This document shows positions 1-64,000 of a stretch of DNA of 64,000 nucleotides, in pieces (the first letter of the stretch is position 1; each line of letters starts with the position of its first letter). Source of the stretch: a virus (taxonomy: Duplodnaviria; Caudoviricetes). Both the position numbers and the translations under genes were made by a program. The stretch lies in the IMG/VR virus record IMGVR_UViG_651703002_000001, positions 96,001 through 160,000 of that record, one strand, 5' to 3'. The notes beneath the pieces were generated by a model that had not been told where the DNA came from, searched no databases, and saw only the letters and a program-made list of their open reading frames with translations.

Positions 1-1
1 A

Positions 2-1250
2 TCACTGATCATTCTTTCTCTCCTTACCACGAATATCAGAATCTGAAATCAGTTCTGCGCTTATGAAATATGTTTCGCGTGTTAATGTGTGTGTCAACGA
101 ATTTACTAACCAATGACCGGCGTCTTTTGATGTTAGTTCCCCGTTGGTATCACCAGCTATTATATTTACCGATGGTTCCACAAGACAGATCTGTATTACC
201 GGGAATCTGTATCAGCATACGTTTTGCGTTGAGAGAAGCCCTATTTGTAGTTCTAATTCCAACAGAGTTACCATTAGACCCAATGTTTATATATTTATAC
301 ATTTGATCTTCGTTGGAAAGAATAACACATGTATTCCGTTCTGGGGTTATTTCACCACCAAACCAAGGCTCTGGGTTTAATTTAGCGATATATCTGCTTA
401 ACCCATAATAATCTTGGTAACTACTTCTATATGATTTATTTGTTATGCTCATTGTATGAACATCCACACCTAAACCACCAGATCTATATTGTTCTGCAAG
501 ATTATATCCCTTCACCCTCTGTAGTTTTATTATTTTATTGTACATTGATATATCATGGGTTGCTTCAAATGTAAGATCCACTTTAGGTTCTTCTATCATT
601 AAAGTGGTTCCACTCTTAAAGTTCACTCCATTTATATCTTCGTAAAAATAAAAATTACTATCCCCTTTAGCATTCGGTTCAGAAGATTGTGAATTCTGAG
701 CTAAATGATTTATAACAGATAATGGAGTTAGGTTAGGTATTACTATATCCCGATTATATAAAGTTTTTTCTATAAAAATATAATCATCTTTAAATCCTAT
801 TAAATTAAGCATATCCTTAATTATAGAATGAATTGAAGTATTCAAATAACTTTTACTAACTTTACGATATTCGTTATTCATTTCCTCTTCAGACTGAAAA
901 TACATTCTAACATATTTCTTTATCTGTGTATTTGGAGAGGTTATATCTTCATATCTCAATATTTTAAACATCTTAGAATATGTTTTTGCTTCTTCACCAT
1001 TTAGATGTACTGACCGAAAACTTATTTGTATCTTTTCATCACCACGGGGGTTTATTGTGTTTATAAGGTTCATGGAATCTACAAAATCCATTGAACCTTT
1101 CAACAACCCTTGGGTGATTCCTTCGGTAATACTAACCGACTTAAATATTTCCGATATATCCAAGCCGGTAGGATCATTACCCTGAACAAAAGCAATTCGG
1201 TCGATAGTAAAGTTTTCATAAGCAACTGAACTACGGCGACTAATTCCCAC
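2..1250 (-). CDS. 27: Baseplate hub protein gp27-like; apparent 1-nt frameshift near 168-171
   Basis: ORF 150..1250 has hub motifs (SITEGI, IVIPNLTPL, FYFYEDING, IPGNTDL). Removing one G near 170 extends it as IVNIIAGDTNGELTSKDAGHWLVNSLTHTLTRETYFISAEL... to TGA at 2-4, overlapping an ATG at 12 that has an AAGGAG RBS (next gene, probably gene 5). Confidence 0.75.
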
Positions 1251-1803
1251 GGATTTTCTCCATCATTCTGGTATATTCATCCATAAAGCGACCAAGATCG
1301 TTTGGATTCAATACGTTAATAGTTCGTCTGGATTCATTCACAGACAATTCATGTTCGATTGCAGTTACCGGAACGAGCGTTCCTACATGTTGGGGATATA
1401 AATGCATAGTATCCCCTATATCATACCAGACTTCTGATTGAATTGGATATTCAGTTAATCTGAAATACATTTCACCTTCATCATCCACATGATAAAGAAC
1501 GGTCCCTTCCTTAGCCTCAAGATTTGCATATTTTCTTAATGTATATTGATGAACTACTTCTTCAGGACATATCCAATCGTAAAAAGGATCGTATATATCA
1601 TTTAACATTAACAGTATCCAATAATATTTGGTGTCCCCATATATATCATAAGATACCTGTTCCGGACGAGGGGAACCAGAAAGAATATATTTTCTAACAA
1701 CGAATCTACTAATTATATCAGCAAAATAATCGCCATGCGGTTTGAATATATTTGCGGTAGGAGCGCCATTATAATTTATTGGTGGAAAGAAATTAAAAAG
1801 CAT
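1240..1803 (-). CDS. 53: Baseplate wedge protein gp53
   Basis: RPEQVSYDIYGDTKYYWILLMLNDIYDPFYDW is the typical gp53 LysM-like motif; baseplate context. Confidence 0.9.
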   Translation of the reverse strand: MLFNFFPPINYNGAPTANIFKPHGDYFADIISRFVVRKYILSGSPRPEQVSYDIYGDTKYYWILLMLNDIYDPFYDWICPEEVVHQYTLRKYANLEAKEGTVLYHVDDEGEMYFRLTEYPIQSEVWYDIGDTMHLYPQHVGTLVPVTAIEHELSVNESRRTINVLNPNDLGRFMDEYTRMMEKIRGN

Positions 1804-2879
1804 TATTTATCACCTTTAGTTGAACCATAAGAACCAAAGAAGAATTCCCCAGTATCAGGAGTACCAAGCCCTTTAGTAAGTTGTTCCCAGTAGTCACGAT
1901 AAACTGGACGCAATTCGGAGACGGTAATCTCAAAGTCGATTGCTATTGAATCCGCAGCGGTAGACGCAAACGTATCATATAATTGATCAGGTGTTTTGTT
2001 TATCCGAATGTTGGTTATACCGGCTGGACCCATAGCAAATTTAGGAGTAAACCTAATCTTATTGGTCCCTTCTTGGTTTACACGTTCTTCAATGAACCAT
2101 AGAGGGGGAACAGCAAGCGATGTATAGCCAGCACCAGCACCCAATTGTGAGTCTGTAGGAATACCAAGATCCTTCATACTAACAGCCCCACGGTTTTCAG
2201 CGGAACTATATATCATGAAAGTTTTGATGATCTGTCCTACTTCTTTAAGTTCTGCCATAGATCTAGGTCTAAACTGAAACATAAAGTTTTGTTGTCTAAC
2301 ACCAGTACCTTTATACATCTGTGCGGAACGGTCACCAAGTATATTTCCGGTTACTTGTGAGTTAAATCTTTGAGTTAATCCACCGGCTTCTACGATTAAT
2401 TTTTGTACTGCTGTTGTTGCGGTCGCAGATAGCGCATTTTTAGCAACGTCCATAAGGTCATCATTTGATTTTCCAGAAGATGCATAGTTCATTAGCAAAT
2501 CTTGCATAAAACCACCATCATTAGAATCGTATGTATGACTTATATTTTCATTCATGTTGGGCATATATAACTGAATTACTGCCAACGTTTCTTCATTGAA
2601 AGAACCTTTTACCGAATTCATAGACCGTTCATTTATATTATTATTGCTCAATCCACCGGTTGTTGGCTTTACTGCATAGAATACAAGATACGATGCATGT
2701 TTATTATCAGAACCTTTCATAGTTAGTGGATATTGCAATGCGGCTATTCCTTTTTGCTTCATATCAACGTTTTCTAAAATTAGCTCTGCTCCCTCGGCTT
2801 TAACACCACCATTACCGTATAAGGGTTTTGATTTTTTTGTGGTATTAGCTTTACTTACTATATTAACCTTCATTGTCAT
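1803..2879 (-). CDS. 48: Baseplate tail-tube cap gp48
   Basis: QYP, IQLYMP, MYKG..RQQNFMFQFRPRS..E, PPLWFIE motifs; 358 aa; adjacent to gene 53. Confidence 0.85.
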   Translation of the reverse strand: MTMKVNIVSKANTTKKSKPLYGNGGVKAEGAELILENVDMKQKGIAALQYPLTMKGSDNKHASYLVFYAVKPTTGGLSNNNINERSMNSVKGSFNEETLAVIQLYMPNMNENISHTYDSNDGGFMQDLLMNYASSGKSNDDLMDVAKNALSATATTAVQKLIVEAGGLTQRFNSQVTGNILGDRSAQMYKGTGVRQQNFMFQFRPRSMAELKEVGQIIKTFMIYSSAENRGAVSMKDLGIPTDSQLGAGAGYTSLAVPPLWFIEERVNQEGTNKIRFTPKFAMGPAGITNIRINKTPDQLYDTFASTAADSIAIDFEITVSELRPVYRDYWEQLTKGLGTPDTGEFFFGSYGSTKGDK

Positions 2880-2899
2880 ATACCTCTGTCATTTATATT

Positions 2900-2922
2900 T
2901 ATTTAGGGCTGGTCCCTAAATA
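2900..2922. promoter_or_regulatory. Back-to-back late promoters (CTAAATA) for gene 48 (-) and gene 4 (+)
   Basis: TATTTAG at 2900-2906 and CTAAATA at 2916-2922; the same heptamer precedes other structural genes and is a variant of the T4 late consensus TATAAATA. Confidence 0.75.
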
Positions 2923-2946
2923 TAAGTAAACAACGGAGGAATTATA

Positions 2947-3417
2947 ATGGCTGGTCATAAAGCCCATAAGGGGCAGTATTTTGTGAAGAACCCAGAAAAA
3001 TATAAAGGGGACCATAGAAAAGTAACCTATAGGAGTTCTTGGGAAAAATACATTATGGAACTTCTAGATAACCATCCCGATGTTAAATATTGGAACAGTG
3101 AAGAATTGGTAATTCCATATTTTTCAAATGCAGATGGAAAGAAAAGACGGTACTTTATGGACATGTATATACAATGGATTGATGGTAGCGTATCGCTTTG
3201 GGAGGTAAAGCCCACACACGAATGTTATCCCCCAGTACCACCAAAAAGAAATACATTGAAAGCTAAAAATGCATACATACATGCTCAATATACTTGGGCA
3301 GTAAATAATGATAAGTGGAAAACCACAGTCGCATTATGTGAAAAGAAGGGATGGAAATTCAATATAATAACTGAAATCGCTCTAAAGAAAATGGGCTTTA
3401 AAGGATTGAAGAAATGA
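2947..3417 (+). CDS. 4: Head completion nuclease gp4
   Basis: KNPEKYKGD..VTYRSSWE, WNSEELVIPY, RRYFMD, EVKP: T4 gp4 / TnsA-like PD-(D/E)xK signature. Confidence 0.93.
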   Translation: MAGHKAHKGQYFVKNPEKYKGDHRKVTYRSSWEKYIMELLDNHPDVKYWNSEELVIPYFSNADGKKRRYFMDMYIQWIDGSVSLWEVKPTHECYPPVPPKRNTLKAKNAYIHAQYTWAVNNDKWKTTVALCEKKGWKFNIITEIALKKMGFKGLKK

Positions 3418-4073
3418 ACTATCATAAAATATACGATGACCTAATAAATAGGTCATTTAATAGAATCATTCCAAAAGAACAATATAAAGAGAAACATCAT
3501 ATTGTACCAAAATGTATGGGAGGTTCTGACGATAAAAGTAATATAGCAATATTAACACCAGAAGAACATTATCTCGCTCATCAATTGTTAGTTAAGATAT
3601 ACCCAAATGAGGGTAAAATAATTTATGCAGCGAGATGTATGGCAGTTTTATGTAATGACGAACGAAGATCAAATAATAAATTATTTGGTTGGTTGAGAGA
3701 AAAATATTCTAAAGAAACATCAAATAGAATGAAACATCGTAAAATATCTAAAGAAACTTTAGATAAAATGCGTTTGGCTCAACGTAAAAGAGATGTTAAT
3801 GGTGATAAAAATCATTTTTACGGGAAAATACATACACCAGAAGTAAAGGAAAAGATCCGACAATCCAGATTAGGTAAGTCAGGACATATAAACCAAATAA
3901 ATGCAGCAAAAGAATATATGTCTGGTATAGTACATACAGAAAAATGTAGAAAATTGATATCAGAGAAGTTAAAGAGTAACCCAAAGGTTACATGTCCTCA
4001 TTGTGGGAAAGTTGGTGCAAAATCTCCCATGGTTAGACACCATTTTGATAATTGTAAAATGAGGAAATTATAA
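3414..4073 (+). mobile_element. Free-standing HNH homing endonuclease (Mob family) with NUMOD3-like repeats
   Basis: EKHHIVPKCMGGSDDKSNIAILTPEEHYLAHQLL HNH domain; NHFYGKIHTPEVKEKIR and HTEKCRKLIS NUMOD3-like motifs; C-terminal CPHC..HHFDNC. Confidence 0.88.
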
Positions 4074-5068
4074 TGATTTTTGAACTTAATGAAAGAGAAG
4101 AAACCCCCGCAGAGAAACGAAGAAAGCGAGATTGGATCGGTATAGGATCCGATTATATGGCTACTCGAAAGAAATCTGGAATTACTGCTAAAAAGTATGC
4201 AGAAGAAAAAGGATTGAATTACGAAACGTTTAGTCGTGCGATGAGACGACACAGAGAGGATATAAAGAAATATTACTCCCTAACTAATCCTAATAAGACA
4301 AAAGAACAATGGATTGAACTTGGTGTTGATTATCTTACCAAGAAAGAAAAATCTAATATTACTCAGAAAGAGTATATAGAACGAAGTGAACTCAATAAAG
4401 AAACCGCAGAAAGGGCGTTTAGAAGATTCAAGGATGATATTATCATCGCTAAGAGAGTAAAGGATGCCAAATACTCAAATAAGAAACTAACTAGTGGTGA
4501 AAAATATCAAGTTCTGTTACAGGATTTTCGGGGTAAGGTGAGGCAATTTGAGAAAGAACCTCAAAAATCTGAACGGAAATCCATTGAATGGTTTAGTGGG
4601 TTTATAAAGAAAAACGTTAGAGGTCATAAGGTAACTAGACCGGTAGCGGGCAGACTATATACATTCGCATATGATGCAAAACATAAAGCAACCTTGCCAT
4701 ATTGGGATAAATTTCCATTGATTGTATATTTGGGAGAAAGTCGCAAGCATAAAGGTATGCTCATGGGTCTGAACTTGCATTATATACCAGTGAAAGCCCG
4801 TAAAGAATTTATGGAAGAACTTCTTAAATATGCAACAACAGACCGAATTACTAACAGAACGTCCCTAAATATAAATTGGGGAAAGGTTCGAGGAATGAAA
4901 GGTGCAGATCATATGATAAAAGCATATTTGCCTAATCATGTGAGAGGACCGTTTATGGAAGTTAAACCGCAGGATTGGAGTTCTGTTATTAATCTTCCGA
5001 CACAACGGTTTGTTACTGGACCAGAATCTAAGACCTTCAATACTAATAAAGTTTGGAGTTCATACTAA
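4073..5068 (+). CDS. 2: DNA end protector protein gp2
   Basis: GRLYTFAYDAKHKATLPYWDKFPLIVYLG...GLNLHYIP...IKAYL is the gp2 core. Confidence 0.93.
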   Translation: MIFELNEREETPAEKRRKRDWIGIGSDYMATRKKSGITAKKYAEEKGLNYETFSRAMRRHREDIKKYYSLTNPNKTKEQWIELGVDYLTKKEKSNITQKEYIERSELNKETAERAFRRFKDDIIIAKRVKDAKYSNKKLTSGEKYQVLLQDFRGKVRQFEKEPQKSERKSIEWFSGFIKKNVRGHKVTRPVAGRLYTFAYDAKHKATLPYWDKFPLIVYLGESRKHKGMLMGLNLHYIPVKARKEFMEELLKYATTDRITNRTSLNINWGKVRGMKGADHMIKAYLPNHVRGPFMEVKPQDWSSVINLPTQRFVTGPESKTFNTNKVWSSY

Positions 5069-6015
5069 TGTCACTTATACCACCGATTCCGTCAATTGAT
5101 AGCATGATAAATAGTGTTATCGGTTTTGGCGAAGATACTTTTAATAGTCTACTTGATGATGGGGATTCTAACGAAATCCCCGATTTAACTAGGTTTATGA
5201 GAAAAGTAGAAAATTCAGATCTTGCTAGAGCTAACATGTTTATTGTTAGATTTGGGGATTTTAGTTCCACATTATATAGTGATGGTGTGTTTGACATGGA
5301 TTTACCTATATTTCCAGATACAAACAGTCCGGATGTTAATGGGGGATTATTCTCAGGGAGTTCATATTCTTGGCATAGAATTCAAGATATGGCACTTGGT
5401 GAAGCCCATAAAGTTCTTACCCCTAGCATGAAAAAGATATTTGGTGCTTGGGATCCTTCACTGATACGGATTATACCGGGTGCGGGAGATATACTGGATG
5501 GATTTTTAGGAACCGATTACGATGTGAATAAAGATTTAGCTCTGATGGTTAAAAGTGTTGGGTTGCCTAGTTCTACCCTTGAGACTACAATTAACCGTAT
5601 TGATAAATTACCTAGACACGAAGTAAAGGGTCGGAACTATGGAACTATGACCATGACGTTTTATTGTTCCCCCGGTTATGAGGAACGGTCGTTAATGCTT
5701 ACATGGCAAAATACAATCGTAAACCCGAATAACGGGAGATTTGGTTTTTACCAACAATACGCAAAACCTATAGACGTAATTACTCTTGATCGTCATGGGG
5801 TCAAAAGGTCTACAGTTCACAACACCGGATGTTTTCCTATTGAAGTTGGTGAGGTTCAACTTGATTTTGAGAACAATTCTCAAGTAGCAACATTCACAGT
5901 AACGTTTGCAGTTGCAACAACCGTTCATGTACCTACACAAGGTAAGGAAACTGGTATTGATTCGATTGAATCTATTATAAGAAGAACCACCGGAGTTTTA
6001 AAAGCTATTCGGTAA
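5068..6015 (+). CDS. 54: Baseplate tail-tube initiator gp54
   Basis: DLARANMFIV N-terminal motif plus tube-like domain (SVGLPS, MTMTFY, GCFPIEVGEVQLDFENNSQVATFTVTF); ATG 5068 overlaps the gp2 stop. Confidence 0.85.
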   Translation: MSLIPPIPSIDSMINSVIGFGEDTFNSLLDDGDSNEIPDLTRFMRKVENSDLARANMFIVRFGDFSSTLYSDGVFDMDLPIFPDTNSPDVNGGLFSGSSYSWHRIQDMALGEAHKVLTPSMKKIFGAWDPSLIRIIPGAGDILDGFLGTDYDVNKDLALMVKSVGLPSSTLETTINRIDKLPRHEVKGRNYGTMTMTFYCSPGYEERSLMLTWQNTIVNPNNGRFGFYQQYAKPIDVITLDRHGVKRSTVHNTGCFPIEVGEVQLDFENNSQVATFTVTFAVATTVHVPTQGKETGIDSIESIIRRTTGVLKAIR

Positions 6016-6019
6016 AAAT

Positions 6020-6049
6020 AAAGCCTGTTTCTAACGAAGCAGGCTTTTT
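6020..6049 (+). terminator. Rho-independent terminator after gene 54
   Basis: AAAGCCTGTTTC-taac-GAAGCAGGCTTT followed by a T run. Confidence 0.8.
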
Positions 6050-6150
6050 GCTATCTGAATGGGCTTGTAAGCTCACTCAAGACGATTCAACCAACAATCG
6101 TTATGGTTACCCTCTAGAGTTACAAAGGCTCTCATATAAGGTCCTAGAGG

Positions 6151-6353
6151 TTAGTTTCAATTGAAATCAAATTATAAAGTTTCTATTAATATATTATAGG
6201 ACTTTATAATTAGAAATTCTTAAATGAAAATCAATATCATTTGTAAAACCGATATCGGGCTTTGCCCGCGCCAAAGGCGATTCCATCATTCTAACTGTAA
6301 AGTTTCTATTAATATATTATAGAACTTTATAATTTGATTTCAATTGATACTAA
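6151..6353. repeat. Two ~65-bp palindromic elements forming a ~200-bp inverted-repeat locus; third copy at 40543-40607
   Basis: Core ATAAAGTTTCTATTAATATATTATAG(G/A)ACTTTATAAT at ~6174-6210 and ~6298-6333; outer arms TTAGTTTCAATTGAAATCAAATTATAAAGT (6151-6180) and ACTTTATAATTTGATTTCAATTGATACTAA (6324-6353) are inverted. Confidence 0.9.
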
Positions 6354-6426
6354 AAAGTCATAGAGTTACTGGGGTATGGTACAATGCCTAGATACATTTA
6401 GACTATTTTAAACAAGAATTTATAAA

Positions 6427-7205
6427 ATGCCACTAAGATTGATAAAAGTGCTCTGCTCGCTGCCATTCAAAAAACAGTACAACAGACTAAATTAACTTTG
6501 TCTGATGGTAGAGAGATTATGATTAGAGCTTTCGTAATGAAAGAAATGAAACTTCTAATGTTAGCAAATGAAGCGGGTGTAGGTATTGAAGAAGCTATTA
6601 TTCAAATAGTTAAAAACTGTGTATTAACTAAAGGTATTGATGTTGAAACACTACCAAGATTCGATCTTGAATCTATATATCTAGCACTATATAAGCTTTC
6701 TAAAGCATCCCCAATAATTCCTGCTATGTTTACATGTGCGAATGAGATTCTGGATGAAGAGGGTAATGTTACCTATGACCAGTATGGAGAAGTCGCGAAG
6801 TGCGGTAATGAGATTAAAGTTAATATCAATTTGAATAGCTCTAGATTAACAGAAGCTCCTGATCGTAGTATAGTTCTTAGTGATGATATAACTATACTAA
6901 TGCGATATCCTAACATTAGCGAAATGGAATATTTTAATGTACAGAAAGAATCTGACTTGTTCAATTTAATCGTTCGCTGTATTGATGAAGTTCATATGGG
7001 GAATAGTATCGTTAGAGCTGGTGTAGACCTTCCATACGAAGATATGGGGGAGATTATGGAATATGTCGATGATAAGGCAATTATTAAACTGAGTAGTTTT
7101 GTTACCGGTATTCTTCTACATATATCAAATATACAAGTACGCTGTAAAAAATGTGGACACGAAGAGATCGTAACTCTTACGGGGGTAGCTAGTTTTTTCG
7201 CTTAA
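6427..7205 (+). CDS. 26: Baseplate hub assembly protein gp26-like; true start probably ATG 6427 with one base missing
   Basis: IRAFVMKEMKLLMLA, LPRFDLESIYL, MRYP, CKKCG and C-terminal GVASFF motifs. The frame is open from 6426 (TKIDKSALLAAIQKTVQQTKLTLSDG) but the ATG at 6427 is 1 nt out of frame. Confidence 0.8.
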
Positions 7206-7372
7206 CCCTCGTTAATAATACAATATTTGACCACTTTAATACAGTTTATAAGTTACGAAAAGATGGATGGAGTCATTCCGATCTTGAAGAAATGACTCCA
7301 TTCGAATTCGGTATATATGTTCATCTATATTTGAATGAACTAAAAGAAGCGGCGAACGAGGGTAATAAATGA
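7193..7372 (+). CDS. 51: gp51-like small domain in the -1 frame of gene 26, no upstream start codon (absent from ORF track)
   Basis: -1 frame opens right after TAG 7190-7192 and reads FFRLTLVNNTIFDHFNTVYKLRKDGWSHSDLEEMTPFEFGIYVHLYLNELKEAANEGNK*; WSxSDLExMxPxExxIYV resembles the small gp51-like hub catalyst family; the stop overlaps the gene 29 ATG. Confidence 0.7.
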   Translation, partial: FFRLTLVNNTIFDHFNTVYKLRKDGWSHSDLEEMTPFEFGIYVHLYLNELKEAANEGNK

Positions 7373-9177
7373 TTAACGATAAGCAATCAAGGGAACTAAC
7401 CGCATCTGTAAATGATGTGGTAGAATCCATGAATATCGTTACGGATTCTATGCTGACCCTAGATGATAAATCTGGGGTTCTAGCCAAAACCACAACGGAT
7501 TTAACCGCAGCCTATGATATTAATTCTGATTCTTCTATACAAGTTGCACAAGAGCAAGAAAAGCTTGCAACTCAATTAAAAAAGAGTAGAAAGAATATAA
7601 AGGCCCGAGATAAATCTGAGGATGGATTTGCCGAGGAAAGACGTAGGTATCTTAGTGATATTCTAAATAGACAACAGCCTTTAGTAGATCATACTTCTCC
7701 TGAATCTCCAAATACGGTTCCTGAAGATACAAGGGAAACGCTAGAAGAATTTATTAAAAGGGAGATTGGAACTAAAGATGAATTCATAGAAGAATTCAAA
7801 AAGGAAAATGGAAAGACTGGAAAATTTATTCGAGACGTTGCTTCAAAGGCAAATATTGTTGGTCGAATGAAAAATTCAGAGACTTCCGCGACTGCTAAAA
7901 TTCTTGGTCATACGATGAGTGCCGGTGTCGGTATGATCACAGGAACCATTAATGATATATTGTCAACTATTCCCGGTTTTCAACAGGTGTCTAATGCTTC
8001 TAAGTTTGTAGGTGGGGCAGTTCTTGACGCACATAACGCACGTAAGGAAAAGAATCTAGATGAAAGGGCATCAAAGGCTTATTCAGAGAAGAAGGCTGAC
8101 GCAGTTTCTAAATTCAAACAAATCCCAACAAACTCAGGATCCCCCGAAGAAAAAGTAAAAGAAGAACGGGAAAACGCTAATAAGAAAAAGGATAGAGACG
8201 AGAATAAACAAGAACGTGATAAAAGTGAAAAACGTTTTGGTGGATTGATGAAATGGCTTAAAGCGTTTCAAATGTCTATGATATTCAGTAAGCTATTAGG
8301 TTTCCTTCTTCCTATTGGTGGAATACTAATGAGTCTTGCCGGTTCTATTCCTGCTTTAATGGCTACTCTTGGTGGATTGGCTGGTGCGATTGGGCTTGCT
8401 ATATCGGGTGCTATGACTAAGTTTTTGGATTTGGCAAAAGGTTTATTTGGTATAAAGAAACCAACAGGAACTCCAAAAACTTCCAGTCCAGATCCTAAAA
8501 AAACAACCAAAACTCCTACATCAACTTCTCCTGATGTGAATGGTAAAAAACAACCTACTCCATCAACAACGCAACCGAAACCTAGTGGTCCTGCTGATAA
8601 GATACCAAAAGATGCAGGTAAAACTTTGGGTAAAGAAGCGGCTAAAGATGTTGCCGGTAAAAAGTTAGGGAGAAAAGGTGCAGAGATTGCAGGTGAAAGT
8701 GTATTTAAGCGGGTTGCTTCTAGTGGTGCTATAAAGGTTGCTGCTAAAGTCGGTCTTAGAATGATTCCATTTGTAGGAACTGCTTTAACCCTGTATGAGA
8801 TCGGTAGTTATTTGGCAGAAAACCCCGATGTAGTTGATAAAGGGAAAGCTATGCTGAGTGAAGGGGCTTCAGCCGTTGGAAACTTCTTTGGTTTCGGTGA
8901 AGCTCAAGCTTCCGAATCTAAAATAGAGCCGGTGATCCGATCTGGTGAAGATAAAGCACAATCGCAGAGAATCGAAGAGAGTAATAAGAAGGTTGAAGAA
9001 TATAGGAAAAAAGTAAATGCGGAAAAAGAAGAAATGGCTTCCCGTAGAATGGGGGCTGAGTATGCGGCTTTGCATAATACTACCTATAACGCTATGAGTT
9101 CCGTTCTTCCTTCTGGATTTGGTCCTTATAATGCAGAACAACCTATTGGTTCATATGGAGTACAACCGTTATCATGA
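7369..9177 (+). CDS. 29: Baseplate hub / tape measure protein gp29
   Basis: 602 aa, helical low-complexity sequence with a Gly/Ala-rich hydrophobic segment and RMIPFVGTALTLYE motif; follows 26/51. Confidence 0.75.
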   Translation: MINDKQSRELTASVNDVVESMNIVTDSMLTLDDKSGVLAKTTTDLTAAYDINSDSSIQVAQEQEKLATQLKKSRKNIKARDKSEDGFAEERRRYLSDILNRQQPLVDHTSPESPNTVPEDTRETLEEFIKREIGTKDEFIEEFKKENGKTGKFIRDVASKANIVGRMKNSETSATAKILGHTMSAGVGMITGTINDILSTIPGFQQVSNASKFVGGAVLDAHNARKEKNLDERASKAYSEKKADAVSKFKQIPTNSGSPEEKVKEERENANKKKDRDENKQERDKSEKRFGGLMKWLKAFQMSMIFSKLLGFLLPIGGILMSLAGSIPALMATLGGLAGAIGLAISGAMTKFLDLAKGLFGIKKPTGTPKTSSPDPKKTTKTPTSTSPDVNGKKQPTPSTTQPKPSGPADKIPKDAGKTLGKEAAKDVAGKKLGRKGAEIAGESVFKRVASSGAIKVAAKVGLRMIPFVGTALTLYEIGSYLAENPDVVDKGKAMLSEGASAVGNFFGFGEAQASESKIEPVIRSGEDKAQSQRIEESNKKVEEYRKKVNAEKEEMASRRMGAEYAALHNTTYNAMSSVLPSGFGPYNAEQPIGSYGVQPLS

Positions 9178-9743
9178 TAACCAATCAGTCACACATTACA
9201 AATATGCGTCTGGAAATACCAGACGCAAATGCAACAATTCATTTTGTTAGTGCTGCTCAATCCGTGACCCTTCCATCAATTGAAATGGAATTGTCTCGGG
9301 TTAGTACAAATCAAATGAGTATGGGTATGCTTCCCGGTTCTAAGATAAACTATGAACCTGTGAGAATTCGATTTTTACTTGATGAAGAATTTGAAGCATA
9401 TAAAGAAATATACCAATGGATTATATCAACAACTGATAGTCGGTCATTTAATTCAACCGCACATCTACCGGGTATGCGACCATTATCTATGTCGGTTCAT
9501 ATTTTGGATAACCATAAACGAAAAATTTTAATGACCTTGAAATTGAATAACCCATTTCCATTTTCTATAGACGAAATTGAGATGGGTTATACTGAAGAAG
9601 GAAACCAAGCTTTGTTTGGTATGGTCTCGTTTGGATATTCATCGTTTTCGTTGTTATCCGGCGATGGAGATCGCGGTGTGGAAATCTTACCTAAACAAGA
9701 CTCAGTAGGGACTCCGAACTTTCATCCATTTTCTGGAAAATAG
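9174..9743 (+). CDS. 3: Tail completion / sheath stabilizer gp3
   Basis: QSVTLPSI, LPGSKINYEPVRIRFLLDEEFEAYKEIYQW, HILDN motifs. Confidence 0.9.
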   Translation: MITNQSHITNMRLEIPDANATIHFVSAAQSVTLPSIEMELSRVSTNQMSMGMLPGSKINYEPVRIRFLLDEEFEAYKEIYQWIISTTDSRSFNSTAHLPGMRPLSMSVHILDNHKRKILMTLKLNNPFPFSIDEIEMGYTEEGNQALFGMVSFGYSSFSLLSGDGDRGVEILPKQDSVGTPNFHPFSGK

Positions 9744-9805
9744 AGTTTGTTCATAACCTCCCTTAACGTGTGTTATAATCAATACATATCAAGGGAGATT
9801 ATGTT

Positions 9806-10543
9806 ATGATATATGCTGTGTCCGGTTTAAAGAGAACCGGAAAGGACACGGTTTCATCTTTCATTAAAGATCTGACCGGAGCTAAACCCTATGCTCTAGC
9901 AGAACCAATCAAACGTTCATTGTTTTATGCTCTGAGTCCACGTTCAAAATTAAATTTGACGTGGGAAGATGTAAATGGTCAGACTGATTATGATAGAGAA
10001 ACTGATTTAGAACTTTCCACATTAGAACTTAGAAACATCCTAAATACTGCTGTGATGTTCTGTAACAGAACTAATAAATTTAACCATGACGAACTTAGTC
10101 AGATTTTTCTAAAGATAAAAAATCTTAGTGCTCTGGATAATATGAAGTTCAAAGATATTATTTGTTGGAGTTTTGCTAACTTCTTTGGAAATAAGAGATT
10201 AGCAAATGACATTGAGAATAAATATCGATGGTCAGTCAGAAGATTGATGCAAGTTTTAGGAACTGACTTAGTTGTTAGTGTTAGACGAGATTACTGGTTA
10301 GAATGTATCCCAGAAACTGATGGAGACATTATAATTACTGATATTCGTCAAACTCACGAAATGCAATATTGTAGAGAAAATAACGCTCATGTTATTTTTG
10401 TTGTAAAAACTGGGATCGTATCTACGGATAGCCACATAACAGAAAAAGGCTTAGAACCTAGTGCTAGTGACACCATCGTTTATAATGATGGAACTCTTGA
10501 AAATCTCAAATCAAAAATTGAATCTATAATTAAAGGAAAATAA
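9806..10543 (+). CDS. 1: dNMP kinase gp1
   Basis: SGLKRTGKDT P-loop, LAEPIK, RRLMQVLGTD, ITDIRQTHE, HITE motifs. Confidence 0.93.
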   Translation: MIYAVSGLKRTGKDTVSSFIKDLTGAKPYALAEPIKRSLFYALSPRSKLNLTWEDVNGQTDYDRETDLELSTLELRNILNTAVMFCNRTNKFNHDELSQIFLKIKNLSALDNMKFKDIICWSFANFFGNKRLANDIENKYRWSVRRLMQVLGTDLVVSVRRDYWLECIPETDGDIIITDIRQTHEMQYCRENNAHVIFVVKTGIVSTDSHITEKGLEPSASDTIVYNDGTLENLKSKIESIIKGK

Positions 10544-10544
10544 A

Positions 10545-10769
10545 ATGCAAGACCAAGTTAAACAACTTCAAACCACTATTATCGAACTGAAAGCCCGTAT
10601 TTTTGACGTTAGTGAAGAACTGCAACGTAGTACGAGTTTCCATGGTGAACTGTTTGCACATCTAGCAAAACAGCTCGGTCTGGAAGGTGAGAAGGCTACT
10701 CAGTTTGAATCTTTTGTAGAAGCTATTGAAGTTCTGAAGCAAAATCAAGTTGAAGTTGTTGCCGAATAA
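10545..10769 (+). CDS. 57A: Tail fiber chaperone gp57A
   Basis: Small acidic coiled coil with LKARIFD; follows gene 1 as in T4. Confidence 0.8.
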   Translation: MQDQVKQLQTTIIELKARIFDVSEELQRSTSFHGELFAHLAKQLGLEGEKATQFESFVEAIEVLKQNQVEVVAE

Positions 10770-10775
10770 TGTTAT

Positions 10776-10810
10776 AAGGGGGTTGCTTAACGGCAATCCC
10801 CTTTTATTTT
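10776..10810 (+). terminator. Terminator after 57A
   Basis: AAGGGGGTTGC-ttaacg-GCAATCCCCTT followed by a T-rich tail. Confidence 0.75.
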
Positions 10811-10888
10811 AAGAAATGTGTTGATTTTGGTATTAGGTATTGATATGATAACCACGTTCCCTAAATACAGCTTTACAAGGAAATAAAA

Positions 10889-11903
10889 ATGTCTAAAACC
10901 TTCTCCGAACTGTTTGGGTCTGTATCTCAAGCCGTTGCTATGAAAACCTTGGGATTGTCCTCTAGATTTACTGAGGAAGATCTTAAGGCTGCTTACCGTA
11001 AAGCTGCAAAAGAAAACCATCCGGATCGTGGTGGTTCTACAGAAAAAATGCAAAATATCAATACTGCATATGAAGCCCTTAAGGGTAAATCTGGTGCAGA
11101 TCAAGAAATGTCATTTCAAGATAGACAGGCTAAGAGTAAAGAAGAAAAGCAAGTTATTTTGAACTTTGTTACTCATATGTTTGATAAGTTTTTCGACACT
11201 CAGGCTTATCTAGCTTACTTTGAAAAGATGGCAGGGAAGAAATTCCGGTTTGAGCGACATATCAAATCTCCGTCTATCGGAAATTTTGTAGCGGTTGATT
11301 ATAAGTTTACATCAGAAGATAATACCGTATTCTTTGATATGACTGCCATGGCTACTATATTCATTACTAAAGCTCTTGGAGCTGGGTTTGATAAGCCTGA
11401 ACTTAGTGATATGGGCGTAACCACTGAGGTTATGATTGACCGTAAGAAAGTTAAAATGACCCAGACAAATTACAATCGTTCTGAAACTGAAAAGTTCATG
11501 AAAGATCCGAAAGTTCTGTTTCCAGAAACAAAACTGAAAAAGGCTTTTGCAAGTGACAAAAAAGTAAACCCTTTGAAGAAGGCAGATTACGGTTCTGTTT
11601 GTCAAGAAAGAACTTGGCGGTAGAAATCTGGGTGGCGATGATTATGCTATTGACTTAGGTAATGGTTCCGTTTTATACTTCAGTCGTATGACTTGGATGA
11701 GGAAAGGATTGTGGAACGTTTCCGGTCGCACTGCTGACAAACAGCGTTGGTCTGTTACTGCATCGATTTATGAGATTGAGACTCATGAAAATATGGATGT
11801 TATGGCGAATCTTGTAAAAGATCTTAAAACTCACAATTCTGAATCTGTAGACCAGATTGAGACTCGTGTCAAGAAAAATCTTCTAAACGTAAAAACCTTC
11901 TAA
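10889..11903 (+). CDS. J-domain (DnaJ-like) protein, apparently split by a 1-nt frameshift near 11591
   Basis: LKAAYRKAAKENHPDRGGSTEKMQNINTAYEAL J-domain with HPD. Removing one G in TACGGTT joins 10889..11623 to the frame containing 11688..11903. CTAAATA at 10861-10867. Confidence 0.8.
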
Positions 11904-11910
11904 ATAAAAA

Positions 11911-11941
11911 GTTTACAAATGGGTTATATTCGTGAGATAAT
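11911..11941 (+). promoter_or_regulatory. Early-type promoter (GTTTACA -35) for tRNA-Leu; same AAAGTTTACA motif at ~15511 and ~16105
   Basis: GTTTACA...GATAAT; T4 early promoters carry GTTTAC at -35. Confidence 0.65.
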
Positions 11942-11956
11942 AACCCTATCAAAGAA

Positions 11957-12041
11957 GCTTGTGTGGTGGAACTGGTATACACATTAGACTTAAAATCTAA
12001 CGCCTTCGGGATTGGGGGTTCGAATCCCCCCACAAGCACCA
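11957..12041 (+). tRNA. tRNA-Leu(UAA)
   Basis: Cloverleaf; anticodon arm TTAGA-CTTAAAA-TCTAA, long variable arm, GGTTCGAATCC, 3' CCA. Confidence 0.95.
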
Positions 12042-12066
12042 AATTTAAAAACAATAGGAAAATATA

Positions 12067-12285
12067 ATGTCTCAGTTTGTTGTAACTCTAGTGGATCCTT
12101 CTCAATTTAACGACATTGAGCGTATGGTTGTTGATACTTCCTTTATCAAAGGACTCTCCGAACGAAAGGGTCTGGCTTATATTACAGTAGAAACTAAAAC
12201 CTCTAGTTATAAGACAATTGCCGTACATGAATCATTTGATCATATTTCGAATATTATGATTCAAACCAGTCGCGGTTACCTGTAA
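12067..12285 (+). CDS. Hypothetical protein
   Basis: 72-aa ORF with AGGA RBS, followed by a hairpin terminator at ~12303-12332. Confidence 0.7.
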   Translation: MSQFVVTLVDPSQFNDIERMVVDTSFIKGLSERKGLAYITVETKTSSYKTIAVHESFDHISNIMIQTSRGYL

Positions 12286-12349
12286 TTTTTAAACGTGTTT
12301 CATCCCCTATCAAATTTTGGTAGGGGATTTTTATTACCAAGAGGTTAAT

Positions 12350-12493
12350 ATGAAAGTTGTTATGAAATCCGGTCAAAATATTGAAGTTAAAGAAGTTATT
12401 TCTATGGCTAATAACCAATCGCTTTTGGTAACCGATACATATGCGGTATGGGTATATGATAATGAAATCAAAGATGTTTTTGTAGGTGATTAA
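12350..12493 (+). CDS. Small hypothetical protein (47 aa, not in ORF track)
   Basis: GAGG RBS, ATG 12350, TAA 12491-12493 abutting the next ATG. Confidence 0.6.
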   Translation: MKVVMKSGQNIEVKEVISMANNQSLLVTDTYAVWVYDNEIKDVFVGD

Positions 12494-12494
12494 T

Positions 12495-13691
12495 ATGGAT
12501 TGGGTTGGTATGCCTGCATTTAAGCAGGAAAAACAAAAAGAATATCACCTAATAACTGCAATAGAAATCGTTGATATGTTTTCTGATAAATCACCACAGA
12601 AAATCCTAATTCGTTTTGATAATGATGTAGATCTTAAATTATTTTCTGATAGATTGGGTGTTCCTTTATCCAAATCAGATAAAGAGATTTATTTTGATGA
12701 CATACATACTTTATCTATCCAGACGGATCAACCATTGACCGATAGAACAAAATCTATCTGGTTTCCTCAACTAGTTAGAGGTATTAATGCTGATAAAAGA
12801 TGGTTTGGTGATGATAAGAAAAATCGATATCCTATCTATATTGTTTCGAAAGGTCGTTATAAAAATGGCTTGACATGGAAAGCCTTGGATAGGGTAGGTG
12901 CCGATTATTATGTAGTATGTGAAAACCATGAATTAGAAAATTATTCTGAAGTTGTAGGTGTTCAACGTTGTTTGGTTCTTCCTCAACATTATCTAGATGA
13001 ATATGATACTTGTGATGATCTAGGTAATACAAGAAGTAAGGGACCGGGAGCGGCACGTAATTTTTGTATAGACCATTCAAAAGAACTTGGGTTTAAACGT
13101 CATTGGGTAATGGATGATAATTTGGATGATTTTCATCGCCTGCATAATAATATGAAGTTGCCGGTTAGGACACCTGCATGTTTTAGAGCAGCCGAGGATT
13201 TTGTTGATAGGTTTGACAACGTTCCCGTTAGTGGGTTAAACTACTATTCATTCTGTAAGTCTACAGATAAGGTAAATCCATACACTAAGAATACCCGAAT
13301 TTATTCTTGTCTTTTGATTGAGAATGATAGTGGTTATCGATGGAGAGGACGATATAACGAAGATACCGATCTAAGTTTGAGAGTTCTAAAGGATGGATTG
13401 TGTACTATTCAATTTAACGCATTCTTGTGTGGAAAAGTTACAACTCAAAGAATGCGGGGCGGAAACAGTAAAGAGTTTTATGACGAAGAGGGTACAATGC
13501 CAAAATCAAAAATGATTGAGGACCTACACCCTGACGTTGCCAAAGTAGTTTGGAAATTTAATAGATGGCATCACCATGTTGACTATACAGCTTATAAGAA
13601 TCTTAAATTGAATCTTATAAATCCGGATCAAAAATATAATGAAGTTGATGATTACGGTATGTATATGATTGATGGTATTAAAACAAAATAG
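12495..13691 (+). CDS. TAGT/GREB1-like glycosyltransferase with fused N-terminal WxGMPxFxQ domain
   Basis: YPIYIVSKGR, GPGAARNF, HWVMDDN, RIYSCLLI, RGRYNEDTDLSLRVL, MRGGN match phage TET/JBP-associated glycosyltransferases as I recall them. Confidence 0.75.
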   Translation: MDWVGMPAFKQEKQKEYHLITAIEIVDMFSDKSPQKILIRFDNDVDLKLFSDRLGVPLSKSDKEIYFDDIHTLSIQTDQPLTDRTKSIWFPQLVRGINADKRWFGDDKKNRYPIYIVSKGRYKNGLTWKALDRVGADYYVVCENHELENYSEVVGVQRCLVLPQHYLDEYDTCDDLGNTRSKGPGAARNFCIDHSKELGFKRHWVMDDNLDDFHRLHNNMKLPVRTPACFRAAEDFVDRFDNVPVSGLNYYSFCKSTDKVNPYTKNTRIYSCLLIENDSGYRWRGRYNEDTDLSLRVLKDGLCTIQFNAFLCGKVTTQRMRGGNSKEFYDEEGTMPKSKMIEDLHPDVAKVVWKFNRWHHHVDYTAYKNLKLNLINPDQKYNEVDDYGMYMIDGIKTK

Positions 13692-13702
13692 GATACTTAA
13701 AA

Positions 13703-14125
13703 ATGAAAGTTAAGCTAGGTGTATATAATTCTCGAATTTCTGATAAGATGATTAAAAATAGGAATGGAACCATTTTTGTTATTGATCCGAGTGCATTGGA
13801 AAAATACAAACAAACTCTTCCTACAGAGATCAATTACGGTCAACAAATCGATCTTGATGAAATTCGGTCAACCCCAAAACCGGTAGGTCGTATTGATGAA
13901 ATTGAATATGATATCGAAAATGACCTAGTTCATGTTTACGCCAATATCACGAAATATTATAGTGAAATTTGGAATGAACAGCGTGGATTTACTTCATTCT
14001 CTGCTAGGTTGATCGGAAATCTTAGTAAAAAGAATTTTGATAGTGTTTTTGTTACAACTGATGTAATTACATGGGATGTTGAGAATTTCAAAACCGGTTT
14101 GGAGACGGAAGATGGGAAGCTTTAA
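13703..14125 (+). CDS. Hypothetical protein
   Basis: 140-aa ORF with RBS, co-oriented with neighbours. Confidence 0.7.
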   Translation: MKVKLGVYNSRISDKMIKNRNGTIFVIDPSALEKYKQTLPTEINYGQQIDLDEIRSTPKPVGRIDEIEYDIENDLVHVYANITKYYSEIWNEQRGFTSFSARLIGNLSKKNFDSVFVTTDVITWDVENFKTGLETEDGKL

Positions 14126-15137
14126 TACTATTTGTTCGGTAAGTCGCCAGATTGTTGAATGTGGGGATAAGGTAGTATTGTTGGCTATGGCAAATGGCGC
14201 TTGTATTAGCGCCATCCCATTAAACGCCGTATACGATGATTACGGAGACTTCGATGTAGCAAATGACCTTGGCTATGAATGTTTGTTCAAAAACGTTTCT
14301 ATGCACAACGAAGGCGTTACACATGATAATCTGATGTGTTGTTTGGGTTTAAACTCAGATAAACGGTGGACTGTTCCAAATCTATTTTCTACCACAAAAC
14401 GGTCTGAAATTACTTTGTCTGTCATAAAATCTTCGGTATATGATCTAGTTGCAGAATATGGATCCAGAAAATGGAACTACAAGAAAGAGTATAATTTAGA
14501 TCTTAGTTCCCGTTGGGAAAATCGTACTCCCGAATCTACAGCTAAAAATATAAAAAGGTTGGAACTTCAAATTGAAGAATATAAAAAGATGGATGAAGAA
14601 GACTTTTTAATCAATCATATGTATATGATGATTGATAATTTGAAGATGGGTAACGTTCGCCACCACGAACTATATTCACTTAGTCAGTATGGCGATATGA
14701 TCGATCATTATGCACACCATGATGATTCAACCAAAGCTATATTCGATAATATTGATATTTTTTCCAAATTAGAGGATTTCTTTATTGGTATTTCTGCTCT
14801 GGATATTACCCTTGTTCCTCAAGAATATGGTCGCCAGACAGTAAATCAATTCGAACGAGTTAAGATTTTGACTGATATCCAAATTGCTGGATTCAATCAA
14901 ACGGAAAAAATTCAGTTGACACCAATTGAATGGGATGTTAAAGTACCTTCAAATATAGTTGAAGAGTATACCAAACCTAACTGGTCTAATGAAATTGATC
15001 TTATTCGTATTGGAAATTCTCTTGAAATTACGGACTCGAAATATAATGAGTTTAAACAATACAAATACCCAAATGTTTTCTTGAGTGAAGAATTGGTATG
15101 GCCTAACGGTAATTTTGTTGAAAGTGATATGATATGA
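14112..15137 (+). CDS. Hypothetical protein
   Basis: Long ORF; GGAG RBS before ATG 14112 (MGSFNTICSVS). Confidence 0.75.
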   Translation: MGSFNTICSVSRQIVECGDKVVLLAMANGACISAIPLNAVYDDYGDFDVANDLGYECLFKNVSMHNEGVTHDNLMCCLGLNSDKRWTVPNLFSTTKRSEITLSVIKSSVYDLVAEYGSRKWNYKKEYNLDLSSRWENRTPESTAKNIKRLELQIEEYKKMDEEDFLINHMYMMIDNLKMGNVRHHELYSLSQYGDMIDHYAHHDDSTKAIFDNIDIFSKLEDFFIGISALDITLVPQEYGRQTVNQFERVKILTDIQIAGFNQTEKIQLTPIEWDVKVPSNIVEEYTKPNWSNEIDLIRIGNSLEITDSKYNEFKQYKYPNVFLSEELVWPNGNFVESDMI

Positions 15138-15511
15138 CACATGACTCATTTGTATATACTGTTTATAGTCCATGTTTTTGTATTGATGCAAAAACAAATA
15201 TACCGGTTTGGGGTTATCCTAAAGAAGGGGAACCGCCAATTAACATAATTCATCTAGAGAATCAAAGAGTTTATTTTGATGAGTCGATCCGTATTGATCT
15301 GCACGGTCTTGTAACTGCGGTACTTATGTTTATTAGAGAACGAACCCCAGAAGCAACACATCTTTATATGTACAATATAAATGTGGAACATCAATATGTT
15401 GAATATACTTTCATCAATAAAGAAAAGAAGTTGCGCCTAGCAAGGAGTAATATTCATAATAAAAATACACCTTTTGTTGAAAGTGAATGGTTGACCCCTA
15501 ATGAAAATTAA
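15134..15511 (+). CDS. Hypothetical protein
   Basis: 125-aa ORF, ATGA overlap with the upstream gene. Confidence 0.7.
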   Translation: MTHDSFVYTVYSPCFCIDAKTNIPVWGYPKEGEPPINIIHLENQRVYFDESIRIDLHGLVTAVLMFIRERTPEATHLYMYNINVEHQYVEYTFINKEKKLRLARSNIHNKNTPFVESEWLTPNEN

Positions 15512-15551
15512 AAGTTTACAAACCACATTTTGATATGTTATCATTGTTTTA

Positions 15552-15690
15552 GATACGAAAAGGTCGAGCGCGATGCGGTAAGGAAGCAAAGCGGTTACAT
15601 CCTTAATACTGAACCGATTAAGTTACGGCGGATGGACTGGGCTTTGGTAAACGGGGAAGCATAGACCCGAGCACCTGAGTAGTATCACCA
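15552..15690 (+). ncRNA. ~139-nt stable-RNA candidate with tRNA-like ends (T4 species 1/2-type)
   Basis: GC-rich, no ORF, own promoter (TTTACA 15515, TATCAT 15539); 5' GATAC pairs with 3' GTATC followed by ACCA; internal TAAGGA/TCCTTA stem. Confidence 0.7.
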
Positions 15691-15708
15691 AATTATGGGA
15701 GTTTATTT

Positions 15709-16104
15709 ATGACACGTAATGAGAAATATAAATTAGGAGTTTCTAAATTTATCAAGAAAGGTTTAACATTGATACAATCTAGTATCATGTATAAACAGAC
15801 AGATCCTGAATGGGAAGAAAAAGACGAAATTTATTGCTACCTAAATAAGGATGATAAAGAGATTTACATTATTAAACGTCTTGGGTCGTGTTGTGGTCCT
15901 TGGCTTAGTGTAAGTTGTCGAATTCTTCGTAGAAAAGGTTATGCGGAATTCAATTTTGATGATACAATAGAAGCTGATTATATGGGTGGTAAACGAACTG
16001 CATATCGTGTGATGTTTACATCCGAACCGGAAGTAGTGTATAATGAAAACTTCCCGTTCTACAAATCGAATCTAATTCAGATTTATGAAAAACTAACCAA
16101 ATAA
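15709..16104 (+). CDS. Hypothetical protein
   Basis: 131-aa ORF with GGGAG RBS. Confidence 0.7.
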   Translation: MTRNEKYKLGVSKFIKKGLTLIQSSIMYKQTDPEWEEKDEIYCYLNKDDKEIYIIKRLGSCCGPWLSVSCRILRRKGYAEFNFDDTIEADYMGGKRTAYRVMFTSEPEVVYNENFPFYKSNLIQIYEKLTK

Positions 16105-16202
16105 AAAGTTTACACATCATTGAATATTGTGATATGATGGTTATATCGATGAGTCATCGAACAAACAGTTTTGTGATGTACATCTAGAATGTTTAAACTT
16201 GT

Positions 16203-16279
16203 GCGCTGTTAGCTCAGTTGGATAGAGCAACGTTCTTCTAAAGCGTGGGTCGCTGGTTCGAATCCAGCACGGCGCACCA
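16203..16279 (+). tRNA. tRNA-Arg(UCU)
   Basis: Anticodon loop CTTCTAA, TTCGAAT T loop, CCA. Confidence 0.95.
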
Positions 16280-16285
16280 AAATTC

Positions 16286-16369
16286 GGGGATGTGGTGAAA
16301 TTGGCAGACACACCAGATTTAGGTTCTGGCGCTTATAGCGTGACGGTTCGAGTCCGTCCATCCCCACCA
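16286..16369 (+). tRNA. tRNA-Leu(UAG)
   Basis: CCAGA-TTTAGGT-TCTGG, variable arm, CCA. Confidence 0.95.
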
Positions 16370-16477
16370 GATTTAAGGGATAACTATGAAAATCCTCAAA
16401 ATGAAGAAATACCCTTACACATGTAGATTGTGTGGTTGGGATTATGAAAATTGAAGTTTGTGAATAAAAAGCTTTAT

Positions 16478-16553
16478 GCGGGTGTAGCTCAGTTGGTAGA
16501 GCTTCTGATTTCCAATCAGAATGTCGCGTGTTCGAGTCACGTTACCCGCTCCA
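16478..16553 (+). tRNA. tRNA-Gly(UCC)
   Basis: TCTGA-TTTCCAA-TCAGA, U discriminator, CCA. Confidence 0.95.
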
Positions 16554-16556
16554 AAT

Positions 16557-16630
16557 TTGTATGTAACTCAATTGGTTAGAGCACGGGACACAAATCCCGT
16601 AGGATGTTGGTTCGAGTCCAATCATACAAA
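16557..16630 (+). ncRNA. Aberrant tRNA-like gene (6-nt anticodon loop, no CCA)
   Basis: Acceptor TTGTATG/CATACAA, normal D and T arms, anticodon arm ACGGGA-CACAAA-TCCCGT. Confidence 0.7.
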
Positions 16631-16641
16631 AATTTCAAGAT

Positions 16642-16719
16642 GGCCCCCATAGCTCAGTTGGTTAGAGCGTCCGACTCATAATCGGGTGGTCACTGGTTCG
16701 AGTCCAGTTGGGGCCACCA
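16642..16719 (+). tRNA. tRNA(CAU), probably Ile2 (lysidine type)
   Basis: GGCCCC acceptor and CTCATAA loop resemble enterobacterial tRNA-Ile2; one extra C in the 5' C run; CCA. Confidence 0.85.
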
Positions 16720-16740
16720 AATTTTGATGAGAACTATATT

Positions 16741-16935
16741 ATGTCTGGTATAAAATCCATAATTGAAAATTGGTCAGTTGGTGATGGTATAATCCACTGG
16801 AAGAATGGACGTCATAGTTTAGTAGTCTTTGGGTTTGCTCCAAATGGAGAACCTGCATTTAAGTTTAAAGGTAAGAATAAACTTACGTCAGTAAGACAGA
16901 TTGAAAAATCAATAGTGATGGCACATATTCTATAG
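16741..16935 (+). CDS. Small hypothetical protein
   Basis: ATG 16741 with GAG RBS; 64 aa between tRNAs. Confidence 0.55.
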   Translation: MSGIKSIIENWSVGDGIIHWKNGRHSLVVFGFAPNGEPAFKFKGKNKLTSVRQIEKSIVMAHIL

Positions 16936-17177
16936 TCGTAAGCTCTCACGAATTTAATGGTCGTTGACCTTACGATAACAATAAAGCGGGTATGAGTCCC
17001 CTAGCTTTTAAAATTATAAAAGGGATGTTGATGCGCGTATGTAGCCGGGTTATAATGACCGAGATTCATGAAGGGTAAAAGACTACCCTAAATATTAGTG
17101 TAAGAAGAGTATTTTGGGGTTATCGCAATTAAATTGTTATAATTTTTCGGAATACCAGTTACACTAATAAATATTAT

Positions 17178-17253
17178 TGCGAGTTGGAGAAGTGGTCATC
17201 TCGACAGGCTCATTACCTGTAGGTCGGTTGTTCGAATCAACCACTCGCAACCA
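17178..17253 (+). tRNA. tRNA-Met(CAU)
   Basis: ACAGG-CTCATTA-CCTGT, acceptor TGCGAGT/ACTCGCA, CCA. Confidence 0.88.
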
Positions 17254-17259
17254 AATTAA

Positions 17260-17335
17260 GGGCGTGTAGTTCCAGCGGTAGAACGATGGACTGTTAATCC
17301 ATGTGTCGGGGGTTCGAATCCCTCCACGCCCGCCA
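17260..17335 (+). tRNA. tRNA-Asn(GUU)
   Basis: ATGGA-CTGTTAA-TCCAT, G discriminator, CCA. Confidence 0.95.
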
Positions 17336-17338
17336 ATT

Positions 17339-17456
17339 TTGTGTATAGTTTAATCGGTTAGAACATGGTGTGGATCGACTCCACCTTTGCTGAATAGCGA
17401 AATAAATAACTGGCTTTAGTCGCCGGATGGTGCGGGTTCGAATCCCGTTACACAAA
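17339..17456 (+). ncRNA. tRNA-like RNA with ~45-nt structured insertion, no CCA
   Basis: Acceptor TTGTGTA/TACACAA, D arm GTTT-AATCGGTTA-GAAC, T arm GCGGG-TTCGAAT-CCCGT, three hairpins between D and T arms. Confidence 0.7.
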
Positions 17457-17464
17457 AAAGTTTA

Positions 17465-17558
17465 GGAAGGTCAACCCGACGGTAGGCGACGGGAGCGGTC
17501 TTGAAAACCGCCGAGGCGTAACAGCGCCTTGTGAGTTCGATCCTCACATCTTCCGCCA
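17465..17558 (+). tRNA. tRNA-Ser(UGA)
   Basis: GCGGT-CTTGAAA-ACCGC, long variable arm, GCCA. Confidence 0.93.
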
Positions 17559-17567
17559 AGTTTTAAT

Positions 17568-17643
17568 GCATCGTTAGCTCAGCAGGTAGAGCATGGGACT
17601 TTTAATCTCAGGGTCGCTGGTTCGAATCCAGCACGATGTACCA
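17568..17643 (+). tRNA. tRNA-Lys(UUU)
   Basis: TGGGA-CTTTTAA-TCTCA, CCA. Confidence 0.95.
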
Positions 17644-17649
17644 GTTTTA

Positions 17650-17733
17650 GGATGCATAGGCAAATGGTTAAGCCAGCGGTCTGTAAAACCGTAGCCTTCG
17701 GGCTTCTTGGTTCGAATCCAAGTGTATCCACCA
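17650..17733 (+). tRNA. tRNA-Tyr(GUA)
   Basis: GCGGT-CTGTAAA-ACCGT, variable arm, CCA. Confidence 0.95.
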
Positions 17734-17739
17734 AATAAT

Positions 17740-17814
17740 AGGTCTATGGTGTAGTGGTAACATGCCGGATTCCAAATCCGTGCGTCTGGGGTTCAAGTCC
17801 TCATGGGCCTGCCA
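17740..17814 (+). tRNA. tRNA-Trp(CCA)
   Basis: Loop TTCCAAA, acceptor AGGTCTA/TGGGCCT, GCCA. Confidence 0.9.
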
Positions 17815-17819
17815 AGTTT

Positions 17820-17896
17820 GGGGGATTAGCTCAGTTGGAATGAGCGACTGGTTTGCAACCAGTAGGTCATCGGTTCGACCCCGATATCCTCCACCA
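17820..17896 (+). tRNA. tRNA-Ala(UGC)
   Basis: ACTGG-TTTGCAA-CCAGT; G3:U70 pair; CCA. Confidence 0.95.
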
Positions 17897-18014
17897 ATTT
17901 TAATGAGCTTTTATGAAAATAATCAAGGTAAGAAAGTATCCATATACATGCAACGTTTGTGGTAACGACTATGACGACTGTTATTGTGGATTCTTGTTAA
18001 GTGTGTAAATAGAT

Positions 18015-18209
18015 TATAATTAGGTTATGGGCTCTAGATTCCTAGTCAGTTTCGCACCCTATAATCGCAACGCTGGTTCGAATGTAGATGTTTTGACCGA
18101 CTATAAACTACAGCCAGCAACGTATAAAAATCAGGATAAGTCCTGTAAAATCCTCGGTTGTTTCTAAGTCCCTCTCTGGTTCGTGAGTAATCAGGCGATA
18201 CTAATTATA
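18015..18209 (+). ncRNA. Putative ~195-nt structured RNA
   Basis: Closed by TATAATTAG/CTAATTATA; internal stems GCTGGTT/AGCCAGC, CAGGA/TCCTG, CTGGTT/AATCAG; no ORF; strand inferred from the flanking tRNAs. Confidence 0.55.
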
Positions 18210-18339
18210 TAAACGGGGTAAATAATTTAAGCGAGATTAGGGTTGCAAACCGAAATCGTAAGTCGTCTTGTACATACCCACTCAAAGAAGGTATGAGTTT
18301 ACAAGGTGCGCCAGTTTTCAGTCTGGTTAAAACTGTTAT

Positions 18340-18417
18340 CCGTGTGTAGGCTAGGCAGGTCAAGTCGTCTGTTTTGGGACCAGAAGATCGAAGGTTCGAA
18401 TCCTTCCACACGGACCA
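18340..18417 (+). tRNA. tRNA-Pro(UGG)
   Basis: Loop TTTGGGA, acceptor CCGTGTG/CACACGG, CCA. Confidence 0.92.
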
Positions 18418-18990
18418 ATTTTTATGAGGAAAAATGATATGTGGCGATCTGTTGAAGTTACTGTTAAAAAGTTTGAAGAATCTCATCTCCGAAAATTGAC
18501 AAAATCGCGTATTAAGGCATTCAAAGCATCCTTGTCTCCGCGAAGTTGGTATGCGATTTACAGATGTTTGTTGTGAATCACGATGCGAAAGTATTGAAAA
18601 AGATCGCCAAACAGAAGCATATGAAATTTATATTCATAATATGGCTAATATCAACGCCATTTATGCCGAGAAATCAACAGACCTTTCCAATGGTTGCACC
18701 AACTGGTCAAATTAGCACAAAGAACGGGATAACGGCGTATATCCCCGGAAGAAGCCAGCCATAGAGAATCTGGATATCCTATAAAGTGCTTGTAATTTAT
18801 AGGCGGGATTGGTAGTATAAAGACGATATGGTAACTACCCATTGACTAGCAGTGTGAAACTAGAGGTTACTGTCCTTAACCAAACTACGAACAGATGGAC
18901 AAAATGGTTGATTTCCCTTCCTCTTAGTGATAGCGTATCAACCAAATTAGGATATAATCACAATCTACGGACCCTGATTATATTCCGACT

Positions 18991-19066
18991 GCCGAATTAG
19001 CTCATCTGGTAGAGCACAGCCTTTGTAACGCTGGGGTGGTCCGTTCGAGTCGGACATTCGGCACCA
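18991..19066 (+). tRNA. tRNA-Thr(UGU)
   Basis: Loop TTTGTAA, acceptor GCCGAAT/ATTCGGC, CCA. Confidence 0.93.
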
Positions 19067-19078
19067 AATTAATTAAAT

Positions 19079-19154
19079 AGTGGATTAGCTCAGTAGGTAG
19101 AGCACTCGACCGATAATCGAGAGCGCATTGGTTCAACCCCAATATCCACTACCA
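19079..19154 (+). tRNA. tRNA-Ile(GAU)
   Basis: CTCGA-CCGATAA-TCGAG (C33), CCA. Confidence 0.9.
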
Positions 19155-19160
19155 ATTCTA

Positions 19161-19248
19161 GGAGAAGTGGATGAGCGGCTTAAATCGCTCCCCTGCTAAG
19201 GGAGTAAACCGGAAGGTTTCGAGAGTTCGAATCTCTCCTTCTCCGCCA
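19161..19248 (+). tRNA. tRNA-Ser(GCU)
   Basis: CTCCC-CTGCTAA-GGGAG, long variable arm, GCCA. Confidence 0.95.
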
Positions 19249-19255
19249 AATATTT

Positions 19256-19331
19256 GAGGATGTAGTATAGTGGTCAATATCCCTGCCTGTCACGTAGGAG
19301 ATCGCGGGTTCGAGTCCCGTCATCCTCGCCA
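19256..19331 (+). tRNA. tRNA-Asp(GUC)
   Basis: CCTGC-CTGTCAC-GTAGG, GCCA. Confidence 0.95.
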
Positions 19332-19335
19332 ATTT

Positions 19336-19576
19336 GGATTCCCGTCAATAGTCCGGTCTATGGGAATCAACGCTTTAAGTAGCCCACCGGTATTTGTAAA
19401 GAGTGACTGTATCTAGTGGAAACATTAGACAAGGCTTAGATTCCCTTTCTCAGGGCCTAAGCGTAAAGTAACGAGCAAGACCTTCTTGTAGGCTTAACCC
19501 ATTGGGGTGTTTGAGGTTTACATGTGTGGGCTCGGATAGCCAATGCTATTAAGTCTGGTGATGGTGCGACCGGATC
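19336..19576 (+). ncRNA. Putative ~240-nt multi-stem pseudoknotted RNA
   Basis: Nested stems, a GAAA tetraloop and long-range TCCGGTC/GACCGGA complementarity; no ORF; begins just after tRNA-Asp. Confidence 0.65.
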
Positions 19577-19583
19577 AATTTTT

Positions 19584-19775
19584 GGAACCACAATAAACAA
19601 GTATGTGCCTTGGTGGTTCGACCTGCTTTGCAGCCGTACATGAAGCTAAAGTTTTTGGATTTCTAAATAAGAGTATGGGACTCTGGAAATCGACACATTA
19701 ATTTGTATCCCGTTAAACTAAAAACTGTGAGGTTGTATATGTCGCCGCTAAACGCAAGCCGTTAGGACGTAAAAG
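19584..19775 (+). ncRNA. Putative RNA with two tandem pseudoknot modules
   Basis: GAACCAC/GTGGTTC and GATTTCTA/TGGAAATC hairpins, each with an AATAA bulge, GTATG-containing apical part and a downstream loop complement. Confidence 0.55.
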
Positions 19776-20074
19776 TAAAAAATAGTATTTTCATAAATGG
19801 TTATCCTAATGATGGTGTTCCTGTATTATGTAACGTGTTTTATCAATATGAAACTAATGGAGGTCCGTTAGACATAATGATAGAAACCCCTGTATAATTC
19901 CGGATATATTATTGATTGGTATTCTTTCATAAAAGATGCATTAAACATTGGATGGAAGAAAGAGACTATAATTAAGAAAATAAAGTATGCATTCGATGAT
20001 GTTGAAATACAAAATTCGGATGATATATTAAAAAGAGTTATCCAGTATATAGAAAGCCTATAAAGGAAAATGGT

Positions 20075-20323
20075 ATGGGTAAAACTGTTCGCCGTAAAAA
20101 TGAAAAATATCTCCACGAATTGTACGATAGTATTGATGTGACCCGCGATTTGGGAGATTATTACAATAAAAGTCCGGATAGTGGTGTTAAGGATCGATAT
20201 AATGTATTGTCCCGACAGCGGGATCGTAAGCTGAAGCATGACATTCTACATGGTGACCATGATGTTTTTGTTGATGATGATTACGAAAAGAAACGTTCAA
20301 ATTCAGGTTATCAATACAGTTAA
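20075..20323 (+). CDS. Hypothetical basic protein
   Basis: 82-aa ORF with AAGGA RBS. Confidence 0.6.
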   Translation: MGKTVRRKNEKYLHELYDSIDVTRDLGDYYNKSPDSGVKDRYNVLSRQRDRKLKHDILHGDHDVFVDDDYEKKRSNSGYQYS

Positions 20324-20371
20324 GGATATTCTATGTACAGAGAAGAAAACGAAGGCTGGTTTTAAGTGTAA

Positions 20372-20600
20372 GGGGTAATTAATATACCCCAGCGGCGTCA
20401 AACTATGTAGTCAATGGTGTGGTGACACCATACATAGTCACTAGACGAAAAGAGGGCGTATAACCTCGCATACGCTTCCCGTTATTAGAGGGTAGTGTGA
20501 CCTACTACAACACGAAAGGTTGTCTCTCAACTTCACCTAGAGGGGCGCATTACAACGGGGACTCTATCTTGCTTTGACTGGCTTGATATAGTCCCCGTTT
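20372..20600 (+). ncRNA. Putative ~230-nt structured RNA
   Basis: GC-rich, ORF-free; stems GGGGTA/TACCCC, ACTATGTA/TACATAGT, TGGTGT/ACACCA, GGGCGTA/TACGCTT, AACGGGGACT/AGTCCCCGTT. Confidence 0.55.
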
Positions 20601-20624
20601 CCTTTGGTATAATGGAGTTTTATA

Positions 20625-20828
20625 ATGATTACTTCTTTACTATTAATTTATATTATTTTTATCTTTGTGTTTATGGCGGCATATGGATTAATTGATTACC
20701 GAGAGTCAGAACAAAAACGATATCCTGATATAAATGAAATATTTGACTACTTCTTGGCTGGTTGTATGTGGCCTATAAGTATTGCTATCTGTGTAATTTA
20801 TAAAGTGTCAGAAGGTAGCTCTAAATAA
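20625..20828 (+). CDS. Small membrane protein
   Basis: Two hydrophobic segments, WP motif, GGAG RBS. Confidence 0.7.
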   Translation: MITSLLLIYIIFIFVFMAAYGLIDYRESEQKRYPDINEIFDYFLAGCMWPISIAICVIYKVSEGSSK

Positions 20829-20906
20829 CAGTATATGTATAACCGATGACGAGAACGAACCTCCCACCAACGATCAAGACGGATTCGGTTCTACTGATTC
20901 TTATTA

Positions 20907-21152
20907 ATGCATGATTTTACAATACAAAATGATGAGGTTTATCCCGTGGCAATGATGCACGAAAAGAAACATGCCCGTGAGGGTAGAGGTTCCGCTAATG
21001 GTGGAAATGAAAAATGGTATAACTCCCCACTTTGGGAAAAAGTGGAAGCCAAGCAAGTATCATTGGATGCAACTCCTGATGATCTGCTAAAAGAGAAAGA
21101 AAATGAAGACCTTAGAGCAAAACAGCGCCGTATGTTTGCAATGGCTTATTAA
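20907..21152 (+). CDS. Hypothetical protein
   Basis: 81-aa ORF co-oriented with neighbours. Confidence 0.6.
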   Translation: MHDFTIQNDEVYPVAMMHEKKHAREGRGSANGGNEKWYNSPLWEKVEAKQVSLDATPDDLLKEKENEDLRAKQRRMFAMAY

Positions 21153-21174
21153 CAACTAAAAAGGTAAAACAGAT

Positions 21175-21729
21175 ATGATAGTATCGCCAAACAGTTTCTT
21201 TAGAGACGAATATGTTAGTATGATAAATAAAAAGTTGAAACTTTTTAAAAGTTCCGATTACGTTAGTAGAATGAGACTTCAACTAGCCCCACATTCTTTT
21301 CAATCTGAGTTTGCAACCATATGTTTAGATATGGGTAGACAAACCGGTAAAACGTCTGCGGCTTTGATGTTACTTGAGCAACATAGTGATGCACTTTATA
21401 TTGTTCATAATAGCGCCGCGATGAGATCTATTGTTTGTTTTGCTCCGCATTTGAAAAATCAAGTATTGTCAATTAGTGATTTTGTCAATAGGTTCTATTC
21501 TCGCGGAACATATAACCATGTAGTTTTAGGTAGTAGAATAGAAAAATATAGTTTGATCATTCTTGATGAACCATATTTTACGTGTACGAATGGACAAAGA
21601 CAATATACAAATAAACCAAACTGTTCTTATTTCGAAAGTATAGACGGTGAGAGTGTGAAAACTTATGACCTTGTAAGTTTTGCAGCATTTAAAATGGATT
21701 CATTAATAGTTAAGTTGGGAATGCAATGA
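21175..21729 (+). CDS. Small P-loop NTPase-like protein
   Basis: MGRQTGKT Walker A and LIILDEP Walker B. Confidence 0.65.
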   Translation: MIVSPNSFFRDEYVSMINKKLKLFKSSDYVSRMRLQLAPHSFQSEFATICLDMGRQTGKTSAALMLLEQHSDALYIVHNSAAMRSIVCFAPHLKNQVLSISDFVNRFYSRGTYNHVVLGSRIEKYSLIILDEPYFTCTNGQRQYTNKPNCSYFESIDGESVKTYDLVSFAAFKMDSLIVKLGMQ

Positions 21730-22127
21730 AAATAGCTTATAAATATGATATTAAACGTATATCAGATCGGGTTTCTCAATTTGTTACTGTTGGTTTAAAA
21801 ACCGTAGCTAAGATCCATTATCTTCATTTGGTAACAAGTAACTATGCGTTGCATATGGCACTTGATGAATTTTATAAAGAGTTCCCAGATGATTATCTGG
21901 ATGGGGTTGCTGAGAGTGCGTTAGCCAACGATATAACGTTATCCTATGTACCCTTCGAAGTGTCCGGAGAAGACGCGCTAGAGGTCTTACAGAAGCTATA
22001 TGATACCGGTATTGAACTGGTTTCTATACTGGAAGGTAAACCTGAATTTAAAGGTACTCTAAACGCAGTTGAGGACTCACTTGAATTTATTAAGAAAGTG
22101 ATCTACAAGGTAAAACGATTCAATTAA
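21726..22127 (+). CDS. Ferritin/Dps-like four-helix protein
   Basis: HYLHLVTSNYALHMALDEFY...LDGVAE ferroxidase-like pattern. Confidence 0.65.
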   Translation: MKIAYKYDIKRISDRVSQFVTVGLKTVAKIHYLHLVTSNYALHMALDEFYKEFPDDYLDGVAESALANDITLSYVPFEVSGEDALEVLQKLYDTGIELVSILEGKPEFKGTLNAVEDSLEFIKKVIYKVKRFN

Positions 22128-22130
22128 AAA

Positions 22131-22174
22131 ATAATCCCTCGTCTATTGACGGGGGATTTTTATTTGTGTATAGT
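22131..22174 (+). terminator. Terminator overlapping a sigma70 promoter
   Basis: AATCCCTCGTC-tatt-GACGGGGGATT plus T run; TTGACG 22146, 17 nt, TATAGT 22169. Confidence 0.7.
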
Positions 22175-22203
22175 AAAGAAATTATAAGAATAAGGAATAA
22201 AAA

Positions 22204-22456
22204 TATGTACGATGTACAACGTGTGATTGATATTTGTAAAGATTCGTATGAATTTGTTGAAGTTGTTGATATGGGGTCGTATACAAAGATAAAAACTTAT
22301 TACAGCAAGGCTTGTTTCATTGACGAACCCTGTGTAATGGAATGTGAATATGTAATTGGGGTTTTGAATAGTGGTATTGTAGTTACTCCATTTAAAGACA
22401 AAAAAAGTATGGTTTTCAAAACCGTTGAGGAATTTTCTTATTGGGTAGATGCCTAA
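22204..22456 (+). CDS. Hypothetical protein
   Basis: AAGGA RBS before ATG at ~22204 within ORF 22166..22456. Confidence 0.6.
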
Positions 22457-22488
22457 ATATCAAGGTAATAACCTAAAAGGAAAATAAA

Positions 22489-23337
22489 ATGAAAAAGTTT
22501 AGTGAATTTATAAAGTTGGAAGAAAAATTGATGGTATTTGGTAAGAAAGCATACCCTAAATTTGGAAACGTTCTTATTCTCGCAGGCGGTGCAGGTAGCG
22601 GTAAGGGCTTTGTAACATCTAAATTAGTAGGTATTGAAGGTATTATTCTTGATGTGGATCGCGTTAAAGAACTGGCTATGGCATCTACAAAACTTTCTGC
22701 TCGTATCAAGAGAGAAACCGGTCATGATATTTCTCAGTTCGACCTAAAGAAACCGGAGAATGTATCTACGCTCCATAATCTACTTGCGTCTGAATATAAG
22801 ACTACCAAGAAAATGGATAAGCGGGTGTTTGATGGGGTTCTTGCCGCACCAGAAGGACGTAAACCCAATATTATATTTGACGTTACCTTGAAAGATATGG
22901 GTAAAATGGCTCAAATAGCAAAACAAGTTCGAGATCTTGGATATGAAAAGGAAAACGTTCATATTGTATGGGTTATGAACAAGGTTGATGTTGCTATCGA
23001 TCAGAATAATAAGCGTAGTCGTACAGTCCCTCTTGAAATTCTAGTATCTACCCATGAGGGGGCAGCAATGACCTTCAAAAACCTAATGGCGATGGGTGAA
23101 GGTGCTAAGAACTATGCGGATGGAGATTGGTATATCGCGTTTAACCAAGTTGGGGTTGACTCAGAACTTGCCAAGTCTGGTAACGGTGGTAGTTATATCA
23201 AAGAAGCCAACTATATTAGAGTAAAACAACAAGGCAAAGCTCCAATGAAAGCAACTGAATTAGATAAAGCTATTGTTGGTAAGATTGCCGATTATATTCC
23301 AAATCCGGAAACTTGGGCTATGATAATGAAGAAATAA
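22489..23337 (+). CDS. P-loop kinase (zeta-toxin/AAA_33-like) with capsid-targeting-like N terminus
   Basis: LAGGAGSGKGF Walker A, IIFDVT, NNKRSRTVP lid; begins MKKFSEFIKLEE; CTAAATA at 22453-22459. Confidence 0.7.
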   Translation: MKKFSEFIKLEEKLMVFGKKAYPKFGNVLILAGGAGSGKGFVTSKLVGIEGIILDVDRVKELAMASTKLSARIKRETGHDISQFDLKKPENVSTLHNLLASEYKTTKKMDKRVFDGVLAAPEGRKPNIIFDVTLKDMGKMAQIAKQVRDLGYEKENVHIVWVMNKVDVAIDQNNKRSRTVPLEILVSTHEGAAMTFKNLMAMGEGAKNYADGDWYIAFNQVGVDSELAKSGNGGSYIKEANYIRVKQQGKAPMKATELDKAIVGKIADYIPNPETWAMIMKK

Positions 23338-23381
23338 TTTTCCCTAAATACCAATGAACATAAAATAAGAGGAAAATTAAA

Positions 23382-24176
23382 ATGGCTTATGTTTATATTG
23401 TAAAAGGTAAGTCCACTACTTTGACTTCTACTGTCACGGGTGGTACTGCCGAAGGATATTCTTTCGTATGGAAGAAAGATTCTTCTGTTATTTCCGGAAC
23501 TGGGAAAACTAAAACACTTAGTAACTTCACAGATGCGGATGCTGGGGTTTATACGGTTACAGCTTCTAAAGATGCAGAAGCTGACGTAGTTGATACATTC
23601 GAGCTTGGGTGTGTTGAACATGTTCCTGCTATTACAACTCCAACTCCTGTAGTTAATAAGGTTGAAGGTGATTCAGTTACATTCACAGTAACTAAAGGTA
23701 CTATTAAATTTACTCCAACCACTACAGATCCTTCAGTCACCAGTCTATATGATGTTTCTACACAATGGAAACGGGGTTCTGATGATATCCCTAGCGCAAC
23801 TTCTACGGTTTATACAAAAGTAGTTGATCTTGCTGATGATGGAATTACTTTTAGTGTGGTTCAGTCTTTCCTTAAAGAAACCGTAAGTCAATCAACAACT
23901 CCGTTTGATGTTGGTATACTGAATGTTTCTGAAGTGGTTCCGCTTGTTGCAGAATGGGCGGTTGTTCCATTGACATATCGGAACGCTTCATTTACTTGGA
24001 TTGGATATTGGGTAATAGATGAAATTAAATCTAAATCTGATTGGTTTGATGATTACTCTACCATGAAATACAAAAGTGAAGTAGAAACAATTGTTAAGGC
24101 ATTTAATGACTATGGTGAGGTTTTCCTTTTGGAAAGTCGAAATGGTCGCCTGTTGAAAGTTAGTGATTTGAAATAA
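23382..24176 (+). CDS. hoc: Hoc-like head decoration protein with Ig-like domains
   Basis: Ig motifs (YSFVWKKD, DAGVYTV); C-terminal WIGYWVIDEI...ESRNG Hoc capsid-binding signature; CTAAATA at 23344. Confidence 0.85.
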   Translation: MAYVYIVKGKSTTLTSTVTGGTAEGYSFVWKKDSSVISGTGKTKTLSNFTDADAGVYTVTASKDAEADVVDTFELGCVEHVPAITTPTPVVNKVEGDSVTFTVTKGTIKFTPTTTDPSVTSLYDVSTQWKRGSDDIPSATSTVYTKVVDLADDGITFSVVQSFLKETVSQSTTPFDVGILNVSEVVPLVAEWAVVPLTYRNASFTWIGYWVIDEIKSKSDWFDDYSTMKYKSEVETIVKAFNDYGEVFLLESRNGRLLKVSDLK

Positions 24177-24180
24177 TATT

Positions 24181-24203
24181 AGGCTCCTTCGGGAGCCTTT
24201 TTT
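24181..24203 (+). terminator. UUCG terminator
   Basis: AGGCTCC-TTCG-GGAGCCT-TTTTT. Confidence 0.9.
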
Positions 24204-24234
24204 GATCCTAAATATAATTTTAGGAGATAACAAA

Positions 24235-24663
24235 ATGAAATATGAAAAAAGTCGCGGGATATCCCGCGATAAAATGCCACAAATAACGGTTGCGAATGTT
24301 CCAGTTTTCTTAGAGTTTATGTTAAAGAAAGGTGTTACCTATAGAAAAGAAAGGGTAGCGGTTAAATCTCTTCTTCCTACTCAATCTGAGTATAATGAGG
24401 ATAAAGTTAAAAATATGGTATCTGCTCCGGATTCTGTTCTGTGTGCTCCGATCATAACTTCTGATGATGATTATATTTTAGACGGGCATCATAGATATAG
24501 TGCTGTATTGGCTCAAAATCCAAATAAGCTGATGGAAATTTATAGAGTAGACATTCCTATTGATGATCTGTTACAATATGCATATGCGTTTCCTCTTACA
24601 TTTTATAAAGGCATAAATGAATGTAAGATTGGATTTAGTAAATTTATGAAATTAAAAGGATAA
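24235..24663 (+). CDS. Stand-alone ParB/Srx-like domain protein
   Basis: LLPTQSEY..DKV, PIITSDDDYILDGHHRYSA; CTAAATA at 24208. Confidence 0.75.
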   Translation: MKYEKSRGISRDKMPQITVANVPVFLEFMLKKGVTYRKERVAVKSLLPTQSEYNEDKVKNMVSAPDSVLCAPIITSDDDYILDGHHRYSAVLAQNPNKLMEIYRVDIPIDDLLQYAYAFPLTFYKGINECKIGFSKFMKLKG

Positions 24664-24671
24664 TAAAAGAA

Positions 24672-25247
24672 ATGTCATCATTACATTTTCATCACTCTGC
24701 TATGAACTCCGGAAAAAGTACACACCTATTACAAGTTGCTTATAATTATGAAGAACGTGGTATGAATGTTCTGGTTATAAAGCCAAACATTGACACCCGA
24801 GATGGAGATTTTGTTAAAGCTAGAATTGGGCTATCAAGACCCGCCGTAATGTTCTCGAAAGACGAAAATCTGATAGATCTATTCCTAAGTTATAGTATTG
24901 GTTCAAAAAGAGATTGTATTCTTGTTGATGAAGCTCAATTCATGACAATAGAACAAGTAAAACAGTTGGCTAAAATTGTTGATGATTATGATGTTCCTGT
25001 CATGTGTTATGGTCTTATGTCAGATTCCAATGGTAATATGTTTGATGCGTCCCGTCAGTTGGTTGTAATGGCTGAACAGCTCGTTGAGCACAAAACTATA
25101 TGTTGGTGTGGATCTAAAGCTTCAATGAATATGCGTATTAATGAAGGTGGTGAGAAAATTCTAGGAGATCAGGTTTGTATCGGTGGAAATGATAAATTTA
25201 TTTCAGTATGTCGTAAACATTGGGTGAGTGGGAAACCACACCCTTAA
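24672..25247 (+). CDS. tk: Thymidine kinase
   Basis: SAMNSGKST, ILVDEAQF, CYGL, KTICWCG, SVCRKH. Confidence 0.95.
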   Translation: MSSLHFHHSAMNSGKSTHLLQVAYNYEERGMNVLVIKPNIDTRDGDFVKARIGLSRPAVMFSKDENLIDLFLSYSIGSKRDCILVDEAQFMTIEQVKQLAKIVDDYDVPVMCYGLMSDSNGNMFDASRQLVVMAEQLVEHKTICWCGSKASMNMRINEGGEKILGDQVCIGGNDKFISVCRKHWVSGKPHP

Positions 25248-25250
25248 AAC

Positions 25251-25282
25251 AAAAGGGATCCCCAATTGGGATCCCTTTTTTT
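25251..25282. terminator. Bidirectional terminator between convergent tk and second hoc
   Basis: AAAAGGGATCCC-caatt-GGGATCCCTTTTTT. Confidence 0.85.
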
Positions 25283-26103
25283 TACGTAAGGTCTGCTCTA
25301 CCAAGAATTCTACCGTTTCTCGATTCCATTACTGTGAAGTTTGGATAGGTTTCAAAACCTTCTGCCAATAATGAAACTAAACATGGATATTTAAATCTTG
25401 GGTTTGTTGGATCGGATATCCAGTTAAATCCTTCATTCTTTGCTTTTAGAATTTCATCAGTTACCCAATAACCAACCCAAGTAAATCCGGCACTTCTATA
25501 ATGTAATGGAACAATATAGTAAGATCTACAGGATTCTGGTTCGATTTCATCAAACAGTCTTATATTGAATGTTTCGGTTTTCGGTATATATGCTCCGAGC
25601 TTAGTGGCAGTAACCACATAATTATATTCTCCATAATCCGAATCTGAAACTATTTTATTCAATGTATTTTCTGTGCTAATGGTATTACCATTTCGAATCC
25701 AATTGTAGCTAAGTGTACTTCTATTCCTAGAAACTAATATACTTGGTGTTAGAGTTAAATTAGCACCTTCTTCCACATGTATATCTACACTGGAAAGTAT
25801 TGATATATCAATTTCTCTGGGAATTACACCCACCTCAAAATTTATCTCATTTGATAATATATATGATGTACTACCTTCTTTGGTATAAATTAGTCTAGCA
25901 TAATATACCCCAGCGGCTGGATAATCTATATCATAAAGATCAAATGAATTGGGGCTCTCTTGTGGTAATTGGGGCATTAACGCCCCAGATTTATACCATT
26001 CAATACCAACAAGAATTCCCCCAACCGGTAATACCATTGAGTCGATAACGAAACTTACATTGTCACCAACTAATGCATAGTCTGGACCATTTATAAGAAT
26101 CAT
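25282..26103 (-). CDS. Second Hoc-like Ig-domain protein
   Basis: IEWYK, AAGVYY, YNWIRNG, DYGEY Ig motifs; C-terminal WVGYWVTDEI...ESRNG. Confidence 0.8.
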   Translation of the reverse strand: MILINGPDYALVGDNVSFVIDSMVLPVGGILVGIEWYKSGALMPQLPQESPNSFDLYDIDYPAAGVYYARLIYTKEGSTSYILSNEINFEVGVIPREIDISILSSVDIHVEEGANLTLTPSILVSRNRSTLSYNWIRNGNTISTENTLNKIVSDSDYGEYNYVVTATKLGAYIPKTETFNIRLFDEIEPESCRSYYIVPLHYRSAGFTWVGYWVTDEILKAKNEGFNWISDPTNPRFKYPCLVSLLAEGFETYPNFTVMESRNGRILGRADLT

Positions 26104-27164
26104 TGTGTTAAGTCCCTATGATTCAATTTAACTATTTCTGCTCTAACTACGTGGTTTGAACTTGTAGTATTTTCTCCAGAAACTGTTAAAAACACTTTAT
26201 ACCATTTATTGGTTGTTTGGTTATAAAAAGAACTACTATGTAATTCCATACTTCCACCATAAACACCATTATCTATTTCTGTATTTATTGTAGTTGCTAC
26301 CCAACCGGATTGATACCAAGAACGAATTCCGTTTGCACCACTTTGTATTGTATATTTTATATCATAAATTGCAGGAATTGTGGGATCTGTCAATTTAACA
26401 TTAAGGCTACTAGTGTTTCCAGTTCTTCTATTTAAAACTATAGTAAGACCTGAATCTCCAATTGGAAATGAATATGTTCCATTTAACGCAGGAGTTTGGA
26501 TTGTTCCCGAATAACTCCAATATGTTTGGGGTAGATATGGCAATAGTTTATTAAGGAGATTTCTTAGGTCTGTATCAGTAAGGGAATCCACATCAAATAC
26601 ACCAGACACTCCTTGTATTCCTTGGTCACCTTTATCTCCCTTGTCGCCCTGTATTCCTTGTATCCCTTGTATTCCTTGGTCACCTTTATCTCCCTTGTCG
26701 CCTTTATCACCTTTTGCCCCAACTGCCGACATTAATGCCCAATACACAGTATCTGTCGGTAATATTCCAGTTGATGATGTTATACAAAAATATGTAGCTC
26801 CTTCATAGGAAACTGCATCGTCATCAATGTATGCTACCAGCGGGTCATATATCCCTTTCCAGTTTAATCCAGATGGTCCAATAGGTCCTATATCCCCTTT
26901 ATCTCCCTTGTCGCCTTTATCTCCCTTCTCTCCCGGAACACCATCGAGCATTTCTTGGGTTATTCCTAAAATACCTCTAGCTTCCTCTGCGGTGTTTGAC
27001 TTAATTATAGATTTACCATAATCCGGAGAAGTTAATTTATCGGTGTCTAATGGGCTGGTAGATTTTAGTATAGAATCAAATTGAATTTTTGTTTCATCCA
27101 TTTCAACAAGATTCACCCCCTTAAAATCCCCACGACCATTATGACCAAATAACGGATCTGTCAT
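26100..27164 (-). CDS. Collagen-like fiber protein with carbohydrate-binding-like module
   Basis: Two Gly-X-Y tracts (GDK/GIQ repeats) flanking WKGIY..AY..DDAVSYEGATYFC..P....YW, a CBM5/12-like pattern. Confidence 0.75.
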   Translation of the reverse strand: MTDPLFGHNGRGDFKGVNLVEMDETKIQFDSILKSTSPLDTDKLTSPDYGKSIIKSNTAEEARGILGITQEMLDGVPGEKGDKGDKGDKGDIGPIGPSGLNWKGIYDPLVAYIDDDAVSYEGATYFCITSSTGILPTDTVYWALMSAVGAKGDKGDKGDKGDQGIQGIQGIQGDKGDKGDQGIQGVSGVFDVDSLTDTDLRNLLNKLLPYLPQTYWSYSGTIQTPALNGTYSFPIGDSGLTIVLNRRTGNTSSLNVKLTDPTIPAIYDIKYTIQSGANGIRSWYQSGWVATTINTEIDNGVYGGSMELHSSSFYNQTTNKWYKVFLTVSGENTTSSNHVVRAEIVKLNHRDLTQ

Positions 27165-27264
27165 TTTATTTTTCCTTCTTTGTAGTTGACTTCAACAAAA
27201 CCTTATGTTAACCTATAGCCAAAATAAAGTTTGAAATCATCATTTATATTTACGGGAGTTAAAA

Positions 27265-27636
27265 ATGAGTAAATTGCCTGAGTTTGTAAGTTTCAATAAA
27301 TCTGTTAAAATAGATGATATGACATTAATGTTACCAGTTAACACCCATAAATTTGATAAATTTGCGGTAACTATTAACGATAATGGATTGGTTGAATTGT
27401 GGCCTGAATCTTGTGTAGATGTGGGTATTTCTTACAACGAAAATATTGGATTTCATGTAAGTGCTAATCCAGATCATTATAGTTGGGATAGTGAAATTAT
27501 GGTTGGTCATATGTACGAAGATGATCCGGCTTCTGCCACATACCTTAATTGTATGTGGCAGTTTAAAAGAGAGGGTAGTTCAATTAAATTTATTTCAAAA
27601 GAATGCTTTACTTCTTACTCTGGTCGTGTAAAATAG
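27265..27636 (+). CDS. Hypothetical protein
   Basis: 123-aa ORF with GGGAG RBS. Confidence 0.7.
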   Translation: MSKLPEFVSFNKSVKIDDMTLMLPVNTHKFDKFAVTINDNGLVELWPESCVDVGISYNENIGFHVSANPDHYSWDSEIMVGHMYEDDPASATYLNCMWQFKREGSSIKFISKECFTSYSGRVK

Positions 27637-27662
27637 GTTTTAGACATTAAGGGAGAGACGAC

Positions 27663-28001
27663 ATGAAAACCATCCATTGTAAGCCTGAGTTTGTGGAATT
27701 CTATCACGGTTCGTGTACTCTCGGCCTTAAAGGAAATATGTTGCTTCCTCCTGAAATGACTGATACTATTTCTGAGAAGGGTAGAAAGAAGAATCTAGAT
27801 CGGGTATTCTTCACCAAGGATAAAGGTCTTGCTAAGGTATACGCAAGGCGGGCGGCTCGGTCTATTGGTGGGGAACCTACTTTGTTTCGAGTTGTTGCGC
27901 CGGTAGATACCGTGTTTATGTCAGAAACTCCGGGGGCGACTGTGTATCATGCCGCATGGGCATTCGTTGAAGAAATGCCTTTTGGTAAATTGAGCGACTA
28001 A
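27663..28001 (+). CDS. Small ADP-ribosyltransferase, Arr-like fold
   Basis: FYHGS...G..LLPP...RVFFT.....A..YA......G.P.LFRV pattern. Confidence 0.6.
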   Translation: MKTIHCKPEFVEFYHGSCTLGLKGNMLLPPEMTDTISEKGRKKNLDRVFFTKDKGLAKVYARRAARSIGGEPTLFRVVAPVDTVFMSETPGATVYHAAWAFVEEMPFGKLSD

Positions 28002-28011
28002 GGAAATTATT

Positions 28012-30351
28012 ATGAATTTTAAACTTGACGACTCTAATCTTGTTATCAATCACCTTTTTCTCAACCAATCTCAAGAAATCCTAGAGAAAATCCGAGAAAC
28101 CCGTAGTAAAGATGTAATTGATGAACCATTTAAACTTACCATCATGATCAATGGTGTTGAGATTGAACATGTAGATTCATATGAAAACTTTATGAAATAT
28201 CAATATGAAGTTATGGAAAACCGACTTAAACAGGAATATAACGTTGATGCGTTTGATATGCGGGTGAGGGATGCTGCGGAAAAGATCATCAAGGATAAGT
28301 TTGGTGATTTGATGGACAAGATGTATGATTTTGAACGTTCTGTTGATTTTGGAAACTCTGTAATAGAAACCGAATGGGGTATGTAATATGAAACTTGATT
28401 CTGGATTTTTCGAAAAAGTAAAGTACACAAACCGTTATGATGTTAAACATTTTCGTACATTTGATAATGAAGTGTTGTACGTTTGGGAAAAACATTCTAC
28501 CAATGAAGATCCGGTAATTGAGTTGGTTATGGTTGATGATGAAGTCTTTATGACCGGTAGATATTTTGACCAATACGATTATGATGATTTTATCTATAAT
28601 ATAGAAAAAGATTGCATTCCTGACCCATTCTGGTAATATCTATCACGTAGACAACAAAACAGAGGAAGTAATCATGAAAGTAGGCTCAATGGTTCAGATC
28701 AACGTAAATAACTTTACTGGTGAAAATGACCACGAAAATCCGTTTGGTATTGTCGGTGAGGTTATCGATCATAGTCCTGAAATCTGGACAAAAGTTGAAT
28801 GGCCTAATGGTGTCATAAGTTATTACGATGAGGATGAACTGATTTGTCTTGACTATCAGGAAGAAACCAAAATTCCAACAGTTGTTCAACCAGAAACCGG
28901 ATTTAATCCAGTGTTTGTTGCTCGCGTCATTGCAAAAATTGACGAATATCATAAAACCTATCTGGTAGAACATCCACATGATTGGGATTGTTGTGGATTT
29001 GCTTCTGTATCCATTGAGTTTGGTCGCAAACGTAAGATGAAGGAACAGGTTCAAGCTCTTGGTTTTAATATCGCTTATAAAAGTGGAACCGATTCAATTA
29101 TGGATCCCACGTTTCGAATTCCCTCTTGTGGTCATCAGTCGTTGACTTACAAGGAAGAAATCACCAAGATTATTTGTGAAGAAATTAACAATGTAGTTGG
29201 TGAAAAAATTGCCCGTGTATCATCTTATATGGATTAAAATGAGGAAAAATAAATGAAAGTAGGTGTTTTTGTTTTTAAGAGTCCGTATTTCGTGGATAAA
29301 TTTATTAAGTCTGCGGAAAACCGAGATTTTATTTTGAATGTGTATATGAACCATGAAGCTGACGGTTCAATCGAACTACACGCTTCAACTACCGCGCTAA
29401 GGTATGCAGATCGAGATGGATACCTTAGTCGATTTATTGTAAATGGTGTAGAGAAGATTGACGAAATCAATTCAATTGATGTTTCTGATTTTGGTGAATA
29501 TTTCGAATGGGTCCGTGATTATGACGTGGAAGACCCAGAAGAAGATACCCCGATTGATGAAGATGTATTGTATTCTGCCATCATGAAGGATCTTTACGTT
29601 CCAGAACCGCAAAAAGAACCAGAAGATGATTTTACAAAAGATCTGTATGGTATGAGTATGTCTGGGGAATTGAAACTGACTGGGCTTCCTAAACCCGTTG
29701 AGCATATCAAAATTGATAATATTGAGATTCTTGATTTGGTATCAAATGTAATGGAAGGTGTTTCCAAATACGAAATGACTATTTCCAAAGACTCGGAAGG
29801 TAAACAATGTTTTCAACTGAAAATCGAATGGTAGTAGAAGGGCGGTATCAATTCCGCTCATTAGAATCTCGTCATGCATATAGAAATAGTTGTGAAAGCA
29901 ACCGTTTCAATTATGAGCTGATGAAAGATGGATTTCGTGTATTTCATACTGACGAAGATGATAACGTTATTGCGATCTGTTCCATTGATGATGTTCTTGG
30001 TGAAAGACCATATTATCGCAATGATGGAACGGTTTATATTAATAATGTTGAGAGTGTCCATTTTTATAGGATCCACGAATGACAGTAAAAGACATTAAAT
30101 ACCTTGCTAGATCTTTTGGTACATCTGGGGAATTGATCCTGAATAATGCCAAATATCTAGGGTTTAATGATTGGGCATATGACTTTGTGACACTTGATGA
30201 ATCTAAAATTGAATTGGATACAAATATAGTTAAATTTTATTTTATATCTGGTTCAACTACGTATATCCATCCTGTGAATCTAACAACCTTGAATTATTCT
30301 CCCGATTGGGTTATCGGTGAGTTTTATAAGGAAATTTATTGTGAAAATTAA
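28012..30351 (+). CDS. Six tightly packed hypothetical ORFs (28012-28386, 28388-28636, 28674-29237, 29253-29834, 29807-30082, 30079-30351)
   Basis: Co-oriented, abutting or overlapping starts and stops, RBSs present; no motif recognised. Confidence 0.7.
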
Positions 30352-30832
30352 ATATATTTCTGGGGATATGATCGATATGATGAAAGACCCAGAACAGCTT
30401 AAAATCCCTACGATCTTTGTACATGGATGTAATTGTCATCTTGCTATGAAATCCGGTATTGCAGGCGGAATATCTATTCATTTTCCAGAAGCGGTACAGG
30501 CTGATGAATGGTATTACAAGTATTTCAAAGATAATATGGATATGTTGGGGAATTATAGTTATATAAACCTCTCTGAGGGTGTAAGTGTAAGTAAACTATG
30601 CAACCTATACACGCAATACTTTCCGGGGGCGGATCTTCGTCTCGATGCACTTGAAGACACATTTAGAAACATCGCCGAAGATTATGGATATGAAGGATAT
30701 CGATTGGTATTCCCTAAAATAGGCGCGGGTGTAGCCGGTGGAGATTGGGAAGTTATCTCACGTATAATTGAAAATACAATTGATGATGGTGATTTTACCG
30801 AAATTATTTGTGTAGAATGGAATAAAAAATAA
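30341..30832 (+). CDS. Macrodomain protein (T4 Tk.4-like ADP-ribose hydrolase)
   Basis: VHGCNCHLAMKSGIA, NLYTQ, FPKIGAGVAGGDW. Confidence 0.88.
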   Translation: MKIKYISGDMIDMMKDPEQLKIPTIFVHGCNCHLAMKSGIAGGISIHFPEAVQADEWYYKYFKDNMDMLGNYSYINLSEGVSVSKLCNLYTQYFPGADLRLDALEDTFRNIAEDYGYEGYRLVFPKIGAGVAGGDWEVISRIIENTIDDGDFTEIICVEWNKK

Positions 30833-30838
30833 TCTCCT

Positions 30839-30870
30839 AAGCCTCTCCCTAAATATGGGTGAGGCTTTTT
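30839..30870 (+). promoter_or_regulatory. Terminator hairpin with a late promoter in its loop
   Basis: AAGCCTC...GAGGCTTTT enclosing CTAAATA at 30849-30855. Confidence 0.65.
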
Positions 30871-30888
30871 CGTTATGGGAGAATATAA

Positions 30889-31266
30889 ATGATAAAACTC
30901 AAAATATTTGCAGTTCTGGCGCTAATTGTTGCTATCGGCGGATCTGCTTGGTATATGACAAACAAGATAGAGTCGCAAGGGATCGTCATTGGTGAACTAA
31001 CCCAGACATTGGAAACAACCACAACCCGTTTAAACGCCCTAGAAACGAGTATAAGCGATTTCAAATTACAGTCTGGTGAGTATAGCAAGATTGAACAGGA
31101 ATCCAACAGAGAGCTTTCCAAGCGCATTAACACCCTTGAAGTTAATGCACGTAGAGGGCAGGTAGCTATAGATAAAAAGCCTAAGCTTGTAGAGAAGTTG
31201 ATCCAGAAAGACTATACAGAATTCAGCAAAAGAATGGATTGTATTACCATGGGGGAATGTAAATGA
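30889..31266 (+). CDS. Inner-membrane spanin (PseT.3/Rz-like)
   Basis: N-terminal TM, coiled coil, KPKLVEKLI motif, overlaps the lipoprotein gene. Confidence 0.8.
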   Translation: MIKLKIFAVLALIVAIGGSAWYMTNKIESQGIVIGELTQTLETTTTRLNALETSISDFKLQSGEYSKIEQESNRELSKRINTLEVNARRGQVAIDKKPKLVEKLIQKDYTEFSKRMDCITMGECK

Positions 31267-31559
31267 GAATTTTCCTTATTTGTTTGATGGTGTGTGTATT
31301 GGTGGCATGTTCTTCAAAGCCGATACCAGAAACTAAATTAACATTTCATCCAAATCGACCGGTGGCGGTTAAAACGTATGTTCCTAAATGGACTGTTGTC
31401 AAAGAGGGTGATACGACATTTGTTGGTATGACTTACGAAGAAAGTCTAAGATATAGAGCATGGTTGGAAAAGATTGGAGTTTACATAGACTCTCAAAATC
31501 GAATGTTATGTAGTTATAGAAAAGAATTAAAAGAACCGCAATGTATAAAGGCTCCTTAA
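31263..31559 (+). CDS. Outer-membrane spanin lipoprotein (PseT.2/Rz1-like)
   Basis: Lipobox LVAC, Pro-rich linker, LCSYRKELKEPQC. Confidence 0.85.
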   Translation: MRIFLICLMVCVLVACSSKPIPETKLTFHPNRPVAVKTYVPKWTVVKEGDTTFVGMTYEESLRYRAWLEKIGVYIDSQNRMLCSYRKELKEPQCIKAP

Positions 31560-31622
31560 TGGAGCCTTTTTTAATACCTAAATAATAAGGTAATAACAAA
31601 ACAATTTTTCGAGGAAACGAAG

Positions 31623-34600
31623 ATGGCAGAATTGAAGAGTTCATCTACTGCTGGGGGTAGTCTTGTTTGGACACAAACAAACTTACCGGTATCCCCTCAA
31701 GATGGGAAAATATTCTACAAGGATATGGAGTTGGTAGATAGCAAAAATAATCAGACTATCGCCGGAAAAAAAGATTTTACTACAGGGGCTACTGTTCCTA
31801 CTCCTGTATTAGCTAATGACGCTACAAATAAATCATATGTGGATGGTAAGGATTCCACATCAGTTAAATCCGTTCGCGGAACCGCCCCTATTAGAGTAAC
31901 TACAGGAGTTAACCCGACTGTATCTATTGATGCAGCAACCCCAACGGCTTCTGGTTCTATGAGCGCGGGTGATAAAGCTAAATTAGACAATCATCCATTT
32001 AACGTAGTTAATAAAGATGGAGATACAGTAAACGGTAATTTGGCTACTACCGGCAATTTCTCTGCACAAGGGAAGATTACCTCAACTGCTAACGCCGGTA
32101 TTGAAAATATGGACGATGTATATGCACAACGCATGGTATTATCTGGTTCACAAGGATATTTTCAAGCTGGTAAAAAAGATAGAGATGTTAACGACCAAAA
32201 GATGGTATTTTCTGGCTGGTTTGGTACACCACTATCACAATATAGAATCAGTATGGCTACTGGGATTCAACCCCAAGTTCTTCAGGGCGGTGTAAACTAT
32301 GATATTCTTCATCGTGGGAATATGCCAACTCCTGAAGATATTAAAGCAATGGCTATTTATGATCGCCCAACTGGTGATGATTGTAATAACGCAATATTAC
32401 CCGGTAACTATGGTATCTTTGCTAATACAGCAAACACTCCTTTCGGGATAGGACCTAGCGGTTCTACTCTGCTTGTAACTCGTTGGGGAAATGGCGCTAA
32501 CTCTCAGATATTCTTTCCATACGGATCGGATAGAGTGTTTGTTCGTCGTCAACATATTAGTGTTTGGCAGCCTTGGTTTGAGTTGTATTCAACTTCTAAC
32601 AAGCAACCTGTTGGTGGTATGGGTCTTGGTGTTGGTGATGCACCGAACGCTCTGACAATCACAGGTAACGTTCGTGATTTCAACTTGGCTAAGATTAACG
32701 GTACTTTTACTATTGAAGGTTCCTGGGCAAATGGAGTTAATAACACTGCTAACGCTGAGGGTCATGCAGGTATATTGCAAATATCTCAACGTTCTATTGA
32801 TAATCTAACAGTTCAAAAATATACGACTTGGTTAACAGGTCAAGGTGTAAATCACCATAGAGAGTTTACCCGTATATGGATTAATGATACTGAGGGTTGG
32901 AATAACTGGTTACCTTCCGGTACTTGGGAATCTGTGAACACATACAGAACTGGGATACTTCGTCTTAATAACCAAACTAATGATGACTCTGTATACCCTT
33001 ATGTGTCTTATACCAAAGAGAAGTATCGCGATACTATCGCTCCGGGGACTTATTATACCGTAGGTGAAATATCATTCCGTGCAGGATCTTCTAATAGATA
33101 CGATCCGCACTCAGGGGATCAATTATCCAGAATATTGGGAATGGTAACGAATACCGCCACGGCTGGGGAATATGATGGATCCTTGTTCTTAGCTTCCAGA
33201 CTTCGTAGAACTGATGGAACCGTTGCAGATAGTTCTACTCTTGCTATTAACCGAGACTTGGGTGTTGAATTTACTCATGCTGCCAAAAAAGTACAGATTA
33301 ATACTGGTAGAGTTACTGCTGATGAATTTTTCCAAAATACCGCACAAAGTAGTTTGGCAAACAGTTCAACCCGTAAAGATTATGTAGATGCAGAAGTAGC
33401 GACTAAGGTTTCTAAGGCTGGTGATACCATGACAGGATCCCTAACCTTACCTACTGCAAAACCCCTTTACTTTGGTGCTGGTAATAATACTTATCTAACC
33501 CGCTCAGGTGACGATCTGTTTGTTGCTGCAATTGCGGGTACAACCGGTAAAGTCGTTATAGAGGGTAAAGTTAATCCACAAGTTCGTATAGGTACTTCCA
33601 ATTATAATATATACCATGCTGGTAATAAACCAACTTCAACTGAATTGGGTGTAGTTAATATTGCTGGTGATGTTATGACTGGTAACCTTATTGTGGATGT
33701 AGGAACTACTGCTGAACCACAAGTGGGTGTTAGAAGATCTGGACGTAGATTATATATGGCTGATAACGGAGTTACCGTAGGCTTGTATAATATAATTGGC
33801 GGATCGTTCATAAATACCTTTATGATTTCCCGAAACATAAATGATGGTAATATTACTGTGGGTTCTGACAGTAATAACACAATTATTCGTGGTGCTGGTA
33901 ATCTTAAACATGGTACTGCGGATATATATACAACCTCTAATAAGCCATCTCCTGCTGATATTGGTACTCTAACAACCGCCCAAATAAATGCGGAATTAGC
34001 AAAGCAAGTTAGTAAAACTGGCGATACCATGAGTGGGGCATTAACTACTACTCAAGTAAATGCAACTAATAACTATGCGTTTGTATCAAGTATAGCACAA
34101 ACCCACGGTATGTATCTTGGTAATACTGCTTCCGATAAGAGATTGATTCTTGGTGGTGGTAATCCAACTATTGGTGCGGTTCATATTCGTCCACACGGTA
34201 TAGGTGTTGAAACTAGTCAAACCATATTCAATACTGACGGAACAATTACCAACGGTGCAACTCCAACAGAACCCGGTCATTTGACTAATAAGGTTTATGT
34301 GGATGGTCAAATATCGCAACAGGTATCTAAATCTGGCGATACCATGACTGGTCAACTGTTAATACAAACTGCAAATAATGCACCAATACAGTTGAAGAGT
34401 ACCACTGCTGGGGTTGTTACACCTCAATATATAGTAGCTAACGACTCTACTGGTGCGCAACGTTGGTATATAGGACAAGCTAGTGCGAATTCCCCTGATG
34501 TACTTTTGTATAGCACCGGAAACGGAACTTACCTTCGTCTTGAATCAAACCAAGTATCATTCAACAAAAACCCAATATCAACAGCGTTACAGGGTACTGC

Positions 34601-35483
34601 TGCCGGTTCTCTGGTTCGCCGAGATTTTCTTGAGAGTTCATTGTCGATTCAAACGCCGAATAATGCTATCAAAATTCCTGTTGCCAACTTAAATGACTAT
34701 CAAACACCCGGATATTACTATCAGGATTCCAACGCAAATGCGGTTTCTGGAAGTAACTACCCAACACCTCAAGCCGGTGCTTTGGTAGTTACTAAAGCGG
34801 CTGGTGTAATCCAAGAATATACTATTTACGGAACCGGTGCTCGTTATGTTCGAGCGTTTTATACCAACGTTTGGTCATCATGGGCACTCGTATATGATTC
34901 AACTCGTCCACCCGGAGCTACGGCGGTAGGAGCACTTCCGATAGCCGGTGGTACTCTAACTGGCGGTTATTTGCAAATACGGGGTAGTTCAAACCCTATG
35001 CTGGAATTACACCAGCCGGGTCAAGCTGCCGCTGTGATGTATTTGACACCAACCGGTCAATTTAGACTGGGTTCAGGAAACGGGGCGGGTGGTGAAACTA
35101 ATGTTCGTATGACTGTTGAGCCAAACGGTAATGTGTATTCCGCTGGGTCTATAACAAGTGCGGGATATATGTTAGAAGGTGGTGCTCGTGTTTATTCTCC
35201 GAATAACCCACAACCGAGTCTAACACCAACCCAAATCGGTAACGCTTTGGCGAGTATGTCTTATGACGCGGTTGGTCAATATGCAATGCTCTTGCTGTAT
35301 GTTGATAAAGGTAATTGGTTGGTTCCCGGTACTGTGGTTCCCGGTTCACAACTACGTTATTCAACTGCGGAAGGTAAAGATCCGGGCGGCGCACCTCCGG
35401 GAAACTGGAGACTGCATGGACGTACAAATCAGGGCGGTCAATGGGGTGGTCGGAACGTTTCTTTGTGGCAACGTGTTAGCTAA
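31623..35483 (+). CDS. 36: Long tail fiber protein with gp36-type N terminus (1286 aa)
   Basis: MAELKSSSTAGGSLVWTQTNLP resembles the T4 gp36 start; repeated VSKxGDTMTG, YxxxNKP and TNKxYVD fiber motifs and knob-like domains; CTAAATA at 31578. Confidence 0.85.
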   Translation: MAELKSSSTAGGSLVWTQTNLPVSPQDGKIFYKDMELVDSKNNQTIAGKKDFTTGATVPTPVLANDATNKSYVDGKDSTSVKSVRGTAPIRVTTGVNPTVSIDAATPTASGSMSAGDKAKLDNHPFNVVNKDGDTVNGNLATTGNFSAQGKITSTANAGIENMDDVYAQRMVLSGSQGYFQAGKKDRDVNDQKMVFSGWFGTPLSQYRISMATGIQPQVLQGGVNYDILHRGNMPTPEDIKAMAIYDRPTGDDCNNAILPGNYGIFANTANTPFGIGPSGSTLLVTRWGNGANSQIFFPYGSDRVFVRRQHISVWQPWFELYSTSNKQPVGGMGLGVGDAPNALTITGNVRDFNLAKINGTFTIEGSWANGVNNTANAEGHAGILQISQRSIDNLTVQKYTTWLTGQGVNHHREFTRIWINDTEGWNNWLPSGTWESVNTYRTGILRLNNQTNDDSVYPYVSYTKEKYRDTIAPGTYYTVGEISFRAGSSNRYDPHSGDQLSRILGMVTNTATAGEYDGSLFLASRLRRTDGTVADSSTLAINRDLGVEFTHAAKKVQINTGRVTADEFFQNTAQSSLANSSTRKDYVDAEVATKVSKAGDTMTGSLTLPTAKPLYFGAGNNTYLTRSGDDLFVAAIAGTTGKVVIEGKVNPQVRIGTSNYNIYHAGNKPTSTELGVVNIAGDVMTGNLIVDVGTTAEPQVGVRRSGRRLYMADNGVTVGLYNIIGGSFINTFMISRNINDGNITVGSDSNNTIIRGAGNLKHGTADIYTTSNKPSPADIGTLTTAQINAELAKQVSKTGDTMSGALTTTQVNATNNYAFVSSIAQTHGMYLGNTASDKRLILGGGNPTIGAVHIRPHGIGVETSQTIFNTDGTITNGATPTEPGHLTNKVYVDGQISQQVSKSGDTMTGQLLIQTANNAPIQLKSTTAGVVTPQYIVANDSTGAQRWYIGQASANSPDVLLYSTGNGTYLRLESNQVSFNKNPISTALQGTAAGSLVRRDFLESSLSIQTPNNAIKIPVANLNDYQTPGYYYQDSNANAVSGSNYPTPQAGALVVTKAAGVIQEYTIYGTGARYVRAFYTNVWSSWALVYDSTRPPGATAVGALPIAGGTLTGGYLQIRGSSNPMLELHQPGQAAAVMYLTPTGQFRLGSGNGAGGETNVRMTVEPNGNVYSAGSITSAGYMLEGGARVYSPNNPQPSLTPTQIGNALASMSYDAVGQYAMLLLYVDKGNWLVPGTVVPGSQLRYSTAEGKDPGGAPPGNWRLHGRTNQGGQWGGRNVSLWQRVS

Positions 35484-35524
35484 TAAATGGGGCTTAATGC
35501 CCCATTATAATTATAGAGGTTTAT

Positions 35525-36025
35525 ATGTTAGAAAAAATGTTGAAATTCGATGAAGGATCTAAATTAACCGTATATTGGGATACTGAAGGGTATCCAACTA
35601 TAGGAATTGGGCATCTTATATTGAAATTAAAAACGAAAGATATGGGAACCATAAATCGGGAACTTAGTTCCCATGTTGGTAGAACTATAATGAACGGTAC
35701 TATAACCGATTCAGAGCAGAGTATGTTATTTGCTAAGGATTTGGATACGGTACGAGCTTCTATGAAGCGATACGAAGATCTGTGGGGTACTTATGTTGGT
35801 TTAGATGAGGTTCGTAAGACCGCACTCGAAAATATGGTATTCCAGATGGGAGCTAAAGGAGTAAATGGATTTCCTTCTATGTTGCGAGCCCTAAGAAATA
35901 AAGATTGGGCGGGTGCAAAGAAGCATGGTTTAGCTAGTGCTTGGGCAAAACAAACCCCAAATCGAGCTAAACGAGTTACTGATGTAATAGAGACAGGAAC
36001 CTATAAGGGTTATCCTTTCGCGTAA
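35525..36025 (+). CDS. e: T4-type lysozyme (endolysin)
   Basis: DEG...YWDTEGYPTIGIGHL catalytic E/D/T; NMVFQMG; WAKQTPNRAKRV. Confidence 0.95.
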   Translation: MLEKMLKFDEGSKLTVYWDTEGYPTIGIGHLILKLKTKDMGTINRELSSHVGRTIMNGTITDSEQSMLFAKDLDTVRASMKRYEDLWGTYVGLDEVRKTALENMVFQMGAKGVNGFPSMLRALRNKDWAGAKKHGLASAWAKQTPNRAKRVTDVIETGTYKGYPFA

Positions 36026-36029
36026 AACA

Positions 36030-36063
36030 AAAAAGCCTACCCCGTTATGGAGTAGGCTTTTTT
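36030..36063. terminator. Bidirectional terminator at the late/early strand switch
   Basis: AAAAAAGCCTAC...GTAGGCTTTTTT. Confidence 0.85.
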
Positions 36064-36064
36064 G

Positions 36065-36358
36065 TTAACTTTCTAGTTCCAAATCTGGATGTTGGGATAT
36101 CATACAATCAATCATATCGTAAATTCGGCCAGCGTCAAATTCTTCGAATATCTCTTTAATTTGGGAAGGTTTAAGGCTTTTCACCATAACACGAAAGTTC
36201 TGAATAGTTAAAGGTTTTCCTGATGGGGTTGTAAATCCTGCCGTTGATAGGAAATCTATAAAACCTCGCTGAGTATCTAGAATGTCGTCTCTACCAAATT
36301 TGATTAGAATCGATGCAGTTGCCACAATATCTTTAAGGACTTCAATCTTATTGCTCAT
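36065..36358 (-). CDS. asiA: Anti-sigma70 protein AsiA
   Basis: IVATASILIKFGRDDILD...FIDFL..GF..PSGKPLT matches T4 AsiA. Confidence 0.9.
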   Translation of the reverse strand: MSNKIEVLKDIVATASILIKFGRDDILDTQRGFIDFLSTAGFTTPSGKPLTIQNFRVMVKSLKPSQIKEIFEEFDAGRIYDMIDCMISQHPDLELES

Positions 36359-36382
36359 AAAATTCTCTTATTATAATTTTTG

Positions 36383-36864
36383 TTATTCTTGAATTAGTTC
36401 TAAAACGTCATCCCATGTATTATCTTCATCTTTAGGAACTATCCCAAATCCCCATTCATCATGTTGTAATTTCATTCCATCCCAGAATAGATCTTTAGAC
36501 TGAAACTCACAAAGATCTCCTATAATTTCATAATTAGTACATTCTATAATATCACCAATTGAGTTTCCGCGATGGGATTTATCAAGTTCACCAATAATTT
36601 TATATTTACAGCCTATCATGGGATAGTTCATAGTTTATATCCTTCATCACGTAGAGTGATTGTTGTTAGTTCACGGGCATCGCCCATAAATCGAATTGAT
36701 GTACCATCAGACAATTTCACCAGACTGATAATATTGTCGTTGAATTTATTATCTTGAAGAAAAGAGTCTACAGGGTGCATTGAGTAATCTTTAAGATTTA
36801 CCGTAACTTGACGACCATCACACACACCTTGAACGATACCGCCACCAAACAGAATCTGTTTCAT
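36383..36864 (-). CDS. Two small hypothetical ORFs (36383-36631; 36628-36864)
   Basis: Overlapping start/stop, co-oriented with asiA. Confidence 0.65.
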
Positions 36865-36865
36865 A

Positions 36866-36979
36866 TTAATAATCCTTTGGTTTGTTTTTGTGTTTATCAC
36901 CACGGATCCTCTTAGAGGATTCTTTCTTATCTTTCATCACACATGGGCGATTGAAATTATTCTTAGCTACCGGATTCAT
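36866..36979 (-). CDS. Small basic protein like T4 Arn.1 (37 aa, not in ORF track)
   Basis: MNPVAKNNFNRPCVMKDKKESSKRIRGDKHKNKPKDY with AAGGAG RBS; syntenic with asiA. Confidence 0.7.
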   Translation of the reverse strand: MNPVAKNNFNRPCVMKDKKESSKRIRGDKHKNKPKDY

Positions 36980-37065
36980 GTTTATCTCCTTAGAAAATAA
37001 ATTGTGGGGATTTCTCCCCACCTACGAAACTATTCTCTCATATTAACTTACATAATGCAAGTATC

Positions 37066-37515
37066 TTATGCTGGAAGGAGCCAGAAAATTCCTGAGAAAG
37101 TAGCAGTAATTACAGCAATAACCAATATTGCAGAAACTACAATCATGACATTGAGCTTCTTATTTTGAGCTTCCCTATCATCGGTCGTCATATCTTCCCA
37201 TTTGGTAATAGATTCATCTAGATCTTTCACACCATCGATACCAGTTTCCAGATATACAAGAACAAGGGGGTTTTCATACGCCTTACCCAAGATCCCTACC
37301 CGATCTGATGCTAGATTATGAAGCTGAACCCATTGGAACAGAACAACACTCAACGCGCCTAGTAGAATTGGACCATACATACTAGATGCAAACAACGAAC
37401 CAAGTGAAACCGCGACAAAGAATACACCCCAAGAAACTAGAGAGTTTTTACTAAGTTTCTCTTTCTCTTCTTTAATACGAAGCTTTACTTTTGTAATTCG
37501 AGCCGGACTAACCAT
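37066..37515 (-). CDS. Membrane protein (~3 TM)
   Basis: Three hydrophobic segments. Confidence 0.7.
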   Translation of the reverse strand: MVSPARITKVKLRIKEEKEKLSKNSLVSWGVFFVAVSLGSLFASSMYGPILLGALSVVLFQWVQLHNLASDRVGILGKAYENPLVLVYLETGIDGVKDLDESITKWEDMTTDDREAQNKKLNVMIVVSAILVIAVITATFSGIFWLLPA

Positions 37516-37525
37516 TTTATCTTCC

Positions 37526-37966
37526 TTAGAATAGAGTAATTACATAATGGATACAAGATGTAAACAAAAATACCAAAATAACGTCAACGCATGTCAAAAA
37601 GATCATTGAACGATTCGCCAGACGTTTTACTTCTGAATTATCCATATTATTGATAATATCTGAATCAAGTGATTTAAATTTCATCATCTTCAATAAATAT
37701 GGGTGACCGTATTTAGGGCCAAATTGGATCTCTCGCTCTTTCCCAAAACGTCTATACATAATCAAATCTACTAACGAGTATATCAATGCAGCGGCAATAA
37801 AGAATGAATATGGTGATACAATACCATTCACAATTAGAATAATCGCAAGAATAAAAACAATCGAAGATGATACAGCGAAATTTCTCCATCCATATATTTT
37901 ACTACATTCTTCTTTGTACAAATTTGAAAATTTTTCATTATTAAATATCATTTTTCTTAAGCCCAT
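37526..37966 (-). CDS. Membrane protein (~3 TM)
   Basis: Same hydrophobic layout as the adjacent ORF. Confidence 0.7.
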   Translation of the reverse strand: MGLRKMIFNNEKFSNLYKEECSKIYGWRNFAVSSSIVFILAIILIVNGIVSPYSFFIAAALIYSLVDLIMYRRFGKEREIQFGPKYGHPYLLKMMKFKSLDSDIINNMDNSEVKRLANRSMIFLTCVDVILVFLFTSCIHYVITLF

Positions 37967-39293
37967 TTTTAAGTGTAGATAGATCTTTCAGATATTCTTT
38001 CTTAGAGTTTGTATTCTTCCAGTAATCGAGATCTGAAATTGCCTGTTCGTATTCTTTATTAAGACGCGCTATTTCGTCATCGGTCATGTTGAATATTGGC
38101 ATACCAACAACTTTGTCAGAAAATATAGCCAATTCCGGTTCCATCAATCCTTCAACCTGTTTTATCATAGCTTTCTTTGGTTGATTGAAATTAACTTTAC
38201 CATCGCGAGCTAGGCGGATGAATTCAACCCGAGCTTTAAGTTCCGGAATTTTTTTGGGAATCACATCAATCATATTTTGGATACGTTGATCCACAATAGG
38301 AAGTCGATAATTTATAAAATCTGCGATTAATTCGCGAGAGTGTTTATAAATTCTCAAATCCATTTCTTGAGTTACCATATTTGAATATGGACCAATTGTA
38401 ACTAGGGTAGGATTGATGTTCTCACGTAGATCAAATTTGGCCATGATATTTTCGTGAGATGTGTCAAAATCCCGTTTCAACGTTACTCGGAACGTGAAAT
38501 CACCCTCACCCTCAATCTCATCATAACCAACAATCTGGTCTGAGTCAATCAATTTATTCCGTATGGATACATACTTAATCCGGTCATAGCTAAATGGAAT
38601 ATCTTTAATTGTTAGCTTGGTTTTACCTTGCAACTCATAAACACCCTCGTTTGTCCATTGTTCATTGTCGGGAGTGTTTACCTTACCAATAAAAGACGGA
38701 TATTTAACTTTAGGATTATCACATTTACCAGTTTTTACATATTTTACACATTCATCAATAACACTGTGAATGTCATGGGGAGGAATGTTTGTAGCATATG
38801 CGGATGCAATACCTTTAACCCCATTCAACAAAACAAATGGAATAACGGGTAGGTAAAATTTAGGAATAGAGTATGAAACGATTTCGTTATCCAAAAGCAG
38901 ATCTTCATCTTTGAAAATATCATGGAAGTTGCTATTCAACTTACAAAAAATATATCGCGGTTCTGCTGCATCACGATTAGCACGGGAACCGAAGTTTCCT
39001 CTACCTTCCAACACCGGATAGTTGTTAGCGTATTCAGTTGCCATTTTGGAAGCAACATCAAAGGCTGAGGTTTCCCCGTGGGGATATCCATAATCTGACA
39101 ATACACCACACAAATAAGCATTTTTCTTGAATCCGCACTGGCATGTTTTAATCGCAGAATACAAAACGAATCGTTGAGACGGCTTTAGACCGTCAATCAA
39201 TGACGGGAGCGCCCGATTAACAATAACGTAGAAAGTAAATTCTTTCGCCTCGTTATCAATATAACTTGAAATAGAACGTTCAACTATTTTCAT
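37941..39293 (-). CDS. 52: DNA topoisomerase II medium subunit gp52
   Basis: NRALPSLIDGLKPSQRFVL, YPHGETS, GNFGSR, AAEPRYI (catalytic Tyr), LLNGVKGIA. Confidence 0.95.
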   Translation of the reverse strand: MKIVERSISSYIDNEAKEFTFYVIVNRALPSLIDGLKPSQRFVLYSAIKTCQCGFKKNAYLCGVLSDYGYPHGETSAFDVASKMATEYANNYPVLEGRGNFGSRANRDAAEPRYIFCKLNSNFHDIFKDEDLLLDNEIVSYSIPKFYLPVIPFVLLNGVKGIASAYATNIPPHDIHSVIDECVKYVKTGKCDNPKVKYPSFIGKVNTPDNEQWTNEGVYELQGKTKLTIKDIPFSYDRIKYVSIRNKLIDSDQIVGYDEIEGEGDFTFRVTLKRDFDTSHENIMAKFDLRENINPTLVTIGPYSNMVTQEMDLRIYKHSRELIADFINYRLPIVDQRIQNMIDVIPKKIPELKARVEFIRLARDGKVNFNQPKKAMIKQVEGLMEPELAIFSDKVVGMPIFNMTDDEIARLNKEYEQAISDLDYWKNTNSKKEYLKDLSTLKNGLKKNDI

Positions 39294-39528
39294 TAATACC
39301 TCTTTTAAATGAAACTCATAATCAACCAAAAAGCCGCGACATAGAAAATTGAGTCGCCAATTTTTCCAATAAAATGTTGATTCACAGATCGACCAACAAT
39401 CAAAAGGTGAATTTTTGTAAAAAAATTACCAAATCCATATGGGATACCCCAGATAATAAAATACAGACCGGCAACAATAACATCCCAACTTTGACTAAAG
39501 ATAAATTCTTTCATGATAGTTTCCTTAT

Positions 39529-39933
39529 TTACGAAGCCATACGACCGTGGATAATAAATTTGTTTCGAACCTTACCGATCAATTCATGACCGTTATTCAT
39601 TTGTCCATATTCTTCCAAATCAAGAAGATTCCGGACTTGATTAAACTTCAAGAAATACAGTTTAACACTCTTCCCACTCAAAAGATAGTCTTTTACTTCT
39701 CGGGCCTGACCTGTGCGTGGTTTACGTAGTCGGATCATAGTCTCCCCGAAACCACGGCGGCGTTGTTGGTTCCCTACGTGGGTAGCATACACAACCGAGC
39801 TGTTTGGTGCTGCAATAAAGTAGAAACCTTCTTTAAGAATATCACCAGTCTCTTGAAGATTGATACCAGTAAAGTTACCAACAACAACAGCCCCATGTTT
39901 AATAATCTCTTTAGTTGTCAAATTCTTTTTCAT
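39529..39933 (-). CDS. ndd: Nucleoid disruption protein Ndd
   Basis: LT.....GAVVVG, DILKEGFYF, VYA..VGNQ.RR.GF; syntenic with gene 52. Confidence 0.8.
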   Translation of the reverse strand: MKKNLTTKEIIKHGAVVVGNFTGINLQETGDILKEGFYFIAAPNSSVVYATHVGNQQRRRGFGETMIRLRKPRTGQAREVKDYLLSGKSVKLYFLKFNQVRNLLDLEEYGQMNNGHELIGKVRNKFIIHGRMAS

Positions 39934-40542
39934 AATTAATCCTATTAGCTCCAAAGGTATAGTAAGAATAACCCAAAAAATATACCAAGTACAGTAAAAA
40001 TTGCCGCATGGGGTGTATTTAAAAGGTCTTCATGGTCAAAATCTTCTACCCATATGGTACGACCATAAAACTCACTATAAACCCGTTTCATCTTCACGCG
40101 ATTCCCATGAATAACGACTTCACCATTATTCACATCAATTTTGTCAATAACATTAGACATATAAACCTCATACGTTACGAATGAAAAATACACCGTTCTT
40201 TACCAGAACATGATTAAGATTGTATATATTCATAGCCTGAGTGTCAACATGTTTTTTAACTCGATACTCAACATTTTTTGTATCACGGTTTACATGGAAA
40301 GAGTAAACCCAATCCTTAACCTTCATAGACAACACAACACATCCATCTAGATCCGGTTGTTGTGTATAACCATCAGCCTTTTTAATATTAATGAACTGTT
40401 CGATAGGAACCATAGCTAAAACCTCATAGGACTGCGTAGAATCGATTATTGGAATGAATATAAATAACGACTCAAGTTGATTTATAAATCAAATGGCGAG
40501 CGATAGAGAGTCCCTAACGGGTGTTCGTCTACGACTCACCAT

Positions 40543-40607
40543 TTCTAATTATAAAGTCTCTATTAATATATTATAGAACTTTATACTTTGATTACACTTG
40601 AAACTAA
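40543..40607. repeat. Third copy of the ~65-bp palindromic element
   Basis: TTCTAATTATAAAGTCTCTATTAATATATTATAGAACTTTATACTTTGATTACACTTGAAACTAA aligns in direct orientation with 6289-6353. Confidence 0.9.
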
Positions 40608-41071
40608 CCAATCACCTTTTTGACTAGGGAACCATCAAACATCATACCTTTAGAGGTAGCGGCTTTCTTACAAGCCCCCATGATTTGACCGATATTTGCC
40701 CCCTGCATAGAGTCAACCACTTCTTTGATTTGGGTTTCATCAAATACTTGTGGCAGATAACTCATATACATCTGGCGCTCAATCAGCAACATGGTGATTT
40801 TAGAGCATTCTTTCAAAACATCAACAGCTTTCTCAAAGCTGCGTAATGGTTGTATCACCCCAAGCTGTTCCAGAGTCTCATCTAGATTCTTCACAACTTC
40901 CGAACAATTTTTCTGTACATCTTCATCAGACACGACTGAATTATGACCAGAAGGAGATGCTTCACCGATCAGAGTAGTCAAGGCGTTGATTTTCATTTTA
41001 CCAACGTGAGTTGTACGTTCTTCAGATTTACGAAGAGTGATTTGGTCTTTCTTAATTTTCTCAAGCAGCAT
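40604..41071 (-). CDS. GatB/YqeY-domain protein
   Basis: LLEKIKKD, TLIGE, SDEDV, YLPQ, NIGQIMG, FDGSLV pattern. Confidence 0.8.
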   Translation of the reverse strand: MLLEKIKKDQITLRKSEERTTHVGKMKINALTTLIGEASPSGHNSVVSDEDVQKNCSEVVKNLDETLEQLGVIQPLRSFEKAVDVLKECSKITMLLIERQMYMSYLPQVFDETQIKEVVDSMQGANIGQIMGACKKAATSKGMMFDGSLVKKVIG

Positions 41072-44000
41072 TTATTACACCTTTAATATATTTTATAGTG
41101 GATTTGAGGACTTCTAGATCTTCTTTACATAATTGTTCTTCTACCCATGTAAAGAATATACGAACTTCATTTGCTTCCATTGCATTCAGCGGTTTCTGAT
41201 GCATAGCACGGTTATAAACCGCTTCCATTGCATACTGAGATGGATTGGTAACACAAACCCACTCTAGATAACGAGGGTAAAGTTCATAAAATTCATGCAT
41301 GTTCAGTCGAATAATCATGGCAGATCCTTTTTTAAATGGAGATACATTTTACTATCAAAATAAATTATTTGTCAATCAGTATCTTTCAGAAATTTTATAT
41401 CATCTTCCGCAATTGATTTCGCATTTTCCAAACGGTCATATTCACCCCGTAGAATGTTTTCTATTACCATTGCATCAATTCGGTCTTTCATATTCAGAAT
41501 TATATTTCTGATTTCAAACGCATGTTCTATGTTCATATTAAATACCCATTATTTGCAGGAAATGAACCCATAACCACCGGAAGAAGAACCAACCCACATA
41601 GCGGCCTTCCAGTTGGAAATGTGCCCACGAACATACTTAGAGGCACCTTTCCAGCCATTGGCCTTGTGGATGTTCCCATTTTCCAGATTAACAAACCAAA
41701 CCACGGATCCGGTAGTTTCCTCACGACCATAGTCATGCATCACGATGCGAACGAATTTCCGGCCTTTATCGTAGGAGTAGGAACGGCGGTTAAGGTTATG
41801 TTCGATGAAAGACGCTACGTGATCCTCGTCATAACGAGCCCGCATTTCAGGCAGAACACGATTAAACCAGTTATCTTCAGAGAAGGCATTCATTTCAGCA
41901 ACCATAACTTCGATTTGATTCATCATATTAATTCTCCTAATGGGTGTCTTGTCTCAACAGGGATAGTATCTCATTTCTACTTAGGGATGTAAACCCTTTT
42001 TACAAGATTTTTTGTCAATTTTAGTTCTGAAACTATAACGTCAAAATATGCCTGACGTATGTGATGATTGTTTAACTCGAATGCTTCTCCTATGAGAACT
42101 TCATATTTATCAAGAAGATCCCGAGCGCGATTTATTGCCTGAAAAGCAAATGTACTATATTCAAAGAAATATGAAACTAGTTCTGAAAAAATATCGTTAA
42201 GAAGCAAATGACCATTTCCTGTGTATTTGCATTCATTTTCGAAAACTTTTATTGCACTATCTATTTTACTGACGATCATAATTATTTCCCCAAGTTGATG
42301 TAAGCAGCACGAAGATTACCAACACAAATGTCAATATAGATACTGAAATTTTCAGTAATCTCTCCGTCATTTGCAGCACATTCTTGGTAGGATTCGTTCA
42401 ACTCTTCTATGGCCTTTGCTACATAATCTGATGACTTACATGGACCCATCATACACATAAGGTCTTTCATATTGCTGGCCGTATTTACGAAAGTAAAAGG
42501 TGAACTAGTTCCGCTGACTACTTTAGCGTTAACCATTACCAGTTCTGATTGAATATCCATAATGGCTTCACGAATAGATTGCATAGTTACTGTCATAATA
42601 TATTCCTTTTAAAATGAGGGGCCATTCCCCTCTCAACAAGATCCATATTATCAGAATGATTAGTGGTGTCAACGCTTCAATTCAACTTTTTTACAAATTT
42701 CGTCATATCGAGTCTTATATAGACTATGCCAATGCTTATAAACAGGATCTGGATGAGATTCCAGTTGAAATTCGATCATATCAAGCATCATCATAACATT
42801 ATCCAAAAGATATGCCTGATCTTCCAGATCCATAGGTGAAAATTCAATTCCTTGGTTTGTAGAGAAGTGTTTCATTTGAATACATCATCCATTGTGAAGT
42901 TGATAGAACCTAAAGCCTGTTTTATCATTTCGAGGGTTTTAAACACAGGAATAACCTCATGTTCATCAAGACCTCTGTGGCGGTACATATGATGACGGAT
43001 CATCATATCGATTGTACTACTGGTAATTGTCTTGATATCACTAGGATATTTTTCCCCAATATACCGTTTATATTCTTTAATGAACCATTCGAGGGAACGA
43101 TGTTTTGTGCGTTTCAAAAACTTGGTTGGGATTGAAATTGTCATTTCAGAAGTGATCCATACTTTTGTAAACAAAGTATAACCGACCATTTCCTCTTCTT
43201 CTCTAACAAATGCTTTATGTACAGAGTCCCCAATTGAAGAATTTGGTTCGAATTCCCAACAAGATATAATACCATCAATGTTTATCTCAATAGTACCTTT
43301 TTTGTGATCAACTACACAATATTCTGGGTTAACTATCTGAGAATCTTTATGTGATTCCGTCTCACCGATCCACACAACCCATTTACTAAGGAACGTACCA
43401 TAATGAAAATAACCTACTTTCATAACTATTCTCCATCAAATAAGCTGGGGGTTTAAACCCCAGCGATAAACTTACGAACTGCATCTTGCTCTTGCTTACT
43501 GAGAGACTTAAACGCTTTAATTGCGTTGTGTTCTTCAGAAGTCATTACATTAGCCAGTTCAACAGTTTTTGTGATTTCATAGGATCCATTGTCGAATGTT
43601 TGATAAGCATCTTCACCGATTACGATAGCATCCCCAACTAGAGTACGTTCCGTGTTGTTAGCAAGAATCTTTGTGTTAATTTCTTTAATCTGAAAGTATT
43701 TTACGGTTGTTGGAACCAGATTTGCATCAATACAATATTGTATTGCATCGCTTGGGCGAGTGCATGTGAAATATCCCAATTCAACCGAATGACCATCAAC
43801 CATCGCACTTAGATAAACCATTTTCATAATTCCTTATAGGTTAATTTCGTTATAACCAATTAGAGACAACTTCTTAGCTTTCTTATGGTATACCAGTTGA
43901 CGAATAAGGTCAACTTCTTTTATATGATTTCGGATATATACATCAAGATCCATCATAGAACTGGCGGAGATTTTAACACCATTTACAACCCGCCCCAATG

Positions 44001-46420
44001 GCATACATACGGTATCAAACACGTTAGTACATAAGGTACGTGCTTCTTGCCAAGATATATTTTTCATTGCCTTTTGTTGGACACCATGAACATCATAATA
44101 ACCAGTCCACCCTTTCCCGTTATTTGGAGAATAACCAATCAGACACATCATATGATCCATATGACCCATTACAACACCGGCACTAGGCCAATTTTCGAAA
44201 GTTTTCATTTAATTTCTACCCATTTATTATTTTCATGATACATCGAATCCGACTCTCGGAAGAACACCGGAAGATCTTTAAATTCTTCTACCAACTGACC
44301 AGCAATCATTTTCATGATATCGATACCCTCTGGATTATGACCGAGGGAGATATAAACTTTTTCACCTTCGTAAACAAAACCATCAACTTCCTCTTTTTGA
44401 GGAATTGAACACATAAACATACCACGTTTTCCGCTTTCCCCATTAAAAACGATATGAAAGCTTTTGAAATCGTATGAGTGAATTTTTGCAAACCCACCAA
44501 CACCTATCTCGGCTCGATTTTTTGCATGGATACGTTGTGTCAGTTGATGAACCACATGACCAATGTCAGTAATGTTCATGTTATGGTTACTAATGTCAAC
44601 AAAAATAGAAGAACTCACGCTCATAATCATTTCCTTTTATTTAATCAAAATTTCGTTTGCGTATGTCATACCACAACATTCACACTTCATTACCTCTACC
44701 AACTGATTATCTACTACTAAGATAGATGAAGTCAATGATTTTCCTGAGTGAGTACATACATTATAATCAATTGCATTGGAATCCTGAAACATCTGTTGAC
44801 TTAGTTCCAATCCAAGATCGGTTGTGTATCGGTCTGCTGATTTATGTGATATCGATACTTTATAAACCTGACCACTATCATAAGTGTTCCATTCTATGGA
44901 AAACCCTAATCCTTTCAACCTCTGACAATTTTCGTGTTCGTAAAACCGTTTACCATTCGCTTTAGAAACGATACCTTTGAACTTCAATGTTTTCATCATT
45001 AATTATTCCCTTAGATTTTAATGAACCAGAGTTTTGGATTTCTTGGTGATTACTGTAACATCTTTGTAACCATTTTTACGAACGCCTGAAGCGACCGACA
45101 GTGTTTTGTTACCGTTACTTGTGGCCGTTACGGTACGAGCCCAACGCTTTTCAGAAGTAGTACCGTTATCGGTCATCTTACCGAAAGAAGCTTGACGAGC
45201 GGCGGCGCGGGTAGAGAAGAAAACTTGTACGTTAGGCATGGTCATTTCCTTTTTCAATGGGTTTCGTTTCAACAAGGACAGTATCGCATTATCTGGTTTC
45301 GTAGTCAACTAACTTTCACTAATAATTTCAAAGAAATCATATTCGTCAGGGGAAATATAAAATTCTTCGTTTTCCCAACCGTGACCTTTCACATCTACAT
45401 GAAAACGGGAGAGATTGATAGGTTTCTACCATTGCTTTGTTGTGGTTGTAGACGCCCGAGTCCATACCATGTGTCATAAAGTTTTTCATACAACATTCGG
45501 ATTTGAATTTGATTTTCATAACAATTTCCTTATTTTTGGGAAAAGTAAAGTGCTGCACGTATATTCACACAAGCCATATCAAGATGGATACCACGAAGAT
45601 CGTTTTCGTAATAATCATCACGTTCGAAAACATTAAGAGAGTTTTCAATATCACCCAAGGCTATATCAATATACTTTCGGATTTCAGTATATCCACATCC
45701 AAGAGAGATATAGAGGTCTGACATACTAAGCATCAGCTCCCGATACGTATCCTTTGTGGCCTTATCTTTGTTCAATTTCACTTCCAACATCTTGATAGAG
45801 TCAAATATAGAACGGAGTGAAGTTGTGATATTGTTCATAATTAAAATCTCCTATGGGTTTCTGTCTACGGGATTAGTATCTCAAAAAATCTCACCCATAG
45901 CAATAGGTTTCTTCAAGAATTTTTCATATTTTTCGAGTTCTTCATATACCATTTGTGTGATGTACCCGATACTACATTTTCGGTTACGATGAATCGCTCC
46001 AGTAACACGTACATAACGAGATGCAGAAAACTTGAATGCTAGGTCTGGGTTTGTTCCATAAACCAGTGATAAGATCTGATTATGCTTAGTAGCGCCCTTA
46101 ACGTGTTGATGTACGAGCACTGAAAGCTGTTTTTTAAGTTCTGGGGTAGACTCAACAACTGTCATCATCTGGCCGAACTCTTGATTATTCAGAATTTCAT
46201 TATTAGTCATGGTAATTTCTCCAATTTCAATGATTAAACAAAACTATAACATAAATCCATAAAGATATAAACAATGTAAGAATGGAAATTCCAGTCAAAC
46301 CCCCAGAGGAATCCTTTTTTCCGGACCATTTAGATATAAAAACACCTATTAGTCCCAATACAATAACAACTAAGATCTTTATGATTTCAATCATAAGTAT
46401 TTCCTTCCTTTCAACAAAAA

Positions 46421-46450
46421 GAGTATCCCACGAATGGGATACTCAGTCAA
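46421..46450 (-). promoter_or_regulatory. Hairpin-embedded sigma70 promoter
   Basis: TTGACT-17-GATACT on minus strand; GAGTATCCCA/TGGGATACTC inverted repeat. Confidence 0.75.
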
Positions 46451-49183
46451 CTAGTTTAATCAACAAACTTCAATGTAGGACAGATTTTTTCTTTTCGAGC
46501 TTTAATGTAGGAAACTACCAAAGATGGAGTTTTCTTTTCGTTTGAACGGCTTGACTTTTTACTGATACTTCGGAGTTTAATTTTAACTTCTCCCCAAGAT
46601 ATTGCAATAAATACCAGAACGATAATTGCAATTGCAATTGCAAACACCCCGACAAATGGAGCTGAAATCATTGCTACCAAGCCAATATTGACAGCGAAGA
46701 ATTCCAAAATGGATACCCCGATACTAAAGCTTGCGCCCAACAGCAGAAGAACCATACCGGTTACGAGCATCAATCCCCAAACAACCTTCCAAAAATACGG
46801 ACACAGTGAGCGGGGAACCGTATCAAAGAAAGAATTAATGAAACGATAGTGCCAAGAGCTAGTTTTAATATTCATTTTTCAATTTTCCAATTTGTGATTA
46901 GTTTATCTAATGTTTTCATAGTTTTGTCTTTATGATTATAACCTATATAATCATAAAAATCCCATACACTATCGAAACTTATTTCTTGATTCCGATAATA
47001 ATTTTCTTCACCAATAGATATATTCAGCCTTTCATTATCATGATATTCAGACCTGTCATATCTACCGAACACCCCAGTTTGTGTCTTTCCTTTCAGGTAG
47101 TGATGATCATACCATCTATTAAGCATTCGTCCAACAAGACTTTCAATTGATGTTAATTGAACATACCATCCACCTTTTGGGTGACCATCAGCTATACGTA
47201 TATGATAAAGCTGGGTTATAGGATGGTCGTAAAATTTATATGTATATACTTTATCCAATACTAAGTTCCTTCAAAATACGAATGCTTTCATGTGTCATAT
47301 CAGCTCGTTGTTTGTGGAACCAATCTTCCCATAGGGTTTTACATTGAGCCGCCGCTTCGTTAGCTTTTTCCTCAGAATCAAAAACATATTGAATTTTCTT
47401 GAAACTTACATAAGAATCTTCTTCCAGTTCCCCAATCTTATCAGAATCCCTAGCAGTTGGTAGTCTGCGAGAAATATACACTCGGTCATTTGATACCTTA
47501 GTAACAAGCCGAGGTCTACCAGCAACAATCCCACCTACACATATTGACTCTGTAAGCACCCATTTATCAACTAGATGAGCATTCTTTTCTACTTTTACTT
47601 TATCAACCATTTTTTACACTACCTCAAAATTATCTGCGTCAGTTTCTTCAAGATGACCCCATTCACTGGTCCCAAGAGCAATCACCTTACCTTGTTCTGT
47701 TACTATGATATAATCCCGAGAGCAAATATCGATAGTTTCATCAACAACAGTAGGTGATGGATTTTCTAATTCATAGTTGTGAGTAAAAGCATATACCCAC
47801 TTAATATTTGGAAATAAGTCCTTTAGATTTTTAAGAGCATCTTTACATTTACGATAATGACCAATACCTTTTTGATATTCTTGGCTATAAAATTCATCTA
47901 CATTATCAAAATCCATCATAATTACCTTAAAATTGAATACTCGGTGAAACCATATAATGTTCTATTTCCATATGAGGGAAATATGTAATAACCAACGTAT
48001 CCACCCCGTTTACTGTTCGATCATGAATCGGAACCGTTTTGTTCATTTCTTTCCGGATCTCTTCCAAATCATCGTTTACTTGATGTGTCCGGCCTCGATT
48101 TTTTGGGGCTGAGATACTAATTGAGGGTTTTCCAAAGATACTTACTGTAATAGGACGTAATGAAAACCATTTATTATACCTCAAATGTCAAAATGTCATT
48201 AATATCAAAGGGTTCCAGACCACAATCGGTTTCAACATCAAAGTACATGAACAGATCCATTTCAAAATCTTCATCATATACCATTTCAAAACGCATCACC
48301 TTCCCACCATCAAGGTGAACAAGAAGACAATCATCATTTGATGCATCAATGAAATTAAAACCTTTTACATTATGAAGGAAAGCCAAATAGTTATCAACTT
48401 GCATGGGAAAAACCTCTTCTCTGTTTCGATAGGGATATAGGCTCATATCTAAAAACATAGGTCAATAACTTTTATAATTTTCTTCAATGACTGATGCAAT
48501 ATGTCGGATCAGAACCTGAGTTCGGTCATTTTCACGATTGAACTGGGTGATATCCCATAGAAAAACAGCTTTTTAGGTAGAGAGAATTTTCGAATCAAGA
48601 ATCCATCCCCCCTAGCAAACGTATCTTCCACAAAGAAATCGTATTCATCATTCCATATCTCGACTTGGCGAAGATATTTCTCTTACAAATTGGCAAAGCA
48701 GTTATTTCAACAGTCTTTTCACTAACCTACTTGATATGTATGTTTCATTTGAATAACTCAATCATAAGTTTTCTATGTGCCTCTGCGATTTTCGGGAACA
48801 AGGTTATTCATACGATGTTCATATAGATCGTTGATCCTTGAAAGAAATTTCATACCAACCCTAGACACTTTCAAATCTACAATGCAATCTTGATAAAGTG
48901 CTTCAACACTGCGAATTGTAGATAGATTTTCAGCAAGGTCATTCTGTGTTTCTGTATATTTGGCACGAAGTACCATTTCGTTTGTCATAGGATTTTTACC
49001 CTTAACCCATACACCAGATATCTTGTGTTTCTGTGTCATCACGAACGATATTCAATTCGCTCCAATCTCCAAGATCTCGGGATTTCTCAATAGCTTCTTC
49101 CTCAGAATCTGCCAAAACCGTTTGGGTTTGATAGCCACGAATATAACCGGAAACTTCTTTAATAACTACATACTCTTTCATTT

Positions 49184-49900
49184 TTAATACTCCACGGTAA
49201 CAATTTCACACATGGGACTAACTCCATGCCATTCTTTTAAATATCTTGATGTATCTACTCCACATCCCGGAGTCATTTCGATACCAGTTTGGTCCACAAA
49301 CTTTTTACATTTTGTTTCCATCTTATCGGCATATTGTTGTACGCCACTCAGACGGAATGGGGCACTCGATTGTGGAATGATGAAAACTCCAAACTCTGCA
49401 ACTTTACTAGCAGCCTCAATAATCTTATACTCAAAATCCGAACCGGTGTAAAGCCCTTTATAGTCTGAGGTCTTGATATTTCCAAAAGGTGGATTACTGA
49501 GTGCGTTTACAAATCGATCTGTAGTGGTTTCGCAATACTCTAATGCGTCCATCTGGATCCATTTAGCATATGGATTAACACGCTTACCAACCTCAATATA
49601 ATTTGGGTTGAGTTCAACGCACGTAACCTCATTATCACGGTCTAACCAGAAAGATAGACCACCAATACCAGCACACAAATCCACTACAGACTGATTACTA
49701 TTGATTTCGATACAAGTGTCACGGGATAACATGAGGGGTGTAAAGAATGCACCAGCCAAACTATTAGCTTGGTTGAACCCCTCTTGAAAATTTTGAAGGA
49801 TGAACATCCGTTCATCCCATTTTAGAACTTTATCACTATGAACCAGATCCATTGCCTGATTATGAAGTTTCATTTGCTGTTTGGATAATTTAGCCATCAC
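49184..49900 (-). CDS. SAM-dependent amino-methyltransferase, probably DNA N6-adenine type
   Basis: GAFFTP (motif X), VDLCAGIG (motif I), SNPPF (motif IV), gamma-type motif order. Confidence 0.8.
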   Translation of the reverse strand: MMAKLSKQQMKLHNQAMDLVHSDKVLKWDERMFILQNFQEGFNQANSLAGAFFTPLMLSRDTCIEINSNQSVVDLCAGIGGLSFWLDRDNEVTCVELNPNYIEVGKRVNPYAKWIQMDALEYCETTTDRFVNALSNPPFGNIKTSDYKGLYTGSDFEYKIIEAASKVAEFGVFIIPQSSAPFRLSGVQQYADKMETKCKKFVDQTGIEMTPGCGVDTSRYLKEWHGVSPMCEIVTVEY

Positions 49901-52900
49901 TTACTCCAACGTTTAGAACTTGGGCAAATATCAGTAACCGGACACTCATCACAATAACCGGGCGTTAATTGAATTTCAACACCTTTAGCACCCTCATCTT
50001 CACCTAGATAATCTTCACGTTCAATTTGTTCATTGTGTATACAACCCCAAATAGAAGCCTCTTTATTTCCCCAATAGAAAACCGGCATAGTATTTGCGAT
50101 TTTAGTACAAAGTTTCTGTAGCTTGTTCTTTTGAATATCAAGTTGAAGAATATGTTTTTTCTTAAGATCTTGATACTCTTCTTCTGTCAAAATATATTGC
50201 ATTAAATAAACTCCAATTTAAGGAAAGACCTTTTAGATTGGCAACGTTTCGACCACCCAGCATAGGAACACCTAGATATGAATCCCAATGAATCCCATAT
50301 TCGTCTTTTGCAGGATATCGGTAAACGTGGATCATACTTACATCGGTATATGACTTCCTCCACAAATAATATCCCGGTTCTGATGGCGAATCATCAGTAA
50401 ACTCATTAAGATTAATATTCATTAGCATTGCACCTCTACATGGGAAACTGAATCTTTCAATGATTCGAATGTATCACATAAAACCACACCATTCCAAGGA
50501 ATTTGATGATACAAAAACACATTAACATATGTTGCTTCATCCCCAGTATAATATTGCTTGATTTCAAACTGGAATTGATCACCATCAATAACAAATTTAC
50601 CAGCACAATCATCTGTGTAAACGTGTTTCCAACGTTCGAAGTCGTCCGATACAATACCATATTGGATTGAAACTATATCGTCTCCAAATGCTTCTTGAAA
50701 CGATGTGCGGGTGTATTTAATACCGGTATCCAGATCTGTAATCTCACTAGATCGTTTTACATACTTAATAGATCCATCTTTCATACTAAGAGTGTAATGA
50801 CCGATTGTAATCTTTTTTACAAATTCATTAAGTTTGGTATTCATTGATATTTTCTCTTGAAATCATTCCATACAATGGATGATAGATTATCTGGATGGTT
50901 AGGATCGTGATTTACACCACCAAGGATATAATTTGGATTTTCTTTATAGTCTTTCCAGAGTTCTGCTTCATTACGCAAGACCCTCAAATTTGCCATATCA
51001 GTTTTGATTGCAAACATCATATGGTCTGGCTCTTGCTCCATCATAGTTTCCAACCAACCCATAGCACGGTCATAACGGTTTTTAATCGACATATTAAAAC
51101 CTCATTACGAATTCATCATCAGGTAAACGATAATCAGTGCTTTGATAATGTTACCATCCGCACACACAAAATCATATCCGCACACATCACCATAAATTTC
51201 TGAGAGTTGTTCACCAAAGAAAGCGAAAGACTCACCATCTTCACGATTTACACTGATATTATGATTCATAATCAGTGTAATTGCAATAGAATCATCATCA
51301 CACCAATTCTTTACAGGGAAAGTAGTTCCATCATCATAAACCAATGCGTGACATTCTTCATTATAATCCCAATGCTGAAGACCATAATAAACTTGAGTGA
51401 ACAACACATTGATTTGATCGTTGGTCATAAACTTATAAGGATGAAGTGTATTCATTTAGATAGGCCCTCTTGTAGGGTCTTACGAATCGTTTCCTTGCAT
51501 TCTTCGGAGGTTTGGTTACTACCACACCAAACTGATTCGGCAACGCCTTTAAGGCCCTGCTCATGCACGTTCATGGCGGCATATCCAACCAACGCGATCT
51601 GGGAAATAATCCCCAAGAAAACAAAGATGAAAATACCTGTGATGATCTTGTTGATGTGGCGGAAGAACCAAGGATCACTATTAAAGCTTCCTGTACTGCG
51701 AATATTACGTTTCATGTTTATGCCTCTAAAATATAATCTGGTTGTAATGTGGTGTCTGTTAAGTAGGCAGAATATTCTCCTGACTCTGTAATTAAATGGT
51801 ATAGCATGTCGTCATCAAAATCAATTGTTATTTTTACTTCTTTTACGATTTCACCACAAATTTTACTGTCTGGGTGAACCATATGAGAGTTAATTAAAGT
51901 ACCAACGAAATGATGACTCAGACGATTAATCAATATATCCATGATTTTTTATCCTATATCTTGAAGAATACAAATGGTTCGGTCGGCTGGGTTAGCGTGA
52001 ACATCATAGAATCCTTTGAACTGACCTGACCTGACGATGAAAGAATTTCCCCAGCCGATAGAAACCTTTTCATACTCCATACCATGAAACTTAAAGAAAC
52101 GTTCTGCCATTTCTTCACTATGGCCTGAGATCCATTCGATTTCAACACGGAAAGCACCAGTAGGGAGAAGTTCAAAAGTTTTCATAATAATTTCCTCAGT
52201 TAAACCACGGGTCATTAAGCATCTCTTCGATTCGGTTTTGAGTATCTTTAATCTCTACTTCCGTATCAGCTAGAATACAAGTATATTCGTTTTTAGCCCA
52301 AGGGTCAAGATCTTTTGTCAGTTCGTGGCGACAATATGCGGCCTTTTTACCAAGGGTTTCCAACTTCTTCATGTTCAGTTCAACGTAATGGTTCATATCA
52401 ATATCTCCCCTGAATCAACTAAGCCCATTCTACACGAACGGGCTTAGGATGCAACAACTATTTATATTTATTTTCTACATAACGAAGTTCAAACCATTGT
52501 GCAATTTCATTCAAGAATAAAATAATATGTTCTGTCGATTTCGGTAATTCAAATCCAAGTCTATCAATTAGTTTTGACACATCCACTACATCAATAGGGC
52601 CATCTGTATTTGAATAATATTGTTTTCCAGAAATTCGTCCAGTTGTCAAGTTTCTTTGCTCAACATCAATAAAATAAAGATTGTTGTTAGCATCCCTGAA
52701 AAACCATTCGTTAAGTTTAACCGGACTATTCCAAATATCAGTTAGTAGTTCATCATTAAATTTCATTTCAGACCATCTTTTAATGTTTTCATAATTGGAT
52801 ATGGGTTGGTATCTTCATTCTCAATCTCAATATCATTGGTATCAAAATCCGCCTGAAGAGTATACAGATCCGGTAAGCCCAACTCTTTCAATATGTGGTC

Positions 52901-54241
52901 TACTGTATAATCACAGTAAAAATTCTCATCCATCAAAGTATCGAGACTTACAATAAATTCCCAATCGTCATAAGAACGAGTAAAAACTTGACACCTATAA
53001 TTATCATTCAATAGCGCATTTATTACCATATCCTGTAATTTATCTTTACAAATATGAATATCCTCAAACTCTACTTCTTTCCCTATATGTAAATGTTTGA
53101 AATAATAGTATGTTTGGAAATAAGAATCATCATATGTACTATCCACACAATCGAAATAGTCTAGGAATTCTTCTGCGGTTACCAACACATAACCATCTTG
53201 TGTGTAGTCAGGATGGATCTTATTATAAGGGAAATATGCTCTATTTCCAGACTTATCGTGACAAGATACCCAATCGTCATCAAGTTCTATCATTTTAACA
53301 TAGCCTGCTTAAGTTCTTCAGGACTAAAATATTCCTGTTCAAGATATACTTTTGGACCATAATGAGAATATTTCTCAATCCAAAGGAATTCACACACAGA
53401 ACCGTGAGAGTCTTTACCTAGCCAAAAATAACCTTCGTCTTGACCATCGTTAACTTTTTGAAACTCGGGTTTTTGTGTACATACAAACGGCCCATATCGA
53501 CCGTCCCAAAACTGCGTACCAACTTCAATCTTTTCAATAATGCTTTTCATAATCAGACCGCCATAAAAGAAGTAACAAAATAGTAAACGCCGTAGTACCA
53601 AACAAATTCAGCAATAAGACCGATTGGGTGTTGGATATAAGTAAGCGTACCATCACCAAATATTTTATTGTTAATTACCAGCAGTCGATAAATTGGGGCT
53701 TTCATGTAAAAATATGATCCGAGTACCACCAGTACCAGAGAGATACATTCCATAACAGACAAGGTAAAAAGCCAAGTATTGATATAATCAAACATAATAA
53801 TTTCCTCAGTTAAATTTGGCGACAACGCCCATAAACATTTCGACATTCTCATTAAAGAACTTGATAACCGAATCACAGGCTTCAAGTTGGGTTTTCTTTT
53901 TACGGAGAACCGGTTTATTAACACTACTCAGAAGAACTTTAAACTTCTTTTCGTCTTCATGCAAGATGAATTGGATGATCCGACCGTTGAAATATTTTAC
54001 ACCAGATTCAACATCCTTACCAGTAGCCATAAACGTAACCGTCGTATCAGCTTTACCAATACACCAGTTAGGATATGCTTGGATGTAAGGAAGAAGAACA
54101 GGATCCAGCTTAGACAAAATATAATCCACGTTTGCTTGCATTGCTGCGATACGGGTTGCTTTGTCCAATTCGTATTTTTCAGCGGTCATCATATTCAATT
54201 CCTCAGTTCGTTTCGATATGGTTAATATAACCTATCTGGAT

Positions 54242-54628
54242 TTAGAAAACAACCGTAATTTCTTCTGTATTGTGATACTCGTGTACTGTTCCGTAATCAG
54301 TTTCTACCTGAATAAGGGTCTTACAAATCATAACATCGGTAATCTTACCTCGATTTTCGCCAAAATAGAACAACTCTTTTCCTACCAACGATTCCCTTAA
54401 AATGCGGTCGAAATGTGATGTTTTATATTCAGGTACTACTTGACTAAACTCAGAATCCTCATAACACAAAAAGTTGGATTCTTTATTATCAGGATCTCGA
54501 ACATAAACTCTAACTCTGTCAGCTTCTTTACTCACAGATGAAACGGTAAACTTGATATCAGCCCATGGGACAATTTTCATACCACGTTCAAGATCTTTAG
54601 CCAAAACAATTTGAGTTTTCATAATCAA
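54242..54628 (-). CDS. Hypothetical protein, paralog of 56653-57060
   Basis: MKTQIVLAKDLERGMKIVPWAD versus MKTKIVLGKDLEIGMRICAWGD. Confidence 0.7.
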   Translation of the reverse strand: MIMKTQIVLAKDLERGMKIVPWADIKFTVSSVSKEADRVRVYVRDPDNKESNFLCYEDSEFSQVVPEYKTSHFDRILRESLVGKELFYFGENRGKITDVMICKTLIQVETDYGTVHEYHNTEEITVVF

Positions 54629-55985
54629 TCCTTTTATTTTTTGTTAAACCAAATCAACAAGCCAAATATTACCACAAAACCAATAACCGTTTCAAGAACA
54701 AAAGCATTTAAAAACGTCATTAAATTTCTCTCAATATTTTCTCTGCAAGATCGAAATCATAATCGTTTTTGAAATTGATTTCAACATATTCCTGACAGAA
54801 TGTGACGGAATGGGGACGGATATTGCTATCATCAAAAAGTTGATGTAGATAGCTAAATGAGAATTCAAAATCAGACTTAACGAAAATTATGCTTTTCATT
54901 TACATATCCAAATAAATATCACTTGCGGTTTCTAAATCTTCATCAGAATAAAATGTGAAGATAACCCCATCACCATAAGTAACGTGTTCATCAATAACCC
55001 ATTCATAACGAATCCCTTTTGAATCCAATAGAGCTGTGTATTGATCGAAATAACAGTTCCAACAATCAAACCATAGTGTAAACATTATATTACCCCACCT
55101 GAAGATCGTTCCCCTCGAATCCTAGAAACCAAACCGTTAAACCCAACCTCCAAGTTATAACATGTACATTCTGGGATGTTATCGTTATATAAAGAAATTA
55201 GGTTATTACCATATCCAACGGTAAGGATTACATCTTCCTGACCACACATATCAACAACAAATGAATCCGACTTAAGAAGATTTTTAACAATATATTCTCG
55301 ACGAAATTCTTGATCCTCTTCATGTCTGGTAATGGTAACAGCATCACCGTTCTGTAATTGTTTCCTTTCTCCGAAGTCATACAGCGCACCATCAATAAAC
55401 GCATATTGCCATTGCATTGAGTTTACATGACGGTTTCCAATAGTGTATTCATAACTATGCATAGAAACAAACTTCAGTTCTATTCCGTTACTTAAAAGGA
55501 TCTTTCCAAACAAGTGACATATATCAACAATCGGGAGATTTTGATTGTCAACTCCATCAAAGATATCACCGATTTTTAGTTTTTTCCACGTATTCGCTTT
55601 GATAAAAATCATTATTCTTCCCTCAATGATTTTGCGATTTGTTCCAGTTCGTCAATATTACCACGAAGAGATTCGCGTTGCCAGAAATAATCGTCACCAC
55701 GATCCGATTCGAGATTATAAGATTCTTGAATCTTTGTATCCAGTTCCTTGATATTGCTATAAACTAATATAATCTTTTCCAGATTTTTGTGACCTTCTTC
55801 AACAAATCTGTCCGTGTACATCTGATGACTATTACCTTGGATAAATAAAATCCGGTCGTTGATTTGGTCATCAACGACATAAGTTTTACCAACAATCAAA
55901 GTACGTTCCATATCAAGATTGTCTACGCATACTACATTTTGACCGCTTTTAAATTTCATGATTATCTCCTTTCATTTAATAAAAA

Positions 55986-56016
55986 GAGTATCCCACAAAC
56001 GGGGATACTCTGTCAA
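55986..56016 (-). promoter_or_regulatory. Hairpin-embedded sigma70 promoter
   Basis: TTGACA-18-GATACT; GAGTATCCC/GGGATACTC inverted repeat. Confidence 0.75.
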
Positions 56017-58033
56017 TTATTTTTTCACATACCAAGGAACAAGAATATCCCTAACATCGATAGTTTTTTCTTCACCGGTACTGGTTCGGATTACGATATT
56101 ATGAAAATTAGTATAACACTCTGATGTATCTTTGATAACAGTCACAAGCTCACCATTATACAAAACTTCTTTTACCAACATCTGGCCGGTGTAACCAATT
56201 GGATACCCTTCACCCATTTCCTCTTCCAGATCCATCGAATTAAACTCTTGAATCTCTTCTGGGTCATCAATGGAACGAATGTAAGAAAGAACGTTCATTG
56301 CAGACGATTTATCTTTCCATTCGATGTGTTCATCACACTTTCGACCGGCTTGGGTTGACAATGCAACAAATTGATCATCAAGAAAATACAAACGAATACC
56401 AACATAAGTATCAGTACAATAATGATTTGCTGCCCAATAACATTTTAGGCGAATATTATCATCTGGTTGTTTGAGGCTCCAACTATTAGCAGAGTAATTC
56501 AATTCGTTACAAAATAATTCAAGATTCCAACGAATGGAAGTTTCTTCATTTTGCTCACTTTTATCTACATTGTTGATCAGATCAATTAGTTTCATAATTA
56601 CTTTCCTCTATTGGTAGATACACATTATCTTATGGTTACAACTAACTGTCAACTAGATTTCCAAATTTATTTGTTCTGATTGATAATAATCTTCGTATCC
56701 AATTTCAGTATGTATCCGAATACATGGACCATCAGCCCCATTTTCCATAGTTACATCAGTCACAAAACAACCATCCCACATAGTTTTACCAATAAGATAA
56801 TCGCATAGAATACTTTTTGCGGTTATTGGTGTATCATCAACAATCCAATACCAGTCTGTTGGTGCGATATTTCTATCATACCCAGCAAGCGCAGGATCAT
56901 CATTTTTGTGAATGGGATCTAATGTAATGGTTTTATCATAATGTTCTTGATTAACACCCACATAATCTCTTATATGTGAAATTGTAGCGTACAAATCACC
57001 CCATGCACAAATTCTCATACCAATTTCTAAATCTTTACCTAGAACAATTTTAGTTTTCATTTCCATGCTCCTGTACATATTGGATAGTGTCCCATAAGGT
57101 AGCTTTAACGATATCACACTTGGTTATATATTTCAGAGAATTGATATTATTTACTTTCAATACTCGGGCATTTCCTGTCGGAGTATATTTCCATGCATTT
57201 AGAGATAAAAAGGAATCAACGAATTCCTCATTATCACCGCATTCGATTTTCATCAACCGTTCCATTTAAAAATCGAGTCCTTCTACTTTATTGTCTATAT
57301 TAAAAACATATACATCTCGGTATGGATGATCGTCACCAACAAAAAGAATGAATCCATCTTTCTCTTTATTATATGTTCCGTATATTTCGAAAGAATAAAC
57401 CCCATTATCATTTTCTGGGTCTTCCCATAAAATTGTGCGATCTCCATAAGAGGTACACCACTTAGCGTCAGGGAAAAATCGAATATTCCAATGGATATCA
57501 ACACCAAAAAACTTTTCAAATACGTTTATTTCATTGGTGATTTTATCAAAACTTTGCTTTAACATTTGAATTTCCTCAACCGTTCCATTTAAGATATTTT
57601 CCTTCTTTCAGAAGATCTTTAGCGATACCGACAGTCTCGCTCATAACATCTTCCAAACATCCTTTTAAATATCCTTTCCAACCATCTTGTCCTACAGTAC
57701 CACAACAAATCTCAACATGCCATGAATTTGTTTCATTAAATTTGGAAATTGATATATTGTGGTTATCTGGATGATATGGTTTGAAAATACCGTTTATATA
57801 ATATAGATTTTTATCTCCATCACGAATCCATTCCGGATCATTACAAAGATATTCCATGGTTTCTATTGACGCGATATGACAAGATATCTCAAATGCTTCC
57901 TGATCGCCCCAACTGTCCATAGCAGCCTCTATATCAGATTCTATAATATGTTCTATCTTGTCTGCAAGAGCTGGCGAGATATCATTGATAAGACGGATCA
58001 GCTCATCACGTTTCATATTGTTATACAGATACA

Positions 58034-58491
58034 TTATTCTATCCTATATTTGAAACCAAACATTGCTACAGTCGGGATCACATCAATAACGATATCAAAA
58101 TTTGGTATCGGTGTATGAAAAGAAACTCAGCAGCAACAATAGGAATTATACCAGAGTTTCCCAACTCAAAGCTAGTTCCACTGTAAACATTATTTTCTCC
58201 AAAATGGGTCCCCTTCTTATATCCAGAAGCAAGCCCAAATCTATAACCAAGATCTACATATTCAGACTCATATAAATTATCAGAATAAGAAAGTTGTATT
58301 GACTTCGATTCTATTGAATTGGATTGAACGTAGATAACTGACATATTATCTACTTGTATGCCAATTGATGGATGAGTTTCATTCTGATTACCAGACTTGA
58401 AATGTTTACTAAATCCACCACCAATTAGGTATACATCGTTTGCAAATATTGCAGTTGATATAAGAGCGGTTGCCAATATCATATATTTCAT
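58034..58491 (-). CDS. Secreted beta-barrel-like outer-membrane protein; apparent frameshift near 58120
   Basis: Signal peptide MKYMILATALISTAIFA and amphipathic strands; adding one base gives C terminus ...TPIPNFDIVIDVIPTVAMFGFKYRIE*. Confidence 0.6.
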
Positions 58492-58856
58492 TTTATTTCC
58501 TTTTAAGTGTAACAACGCTCTTATTTAAATTAACTCTCTTGAACAACGGCCTTCAAAACGAAAGTTGATGGAACTTGAGCATCTTCAGGGGCGTTAACAA
58601 AATCGAAATCAGTCCAATCGATTGTCTTTTCGATAACCATTTCAGAAAATCCACCGGCCTTACTAAGGTCTTTCCGGATCTCCATCAATGTATTAATATC
58701 TTGATTGAACACACATACCATGTTCCGGCCTTCACACTTACCATCTACGTTATAGATGACTTGTACACGGTCAATGATATGACCACGGGAAGCGAACAGG
58801 TTTTTGAACTTGATAGCGATATCTTTCATGGGTAACTCCTTTTGTTTCGACAAAGA

Positions 58857-58887
58857 GAGTATCCCACAAACTGGGATACTCTGTCAA
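58857..58887 (-). promoter_or_regulatory. Hairpin-embedded sigma70 promoter
   Basis: TTGACA-18-GATACT; GAGTATCCCA/TGGGATACTC inverted repeat. Confidence 0.75.
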
Positions 58888-60910
58888 ACTTTTTATTCGG
58901 AAACCACGAAATACTTCAGATCGAACCATTGGTAAAAATATGGTTCGTTTGTGCTTGAATTCAAAGTGTCATCACTCCAATCGTCAGTGTCTGGGTTAAA
59001 TTCCAGAATATCATCATCAACAAACTCATACATACCTGAGCATGGGATAAATCCACTGCTCGAAATTCCAGTAGCAACAAACTTACCCTTTGGCATTTCT
59101 TTTACTTCAACTAGTTTCATATTAAGCCCTTTCTGTTTCAAAACAACGATTATTTGGTTTATCTTCACTCAAAGATCCAAACTTAATGATCCACGCCACA
59201 CCTTTATATTTTACCGCGAAAGTGTGGAAATAATAATTAAATTCAGTTCCACTTTCAACCATTTCTCTTGAAGAAACTGAATGGTAGATTAGATCAATAA
59301 TCTCATACTTTATAGCGGATTCAAATTGCTCTGCATGTTGGAATGGAAACACATCTACATCTGTTCCTATTGCACTCATATATTCATGAGTGTACATCCA
59401 CTTCAATCCATCACAAACGTGGTTGTCATGATCCTCAATGTACATAAATTGTTTAATTGGTAGCCCATAATCATCAAACATTTCATCACAATCGTAATCA
59501 AAATATTTGGTTACTACCTTTGAAAGGTCTAGTTCTTCACCTTCTGGGATTCCTACACAAACAACGCCACTATACATCTCATCATCAACAAAATCAAAAG
59601 ATGAACTTCTTGCCCACCAATTAATTTCCAATCCCGGTAACGGTAGGGGATCAACCCCTACCTCATATACATTAATTGTTTTCAATATAATCACCAATGA
59701 TTGATTTTAGGTTTTTCTTTGCGGTCTTAAGTTTGTGTTCAATCCCATCTAATACCAGTTCAGCATCAAATCGTTCTTTGTCTAGCTGTTTAATCTTCTT
59801 CATCAGTTCAACAACCTGACCCTCATCAGTTCCCATATCCGAGGAAACGACTGGAACAACCGCACGGGTTTCTGGCTTTTTGGAACGTGGTTTTACTGGC
59901 TTAGGTTCAATATCTTGATTACGAAGGATTTCATAGTTAAGACCACTGACACTATAGACGATACCCAACTTACGAAGGAATGGATTTAATCCGGTTTTTG
60001 GACGAATTACAATGATAAACGGTCCATGATTTTTAATATCAGACCAAATGTTGGTATATAAAAATCCATTTTCTTTCATAAATCGATAGATACGAATACC
60101 AATACCGCTTCCATGTCTGTCTAGATATTTTATGTGTTCTGTATCATATGAAGTGTTAAAACAAGAAACAAACTCGCTGAAGTTATTTCCTTGCAGCAAC
60201 CAACGTTTAATAACACGGCGATCTTGAACTTTACGGCGAGAGTGTTTAGCAGTAGATCGAATTGTTGCTTTTCCTGAACTCATATTATTCCCCTTTTTTC
60301 CAGTCTTGAACAGCTTGATTGAATGCCAGATCGTTGTAACCGGTTTGGTTCCATTCATCTCTAATGTAATCGACAGTCAATTCAGTTTCAAGACATTTAA
60401 CTGAAGCAACTACAAAATCCCGTTCGGAATAGGTTTCTGGGCTCTCATACAGAACACCATTCAAAAGAACCACAATATCATATGGTTCTGGTACATTGAG
60501 ATTGGTAGCCCACAAACGAGGATGGAGTTTGAAACTATTTTCAAACTCCACGTTTCCGTAATAATCGATGGAAAGTGTACCGGATTCGTCTTTGAAAATA
60601 TCAGGATTACCACGTTCAAATTCGTAGTGTTCCAACTCACGAATCGGATTCAGAAGACCGGTAATGATCGAGATATTTTGTGTTTCCATGAATTCGTTAT
60701 AGATATATTTGATATTTTTCATAATTTCCTCTTACAAAATAAAGTAAAGAACAACACCAACAATAACAGCACAAATCCAATTCTCTTTGTACTTCTCGAT
60801 TTTGAACATAGTACGGCGAAGGGCGAAAGAAAAGTGAGTCATAATTATTTCCTTTTTGATGTGTCGTTTCAATATGGATATATTACCAGAACTACGGACC
60901 AACGCAAGTA

Positions 60911-61231
60911 TTATTTCTTGGAACGAAGGAACTCACGCATTTCTTTAGCAGAGAAAACATAAGTCACTTTACCATCCTCATAAGTTTTCTTGGTGATGGT
61001 AAAAGTACCGGTCTGGCCTTTCTTAGCATTGTAATACCAGTTATGTTTACCAACGTTGCGGTTGTTCAACTCGATACCAGATTCGGTTTTGATACTAATA
61101 CGCTGATCATCTTTAAAAGTTTTGACGAACTTGGTCACGGTGGCAGTTTCAACGAAAGATTCGGTGTTAACAACTTTGTTACAACCAACCAGAGCGAACA
61201 GAGCGAAGACAACAACCAGCAGCTTTTTCAT
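60911..61231 (-). CDS. Lipoprotein, paralog of 62889-63209
   Basis: Lipobox LVGC after MKKLLVVVF; similar beta-rich body. Confidence 0.7.
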   Translation of the reverse strand: MKKLLVVVFALFALVGCNKVVNTESFVETATVTKFVKTFKDDQRISIKTESGIELNNRNVGKHNWYYNAKKGQTGTFTITKKTYEDGKVTYVFSAKEMREFLRSKK

Positions 61232-61313
61232 TTCGTTTTCCGTGTTTCGTTTCGATGTAGGTATAATAGCAAAGGGCTTATCCGAAGACAAGCCCTTTTA
61301 AAACTATTTTCAA

Positions 61314-62138
61314 TCAATCGTGAAGTTTCGGACGCTGGATTACAGTCTGGTTAGTACCTTTATACTCTTCATGAGCTTTGATACTGAATGACATTACACC
61401 AGTCTCTCCTTTATGGGGAATGGAGTTCAAAGAGCTACCCATATATTTGAAACTGCGACCTTCTGAGTCAACCATCACCGCGATGTAAACAGCGTAATCG
61501 TTATAGAACTGAGGAGCCTTCACACACATTACAAATGTGGTAGTCAATTCCATTTTCTTCACACGGTCACCAACAGCACCGAAGAATTCATTCTTTGCAT
61601 TCATCTTGAACTGGTGATCCGCAATTCCATTCTCAATAGCGGTCTTTTGAGCCTCAGACATAGAGCAGTAATGGCAGCAAGATTCTACAATCTCTTCAAT
61701 CCACTCATAACCAGTAGCCAGACCAGCATCAAACAATTCTTTGTGAGTGTCAAAGTAAGCTTCTCGCTTGGCATCCCATTCAATCTGTGCGGCCTTCTGA
61801 GCAACTTCTTTATCAGTCAACCCACCATTACGTTCCCGCTCTGCTTCGTTGCGCTTACGAGTTTCTAGGGCCTTCTGTGCGTTATTAAAAGCCTTACGTT
61901 CGGCCTTGACAGCATCAATCAATTTAGTGTCATTGGTATAGTTCACACACTCACAACCAACAACAAATTTCTGACCATTTGCATCATGGATCATGTAGTT
62001 GTAAATGATACCAGTACCACAAACATGACAAGAGCCAGCACCATAACCTTGAGGAAGCGCAGCATAATCTTGCATAGTAGCAGTATCCTTGTTTGGCATT
62101 TTGAACATACCAACACAACGGAAAGGAGCCTTTACCAT
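61314..62138 (-). CDS. Hypothetical protein with Cys-rich N terminus
   Basis: CHVCG...VGCEC putative Zn site, central coiled coil, beta-rich C terminus. Confidence 0.7.
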   Translation of the reverse strand: MVKAPFRCVGMFKMPNKDTATMQDYAALPQGYGAGSCHVCGTGIIYNYMIHDANGQKFVVGCECVNYTNDTKLIDAVKAERKAFNNAQKALETRKRNEAERERNGGLTDKEVAQKAAQIEWDAKREAYFDTHKELFDAGLATGYEWIEEIVESCCHYCSMSEAQKTAIENGIADHQFKMNAKNEFFGAVGDRVKKMELTTTFVMCVKAPQFYNDYAVYIAVMVDSEGRSFKYMGSSLNSIPHKGETGVMSFSIKAHEEYKGTNQTVIQRPKLHD

Positions 62139-62208
62139 GACCTTGAGATTCCCACTTGTTCATTTCCATGATTCATTCCTCAAAAGTTATGTCCCAATCG
62201 ACAAAACA

Positions 62209-62238
62209 AGTATCCCACATATGAGATACCCCAGTCAA
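62209..62238 (-). promoter_or_regulatory. Degenerate hairpin-embedded sigma70 promoter
   Basis: TTGACT-18-GATACT; GTATCCCA/TGAGATAC. Confidence 0.65.
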
Positions 62239-62888
62239 CAATTATTTTTCAACTATATCGAAGAACTGACTTTCGGTTTCTACACATATATAGAAATAAA
62301 TTGTGCTTGGATCCCAACAAGCGTCAAGACCGATATCAATGTTCCACCAAGTTTTTCCATCATCACATGTGTCTATGTAATCAACGTCAAATGTTCCATC
62401 AAAGTTGATTACATCCATCAATTTTTTATTTGTTGGATCCATTGCCAAGAACTGATCTTTATGTTCATCCGATTTAAATTTAATTATCATAAAACCTCTT
62501 AAGATATAAACACCTAAATCCAAAAATCTTTCTTTTCTACCACTTCATGGGTTTCAACAACAAGATAAGTTTTCATCATAGCATTGATGAGTTTCACAGT
62601 AGCATCCCGAGACAAATCAGCCTTTCGGATATTGTAAAGCTTCCAGTAGATAAGATAACTATAAACTTTATTATACCGTTGATGACTACCAAGACGATAC
62701 ATAGTACAAGTATCAAAAGCAACCCAAGGTTTGAACTCAATACCAAACCCATGAGTCTTTAACCACTTCTTAATAGAATCCTGCTCTTTAAAGAATCGAT
62801 TTTCTGTATAGACAACAAACACGATCCAACAGATAAGACCAACAACAAACAGACAAATCAAAGTTGAAACTATAATCTGGGTCATAAT

Positions 62889-63209
62889 TTATTTCCTCAA
62901 GAAATCTTTAGTTTGACTACGGTCAATATTATAAGTCACATCACCATCATCCCAAACAGCTTTAGTAACATTCACATTAAACTTATCACCAACCTGAGCA
63001 GCACATCCACTACATCGTTTAGCTACATACTGGTCAATAACAATACCATCAGAAGTACGAACTACAATCCTTTGATGTTTATAACGCTTCTCAAAGGAAG
63101 TAACAACGACATTATCACTATAAGTATTTTCACTAATAACTTTAGGAAAATTAGGAAAACACCCAGACAACAATACCACACTAACAAGAGAAATACACCA
63201 TAGCTTCAT
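62889..63209 (-). CDS. Lipoprotein
   Basis: Lipobox LSGC. Confidence 0.7.
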   Translation of the reverse strand: MKLWCISLVSVVLLSGCFPNFPKVISENTYSDNVVVTSFEKRYKHQRIVVRTSDGIVIDQYVAKRCSGCAAQVGDKFNVNVTKAVWDDGDVTYNIDRSQTKDFLRK

Positions 63210-64000
63210 ACAATATTCCTCGCTTGATAAGCGTCATAAGTATCTAGCCAATTGTAATGATCTAGACCATAACCATCAGCAACCAGAACAACACCCTCAA
63301 GAGGTTTCCAGTAATTGGCATCAGTAATAAGTTCCTCAACCATATTCCAATTCTCACTATGGATATAAGTCATCAGAGCTTGATGATAAAGCATATTAGT
63401 ATGGCTAGGAGTAGTTCGACTACGTTCTTCAGCAGCACCAATAAAAGCTTCCGGATTCTCTTTGATATATTGCAAAATAGTTTTCATAATTTAATCTCCG
63501 AATACATTATCAAAATCAGGATGACCCCAACCTTGTACATCTTCTTTATTGATATTAACCAACCCAATGATATCTGTACAGCACTTTTTGATATATTCTT
63601 TATCATTAGTCCAAAACTCAACCATCACCCAAGTTGAAGTAGAGGCCGGATCCCAACCTTGAAGAAACATCTTATCACTAACATAGTTACGAACTTTCCA
63701 CATATCATCATGAGAAAGACCCATAATCTGGATATTGATATTCTTATCGCTCATCTCAAACTTATCATATAGAGCAGCAACAGTAACACCATTCTTAGCA
63801 TCACGAAAGTTATAAAGCTTTCTCATATCTATCTCCTTAAGTCAGTAAAGATATGGTACACCAACGATAAAAATGAATCAAACATTTTCTTTCTAGAATC
63901 AAACATTCGGTTTATGAAATAAAACATTTTGATTTATACAAAATTAGTTGCCGTTTAAAAATATGTGGATAAATGTTAAAAGAAACCCAGTAATAGCGCG

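Follow-up and report, generated by a model that had tools for sequence, protein, structure and literature searches.

Two unrelated families of uncatalogued structured RNAs in the tRNA gene cluster of an Aeromonas T4-like phage

Why do T4-type phages keep genes other than tRNA genes within their tRNA clusters? To our knowledge, the discovery of T4 RNA C and RNA D has not been followed by any explanation. The question is raised again by the tRNA cluster in the 64,000-nucleotide stretch of DNA analysed here (the window), which comes from an Aeromonas T4-like phage whose nearest relatives are avDM6 and the CC2-like phages. The original prediction singled out three ORF-free segments of this cluster, a, b and c, as copies of one dispersed RNA module consisting of AAUAA(A), a short stem, a UAUG-containing apical loop and a downstream complement of that loop. 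All the strings quoted in support of it occur where they were placed, and the view that the segments are non-coding, structured and pseudoknotted, lying within a T4-like tRNA cluster and on its tRNA strand, is supported. Overall, the observation is partly confirmed and its interpretation partly supported. Segment a and segments b and c belong to different families, here called family 1 and family 2; for both, the analysis establishes the fold, the strand, the copy number, the distribution among phages and the absence from Rfam.

Segment a is the 5′ end of a longer RNA of about 112 nt (16983..17093, + strand; 121.8 bits with R1, the model built on it), which folds into an H-type pseudoknot and three hairpins. 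The first helix, P1 (16983-16990 with 17001-17008), is 94.4% paired across the family, with six of its eight pairs changed on both sides. It closes a 10-nt loop (16991-17000) composed of UAUGA, termed L1, and GUCCC. The latter (16996-17000) pairs with GGGAU (17022-17026) to form the pseudoknot helix, which is paired in 20 of 20 sequences and changed on both sides in four of five pairs. Between P1 and the 3′ strand of the pseudoknot lies an A-rich linker, L3 (17009-17021), of 13–14 nt across the family; after the pseudoknot, a conserved GAUGCGC block precedes the next helices. Thereafter, P2 (17038-17041 with 17067-17070; 97.5% paired) encloses P3 (17048-17051 with 17057-17060; 100% paired), all four pairs covarying in each; the P3 loop is AUAAU here and GUAAU in most relatives. 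The P4 hairpin (17072-17077 with 17084-17089), in which all six pairs covary (97.5% paired), has the loop AAAGAC, represented in relatives by AGAGC-type loops. All of these features lie on the + strand.

In the family 1 alignment of 20 sequences (A4), 97.4% of 540 cells are paired, compared with 66.0% in shuffled controls and 32–42% when the partners are slid. Changes on both sides affect 24 of the 27 pairs, and none of 500 shuffles reaches any of the five measures used. It should be noted that the nested helices in alignments A3, A4 and A6 were aligned to the models, a procedure that favours those helices. The pseudoknot helix (alignment columns 14-18 with 41-45) is absent from R1 and was therefore not fitted; it occurs in seven sequence versions, including GCUGC:GCAGU, UUCGC:GCGAA and GUACC:GGUAU. 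Frequent G·U pairs (GU in 11 sequences at column pair 7-20, UG in 10 at 61-93) identify the + strand as that of the RNA. Single-sequence folding was uninformative: its z-scores lie between -0.1 and -2.7, and for segment a the minimum-energy structure misses the pseudoknot. A coding reading of this segment was rejected: where L1 contains AUG, stop codons fall at differing places and break the frames.

The pairing originally proposed within segment a, ATGAGTC (16992-16998) with GATTCAT (17063-17069), gives way to this fold. Over 19 distinct sequences it is 66.1% paired as against 100% for the alternative helix; five of its seven pairs depart by unpaired cells only, and 224 of 5000 shuffles reach it. 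Likewise, the AAUAAA taken for a module element consists, in segment a, of flanking sequence together with the 5′ strand of P1, and homologues do not conserve it.

Family 1 comprises 20 distinct sequences from Aeromonas straboviruses, GAP32-like jumbo phages and metagenomes. The element is a single-copy one, being the sole R1 match in the window and in the whole genome. Outside the training set, R1 matches GAP32 (50.6 bits), Ahp1 (62.4 bits), five further jumbo phages (45.8–59.1 bits) and two metagenome contigs (76–78 bits); in T4 it has no match at E≤1. A pattern for the 5′ half matched five IMG/VR records, apparently all genomes of isolated phages; the same pattern, which is narrow, found nothing in 185,579 species genomes or in metagenomes. 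Five matches to 3′-half patterns (L013, L017, L018, L019 and L023) were dropped as chance matches, judged by eye, and a sixth, L227, has no R1 match at E≤1. Two further sequences were left out of A4, namely L228, a cut-off copy of L229, and L015, which matched model positions 40-108 only. In every annotated phage record fetched, the element lies between tRNA genes and on their strand, and in the window it is flanked by two tRNA genes with CAU anticodons. Its 3′ end is often a few nucleotides before the next tRNA, which may be a tRNA for Met, Ser, Gly, Asp or Gln. Three members (L015, L229 and L230) have no tRNA within the 300–400 nt fetched per side; the linkage of family 1 to tRNA genes is therefore frequent, not obligatory.

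Family 2 is an RNA of about 70 nt, represented in the window by the paralogues b and c and by a third unit, d; phage Ahp1 has one further copy. An outer stem of 7 bp is followed, across a variable bulge, by a short hairpin, and the loop of this hairpin pairs with a segment some 25 nt further 3′. Unit b (19580..19652, + strand) scores 88.8 bits with R2, the model built on b and c. Its outer stem is 19585-19591 with 19613-19619, its bulge 19592-19597 and its inner stem 19598-19601 with 19609-19612, while the partner of the loop (19602-19608) is 19636-19642. This unit is a discrete insertion or deletion of 72–74 nt, since it is missing from contigs of two public runs, in which the gaps are 19579-19652 and 19581-19651. 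Unit c (19653..19726, + strand; 81.2 bits) follows in tandem, with an outer stem of 19658-19665 with 19684-19691, a bulge at 19666-19670, an inner stem of 19671-19674 with 19680-19683, and a loop, 19675-19679(80), that pairs with 19708-19713. Phage avDM6 has only c, and an outer-stem U·G is changed there to U-A.

The original prediction also listed three looser versions of the module, one of which, from 19337 onward, proves to be a weak but true member. This is unit d (19332..19402, + strand), a diverged copy directly 3′ of tRNA-Asp, with an R2 score of 20.2 bits in the window and 24.4–28.9 bits in five relatives. Its outer stem (19337-19343 with 19362-19368) covaries as CCC/GGG, CUC/GAG and CUU/GAG, and its loop CCGGU (19353-19357) can form 5 bp with ACCGG (19386-19390), as read by eye. 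The other two, 18072-18159 and 20402-20537, are matched by neither model, and the region 18060-18165 is conserved for 40 nt only, even in avDM6. The copy in Ahp1 (28.8 bits, E 1e-5) lies 20 nt before a tRNA-Met gene; its loop UACGAGC and partner GCUCGUG are paired at all seven positions, with two double changes, and blastn from this copy found only itself. A scan of IMG/VR with the 3′ halves gave at least 118 loci for b and 61 for c, of which none, among the matches listed, was kept after the upstream-stem filter. A coding reading of b and c was rejected, the frame of 32 aa in the window being reduced to 17 aa in CC2-like phages and to MGL-stop in avDM6 (by eye).

Units b and c align without gaps over about 73 nt, with the loop partner in the same alignment columns. 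Between them, pairs are changed on both sides at five of seven positions in the outer stem, two of four in the inner stem and two of seven in the loop/partner helix. Over the 12 distinct rows of the family alignment, the outer helix is 100% paired and the inner one 97.9%; changes on both sides affect six of seven pairs in the outer helix and four of seven in the loop/partner helix. The latter is 79.7% paired overall, since the rows of unit d, owing to an alignment gap in the loop, pair in three of its seven columns. The loop itself varies (UAUGUGC, UAUGGGA, UCCGGU, UACGAGC), and the bulge of unit b reads AATAAA, ATTAA, ATCAA, GAAA or AACAA in close relatives. Taken singly, the loop/partner matches of b and c are weak and near chance level: dinucleotide shuffles reach the 7-bp match of b in 182 of 5000 cases and the 6-bp match of c in 954–1303 of 5000, and 423 of 1360 genome hairpins with a 4-bp stem and a 7-nt loop have at least six contiguous pairs within 78 nt downstream. 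What makes this pairing convincing is the shared register together with the third lineage, Ahp1. The claim that loops and partners differ between b and c yet stay complementary holds; that family 2 comprises no more than four lineages (b, c, d and Ahp1) counts against the explanation favoured below.

The idea of a single dispersed pseudoknot module with a, b and c as its copies, serving as decoys or mimics of ToxI-like antitoxins, is largely refuted, and we regard it as very improbable. Within the window, all three do combine AAUAA with a stem, UAUGNGN and a complement further downstream, and the architecture is indeed common to b and c; segment a, however, has no enclosing outer stem. The two models also miss each other's elements: R1, run with filters off at E≤10, has no match on b, c or d (its best non-self match in the window is one of 14.8 bits at 7415-7448), and R2, run over the whole genome at E≤10, finds b, c, d and two unrelated places without matching a. 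Neither AAUAA nor UAUG is conserved in either family, and the bare motif AATAA-N3-6-TATGNG occurs five times in the window against 1.76 expected, with 7 of 100 shuffles reaching five. The resemblance of the three segments in AAUAA and UAUG is superficial. As to antitoxins, ToxI arrays consist of near-identical repeats of about 36 nt, and phage pseudo-ToxI mimics are known. The likeness extends to small, phage-borne pseudoknot RNAs with b and c in tandem, but units of about 73 nt, too diverged for Tandem Repeats Finder (no rows for 16000-21000 at minimum score 30), do not make an array of repeats of some 34–40 nt, and no antitoxin family was matched by cmscan at E≤10 over 15500-21500.

Comparison with other known RNAs gives partial likenesses. 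Classical H-type pseudoknots with an A-rich third loop include the T4 gene 32 leader, the luteovirus frameshift knots and the SAM-II and preQ1-II aptamers. The 5′ domain of family 1, in which a hairpin loop pairs 3′ of its hairpin with covariation, belongs to this class and has the same topology, with an 8-bp stem 1, a 5-bp stem 2 formed from the loop, no second loop and an A-rich 13–14-nt linker long enough to run along stem 1. It differs from these examples in lying outside mRNA leaders and coding regions, in having three further helices and in matching no Rfam family. The Pistol ribozyme likewise has a hairpin loop pseudoknot formed after an A-rich linker, followed by nested helices; relative to its consensus, the strand order differs, the 3′ strand of the family 1 pseudoknot preceding P2, and Pistol gave no Rfam match at E≤10 in 15500-21500. 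Family 2 resembles the acceptor/T-arm minihelix of a tRNA, in that 7 bp are stacked on 3–4 bp through a continuous 3′ strand, the loop is of 6–7 nt and a 4–6-nt bulge takes the place of the D and anticodon arms. Unlike this minihelix and viral tRNA-like structures, however, it has neither the T-loop consensus nor an encoded CCA, and the partner of its loop lies in its own 3′ trailer.

As regards Rfam, the original view of an undescribed RNA is supported. At the gathering thresholds of Rfam 15, the window gave 18 matches, all of tRNA type; a cmscan of 15500-21500 at E≤10 gave 32 matches, all of them outside 16977-17100 and 19332-19730. Moreover, none of the segments a to d is called by ARAGORN or by the Rfam tRNA model. 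In the literature searched, neither family is described, although the supplements of PMC10690425, which lists 10,006 candidate viral RNAs, may contain these motifs. The closest counterparts in setting are T4 RNA C (species 1, rnaC) and RNA D (species 2, rnaD), whose roles are given as unknown in PMC3014915. Like families 1 and 2, rnaC and rnaD are non-tRNA genes in a tRNA cluster and on the tRNA strand; they differ in the T arm of tRNA type present in rnaC and the CACCA end of rnaD, features that both new families lack. In T4, R2 matches best at 29003-29036 (E 1.59), which is outside the tRNA region and indicates no T4 homology.

The explanation that we favour, and consider probable, is that families 1 and 2 are two unrelated, real and uncatalogued structured RNA genes on the tRNA strand, whose products would be freed as small, stable, trans-acting RNAs. 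That they are cut from the tRNA transcript, like RNA C and RNA D, is our best guess. Both would be co-transcribed with the tRNAs from early-type promoter-like sites just upstream of the cluster (16015-16044 and 16109-16138). The nucleases that separate tRNAs would then release them, RNase P acting at the next tRNA and other cuts falling in the A/U-rich spacers. The first base of units d, b and c, like that of the tRNAs of the cluster, is G after ...AUUU or ...GUUUUU. Their knotted folds could allow them to persist, and a protein or RNA partner might be bound in trans, as is assumed for RNA C and RNA D. CCA is encoded by each of the 16 canonical tRNAs of the cluster, and the stems of family 2 terminate in GAC or AAC. 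RNase P is reported in PMC12710915 to have required a 3′ RCCA for cutting a pseudoknot substrate, so the absence of RCCA from these ends counts against RNase P release of family 2.

A cis-acting role is possible, albeit somewhat doubtful. The elements would in that case serve the operon itself as spacers guiding or blocking RNase E, RNase P or 3′ exonucleases, as 5′ stabilisers of the mRNA downstream, or as anti-termination signals. A strong Shine-Dalgarno sequence and AUG at about 19729-19742 follow closely on unit b in CC2-like phages and on unit c in avDM6, and each unit is there the last element before GAGGTTGTATATG, so that both occupy the same 5′-leader position. Unit d, moreover, directly follows the last tRNA of its run, and the close approach of family 1 to the next tRNA fits this reading as well. 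Yet b and c stand in tandem in the window, the Ahp1 copy precedes a tRNA and not an ORF, the ORF that follows c is 8 codons long, and in the window's phage the gene downstream is broken. The variety of tRNAs that follow family 1 argues against a processing signal for one neighbour, and the three members with no tRNA within 300–400 nt also count against a cis-acting role.

Decay of tRNA genes appears improbable as the source of family 2, the units of which would then be functionless top-half remnants left by internal deletions. Their minihelix topology, 7-nt loop and tRNA-like slots invite this reading, and in phage AS-szw a tRNA-Trp gene has an internal deletion right beside unit b, showing that such deletions occur in these clusters. 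Against it, compensatory changes in four lineages preserve both the stems and the pairing of loop with partner, with the bulge free to drift, and the units have no T-loop consensus, no CCA and no tRNA call by ARAGORN or Rfam. For family 1, the conserved block could in principle be a DNA promoter (TTGATG, 17 nt, TATAAT at 17028-17056), which matches at 10 of 12 positions. This is highly improbable, however, as most relatives have CGTAAT or GTAAAG for the second hexamer, the bases flanking it covary as P2 and P3, and the G·U pairs mark one strand.

A speculative proposal, which we think rather unlikely, is that phage tRNA operons carry dedicated passenger RNA genes that exploit tRNA processing. 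Family 2 might mimic the top half of a tRNA, thereby entering RNase P or CCA-adding pathways or soaking up a host defence nuclease directed at tRNA. The exposed loop L1 of family 1 contains a codon-like triplet, AUG in 15 of the 20 members and either CAG or AAG in close relatives, that might dock with the anticodon of a tRNA much as a T-box specifier does. With either role, if true, phages would have a new RNA-based means of managing or protecting their tRNA pool. Family 1 is common to Aeromonas straboviruses and to the 350-kb GAP32-like jumbo phages that infect Enterobacterales and Xanthomonas; so wide a spread speaks for a function that is under selection and moves with tRNA arrays. Two further non-tRNA RNA genes of phage tRNA clusters are available with well-supported folds and working search models, and the Aeromonas phages Aeh1, CC2 and avDM6 are cultivable. 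Elsewhere in the window, a stretch at 18226-18316 looks similar to rnaD.

The three segments that the original prediction had brought together as one recurring pseudoknot module belong to two separate RNA families, since the covariance models of the two families (R1 and R2) are blind to each other's elements, the two are built differently, and neither family conserves the AAUAA/UAUG likeness taken as the shared feature. The strings quoted for the three segments were all found at the positions claimed for them. The motif AATAA-N3-6-TATGNG is likewise present in the window but not rare, occurring 5 times against 1.76 expected, a count reached by 7 of 100 shuffles; a loose structural descriptor of the module has dozens of matches genome-wide. 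For this reason, it is comparative evidence that carries the case. A 235-kb virus record is the source of the window; among the phages of the collection, Aeromonas phage avDM6 (Straboviridae, Ishigurovirus) is most closely related to it (81% of 16900–20650 covered at 93.5% identity), followed by the CC2-like ceceduoviruses. ARAGORN finds 18 tRNA genes in the window, 17 of them on the + strand within 16203–19331, and sigma-70-like sites at 16015–16044 and 16109–16138 lie directly upstream of this cluster. The canonical cluster tRNAs encode CCA in 16/16 cases and are followed by A/U-rich spacers.

Family 1 (16983–17093), whose 5' part is segment (a), consists of P1 with its loop L1, a pseudoknot helix, P2 enclosing P3, and P4. 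Over 20 distinct sequences these helices are 97.4% paired, compared with 66.0% in shuffles and 31–42% with slid partners; 24 of 27 pairs are changed on both sides, and none of 500 shuffles reached any of these measures. The pseudoknot helix (16996–17000 with 17022–17026), which is absent from model R1, is paired in all 20 sequences, in versions that include GUCCC:GGGAU, UUCCC:GGGAA, GUACC:GGUAU, GCUGC:GCAGU and UUCGC:GCGAA. The helix of CAUG 17067–17070 with UAUG 17038–17041 has A-U, G.U or G-C as its middle pair across members and is completely rebuilt in jumbo phages. The pairing originally drawn for segment (a), 16992–16998 with 17063–17069, was not borne out, being 66.1% paired over 19 distinct sequences, with 5 of its 7 pairs departing solely via unpaired cells, and its 3' half being engaged in the CAUG/UAUG helix instead; a two-base contact between the invariant bases GA 16994–95 and UC 17066–67 may nevertheless form. 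AAUAAA is not a family 1 feature either: the 5' flank in relatives reads AATAATG, GGAAC, GCCA or GATTT. L1 is UAUGA in 12 of the 20 members, and ACAGA, UAAGA, AAAGA, AAUGA and CAUGA occur elsewhere, with a deletion there in one member. Frequent G.U pairs fix the RNA strand as +.

R1, trained on 11 sequences and containing nested helices only, detects the family 1 element of the window as the only copy in the entire genome (121.8 bits; next-best match, 14.8 bits), recovers members outside its training set at 45.8–78.2 bits, and has no match in the T4 genome. By blastn, 16983–17071 is conserved at about 77% in Aeh1, Ah1 and AsFcp-type phages and at about 82% in Asfd_1, and a 41-nt core is retained even in Cronobacter jumbo phage GAP32; the element lies among tRNA genes every time. 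Further members came from pattern scans and another blastn search: IMG/VR records, two uncultivated viral contigs, Ahp1_CNU-2021, two metagenome contigs and 18 GAP32-like jumbo phage records (Pectobacterium, Yersinia, Serratia, Erwinia, Xanthomonas). In the jumbo phage records fetched, the element stands before tRNA-Gly, or after tRNA-Gln or a small ORF. The stretch of about 85 nt between family 1 and tRNA-Met (17094–17177, +), which includes TTGTTATAAT, resembling an extended -10 element, occurs only in the window and avDM6; in CC2-like phages, which lack it, the tRNA is placed directly 3' of family 1.

Family 2 is represented by units b (19580–19652) and c (19653–19726), which align without gaps over about 73 nt and have UUUGG, CGAC and CUAAA in common. 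A comparison of b with c shows changes on both sides in 5 of the 7 outer-stem pairs and in 2 of the 4 inner-stem pairs. For these two units, the claim that loop and partner stay complementary despite sequence change holds: the partner falls in alignment columns common to both, and of the 7 pairs 2 have changed on both sides and 2 on one side. It should be noted that the loop/partner match of b was reached in 182 of 5000 shuffles and that of c in 954–1303 of 5000, and that 31% of comparable hairpins genome-wide reach 6 pairs; a single match is thus weak, and the common register is what counts. Over the genome, R2 scores b at 88.8 bits, c at 81.2 bits and a third copy, d (19332–19402), at 20.2 bits, with nothing at (a). 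Unit d is also present in avDM6 and four CC2-like phages (24.4–28.9 bits). A copy in Ahp1 (28.8 bits), 20 nt upstream of tRNA-Met, has an outer stem wholly unlike the others (GGUGAUC/GAUCACC) and retains 7/7 pairs between loop UACGAGC and partner GCUCGUG, two of them via double changes. In 12 distinct rows, pairing of the outer helix is 100% and 6 of its 7 pairs covary. Covariation is also seen at 4 of the 7 pairs of the loop/partner helix, which is, however, 79.7% paired by columns, a figure lowered because the model opens a gap in the d rows within their 6-nt loop; by eye, CCGGU of d pairs with ACCGG at the homologous place. The bulge is freely variable (AATAAA, ATTAA, ATCAA, GAAA, AACAA). 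No convincing R2 match was found in T4, GAP32, Asfd_1, Aeh1, Ah1 and two further kinds of IMG/VR record.

Unit c is present and b absent in avDM6, while CC2-like phages have b and lack c. In contigs of two public runs, 19578 is followed directly by 19653 and 19580 by 19652, respectively; therefore, unit b is a discrete 72–74-nt insertion/deletion. Between d and b, 19403–19577 (+) is a conserved structured stretch, 94–96% identical in relatives. In CC2-like phages, an insertion of 190–300 nt comes directly after d, and tRNA-Trp comes after the stretch matching 19403–19577. In AS-szw (locus L002, 3946–4003), the tRNA-Trp gene has lost its T arm to an internal deletion, as compared with CC2 (locus L005, 4408–4483), and is a fresh tRNA pseudogene adjoining unit b.

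Of the looser versions proposed nearby, the one from 19337 onward proved to be unit d, and those at 18072–18159 and 20402–20537 are matched by neither family's model. The interval 18060–18165 is barely conserved. Conserved hairpins at 20395–20545 and 18770–18990 (+), with 9 compensated pairs each among 4–5 relatives, are further candidate structured RNAs outside both families.

Rfam yielded only tRNA-type matches at gathering level and nothing over the modules at E≤10; no Rfam family matches either family. Literature descriptions of either were not found, a survey of 10,006 viral RNA candidates being covered by its main text (PMC10690425). Both families appear to be new.

We regard the folds, strand, copy numbers and distribution of both families as demonstrated. 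Both would be co-transcribed with the tRNAs and released by the nucleases that separate the cluster tRNAs. Units d, b and c open with a G preceded by AUUU or GUUUUU, just as neighbouring tRNAs do, and the first base of family 1 in Asfd_1 is the one directly after the CCA of tRNA-Trp. Family 2 has the same strand topology as a tRNA acceptor/T-arm minihelix, but neither the T-loop consensus nor RCCA, which, by the account in PMC12710915, argues against efficient RNase P recognition. The RNAs might then persist in the manner of T4 RNA C and RNA D, small stable RNAs to which PMC3014915 assigns no known role. The main rival to such stable RNAs is a cis role, either in processing or in stabilising downstream mRNA.

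Other explanations are disfavoured, one being that family 2 units are decayed tRNA genes. Small ORFs are disfavoured as well, and family 1 is no peptide gene, because the frames opened by the AUG of L1 end in stops at varying positions. The same standing is given to a promoter inside (a) and to a ToxI-like array.

Several minor features of the cluster were also observed. ARAGORN's 'tRNA-???' at 16556–16631 (+), with the two-base anticodon 'ca' (Rfam tRNA, 45.5 bits), has an anticodon loop of apparently 6 nt (CACAAA) and is the sole tRNA of the 17 without an encoded CCA. A tRNA-like gene at 17340–17456 (+), 87.5% conserved in avDM6, has an acceptor stem, a D arm, an insert of about 45 nt and a canonical T arm (GCGGGTTCGAATCCCGT) matching that of T4 rnaC; it received no ARAGORN call and scores 17.2 bits with the Rfam tRNA model. 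Directly before tRNA-Pro, 18226–18316 (+) carries GCGCCA plus GUUUU at its end. Its motif CGUAAGUCGUC and 3' end of the GGCGCA type recur in T4 rnaD (locus L010, 2054–2172, minus strand) and in Asfd_1 (locus L007, ~1935–2045). The segment may be an rnaD homologue; blastn found no match to it in avDM6 or CC2-like phages.

Downstream of unit c, in 19729–20060 (+), a strong Shine-Dalgarno and an AUG (GAGGTTGTATATG) begin a reading frame that runs for 8 codons only, the same in the window and all relatives compared. From 19701 to 20075 the ORF list contains no + strand entry of at least 30 aa. Further downstream, the conserved gene phrog_22967 (no assigned function) is intact in AS-szw at 106 codons and is broken in the window by two extra bases, an A near 19785 and one near 19890.
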